Part shown: positions 1 through 217 of the stretch, piece by piece
Position numbering within the stretch: the first letter of the stretch is position 1
Layout of the letters: every line of letters starts with the position of its first letter
NCBI RefSeq assembly: GCF_003334765.1
Contig: NZ_QOWT01000149.1
DNA length: 217 nt
From: Escherichia coli
GTDB taxonomy: Bacteria; Pseudomonadota; Gammaproteobacteria; Enterobacterales; Enterobacteriaceae
Direction: 5' to 3' (one strand)
Made by a program: the position numbers and the translations under genes
The notes under the pieces: model-generated
Told to the model about the DNA's origin: nothing
Database searches by the model: none
What the model saw: the letters and a program-made list of their open reading frames with translations, nothing else

Positions 1-63
1 CCGGACCATCTGATAGTCGGTGGCAGCCAGGTTTTCTCCTTTGCGGAACACGGTCTGCTTTAA
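1..63 (+). CDS. yeeS: 3' end of a RadC-like (JAB/MPN-domain, YeeS/YfjY-family) protein; 5' end lies upstream of the window
   Basis: Frame 1 reads without stops from position 1 to TAA at 61-63, giving PDHLIVGGSQVFSFAEHGLL*. This matches the C-terminal pattern I recall for RadC-family proteins (DH-L/I-I-V/I-G ... S-F-A-E-x-G-L/W-L/I). The symbol is assigned by synteny with the downstream DUF987 gene, not by sequence identity; the paralogs yfjY and ykfG cannot be excluded. Only 20 codons are visible. Confidence 0.75.
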   Translation, partial: PDHLIVGGSQVFSFAEHGLL

Positions 64-64
64 C

Positions 65-91
65 CCGTCACCGTCACCACCACATCACACC
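65..91 (+). repeat. C/A-rich short tandem repeat tract in the intergenic spacer (CCGTCA x2, then CAC/CA units)
   Basis: Direct reading: CCGTCA at 65-70 and 71-76, followed by CCACCACATCACACC at 77-91. The tract is almost devoid of G and T. Function, if any, is unknown. Confidence 0.4.
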
Positions 92-117
92 TGTTTTCAC
101 TTTTATCTTCTGTCTTC

Positions 118-122
118 AGAGG
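118..122 (+). promoter_or_regulatory. Shine-Dalgarno / ribosome-binding site for the downstream DUF987 gene
   Basis: AGAGG at 118-122 lies 9 nt upstream of the ATG at 132-134, which is acceptable spacing for base pairing with the 16S rRNA anti-SD. Confidence 0.55.
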
Positions 123-131
123 TATCACACC

Positions 132-217
132 ATGAAAATCATCACCCGTGGTGAAGCCATGCGTATTCACCAACAACATCCGACATCCCGTCTTTTTCCG
201 TTCTGTACCGGTAAATA
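132..217 (+). CDS. yeeT: 5' end of a DUF987 / YeeT-family small protein of unknown function (about 73 aa in full-length homologs); 3' end lies downstream of the window
   Basis: ATG at 132-134 is preceded by the AGAGG SD and is the first canonical start in this frame. The frame is open to the window end, giving MKIITRGEAMRIHQQHPTSRLFPFCTGK plus a partial codon. This matches from memory the N-terminus of E. coli YeeT (MKIITRGEAMRIHQQHPTSRLFPFCTGKYRWHG...). The paralog ypjJ cannot be excluded from this fragment alone. Confidence 0.85.
   Translation, partial: MKIITRGEAMRIHQQHPTSRLFPFCTGK

Follow-up and report, generated by a model that had tools for sequence, protein, structure and literature searches.

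A 217-nt Escherichia coli sequence assigned to the junction of a yeeS-type RadC-like gene and a yeeT-type DUF987 gene in an island accessory operon

The window (the whole stretch of E. coli DNA that was analyzed, 217 nt, read on one strand) contains the ends of two genes and the spacer between them (Table 1). Translation of positions 1–63 in frame +1 yielded PDHLIVGGSQVFSFAEHGLL followed by the TAA stop, and translation from the ATG at 132 in frame +3 yielded MKIITRGEAMRIHQQHPTSRLFPFCTGK up to the window end. In exact copies of the window, the annotated feature 'JAB domain-containing/RadC family protein' stops at 63, and the feature 'DUF987 domain-containing protein' begins at 132. A preliminary description, made from the letters of the sequence, had placed a RadC-like 3′ end, a 68-nt gap, and a DUF987 gene on one strand; its coordinates and gap length turned out to be exact. 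The program-listed open reading frames 20–154 (+) and 60–179 (−) are out of frame with both real genes and were left unsupported. With high confidence, we assign the window to the boundary of a yeeS-type RadC-like JAB gene and a yeeT-type DUF987 gene inside a conserved accessory operon (CP4-44 subtype) of E. coli integrative islands with P4-like integrases.

Table 1. Features of the 217-nt window and their coordinates.
Feature	Position	Strand	Remarks
RadC-like JAB gene (yeeS type), 3′ end	1–63	+	last 20 codons and TAA at 61–63
Intergenic spacer, 68 nt, CP4-44 subtype	64–131	+	
CCGTCA tandem hexamer (two copies)	65–76	+	junction alignments
Candidate weak hairpin CUUCUG-UCUU-CAGAGG, which would sequester the yeeT Shine–Dalgarno sequence	107–122	+	folding
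Shine–Dalgarno-like AGAGG	118–122	+	9 nt before the yeeT ATG; kept in the K-12 and MB06231 copies
DUF987 gene (yeeT type), 5′ end	132–217	+	ATG and first 28 codons of a 73-residue protein

The family assignment of the upstream gene was established with the full-length protein of an exact copy. It matched Pfam PF04002 at model positions 2–121 of 121 (1.7e-44), NCBIfam TIGR00608 (149.6 bits; cutoff 133.85), and PDB 2qlc, a RadC homolog of known structure (3.3e-25). All three agree with the RadC-like call made beforehand. The tail contained in the window (residues 139–158) has 11 identities in 20 positions with the C-terminus of 2qlc. The catalytic JAMM motif (residues 107–120) is encoded upstream, outside the window; its HxHx7Sx2D pattern is intact (H107-N-H109-x7-S117-x2-D120) and invariant in five paralogs. 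RadC/JAB domains occur in mobile elements (PMC5512222). By analogy with characterized relatives, the protein would act either as a protease or in nucleic-acid processing, and this role is disputed. LfgB (YfjY), the RadC/JAB paralog of CP4-57, is a protease that degrades the antitoxin MqsA (PMC10846083), whereas Iyer et al. proposed nucleic-acid processing, not proteolysis, for RadC-type JAB domains (PMC5512222). The RadC/JAB gene has decayed in some copies; in ERP001 (L001:19595-20063) it is frameshifted, yet its final 63 nt match the window exactly.

The DUF987 protein of the exact copies is WP_000692323.1. At full length (73 residues), it matched Pfam PF06174 over model positions 1–65 of 65 (2.2e-39), and it also matched phrog_14887 (2.7e-38). 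For the fragment present in the window, a DUF987 profile built only from members that share less than 55% identity with YeeT was run against the six-frame translation. The 28-residue fragment scored 31.5 bits (E = 4.7e-11 over six frames) at profile positions 1–28, and it did so in frame +3 only. The similarity of 132–217 to DUF987, on which the preliminary description had staked its reading beforehand, was thus borne out. Taken with the annotation and the RadC matches, the agreement exceeds chance by a wide margin.

The start of yeeT could be fixed as well. Diverse DUF987 homologs start at a Met aligned with ATG 132, and no start codon lies in frame within the 207 nt of open frame that precede it; therefore, ATG 132 is the true start, and an N-terminally extended yeeT gene was ruled out. 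Database proteins of 206–249 aa with a C-terminal DUF987 (P0121, P0126, and P0127) are chimeras, in which an unrelated upstream open reading frame runs in the yeeT frame across the RadC 3′ end and the spacer. Forms of 92–98 aa are C-terminal read-throughs.

DUF987 is a small family, with 178 representatives (E ≤ 0.001) among 1.84 billion, many of them fragments or chimeras. Members were found in Citrobacter, Salmonella, Klebsiella, and Providencia. The predicted model of YeeT (pLDDT 96.8) is a small domain of a β-α-β unit and a long β-hairpin. It had no structural neighbor in the PDB, and AFDB50 returned family members only. Four distant DUF987 genes (35–43% identity; L016–L019) were located on short metagenomic contigs. 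Their neighbors are dCMP deaminase, YuA_Gp49-family, and Zn-ribbon genes, and nothing like RadC or the other module proteins was seen beside them on these contigs. With such unrelated neighbors, the RadC–DUF987 adjacency is a trait of the enterobacterial module rather than of the family as a whole, and the finding suggests that other settings, possibly phages, also harbor DUF987. A conserved neighbor was also sought as a clue to DUF987 function; the four distant homologs gave no partner beyond the enterobacterial module.

We inspected six independent exact-copy loci (YL03, ERP001, D8, GF43, TUM9803, and CPF6). A common gene order on one strand was found in all of them: (DUF905), DUF932, antirestriction, RadC/JAB, DUF987, YeeU/CbeA, CbtA, DUF5983 (YeeW), DUF957, and often DUF4942. 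The order is also kept in three K-12 modules, in three long-spacer E. coli copies of more divergent sequence, of which one is on an IncF plasmid and one is unannotated, and in a Citrobacter-type homolog of 70% identity. The gene upstream of RadC matched the Pfam Antirestrict family (PF03230, 1.2e-35). When compared with the PDB, its product matched ArdB (2wj9, 1.3e-99) and KlcA (2kmg, 2.5e-20). An ArdB/KlcA-like gene had been anticipated at this side, which was correct; the anticipated distance of 1–2 kb was not, as the gene, present in 6/6 loci, lies directly beside the RadC gene, preceding it by 16 nt.

Downstream, the first gene of an exact copy is an antitoxin gene (CbeA_antitoxin, PF06154, 5.1e-53) and the second a toxin gene (CbtA_toxin, PF06755, 3.5e-58). 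This type IV pair begins 74 nt past yeeT in one exact copy and was located less than 1 kb downstream in all six loci, so that the toxin–antitoxin locus predicted just downstream was indeed there. That the pair would always be the next two genes did not hold, because in some copies a 214-aa open reading frame (phrog_5162) separates DUF987 from the antitoxin gene (ERP001, L001:20372-21016; MB06231, L015:3295-3939). With this frame present, the pair still begins within ~0.7 kb. One record labels the 214-aa product 'antitoxin of toxin-antitoxin stability system'. In the Citrobacter-type module, a 166-aa open reading frame lies between CbeA and CbtA (L011:5640-6140). No NCBIfam model matched DUF987, CbeA, CbtA, or the antirestriction protein, and no PADLOC model matched any protein of the module.

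The closest known system is the CP4-44 yeeS-yeeT junction of K-12 (b2002-b2003, followed by cbeA-cbtA-yeeW), which has the same genes, strand, and order and belongs to the same long-spacer subtype. The two sequences are 93% identical at the nucleotide level over the full length of the window. Their spacers (68 nt in the window and 62 nt in K-12) align throughout with few SNPs, save for one 6-nt indel, the second CCGTCA. This second hexamer is missing from K-12 CP4-44 and from the other aligned long-spacer copies and represents a small length polymorphism. The K-12 element differs further in its yeeS, which is N-terminally truncated to 148 aa (L003:14309-14755), and in carrying yeeR upstream in place of the antirestriction gene.

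CP4-57 lfgABCDE (yfjX-yfjY-ypjJ-yfjZ-ypjF) and CP4-6 yafX-ykfG-ykfH-yafW-ykfI display a paralogous five-gene order. The preliminary description had given the orders yeeS-yeeT-cbeA-cbtA for CP4-44 and yfjY-ypjJ-yfjZ-ypjF for CP4-57, both correctly. The RadC/JAB proteins of these paralogs are 71–82% identical to that of the window's gene, and their DUF987 proteins 58–66%. At the DNA level, similarity to the window is detectable in the coding parts only (~80%). They are the only members with experimental data, namely protease activity of LfgB, MqsA repression, and toxin–antitoxin activity. In contrast to the 68 nt of the window, the RadC–DUF987 spacer is 8 nt in both CP4-57 (yfjY-ypjJ) and CP4-6 (ykfG-ykfH), so short that the ribosome-binding site shares bases with the stop codon (TGAGGTATTACATG). 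The Citrobacter-type spacer is 11 nt long. By its spacer length, the window therefore belongs to the CP4-44 subtype only, and not to those of CP4-57 and CP4-6. The junction module as such is already described and abundantly annotated in E. coli. The preliminary description had called it known, not novel, in keeping with its annotation in thousands of E. coli genomes and with the work done on the K-12 paralogs.

The long spacer was analyzed for signals of its own. Judged from the alignment of junctions, the window's ...CAGAGGTATCACACCATG looks like a compact-subtype site that is preceded by an insertion of ~57 nt (64–120; compare L004:23867-23880 and the L005 junction). This insert was found in the present junction context only (11,912 places, 4742 genomes), which ruled it out as an independent mobile mini-element. 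A scan of the plus strand of the spacer gave no sigma-70 promoter or terminator consensus. A terminator-like hairpin on the minus strand, inside the yeeT coding sequence, was at chance level. The Rfam scan of the window (E up to 10) returned a best E of 0.15, well below gathering, and its sub-threshold matches (eukaryotic snoRNA and Mu-gpT-DE) are noise.

These results bear on the possibility that the spacer is a functional cis-regulatory RNA, either a Shine–Dalgarno hairpin or a small RNA, with the insertion acquired in the CP4-44 subtype. The CUUCUG/CAGAGG hairpin spans the yeeT Shine–Dalgarno sequence, and both the insertion itself, relative to the compact junctions of the other subtypes, and its wide occurrence would fit such a role. 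However, the predicted folding was weak (z = −1.7 to −2.1), and 8–12 of 200 shuffled sequences folded equally well. A pyrimidine-rich tract 5′ of a purine-rich Shine–Dalgarno sequence pairs trivially. The long-spacer relatives vary in sequence, length (56–86 nt), and fold, with z-scores of −1.1 and +0.2 for divergent spacers, and conservation is lower in the spacer than in the coding sequence on either side. The lack of an Rfam match and of a promoter consensus points in the same direction. On account of the weak z-scores and the failure of divergent spacers to preserve the structure, we did not adopt the sequestering hairpin, and we consider a regulatory RNA in the spacer quite improbable.

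Another alternative concerns YeeT itself. It could be a small antirepressor, or it could modulate the toxin–antitoxin pair or the RadC-like protease as a third component, in which case the junction would join a protease and its partner. YeeT, YkfH, and YpjJ were put forward as possible antirepressors through relaxed BLAST matches with the Fels-1 antirepressor FsoA; in the same work, none of the three gave a positive result with the dicB promoter (PMC10448788). A modulator would be consistent with the neighborhood, for the DUF987 genes of enterobacterial islands always lie between RadC and the toxin–antitoxin pair. Five-gene constructs that include the DUF987 gene act like the toxin–antitoxin pair alone (PMC5371832). 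We hold such a function of YeeT to be unlikely. The boldest combination, in which the ~57-nt insertion is regulatory (for example, a Shine–Dalgarno hairpin that uncouples DUF987 and toxin–antitoxin translation from the RadC gene) and DUF987 is a new small modulator of the protease or of the type IV toxin–antitoxin pair, seems very unlikely to us.

The distribution of the junction was determined by megablast of the window against 5426 complete E. coli genomes. The window is 100% identical in at least 28 E. coli chromosomes. Related copies were found in 4797/5426 genomes at 12,927 places, with a median of 3 and up to 15 per genome. Exact copies occupy at least four chromosomal contexts. In YL03, the exact copy occupies the CP4-44 site of K-12, beside tmaR/yeeA/sbmC. 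The three other sites are an island beside nanC/fim (ERP001), an island beside the kps capsule genes (D8, GF43, and TUM9803), and an island at tRNA-Ser(GGA) beside ghrA (CPF6). With this range of contexts, the 217-nt window cannot name one locus. It is possible that identical copies exist in Shigella or Escherichia relatives.

These counts also weigh on whether a plasmid or a different enterobacterial species, rather than an E. coli chromosomal island, could be the source of the window. Relatives do occur on the conjugative IncF plasmid pC5-A (88.5%) and on a Klebsiella oxytoca plasmid (93.5%), and DUF987 is present in the four further genera named above. On the other hand, every one of the at least 28 matches of 100% is an E. 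coli chromosome, in a search of E. coli genomes, and of the 12,927 places, which all come from complete E. coli genomes, only 6 are plasmid-borne. The best match in the plasmid collection (95.9%) belongs to a record of 4.9 Mb, evidently a chromosome. An origin outside E. coli chromosomal islands is therefore extremely improbable, and we proceed with the chromosomal one. Several PLSDB 'plasmid' records with the junction (H32, H41, and H45) are 4.8–4.9 Mb long and, at this size, evidently chromosomes misfiled as plasmids; others, of 0.8–1.4 Mb, are suspect.

The borders of the surrounding island were mapped in one genome, CPF6 (L010). A 19-bp direct repeat, TGGCGGTGAGGGGGGGATT, was found at two positions. 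The copy at 48579 is the 3′ end of tRNA-Ser(GGA); the copy at 4386 lies ~500 bp upstream of a tyrosine recombinase gene (4922–6130), which is followed by DUF3987 and AlpA-like HTH genes. Between the repeats lies an island of ~44 kb that carries McrBC and IS elements as cargo and has the module at its integrase-distal end. The tRNA/att boundary that the preliminary description had suggested looking for was thus found in this genome. The module is absent from ~12% of complete E. coli genomes. Its multiple copies, variable sites, and absence from part of the genomes, together with the integrase/att island of CPF6, support the claim that the DNA was horizontally acquired. GC content, which had been proposed as a further check, did not discriminate (0.49 for the window, 0.53–0.54 for the module, and 0.51 for the neighboring core).

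The same description had spoken of a prophage or island module. 'Cryptic prophage' is the historical K-12 label for the CP4 elements. Of the two terms, 'island' stood and 'prophage' in the strict sense did not. The annotation of the 44-kb CPF6 island and of the other inspected loci shows no genes for capsid, tail, or terminase, and since no verified phage genome carries the junction, 'island' fits better. Among 50,697 phage records, the junction had one match only, the UNVERIFIED_ORG contig OR844783.1. This contig (L013), which comes from a phage preparation, is an unannotated 3.2-kb sequence of coverage 2.2. It has an 86-nt spacer with an AGGAGG Shine–Dalgarno sequence, the most divergent of the long spacers, and its junction is most likely carried-over host DNA.

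Defense cargo was observed on module-bearing elements. The ERP001 island (L001:1-9946) contains a MADS locus and a phosphorothioate-dependent restriction enzyme, the McrBC genes of CPF6 are at L010:13859-17195, and plasmid pC5-A encodes an AbiEii toxin (L014:7332-8205). The antirestriction cassette and defense systems therefore travel on the same element. A comparable clustering of antirestriction, toxin–antitoxin, and small uncharacterized genes on one strand is known from the anti-defense/establishment clusters in the leading regions of conjugative plasmids (PMC11541004). The likeness to the island cassette is in gene content only. Although the island module is also present on a conjugative IncF plasmid at ~88% identity, the cassette stands at the integrase-distal end of chromosomal islands.

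With the above results in hand, a working of the cassette can be proposed. By analogy with CP4-57 lfgABCDE, whose spacer is 8 nt and not 68 nt, a promoter lying 5′ of the antirestriction gene would drive the transcription of yeeS and yeeT together with the other genes of the cassette. Since the 68-nt spacer has no promoter or terminator signal, yeeT would be translated from its own AGAGG site. In the subtypes with a spacer of 8–11 nt, RadC and DUF987 translation is probably coupled. ArdB/KlcA proteins relieve type I restriction. CbtA blocks FtsZ/MreB polymerization, and CbeA counteracts it. Interaction of CbtA-family toxins with FtsZ and their neutralization by CbeA-family antitoxins have been reported (PMC5371832), and lfgABCDE was described as an operon of CP4-57, with the LfgB protease and MqsA repression (PMC10846083). 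From these published roles of ArdB/KlcA, LfgB, and CbtA/CbeA family members, the cassette would most likely help the island first to become established in a new host and later to persist there.

As a discovery, the junction carries little weight, for it is annotated in thousands of genomes and its K-12 paralogs have been studied. The one real gap in the module is DUF987, a small family of narrow distribution whose fold is predicted with confidence but has no match outside the family. The junction is unusable for placing a read or for naming one island, and since identical copies lie at several sites, several per genome, it is a likely source of assembly and mapping ambiguity. What the 217 nt do provide is a reliable flag of a P4-integrase-type island, from which an ArdB/KlcA gene can be predicted just upstream and, in the 1 kb that follows, a CbeA/CbtA pair.

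Follow-up and report, generated by a model that had tools for sequence, protein, structure and literature searches.

The junction between a RadC-like gene and a DUF987 gene in Escherichia coli raises the question of how expression reaches the downstream gene across an intergenic stretch which only Escherichia copies possess, and whether that stretch is passive spacing or a control element in its own right. The DNA considered here (the window) is 217 nt long and holds the 3' end of the former gene and the 5' end of the latter. Frame 1 of 1–63 gives the end of the RadC-like protein, PDHLIVGGSQVFSFAEHGLL, followed by a TAA stop codon at 61–63; the DUF987 ORF begins on the + strand with the ATG at 132 and encodes MKIITRGEAMRIHQQHPTSRLFPFCTGK. 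The 68-nt spacer of the original prediction is thus recovered, from the stop and start codons, at 64–131. Many E. coli chromosomes contain the window with 100% identity, and in these the two genes are annotated as encoding JAB-domain/RadC family and DUF987 proteins. The full-length upstream protein scores 149 bits against the RadC family TIGR00608 (cut-off 134) and the full-length downstream protein matches Pfam DUF987 (PF06174) with E = 2e-39. In K-12, the equivalent pair is yeeS-yeeT of the cryptic prophage CP4-44. In strain D8 (locus L001), the genes for a GTPase, the Ag43 adhesin, a DUF932 protein, an antirestriction protein, the RadC-like protein and the DUF987 protein lie on one strand, followed on the same strand by cbeA, cbtA, a DUF5983 pseudogene, DUF957 and DUF4942. 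The features of the window are collected in Table 1.

Table 1. Features of the 217-nt window, with the evidence on which each is placed.
Feature	Positions	Strand	Basis
RadC-like / JAB-domain gene, 3' end (yeeS-type)	1–63	+	Translation, RefSeq annotation, TIGR00608
Intercistronic spacer, 68 nt	64–131	+	Promoter and terminator scans, spacer-length comparison
Variable 5' part of the spacer	64–79	+	Variant lists, diversity 0.042 with indels
Conserved spacer core, 46 nt, CACATCACACCTGTTTTCACTTTTATCTTCTGTCTTCAGAGGTATC	80–125	+	Diversity 0.008
Shine-Dalgarno sequence GAGGT for DUF987	119–123	+	Direct reading, alignments
Hypervariable linker, Shine-Dalgarno sequence to start codon	126–131	+	Diversity, variant list
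C-rich, G-poor 78-nt stretch with the RUT features	69–146	+	Composition
Predicted RBS-occluding RNA structure (unvalidated)	93–139	+	Folding
DUF987 gene, 5' end (yeeT-type)	132–217	+	Translation, PF06174

A survey of DUF987 genes in one genome per species gave 80 loci, 78 of which had enough upstream DNA to be informative. Every one of these 78, which represent about 45 genera, has a RadC-like gene as the immediate upstream neighbour of DUF987, in the same orientation. In these loci, from other Enterobacterales, the RadC stop and DUF987 start are -4 to 20 nt apart with one exception (77 of 78), and 10 of the 77 show an ATGA overlap of the two genes; Escherichia albertii is the only surveyed species with the same 68-nt spacer. 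The gene order is also the same in three K-12 prophages. The K-12 paralogues ykfG-ykfH (CP4-6) and lfgB(yfjY)-ypjJ (CP4-57) have an 8-nt gap, and in these short-spacer pairs the Shine-Dalgarno sequence overlaps the RadC stop codon (TGAGGTATTACATG). The CP4-57 cluster has been described as an operon, yfjXY-ypjJ-yfjZF (lfgABCDE), in which MqsA binds ahead of lfgA, and lfgA and lfgB are jointly repressed (PMC10846083).

Variation on this arrangement is seen just downstream of the window. In the E. coli copies L095 to L100 (locus positions of about 1048–1216), the gap from DUF987 to the next gene is 18, 61, 75 or 162 nt, and the downstream partner itself changes, being a DUF8835 protein in L098 and an antitoxin with an internal stop in L097, which suggests module shuffling at this point. 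Three loci carry unexpected taxonomic labels. In L006, a 464-nt contig labelled Mesorhizobium caraganae, the DUF987 gene is 95% identical to that of E. coli, and L042 and L063, both labelled Chryseobacterium sp. 18061, are RadC-DUF987 loci of the Enterobacterales type; all three are probably contaminated or mislabelled assemblies.

It had been claimed that the spacer contains no GC-rich hairpin followed by a U-tract and that its sigma70-like hexamers are poor, and both statements are borne out by searches that covered consensus signals only. A consensus scan of the window detected no promoter-like site, whichever strand was read, and nothing resembling a terminator on the + strand, its sole terminator-like match being a weak 5-bp hairpin on the - strand (154–142); the K-12 copy of the junction is likewise without a promoter-like or + strand terminator-like site. 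There is no intrinsic terminator, in the sense of a G+C-rich hairpin and U-tract on the coding strand, in the window or in the K-12 copy, and no pair of sigma-70 hexamers 16–18 nt apart is positioned to initiate transcription within 64–131. On direct reading, the sequence from the stop codon to the first T-tract has no G residues other than G67, G73 and G93, which makes a G+C-rich hairpin impossible there. In a position-weight promoter scan, which is approximate in its hexamer frequencies, the best promoter for initiation in or near the spacer scored 0.47 bits, a value exceeded by 99% of mononucleotide shuffles and by 93.5% of 217-nt windows from the same locus; lacUV5 scored 12.7 bits in the same scan. 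Since its score lies below that of 99% of shuffles, the spacer is unusually poor in promoter-like sequence. It should be noted that the position-weight scan found no good sigma-70 promoter for the cluster as a whole either, so promoter scans are of limited power here. A check by eye for a DnaA box, IHF, Chi, ops and boxA sites and alternative sigma factor motifs revealed none that was convincing.

These results bear on whether a promoter of a non-consensus or activator-dependent kind might lie in the conserved core of the spacer and give rise to a separate DUF987-cbeA-cbtA transcript. The candidate would be the -10-like TATCTT at 104–109, which taken alone scores 4.9 bits as a -10 element but has neither a -35 partner nor a TG extension, such that the best combined score is the 0.47 bits already given; the consensus scan, moreover, is blank in two variants of the junction. 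The strong conservation of the core, described below, is what an operator plus promoter might show, but the gaps of -4 to 20 nt in the relatives leave no room for such a promoter. There is also a transcriptomic hint. An independent-component module of the K-12 transcriptome is named 'flu-yeeRS' and is described as the flu-yeeRS genes. A name that ends at yeeS may indicate that covariation with the genes before the spacer does not extend to yeeT, cbeA and cbtA; if these three genes truly lie outside the module, covariation ends at the spacer. The name would favour an internal promoter, and also the attenuation considered later. Overall, an internal promoter is unlikely. Text searches of the literature for yeeS, yeeT and cbeA returned nothing on their transcription, and the SMRT-Cappable-seq, Cappable-seq, Adams 2021 and RhoTermPredict supplements, in what may be incomplete form, held no entry for these genes or coordinates.

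The positions of terminators in the D8 locus are informative about the extent of the transcription unit. Strong + strand terminators are found at 5869–5895, directly after the Ag43 gene, and at 9674–9700, after DUF957, together with a terminator-like site at 6112–6131, just upstream of DUF932; from the start of DUF932 to 9674, there are weak intragenic matches only. Gene order, the short gaps, the operon described for CP4-57 and these terminator positions together point to a shared upstream promoter as the likeliest arrangement and, on this comparative evidence, the RadC-like and DUF987 genes are most likely co-transcribed. The claim that DUF987 is transcribed from a promoter upstream of the RadC-like gene therefore stands as the best-supported reading. 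It needs qualification in two respects: the argument for co-transcription had considered hairpin terminators alone, when a spacer this rich in C could also permit Rho-dependent attenuation, and the picture of simple read-through had treated as passive spacing what is a lineage-specific, constrained element.

Some further observations concern the control signals of the cluster. No good sigma-70 promoter emerged from the 327 nt that separate the Ag43 terminator from DUF932 (5849–6175 in L001). The best + strand promoter candidates before the antirestriction gene lie within the 3' part of DUF932, at 6785 and 6915, and the region that they span (6785–6942) roughly matches the position of the MqsA-bound control region in the CP4-57 paralogue. 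On the opposite strand, the weak hairpin at 142–154 of the window, at the 5' end of DUF987, has a U-rich tail and is retained in K-12, and two - strand promoter-like sites occur in the DUF987-cbeA gap (8377–8435 in L001). The hairpin and these sites could delimit an antisense RNA over DUF987, but promoter-like matches are not enriched regionally.

We now turn to the spacer itself. Among 5,426 complete E. coli genomes, 4,723 (87%) carry it, at about two copies per genome and 11,743 places in all, and no annotated feature lies under it among the matches listed for those genomes. A genome-wide search found no sites beyond those expected for the RadC-DUF987 junction, and a BLAST-short search of 100 loci returned homologous junctions and chance 10–13-mers only. 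In comparison with the short-spacer relatives, the spacer amounts to some 50–60 nt of extra sequence between the RadC stop codon and the Shine-Dalgarno sequence, present in Escherichia copies only, with the GAGGTAT motif common to both arrangements.

Constraint on the spacer was assessed from 101 copies from genomes, viral contigs and metagenomes, which, where both flanking genes were intact, reduced to 85 unique haplotypes. Across these, nucleotide diversity is 0.008 in the core, 0.012 at the first and second codon positions of the flanking genes and 0.084 at their third positions (216 sites); the core is thus about ten times less diverse than the neighbouring third positions. None of 20,000 resamples of third positions was as low as the core, and only 1% of contiguous 46-nt windows of the RadC gene were. 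A smaller set of nine copies gives a similar result, with 1 of 45 core columns variable vs 29% of third positions. The sequence on either side of the core is far from invariant. The 5' part of the spacer has a diversity of 0.042 plus indels: a CCGTCA duplication, which 68-nt copies have and 62-nt copies lack, and a CA insertion, seen rarely, that yields a 64-nt form. On the other side, the last 5 nt before the ATG reach 0.23, about 2.7 times the third-position value; CACACC, CCCATT, CCCACT, CACATC and CCTATT are among the variants of the linker. It is because the invariant block is so sharply bounded by variable sequence that we consider the core to be under selection, rather than conserved through recent ancestry alone. 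Judged from these comparisons, the spacer is an Escherichia-specific, selectively constrained element and not neutral filler. As for the hypervariable linker, it might allow the efficiency of translation to be tuned from copy to copy.

One conceivable source of constraint is coding: the core might encode a small protein, the candidates being an antisense ORF and a read-through extension of the RadC-like protein. There are reading frames that could be so interpreted. An antisense ORF of 37–39 amino acids (MLLVNTHGF...IPLKTEDKSENRCDV...) runs on the - strand from 179 to 60, spanning the spacer, with a stop codon that overlaps the RadC stop codon, and it is intact in 84 of the 85 haplotypes. In frame 1, the RadC TAA is followed by 23 open codons (64–135) up to the TGA at 133–135, which overlaps the DUF987 start (ATGA); the 6-nt indel preserves this frame, and the rare 64-nt variant alone disrupts it. 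However, 3 of the 11 variable core sites fall at third positions of the antisense ORF, which by our own count is the chance expectation, the hypervariable linker lies in the middle of that ORF and alters its amino acids, and no canonical start codon occurs in the core on the + strand. The absence of codon-position bias and the known 2-nt insertion variant make coding unlikely, and the genomes listed carry no annotation under the spacer. The antisense ORF probably does not represent a gene, and the open read-through frame is probably a matter of chance in G-poor sequence; we regard hidden coding of any kind as very improbable.

The origin of the extra DNA can be approached from the same alignments. 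That the spacer is a decayed duplicate of the RadC 3' end was rejected as a demonstrated origin and kept as a hint: local alignment to the RadC end of the same locus is at the level of shuffled sequence. Alignment of the spacer with the short-spacer junction is marginal (p about 0.06–0.08) and is driven by TCTG.CTT..GAGGTAT.ACA. An imperfect direct repeat was observed, with copies 56 nt apart: GGTCTGCTT at 52–60, in the RadC end, and TTCTGTCTT at 108–116, before the Shine-Dalgarno sequence; in the short-spacer relatives, it is the RadC end that aligns with the second copy. The pattern hints that the extra DNA may have arisen via insertion or duplication at the gene end, with support that is marginal (p about 0.06).

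The composition of the spacer is unusual in a manner that is relevant to termination. Positions 64–118 are 40% C and 7% G, and the 78-nt stretch 69–146 contains 27 C and 7 G (C/G = 3.86), which ranks it among the top 0.5% of locus windows. RhoTermPredict defines a RUT site by a 78-nt window with C/G > 1 and C residues spaced every 11–13 nt (PMC6407284). The stretch has both the composition and six regularly spaced C residues, although the spacing pattern alone occurs in 24% of locus windows and so adds little. Pause motifs of the form GGN8YG start at 150, 223 and 249 (the last two beyond the window, in L001), within the 150 nt allowed by the predictor, which is weak evidence for so short a motif. 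A C/G ratio of at least 3 is rare among validated RhoTermPredict predictions, the predictor is permissive (23,930 predictions in K-12), and Rho usually requires 70–80 nt of free RNA (PMC6407284). The untranslated RNA here is 68 nt, part of which would lie under terminating and initiating ribosomes, and a longer free stretch would depend on poor initiation at DUF987. The cluster's other peak of C over G, of similar degree, is the 46-nt cbeA-cbtA gap (8766–8830 in L001).

It follows that the missing hairpin terminator does not exclude termination, since the C-rich spacer fits the RUT definition. Rho might load on the C-rich, ribosome-free leader when DUF987 is poorly translated, and terminate transcription within DUF987 or before the toxin-antitoxin genes, which would partly uncouple these from the genes upstream. 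Such attenuation is compatible with a shared promoter and contradicts simple read-through. Besides the composition, the C spacing and the downstream pause motifs, it is favoured by a ribosome-binding site for DUF987 that is predicted to be relatively occluded (opening energy 11.1 kcal/mol) and by the name of the K-12 module. On the other hand, Rho loading depends on composition rather than on exact sequence, and so leaves the diversity of 0.008 in the core unexplained. Given so permissive a predictor and an untranslated stretch of only 68 nt, attenuation by Rho should be seen as a possibility rather than a finding, and one that is less likely than not.

Alternatively, the constraint might act through translation or RNA processing. 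The core is pyrimidine-rich as well as C-rich and ends in a Shine-Dalgarno sequence, GAGGT, which direct reading places 8 nt ahead of the DUF987 ATG. The predicted fold of 50–160 pairs 107–112 with 117–122 in a hairpin that sequesters the Shine-Dalgarno sequence, 93–99 with 133–139 in a helix that covers the start codon, and 78–83 with 148–153 in an outer helix, and the same helices are predicted for the K-12 variant and for the alignment consensus. The opening energy of the DUF987 ribosome-binding site, mentioned above, compares with 4–7 kcal/mol for most genes of the cluster. A structured translational switch, in which the first two of these helices join the core to the Shine-Dalgarno sequence and start codon, could hold DUF987 translation down, and five one-sided changes that preserve pairing as G-U wobbles are consistent with it. 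The fold z-scores (-2.1 and -1.6) are not significant, however, and there are no compensatory changes, it being noted that 12 of the 17 pairs are invariant and leave little variation to judge by. Three independent pair-breaking changes all fall within the Shine-Dalgarno hairpin, unpaired positions of the core are as conserved as paired ones, and no Rfam 15 covariance model matches in or near the spacer at E values up to 1. The structure is accordingly a weakly supported prediction, with no covariation and z-scores short of significance.

Another version of the same idea is that the core is a processing site. RNase E cleaves at the motif RN↓WUU, which by our own reading is matched by two stretches (for example, A99-C100↓U101-U102-U103), and cleavage there might split the mRNA into segments that differ in stability. 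In either version, control by structure or processing seems doubtful to us.

Taken together, the evidence leads us to regard the spacer as an intercistronic leader within an operon that would be transcribed from upstream of the RadC-like gene, a reading to which we would give a probability of about 65%. Transcription would initiate upstream of the RadC-like gene, probably before the antirestriction or DUF932 genes, and we infer a continuous transcript that would cross 64–131 into DUF987 and run on towards the cbeA/cbtA toxin-antitoxin genes. In the relatives, the abutting or overlapping genes, with the DUF987 ribosome-binding site inside the RadC end, would permit translational coupling. Stop and start codons that overlap or lie a few nucleotides apart, as expected of coupled pairs, are found in those relatives and not in the window; with 68 nt between them, direct coupling by termination and reinitiation is unlikely here. 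The roughly 50–60 bases added between stop codon and Shine-Dalgarno sequence in the Escherichia yeeS-yeeT lineage mean that DUF987 has to be initiated independently, from the conserved leader at 80–125. This leader, which we take to act in translation initiation or regulation, would supply DUF987 with its own ribosome-binding site and may permit Rho-dependent attenuation before the toxin-antitoxin genes, and in these ways the spacer probably tunes the expression of the downstream genes.

Besides the name of the K-12 module and the limited power of the promoter scans, two points count against the leader reading in its simplest form. The tight conservation of 46 nt exceeds what a generic leader for the landing of ribosomes needs, and the composition fits a Rho loading site. 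Attenuation by Rho and control by structure or processing are not exclusive of an intercistronic leader; they are the main ways in which simple read-through could be incomplete. A bolder proposal combines them: that the core is a previously undescribed cis-regulatory RNA, inserted in Escherichia, which replaced coupling and now gates the share of transcription and translation that passes from the antirestriction and RadC genes to DUF987 and CbeA/CbtA, via Rho loading, occlusion of the ribosome-binding site or both. We offer this as speculation that is more probably wrong than right.

The probable co-transcription of two neighbouring genes is, in itself, routine operon annotation; the conserved core is a modest new lead. 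Few accessory modules recur as often in E. coli as the islands that carry it. Should the core prove a genuine control point, it would account for the way in which toxin-antitoxin expression is uncoupled from the antirestriction and RadC genes upstream, and it would provide a defined 46-nt target for mutagenesis.

Comparison with known systems places the window most closely beside the CP4-44 yeeS-yeeT junction of K-12 (NC_000913.3, 2076755–2076816). This is the same element, with an identical core and identical flanking genes, and it too is without a promoter or terminator match. It differs in being 62 nt long, with one CCGTCA unit fewer, in the linker between the Shine-Dalgarno sequence and the ATG, and in its upstream context, which is flu-yeeR-yeeS in K-12 and DUF932-antirestriction-RadC here. 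The lfgABCDE cluster (yfjX-yfjY-ypjJ-yfjZ-ypjF) of CP4-57 and the cluster of ykfG-ykfH in CP4-6 share the order of antirestriction, RadC-like, DUF987, antitoxin and toxin genes, and the former has been described as one operon with its control region before the first gene (PMC10846083). In contrast with the window, the CP4-57 and CP4-6 pairs have the 8-nt gap (TGAGGTATTACATG), with the Shine-Dalgarno sequence over the RadC stop codon, and lack the 46-nt C-rich core. Translationally coupled pairs, with ATGA overlaps or gaps under about 20 nt, represent the state of all of the non-Escherichia relatives, as opposed to the 68 nt between stop and start here. Finally, the junction resembles cases of intra-operon Rho-dependent attenuation in its excess of C over G, its regular C spacing, the pause motifs downstream and its location between cistrons of an acquired island; it departs from them in the shortness of the untranslated stretch (68 nt), and the exactness with which it is conserved is greater than a loading site needs.

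What the first reader, a model, noticed from the sequence alone, without database searches (positions are those of the whole stretch)
64..131. C/A-rich repetitive leader upstream of the DUF987 start codon
The spacer contains the tandem hexamer CCGTCA twice, followed by CAC/CA repeats (65-91), then a T-rich segment (92-117) before the SD. CA-rich leaders have been reported to enhance translation in E. coli, and short tandem repeats can vary in copy number by slipped-strand mispairing. Either could modulate expression of the downstream gene. This is speculative; the tract may simply be low-complexity spacer.
Basis: partly seen in the sequence, partly recalled or inferred. Interest (0 to 1): 0.25.

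Follow-up and report, generated by a model that had tools for sequence, protein, structure and literature searches.

The report
Ordinary leader with variable hexamer repeat
The C/A-rich repeat is real and its copy number varies (one to three) between E. coli strains, but it evolves like neutral filler inside an Escherichia-specific spacer whose only conserved part is the T-rich stretch and ribosome-binding site in front of the yeeT gene.

Summary
CCGTCA is tandemly duplicated at 65-76. It is followed by a C/A-rich run to 91, a T-rich run at 92-117, the SD AGAGG at 118-122 and the DUF987 (yeeT-like) ATG at 132.

Copy number varies: 86 one-copy and 34 two-copy alleles among 120 metagenome copies, three copies in 5 of 5,426 E. 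coli genomes, and no zero-copy allele.

The repeat is not hypermutable. It needs 13 parsimony steps, against 5-19 for ordinary SNPs. The C/A tract varies as fast as third codon positions (9/27 versus 17/48 sites). Modelled RBS accessibility is flat for 0-6 copies.

The T-rich/SD half is constrained (2/31 variable sites, P=0.003).

The 62-74-nt spacer is confined to the Escherichia yeeS-yeeT-type lineage. In 78 of 79 loci from other Enterobacterales, and in both K-12 paralogs, the two genes lie -4 to 20 nt apart.

No RNA family, structure, promoter or terminator was found. rut-like composition and GcvB complementarity are leads only.

Verdict: an ordinary intercistronic leader carrying a neutral short repeat polymorphism. 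Interest is low.

The parts
1..63 (+). 3' end of the JAB/RadC-family gene (yeeS-like), ...SFAEHGLL, stop TAA at 61-63
   Evidence: Translation. RefSeq annotation of the 100%-identical locus in E. coli D8 and of K-12 yeeS.
65..76 (+). Tandem hexamer CCGTCA x2. It is a copy-number polymorphism with 1, 2 or 3 units among homologous loci.
   Evidence: The indel is exactly one unit in alignments A1 and A3. There are 86 one-copy and 34 two-copy alleles in 120 metagenome loci. Three copies occur in 5 E. coli genomes. No zero-copy allele was found.
77..91 (+). Degenerate continuation of the C/A-rich tract (CCACCA CATCAC ACC). It has two ACA motifs (82-84, 87-89) and an 8-nt core, ACATCACA (82-89), complementary to GcvB R1. 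One allele (T43) lacks the CAACCA unit.
   Evidence: Sites 78-81, 88 and 91 vary among 17 unanchored copies.
92..117 (+). T-rich (U-rich), pyrimidine-rich segment directly 5' of the SD. It is the conserved part of the spacer and a candidate S1 or standby contact region of the yeeT translation initiation region.
   Evidence: Only 1 of 26 sites varies, and 0 of 19 in 100-118, among 17 unanchored copies. For 92-122, Fisher P=0.003 against third codon positions. Pi is 0.007 for 101-117 against 0.08-0.10 at third positions in 102 metagenome alleles.
118..122 (+). Shine-Dalgarno AGAGG, with 9 nt between it and the ATG
   Evidence: Read directly from the sequence. The GAGG is shared with the short-junction paralogs, TGAGGTATTACATG.
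123..131 (+). Variable SD-to-AUG spacer (TATCACACC). In this allele ATCACACC repeats positions 84-91.
   Evidence: 4 of 9 sites vary; pi is 0.13.
132..217 (+). 5' end of the DUF987 gene (yeeT-like)
   Evidence: Translation; annotation; protein alignment A2.

Best explanation
Positions 64-131 are an intercistronic leader on the polycistronic mRNA of a CP4-44-type island (DUF932, antirestriction, JAB/yeeS, DUF987/yeeT, cbeA, cbtA). The ancestral arrangement, kept in nearly all Enterobacterales and in the K-12 paralogs, has the DUF987 start -4 to 20 nt from the JAB stop, with the SD at or overlapping the stop codon. That layout is typical of translational coupling. In the Escherichia yeeS-yeeT-type lineage about 55-65 nt were inserted between the stop codon and the SD. 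The leader has two halves that behave differently. (a) The T-rich segment plus SD (92-122) is under purifying selection. It most likely acts as the unstructured, pyrimidine-rich ribosome and S1 landing region that lets yeeT be initiated on its own, now that it is too far from the yeeS stop for tight coupling. This role is inferred. (b) The C/A-rich hexamer-periodic segment (65-91) is unconstrained, G-poor filler. It gains and loses 6-nt units by replication slippage or unequal pairing, giving 62-, 68- and 74-nt spacers. The window carries the two-unit allele. Shown: the anatomy, the taxonomic restriction, the 1-3 copy polymorphism, the contrast in constraint, the absence of structure, and the absence of an Rfam family, sigma-70 promoter or terminator. 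Inferred: the S1/standby role of the T-rich half, the loss of coupling, and the neutrality of copy number for expression.
For: The tract is taxonomically restricted. The spacer is -4 to 20 nt in 78 of 79 DUF987 loci from other genera and 68 nt only in E. albertii. It is 8 nt in K-12 CP4-6 and CP4-57, reading CTGCTTTGAGGTATTACATG. The polymorphism is documented. The repeat is not hypermutable: 13 parsimony steps, against 5-19 for flank SNPs with minor-allele counts of 20-45. Constraint differs between the halves: 65-91 has 9/27 segregating sites, third positions 17/48, and 92-122 has 2/31 with P=0.003; pi values are. The leader is unstructured: MFE -6 kcal/mol, z -0.7, and z -0.9 with flanks. 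Copy number does not change modelled RBS opening energy, 10.3-10.8 kcal/mol for 0-6 units. The tract is never found in another context: the spacer-centred query gives 12,642 places against 12,927 for the whole window, phages give none, and the plasmid hit that was inspected lies in the same island. Literature: S1 binds single-stranded A/U-rich RNA about 11 nt upstream of the SD, and unstructured tails act as standby sites (PMC5934652).
Against: No expression data were available, so both the role of the T-rich half and the neutrality of the hexamer number are inferred. Conservation of 92-122 could reflect some other function, such as a protein or sRNA binding site or an RNase E site. The metagenome sample was anchored on positions 55-64 and 81-100, which may depress diversity nearby. 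The unanchored sample has only 17 sequences. CA-rich tails can stimulate translation in a length-dependent way in reporters (PMC5934652), so a modest quantitative effect of copy number is not excluded. The source of the inserted sequence was not identified.
Confidence: 0.6

Rival explanations
1. The C/A-rich tract is a translational enhancer or ribosome standby site for yeeT. Its length, set by the hexamer copy number, quantitatively tunes expression of yeeT and possibly of the downstream cbeA-cbtA toxin-antitoxin genes.
For: ACA motifs lie at 82-84, 87-89 and 127-129. ACA and C/A-rich elements up to about 45 nt upstream of the start codon enhance translation in yifK, dppA and gltI (PMC3879156). 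CA-repeat tails enhance translation in a length-dependent way (PMC5934652). The tract is G-poor and unstructured.
Against: The tract evolves at the rate of third codon positions (9/27 versus 17/48 sites). C88T in the ST131 and O145 alleles destroys one ACA. The repeated unit CCGTCA contains no ACA, so extra copies add none. RBS opening energy is unchanged for 0-6 copies. The tract lies 41-67 nt upstream of the AUG, with the conserved U-rich segment between it and the SD. Copy-number states behave like neutral SNPs.
Confidence: 0.2
2. The C-rich, G-poor, unstructured untranslated spacer is a Rho utilisation (rut)-like site. When yeeT is poorly translated, Rho loads there and terminates transcription before cbeA-cbtA, giving conditional polarity or silencing of the island.
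For: The strongest C>G bubble of the operon is centred on the tract. The 78-nt C-G skew is 0.256, in the top 0.1% of windows in L001:5849-10573 and the top 0.4% of the 16-kb locus. Composition is C 38%, G 10%, 69% pyrimidine, with 16 YC dinucleotides. There is no secondary structure. The published descriptors come from PMC6144790.
Against: Only 62-74 nt are untranslated, flanked by two translated ORFs, whereas rut sites are usually about 80 nt or more of naked RNA. No (YC)N9-13 x6 motif starts in or near the tract. The conserved part is U-rich rather than C-rich, and the C-rich part is unconstrained. No Rho data for this locus could be retrieved.
Confidence: 0.08
3. The C/A-rich element is the target of the GU-rich R1 seed of the sRNA GcvB, or of another sRNA, which would repress yeeT translation by masking an enhancer.
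For: There is an 8-bp perfect core, ACAUCACA (82-89) with UGUGAUGU of GcvB R1, extended to a duplex of -19.5 to -20.9 kcal/mol. This is better than 90-98% of shuffles of the same spacer. GcvB typically targets CA-rich repeats in or upstream of RBSs (PMC3879156).
Against: 29-41% of random 68-nt windows from E. coli loci pair with R1 at least as well. The core is mutated in natural alleles (C88T in ST131 and O145), and the tract is unconstrained. No experimental interactome entry could be found; the supplements are not held.
Confidence: 0.04
4. The repeat is a contingency (phase-variable) simple-sequence locus that switches expression on and off by slipped-strand mispairing.
For: Copy number differs between strains.
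Against: There are only 1-3 units and the second units are often diverged (CCGTTA, CCGCCA, CCATCA). Homoplasy is no higher than for ordinary SNPs. The repeat lies between a stop codon and an SD, not in an ORF or between promoter hexamers. No promoter is predicted. A 6-nt unit cannot shift a reading frame.
Confidence: 0.02
5. The spacer hides another element: an internal promoter, a small ORF (frame-2 ORF 20-154, ...PSPSPPHHTCFHFYLLSSEVSHH...), a structured RNA, or an antisense gene.
For: Positions 92-122 are conserved. The 6-nt indels preserve the frame-2 reading frame.
Against: There are no sigma-70-like sites on either strand and no plus-strand terminator. All Rfam hits are far below gathering scores and are eukaryotic snoRNA families. 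Folding z-scores are -0.9, -0.7 and +0.2. The frame-2 ORF overlaps both genes, has no start codon within the spacer, and acquires a TAA in the C117A alleles.
Confidence: 0.03

Closest known systems
C/A-rich (ACA) translational enhancer elements targeted by GcvB (gltI, dppA, yifK; Sharma et al. 2007 as cited in PMC3879156; Yang et al. 2014, PMC3879156)
   Same: A C/A-rich, G-poor, unstructured element with ACA motifs lies upstream of an SD, within the distance range reported for gltI (45 nt). It has an 8-nt match to the GcvB R1 seed.
   Different: In the known targets the motifs are conserved and functionally required. Here the tract evolves like neutral sequence, and one ACA is lost in natural alleles. 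The complementarity is not above genomic background. The gene belongs to a mobile island rather than to amino-acid transport. No functional data exist.
Ribosome standby sites and S1-dependent A/U- or U-rich enhancers 5' of the SD (de Smit and van Duin model; Sterk et al. 2018, PMC5934652; Boni et al. 1991 as cited there)
   Same: An unstructured, pyrimidine/U-rich stretch of about 26 nt directly abuts the SD and is the conserved part of the spacer. CA-rich unstructured sequence lies further upstream.
   Different: Standby sites were defined for structured RBSs and 5' tails. Here the RBS is not predicted to be strongly sequestered, and the element is intercistronic. S1 binding was not tested.
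Tight, translationally coupled JAB/RadC-DUF987 junctions of paralogous islands (K-12 ykfG-ykfH in CP4-6 and yfjY(lfgB)-ypjJ in CP4-57)
   Same: The two genes are homologous, the gene order is the same, and the GAGGTAT...ATG ribosome-binding core is shared.
   Different: The paralogs have an 8-nt spacer with the SD overlapping the TGA stop. The window lineage has a TAA stop followed by a 62-74-nt leader.
Simple-sequence contingency loci (phase-variable repeats in Haemophilus or Neisseria; general knowledge)
   Same: A short tandem repeat whose unit number differs between strains.
   Different: There are only 1-3 units, no elevated switching, the position is not in an ORF or promoter spacer, and a hexamer unit preserves frame.
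Rho utilisation (rut) sites / C>G bubbles (PMC6144790)
   Same: Strong local C>G skew, low structure, and many YC dinucleotides.
   Different: The untranslated stretch is short, there is no regularly spaced six-fold YC motif, and there is no termination evidence.

Membership tests
C/A-rich (ACA) translational enhancer / GcvB target element | C/A-rich sequence with ACA motifs inside or up to ~45 nt upstream of the RBS | tested here: met
   ACA lies at window 82-84, 87-89 and 127-129. Positions 65-91 are 81% C+A.
C/A-rich (ACA) translational enhancer / GcvB target element | Motifs conserved among homologs (as for yifK across Enterobacteriaceae) | tested here: not met
   9 of 27 sites segregate, the same rate as third codon positions. 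C88T removes one ACA in the ST131 and O145 alleles. The element is absent from all non-Escherichia homologs.
C/A-rich (ACA) translational enhancer / GcvB target element | Complementarity to GcvB R1 beyond background | tested here: inconclusive
   There is an 8-bp core and a duplex of -19.5 to -20.9 kcal/mol. This is better than most shuffles of the spacer, but 29-41% of random genomic windows match it.
C/A-rich (ACA) translational enhancer / GcvB target element | Removal lowers translation; GcvB represses | not testable with these tools
   This needs reporter fusions and gcvB genetics.
S1-dependent U-rich enhancer / ribosome standby site | Single-stranded A/U- or U-rich stretch immediately 5' of the SD | tested here: met
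   Positions 92-117 are 62% T and 85% pyrimidine and abut AGAGG. The spacer MFE is only -6 kcal/mol, z -0.7.
S1-dependent U-rich enhancer / ribosome standby site | Sequence under functional constraint | tested here: met
   2 of 31 variable sites in 92-122 against 17 of 48 third positions, P=0.003. Pi is 0.007 against 0.08-0.10.
S1-dependent U-rich enhancer / ribosome standby site | S1/30S binding and stimulation of initiation | not testable with these tools
   This needs toeprinting, S1 depletion or reporters.
Phase-variable simple-sequence contingency locus | Long array of identical units with high-frequency gain and loss | tested here: not met
   Only 1-3 units occur, with diverged second units. 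The state needs 13 parsimony steps against 5-19 for SNPs.
Phase-variable simple-sequence contingency locus | Repeat placed in an ORF or between promoter elements so that unit number switches expression | tested here: not met
   The repeat lies between a stop codon and an SD. No promoter is predicted. A 6-nt unit preserves frame.
Rho utilisation (rut) site | Uninterrupted C>G skew over a ~78-nt window | tested here: met
   Skew is 0.256, in the top 0.1% of windows in the operon.
Rho utilisation (rut) site | Regularly spaced YC dimers, (YC)N9-13 x6, on about 60-80 nt or more of untranslated single-stranded RNA | tested here: not met
   No six-fold motif starts in L001:8040-8135. The untranslated length is 62-74 nt between two ORFs.
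Rho utilisation (rut) site | Bicyclomycin-sensitive termination downstream | not testable with these tools
   No dataset for this locus could be reached.
Known RNA families (Rfam 15) | Match at or above the family gathering score | tested here: not met
   The best hit scores 20.1 bits against a gathering score of 41 (SNORD18, minus strand). All hits are implausible.

The most novel reading that the evidence does not exclude
The Escherichia-specific insertion turned a translationally coupled JAB-DUF987 gene pair into an uncoupled pair with a regulatory leader. The leader would be a C-rich, G-poor entry site for Rho and/or a C/A-rich enhancer that can be masked by an sRNA such as GcvB. It would gate expression of yeeT and the downstream CbtA/CbeA toxin-antitoxin genes, with hexamer number (1-3) setting the gain.
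Probability: 0.08. Interest if true: 0.45.

Novelty: new member of a known kind. Interest (0 to 1): 0.13.

Why it matters
It matters little. If the best explanation holds, this is a routine case of how an intergenic leader is built: a constrained ribosome-landing segment plus neutral, slippage-prone filler. It is also a small evolutionary note. One Escherichia lineage of a widespread island module separated two genes that are tightly juxtaposed everywhere else. The practical value is modest. The 6-nt length polymorphism is a harmless marker that can confuse alignments of these highly paralogous islands. The result also warns against reading regulatory meaning into a two-unit repeat. It would only bear on control of the CbtA/CbeA toxin-antitoxin module if the leader proved to be a Rho- or sRNA-responsive switch.

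Tried and rejected
1. Tandem Repeats Finder on the window found nothing, because the array is too short.
2. Rfam at permissive E-values gave only sub-threshold snoRNA and Mu-gpT-DE hits, which were rejected.
3. The promoter and terminator scan found no sigma-70 site. The only terminator-like hairpin is on the minus strand inside the yeeT start and looks like chance.
4. Folding both strands gave no z-score beyond -0.93. The CUUCUG/CAGAGG hairpin over the SD is matched by 25% of shuffles, and natural variants break it without compensation.
5. I considered the spacer as a degenerate duplication of the yeeS 3' end (repeat 31-42 / 93-104, spacing 62). Only a 12-mer at 83% identity supports this, and no repeat elsewhere in the island involves the tract. 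It was not pursued.
6. A dispersed repeat or mobile element is rejected. The spacer-centred query gives no more places than the whole window, phages give none, and the one plasmid hit inspected lies in the same island.
7. The frame-2 ORF is rejected, because a TAA arises in the C117A alleles.
8. GcvB duplex prediction with the full-length sRNA was meaningless, with the observed energy equal to the shuffle mean. Restricted to R1 it is not above genomic background. One script hung on a faulty shuffle routine.
9. The literature held nothing on the yeeS-yeeT spacer. The GalR operator assigned to yeeS lies about 200 nt upstream of the window. YeeT appears only as a weak antirepressor candidate. Supplements with the GcvB regulon and Rho maps are not held, and one search returned nothing.

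Full report
**What is in the window.** Positions 1-63 encode the C-terminus of a JAB/RadC-family protein (...SFAEHGLL, stop TAA at 61-63). Positions 132-217 encode the N-terminus of a DUF987 protein (MKIITRGEAMRIHQQHP...). The window is 100% identical to a chromosomal locus of E. coli strain D8. There it lies in an island with the gene order GTPase, Ag43, DUF932, antirestriction, JAB, DUF987, cbeA, cbtA-family toxin, DUF5983, DUF957, DUF4942. This is the yeeS-yeeT junction type of K-12 prophage CP4-44. Related copies occur at 12,927 places in 4,797 of 5,426 complete E. coli genomes.

**Checking the observation.** The description is accurate. CCGTCA lies at 65-70 and again at 71-76, followed by CCACCA CATCAC ACC to position 91. 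Positions 65-91 are 56% C, 26% A and 7% G. TGTTTTCACTTTTATCTTCTGTCTTC (62% T) lies at 92-117, AGAGG at 118-122 and the ATG at 132.

As single-sequence statistics these features are only mildly unusual. An exact tandem hexamer occurs in 3.9% of shuffles, C+A richness this high in 7%, and T richness this high in 1%. Tandem Repeats Finder reports nothing. The comparison below shows that the duplication is real.

**Does copy number vary?** Yes. Many BLAST hits cover the 217-nt query with 211 nt of record. Alignment shows that the difference is exactly one CCGTCA unit. K-12, O157:H7 and DG342-2 have one unit; the window and strain 20A24 have two.

- A synthetic three-unit query found true three-unit alleles in 5 E. 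coli genomes.
- A synthetic zero-unit query found none; the best full-length hits are one-unit alleles.
- Second units are often diverged (CCGTTA, CCGCCA, CCGTAA; CCATCA in E. albertii). Strain T43 has two CCGTCA units but lacks the next hexamer, CAACCA.

The C/A tract is therefore a short, hexamer-periodic, indel-prone array, giving spacers of 62, 68 or 74 nt.

**Is it hypermutable or regulatory?** Nothing suggests so.

- On a neighbour-joining tree built from the flanking coding sequence of 102 distinct alleles, the one-unit/two-unit state needs 13 parsimony steps. Ordinary flank SNPs of similar frequency need 5-19 steps, and shuffled states need 27 on average. This family recombines, and the repeat behaves like any other polymorphism in it.
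- In an unanchored sample of 17 copies taken across the BLAST identity range, including E. albertii, 9 of 27 sites in 65-91 vary. That is the same rate as third codon positions in the flanks (17 of 48; P=1.0).
- Modelled opening energy of the RBS (-18 to +12 around the AUG) is 10.3-10.8 kcal/mol for 0-6 hexamers.

**The constrained half.** The T-rich segment plus SD (92-122) has only 2 of 31 variable sites (P=0.003 against third positions), and 100-118 has none. In the metagenome sample, pi at 101-117 is 0.007. Third positions have 0.08-0.10, codon positions 1 and 2 have 0.009-0.023, and the SD-AUG spacer 123-131 has 0.13. That sample was anchored on positions 55-64 and 81-100, so those positions were excluded.

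**Where the tract comes from.** In K-12 the paralogous junctions ykfG-ykfH (CP4-6) and yfjY/lfgB-ypjJ (CP4-57) read CTGCTTTGAGGTATTACATG. They have an 8-nt spacer with the SD overlapping the stop codon. Among 79 DUF987 loci from other Enterobacterales genera (Yersinia, Serratia, Photorhabdus, Erwinia, Citrobacter, Klebsiella and others), 78 have -4 to 20 nt between the JAB stop and the DUF987 start. Only E. albertii has 68 nt.

So the tract is a derived insertion of roughly 55-65 nt between the stop codon and the GAGG, specific to the Escherichia yeeS-yeeT-type lineage. It was never seen elsewhere:

- The spacer-centred query gives no more genomic places than the whole window (12,642 against 12,927).
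- Phages give no match.
- The 15 plasmid-collection hits are almost all E. coli records. The one I inspected, a Klebsiella oxytoca plasmid, carries the same island, and its DUF987 protein has the same accession as in E. coli.

I could not identify the source of the inserted sequence.

**Other elements tested.** No Rfam family comes near threshold. There is no sigma-70-like promoter on either strand and no plus-strand terminator. No fold is better than shuffles on either strand, with z of -0.9, -0.7 and +0.2. The frame-2 ORF across the spacer acquires a stop codon in natural C117A alleles.

**Mechanism.** Most likely this is an ordinary intercistronic leader. The insertion moved the yeeT RBS too far from the yeeS stop for tight termination-reinitiation coupling. 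The conserved, unstructured U-rich stretch abutting the SD then serves as the landing region for the ribosome and protein S1. S1 contacts single-stranded A/U-rich RNA about 11 nt upstream of the SD, and unstructured upstream RNA acts as a standby site (PMC5934652). The C/A-rich part is G-poor filler that changes length by slippage with no detectable consequence. The functional steps are inferred, not shown.

**Rivals.**

- *C/A-rich enhancer.* ACA and C/A-rich enhancers are real (PMC3879156), and CA tails stimulate translation in a length-dependent way. A modest tuning effect is therefore not excluded. The neutral evolution of the tract, the loss of an ACA in the ST131 and O145 alleles, and the lack of ACA in the repeated unit all argue against it.
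- *rut-like Rho site.* The tract is the strongest C>G bubble in the operon (skew 0.256, top 0.1%). It has no six-fold regularly spaced YC motif and only 62-74 nt of untranslated RNA.
- *GcvB target.* GcvB R1 can pair with an 8-bp core at -20 kcal/mol, but 29-41% of random windows pair as well.
- *Phase variation.* This is rejected on array length, position and rate.

**Verdict.** The feature is a new but ordinary example of a known kind. Interest is low.

Noticed in passing
window 84-91 and 124-131: A perfect 8-nt direct repeat, ATCACACC, flanks the T-rich segment plus SD (spacing 40 nt) in this allele. Most alleles, including K-12, have ATCCCATT at the second site, so the repeat is allele-specific. 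It could be a trace of how the T-rich part was inserted, or it could be chance.
   Followed up: partly
L010:40-83 (Kluyvera ascorbata, closest outgroup DUF987, 74% aa identity): Its 17-nt junction reads TGA ACCTGGAGTACACCCCA ATG. ACCTG and GAGTACACC resemble window 89-93 and 119-131, which flank the T-rich segment. This hints that the T-rich part and the C/A part were inserted separately. The similarity is too short to test.
   Followed up: no
L220:279-495 (E. coli P50): Homology to the window starts only at about position 123, just 3' of the SD. The JAB gene and the whole tract are replaced by unrelated sequence next to an inovirus Gp2-family gene, yet the DUF987 ORF is intact and annotated.
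   Followed up: partly
L002:2804-2819 (K-12 yeeS, ~200 nt upstream of the window): A predicted GalR operator, GTGAAGAGGGTTTCAC, listed in PMC5110547 lies inside yeeS. The paper also lists a site at 2076502 labelled yeeR-yeeT. It lies outside the window and is unrelated to the tract.
   Followed up: partly
window 107-122: A small hairpin, CUUCUG-UCUU-CAGAGG (-6 kcal/mol), would sequester the SD. It is not better than shuffles, and the natural variants (T111C, C117A, G119A) break it without compensation.
   Followed up: yes
L009 (Mesorhizobium caraganae, 464-nt contig, coverage 0.74); L046 and L066 (Chryseobacterium sp. 18061): DUF987 loci of Enterobacterales type turn up in assemblies labelled as unrelated taxa. 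The Mesorhizobium contig is 95% identical to E. coli yeeT at very low coverage. These are probably contamination or mixed-culture assemblies.
   Followed up: no
L005, L212 (cbeA-family antitoxin frameshifted), L217 (downstream antitoxin-like gene with an internal stop), L219 (yeeT frameshifted), L001:9224-9400 (DUF5983 truncated): Several copies of the module carry pseudogenised neighbours, so many of these islands are decaying. This fits relaxed constraint on parts of the locus.
   Followed up: no
L004:666-808 and L217:666-811: In some one-copy alleles the gene after DUF987 is not cbeA. It starts 18 nt after yeeT and is annotated as a hypothetical protein in one strain and as 'antitoxin of toxin-antitoxin stability system' (pseudogene) in the other. 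The downstream cargo of the module is therefore variable.
   Followed up: no
L007:1920-2869 (K-12 CP4-57): The current RefSeq annotation names yfjX and yfjY as lfgA (putative antirestriction protein) and lfgB (CP4-57 prophage protease). That implies recent functional work on the JAB paralog, which I did not trace.
   Followed up: no
window 142-154, minus strand: A terminator-like hairpin, TCACCACGGGTGA followed by TGATTTTCAT, lies on the minus strand, antisense to the yeeT start. It is a single hit against 0.2 expected in shuffles and is probably chance.
   Followed up: no

Follow-up and report, generated by a model that had tools for sequence, protein, structure and literature searches.

Genes and sequence features at the locus

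The 217-nt window (the whole stretch of DNA analyzed here) spans the junction of two same-strand genes, a RadC-like JAB gene that ends within it and a DUF987 gene that begins within it (Table 1). Frame 1 of the first 63 nt translates as ...PDHLIVGGSQVFSFAEHGLL*, the C-terminus of a RadC-like JAB protein, and these 20 C-terminal residues scored 26.6 bits against a JAB hidden Markov model (HMM) built here. The ATG at position 132 starts a frame that stays open to the window end and translates as MKIITRGEAMRIHQQHPTSRLFPFCTGK; these 28 in-window residues alone scored 37 to 46 bits with the DUF987 HMMs. When all frames of the window were scored, none of the remaining ones matched an HMM, and the mechanically called open reading frames (ORFs) at 20–154 (+) and 60–179 (−) are unsupported. 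A scan of the block detected neither a sigma-70-like promoter nor a terminator in the spacer between the two genes, and Rfam gave no match in this spacer. A 6-bp hairpin covering the Shine-Dalgarno (SD)-like element was rejected after RNA folding (z = −1.63 versus shuffled controls, not significant), and short direct repeats within the window look like chance.

Table 1. Features of the 217-nt window
Feature	Position	Strand	Description
JAB gene (RadC-like, yeeS/ykfG/yfjY family), 3′ end	1–63	+	last 20 codons and TAA stop at 61–63
JAB-DUF987 spacer	64–131	+	68 nt, C/A-rich, intergenic
AGAGG, SD-like	118–122	+	9 nt 5′ of the ATG; read from sequence
DUF987 gene (yeeT family), 5′ part	132–217	+	first 28 codons and 2 nt of 73 codons

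A first-pass annotation, prepared from the letters alone, had placed a DUF987 gene here with a start well defined by an SD sequence and an ATG; its position, strand and identity were confirmed. Among 117 related loci from other genera, the homologous start is an ATG in 111 and is preceded by an SD-like motif in 113. In most relatives outside E. coli the gap between the two genes is approximately 9 nt and the TGA stop of the JAB gene overlaps the SD of DUF987, which suggests translational coupling; compared with these, the post-JAB spacer of the window allele is long (68 nt).

The whole window was found at 100% identity in many E. coli chromosomes by Megablast against 5,426 complete genomes. 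A match to the window was present in 4,797 of these genomes (approximately 88%), with 3 copies in the median case and 15 at most, and the annotation beneath the matches reads "JAB domain-containing protein" or "RadC family protein" together with "DUF987 domain-containing protein" (yeeS and yeeT). The full product is the 73-aa protein WP_000692323.1, encoded at 12132–12353 of locus L001 and of the length given in the first-pass annotation (about 73 aa). It matches Pfam PF06174 (DUF987) over model positions 1 to 65 of 65 (E-value 2.2 × 10−39, 133.7 bits for the full-length product) and PHROG 14887, which is labelled "unknown function" (E-value 2.7 × 10−38). By profile, length, motif and fold, the window product is a DUF987 member. 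The same PF06174 family includes YeeT (CP4-44), YkfH (CP4-6) and YpjJ (CP4-57) of E. coli K-12, and their genes occupy the same operon-like slot as the window gene, between a yeeS-type JAB gene and cbeA/cbtA; apart from the spacer length noted above, the window gene shows no substantial difference from them. The gene is thus already known, being identical to an annotated protein, and is an ordinary E. coli island gene.

The neighbors named by the first-pass annotation, a RadC-like gene upstream and a CbeA/CbtA pair downstream, are right for this locus. In E. coli D8 the order is GTPase, Ag43, DUF932, antirestriction, JAB, DUF987, cbeA, cbtA, DUF5983, DUF957 and DUF4942, with all of these genes on the same strand, and a second strain has the same core. 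The antirestriction gene is ArdB/KlcA-like, and terminator-like hairpins in the block were detected only before DUF932 and after DUF957. The block, with DUF987 in its middle, is found on integrative islands of enterobacteria and on large conjugative plasmids; on an IncHI plasmid, it lies within a long same-strand array that also includes an orphan methyltransferase gene.

The family was described at the outset as one of no established function, and this was borne out: outside the few studies considered below, mentions of DUF987 and its gene names in the literature searched are incidental. For instance, riboswitch-prediction and acid-tolerance papers list ykfH and ypjJ merely as operon names or re-sequencing calls.

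Conservation and predicted fold of the DUF987 protein

The DUF987 coding sequence is under purifying selection, with a median dN/dS of 0.097 (pairwise Nei-Gojobori, 3,506 pairs from 100 distinct coding sequences), and the gene is real. The family is small: among 1.84 billion proteins it comprised 178 representative clusters at an E-value ≤ 0.001, with clear full-length members down to approximately 34% identity. Several long proteins that initially appeared to contain the domain were set aside: P0080 (1,077 aa) and P0098 (4,115 aa) are repeat-rich false positives and not polyvalent proteins with a DUF987 domain, and the long "fusions" P0001 and P0011 stem from chimeras or erroneous ORF calls. 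The most conserved positions were A9, Y29, G62 and Y64, and two motifs, CxGKYxWxGS and ERRxDxxGPY, could be aligned in 44 members, down to 34% identity. A basic character was also conserved, with a pI above 8 in 35 of the 44 members and a median net charge of +5, which argues against an acidic DNA mimic.

Structure prediction and a search for structural homologs, both proposed as checks by the first-pass annotation, gave a confident model and no fold relatives outside the family. AlphaFold2, with a 44-sequence alignment, returned a pLDDT of 97.2 and a pTM of 0.84. The model predicts a strand (residues 2–4), a helix (6–15) and three long strands (19–30, 49–59 and 62–72), such that DUF987 is modeled as a single small basic alpha+beta domain of strand-helix-strand-strand-strand topology. 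Foldseek against AFDB50 recovered DUF987 entries alone, including one from Desulfatibacillum, with TM scores of 0.88 to 1.0 for full-length members (0.95 to 1.0 for those at 36–67% identity), and the best match outside DUF987 reached only an E-value of 0.5. Similarly, no fold relatives outside the family were found in PDB, AFDB or BFVD, no significant match to the 73-aa protein was found in NCBIfam, PADLOC or the PDB sequences, and sequence and fold searches revealed no similarity to known anti-defense, DNA-binding or enzyme families. The predicted fold therefore appears to be family-specific as far as these libraries show.

DUF987 is linked to a whole block of genes in Enterobacterales

Gene order around DUF987 was examined in one genome per species (GTDB) with an 11-sequence alignment, and the best 80 of 113 matches were used, a sample that is biased towards close relatives. 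These 80 loci were of 62–71% identity and from Enterobacterales genera, save two contigs from records labelled Chryseobacterium; they also served to build the profiles of the neighbor families (JAB, CbeA, CbtA and others). The order JAB>DUF987>CbeA>CbtA was found in all of the best 80 of 113 loci, allowing for contig cuts, one locus devoid of CbtA and one mis-ordered ORF call. JAB was directly upstream in 78 of these 80, the other two being cut 163 nt upstream of DUF987, and CbeA was present in 79, with the remaining locus ending 91 nt past DUF987. The same order was observed in 37 of 40 loci from IMG/VR; two more were cut through DUF987 but retained CbeA/CbtA downstream, and the sole one without the toxin-antitoxin pair was locus L126 (49% identity). 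Thus, the placement of DUF987 immediately upstream of CbeA/CbtA pairs across many islands, as first noted, was reproduced by both scans, and the order holds in nearly every untruncated Enterobacterales relative (at least 59% identity). This linkage is that of the whole 8- to 10-gene block.

The first-pass annotation had also called for co-occurrence statistics, and these came out against a dedicated partnership. In a reverse scan of IMG/VR with a CbtA alignment, DUF987 was present at 44 of 56 untruncated CbtA loci; the other 12 were without an intact DUF987 gene, and in most of them JAB was followed directly by the pair. Co-occurrence of DUF987 and the pair in both directions was not found throughout the family; with DUF987 as the starting point, it held for relatives at 59% identity or above.

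Evolutionary rates and co-variation were compared in 93 loci with five of the block genes. Mean pairwise distances were 0.19 for DUF987, 0.30 for antirestriction, 0.31 for CbeA, 0.32 for JAB and 0.35 for CbtA, making DUF987 the slowest-evolving and most conserved protein among the five. Spearman correlations between the distance matrices ranged from 0.43 to 0.64 over all pairs of block genes, with values of 0.60 for DUF987-CbeA, 0.48 for DUF987-CbtA, 0.58 for DUF987-JAB and 0.64 for JAB-CbeA. The correlations of DUF987 with CbeA and CbtA were no higher than those of non-adjacent pairs, a pattern that fits joint inheritance of the block and not specific co-adaptation of a pair; co-diversification of DUF987 with the toxin or the antitoxin was not found.

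Distant relatives occur in phages and plasmids that lack the toxin-antitoxin pair

A tblastn search of 50,697 phage records identified DUF987 in 69 of them at 46–49% identity, nearly all from Klebsiella Drulisvirus, lytic podophages of the Autographiviridae. In these genomes the gene lies 2.4–3.5 kb from the left end, in a run of small genes before the primase, and is adjoined upstream by a DinI-like gene; this position suggests that it is expressed early. Among the approximately 243 Drulisvirus-like genomes (core protein at 80% identity or above), DUF987 was present in approximately 28%, and it is thus an accessory gene of these phages. The homologs include KpV71 gp07, fHe-Kpn01 gp08 and Ou2 gp8, which share the conserved motifs with the window gene; unlike the window gene, they are carried by strictly lytic phages, overlap the next gene and have no RadC, CbeA or CbtA gene nearby.

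Two Vibrio plasmids encode DUF987 at 43–46% identity within same-strand arrays of small genes: (i) the array of pVA249 includes DUF2787 and VWA genes and adjoins tra genes; and (ii) that of pIDH5335-2 includes DUF3150, DUF2787 and an orphan C5 methyltransferase gene. A viral scan with the Vibrio-type alignment gave no match. The IMG/VR locus L126 is a phage contig with genes for an HNH endonuclease, a metallophosphoesterase and a dUTPase. Ten metagenomic contexts (representatives at 34–45% identity) had varied neighbors, including dCMP deaminase and YuA_Gp49 (together in L083), GmrSD_N, a Zn-ribbon protein, an ISL3 transposase, DNA methylases, Mrr_cat, RadC and HipBA. One of these contexts, L147, carries a tandem DUF987 together with orphan methylases, Mrr_cat and RadC, the last at a distance of 1.3 kb. 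The family includes a natural tandem fusion. A DUF4942 fragment was present in only one distant lineage (L148).

Across this sample of 14 lineages, most of them represented by short contigs from metagenomes, CbeA and CbtA were absent from the neighborhood of DUF987 by the Pfam hits on record and by our HMMs at an E-value ≤ 1, which were built from Enterobacterales such that very divergent relatives of CbeA, CbtA or JAB could escape them. By the same measure, JAB/RadC was not detected nearby in 13 of the 14, including all Drulisvirus phages and both Vibrio plasmids, with L147 as the exception. The only neighbor families to recur across the distant loci were C5 methyltransferase, RadC and DUF4942, and an all-against-all comparison of the neighbors at these loci revealed no shared downstream partner gene. 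The claim that DUF987 is invariably linked to a toxin-antitoxin pair consequently holds for nearly all untruncated loci of the Enterobacterales relatives and fails at the level of the family, and DUF987 genes apart from such a pair are the very observation that the first-pass annotation had named as contrary to its proposal.

Candidate roles of DUF987

The proposal drawn from synteny was of a regulatory or accessory role, with DUF987 as a third component of the CbeA/CbtA type IV module, for example a transcriptional or post-translational regulator. Its appeal lies in the position directly upstream of the pair in essentially all Enterobacterales relatives and at most of the CbtA loci, and in the report of Wen et al. 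(2017; PMC5371832) that the operon is not under autoregulation by either the toxin or the antitoxin, which leaves a regulator formally missing. The same study, however, found that the five-gene constructs yafX-ykfG-ykfH-yafW-ykfI and yfjX-yfjY-ypjJ-yfjZ-ypjF, which include the DUF987 genes ykfH and ypjJ, showed the same toxicity as the toxin-antitoxin combination alone, such that neutralization was no better in their presence. Furthermore, DUF987 diverges at approximately half the rate of CbeA/CbtA and shows no special co-variation with them, the pair is found beside it in none of the 14 distant lineages, the reverse scan uncovered CbtA loci devoid of an intact copy, and this mid-operon gene is predicted to encode a protein with no recognizable DNA-binding fold. 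We therefore consider a regulatory or accessory function in toxin-antitoxin control to be very unlikely. The immediate upstream neighbor provides another candidate: DUF987 might work together with the RadC-like JAB protein or modulate it, conceivably as a subunit of a putative nucleic-acid-processing enzyme that gives it specificity, inhibits it or presents its substrate, with the toxin-antitoxin neighborhood being incidental. The near-constant adjacency to JAB in the best 80 of 113 loci and in nearly all IMG/VR loci, the overlap of the JAB stop codon with the DUF987 SD in most relatives and the RadC gene near DUF987 in the distant locus L147 are consistent with such a partnership. There is also precedent in DUF3085, a small protein encoded beside RadC on broad-host-range plasmids, for which complex formation with RadC is predicted (PMC12826799). 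Both proteins are small and adjacent to RadC-like JAB genes on mobile elements, but they belong to unrelated families, and DUF987 departs from the DUF3085 pattern in that most of its distant genes have no RadC neighbor. Counter to a JAB partner as well, at least nine loci have JAB followed directly by the toxin-antitoxin pair with no DUF987, and the distance correlation of DUF987 with JAB is below that of JAB with CbeA. An AlphaFold2 prediction of a JAB-(GGGGS)6-DUF987 chain with 26 paired rows gave a pTM of 0.65, which is about the value of one well-placed larger domain alone and compatible with a complex as well as with two independent domains. A role as a JAB partner, and the kinds of subunit named for it, appear to us unlikely, less so than a role in the toxin-antitoxin module.

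A function in regulating the mobile element itself, for example as an antirepressor or a transcription factor for island or prophage genes, was suggested by the work of Ragunathan and Vanderpool (bioRxiv 10.1101/2023.04.14.536235), in which YeeT, YkfH and YpjJ were retrieved as weak hits of the Fels-1 antirepressor FsoA by BLAST with relaxed parameters; a small, basic and non-toxic protein would suit this function. When overexpressed in that study, however, none of the three proteins induced the DicA-controlled dicBp, and neither filamentation nor inhibition of growth was observed. We followed up the FsoA homology lead by comparing the DUF987 profile with 430 Fels-1 ORFs and rejected it, as the best match was at an E-value of 0.25 and 6.2 bits and the published assay was negative; the lead is thus unsupported, and the sequence relationship to FsoA that would place DUF987 with antirepressors of the GfoA/FsoA/Rem type was not found. 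The predicted fold likewise bears no likeness to known repressors or antirepressors, and DUF987 is also present in podophages with a strictly lytic life cycle and without a lysogeny repressor. Such a regulatory function seems highly doubtful, about as much so as one in the toxin-antitoxin module.

A possible role in the establishment of mobile DNA

The explanation that we favor, tentatively and as one that falls somewhat short of probable, is that DUF987 is an "establishment" or early-phase factor encoded by mobile elements, with a conserved part of the host as its target; by its distribution, DUF987 does not appear to be a dedicated toxin-antitoxin component. In the proposed mechanism, the protein would be made when an element enters or takes over the cell and would bind a conserved host component tied to the handling of incoming DNA (restriction, repair or damage response, or a nucleic-acid intermediate). 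Binding would be mediated by the invariant ERRxDxxGPY hairpin and the CxGKYxWxGS strand and would leave the host cell unharmed, and the tight synteny with CbeA/CbtA in Enterobacterales would reflect inheritance of the entire block.

Several observations fit this explanation. The evolution of DUF987, the slowest in the block, is consistent with a conserved host target, and the protein is non-toxic on overproduction. The toxicity data extend to the phage homologs: Spruit et al. (2020; PMC7291057) screened 22 fHe-Kpn01 proteins of unknown function for toxicity in E. coli, and g08, identified here as a DUF987 homolog, was not among the toxic candidates and was not found in virions. The company of DUF987, which comprises ArdB/KlcA-like antirestriction, orphan methylase, RadC-like JAB, DinI-like and nucleotide-metabolism genes, and its presence in the early block of lytic phages and in plasmid arrays fit a stand-alone protein of mobile elements, although association with antirestriction genes and methylases is weak evidence of function. 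As judged from position only, the left-end small genes of Drulisvirus would be an early region, and the same-strand plasmid arrays with antirestriction or methylase genes may be such regions; one Vibrio array adjoins tra genes. In addition, RadC and CbtA domains both occur in the polyvalent "entry" proteins that conjugative elements encode (PMC5512222), which suggests by analogy that the whole enterobacterial block may be an establishment module; if so, the synteny would be explained with no mechanism connecting DUF987 to the toxin-antitoxin pair.

The leading regions of conjugative plasmids, for which the concept of establishment is described (PMC11541004, PMC5512222), offer a close comparison. 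Their genes for ArdA, ArdB/KlcA, PsiB and orphan methyltransferases are similar to DUF987 in genomic company and orientation; however, the proteins have no sequence or fold similarity to DUF987, which is basic and not an acidic DNA mimic. DUF987 was not listed in those supplementary tables of a leading-region study that were searched. Similar to the results with leading-region proteins, neither homology nor fold similarity to a known anti-defense family was detected in the searches described above. A more specific form of the establishment factor, which we regard as speculative and rather unlikely though somewhat less so than a JAB partner, is that DUF987 represents a new class of counter-defense or host-takeover protein with its own fold that neutralizes a conserved host component of DNA surveillance or repair. 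With the same low expectation, this class might be common to the early regions of lytic podophages, plasmids and the antirestriction modules of enterobacterial islands. If true, most E. coli genomes would have a reservoir of counter-defense factors in their approximately three silent copies.

DUF987 is present in approximately 88% of the complete genomes of E. coli, mostly as more than one copy, and shares its block with antirestriction, RadC-like and CbtA/CbeA genes. The phage and plasmid homologs apart from the pair shift interest to counter-defense and establishment, and toxin-antitoxin read-outs become less promising. Any activity that came to light would provide three E. coli K-12 y-genes, as well as an accessory gene of therapy-type Klebsiella phages, with a function. 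To the annotated gene, this study adds (i) the context of the family as a whole, including plasmids and the early regions of lytic phages, both devoid of the pair; (ii) the reverse statistic for CbtA loci (12 of 56 without an intact DUF987 gene); (iii) the identification of DUF987 as the gene with the highest conservation in the block; and (iv) a confidently predicted fold with no detectable relatives. As a separate observation, the adjacency to JAB in Enterobacterales, often with overlap of the stop codon and SD, fits a JAB-linked role equally well.

DUF987 conservation and spacing within the block

Mean pairwise distances were compared among the proteins of the antirestriction-JAB-DUF987-CbeA-CbtA block, and DUF987 was found to be the slowest evolving (0.19 vs 0.30-0.35 for the other block proteins; 93 loci among L003-L125). 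The C/A-rich spacer that follows the JAB stop codon in this E. coli allele is 68 nt, compared with about 9 nt in most relatives from other genera (species-representative loci L003-L082, upstream of position 8001), where the JAB stop codon TGA overlaps the Shine-Dalgarno (SD) sequence (…CTG TGAGG TATTAC ATG). A hairpin of 6 bp at window positions 107-122, whose folding was not better than that of shuffled controls (z = -1.63), would mask the SD.

Block forms and domain architectures

In nine CbtA loci (L170, L173, L193, L203, L204, L211, L212, L214, and L216; with CbtA the only member of the toxin-antitoxin pair detected in L212 and L214), the toxin-antitoxin genes began immediately after the RadC-like JAB gene, leaving no space for DUF987; thus, a DUF987-less form of the block exists. 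Locus L159 carries the CbeA/CbtA genes duplicated in tandem (2593-4373), and neither DUF987 nor JAB was found in the 2.5 kb upstream.

Two other architectures of DUF987 itself were identified. In P0043 (L147 6001-6480), two DUF987 domains are naturally fused in tandem within a single 159-aa ORF, a hint that the protein may function as a dimer. The fusion resides on a 40.6-kb metagenomic contig amid orphan DNA methylases, Mrr_cat, RadC, and HipBA. P0100 (L152 971-1435, L153 564-1028) and P0129 instead have a charged C-terminal extension of about 80 aa, which is probably helical; in L152 and L153, a GmrSD_N (DUF262) gene of 174 aa is positioned directly upstream of the DUF987 gene. Orphan DNA (cytosine) methyltransferase genes were repeatedly found to adjoin or neighbor DUF987 across otherwise unrelated plasmid and metagenomic contexts.

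Coordinates of the JAB-DUF987 spacer and of orphan DNA (cytosine) methyltransferase genes near DUF987
Feature	Locus	Coordinates
JAB stop to DUF987 start spacer	window	64-131
Methyltransferase	L088	6292-7671
Methyltransferase	L150	23-514
Methyltransferase	L147	368-2044 and 10732-12111
Methyltransferase	L219	14705-15973

DUF987 in Drulisvirus and in records labelled Chryseobacterium

In Drulisvirus, a DinI-like gene precedes the DUF987 gene, and g10 lies two genes downstream of DUF987 (L151, phage fHe-Kpn01, 3033-3287, 3303-3542, and 3721-3930; L086 2122-2385). The g10 product (69 aa, without known homologues) has been demonstrated to be toxic to E. coli (PMC7291057). No sequence similarity was found behind the likeness of the two gene orders; the phage arrangement of DUF987, small gene, and toxic gene loosely echoes that of DUF987-CbeA-CbtA. 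Separately, a typical enterobacterial block was observed at two loci in records titled Chryseobacterium sp. 18061 (L031 and L051), the assembly of which is probably mislabelled or contaminated.
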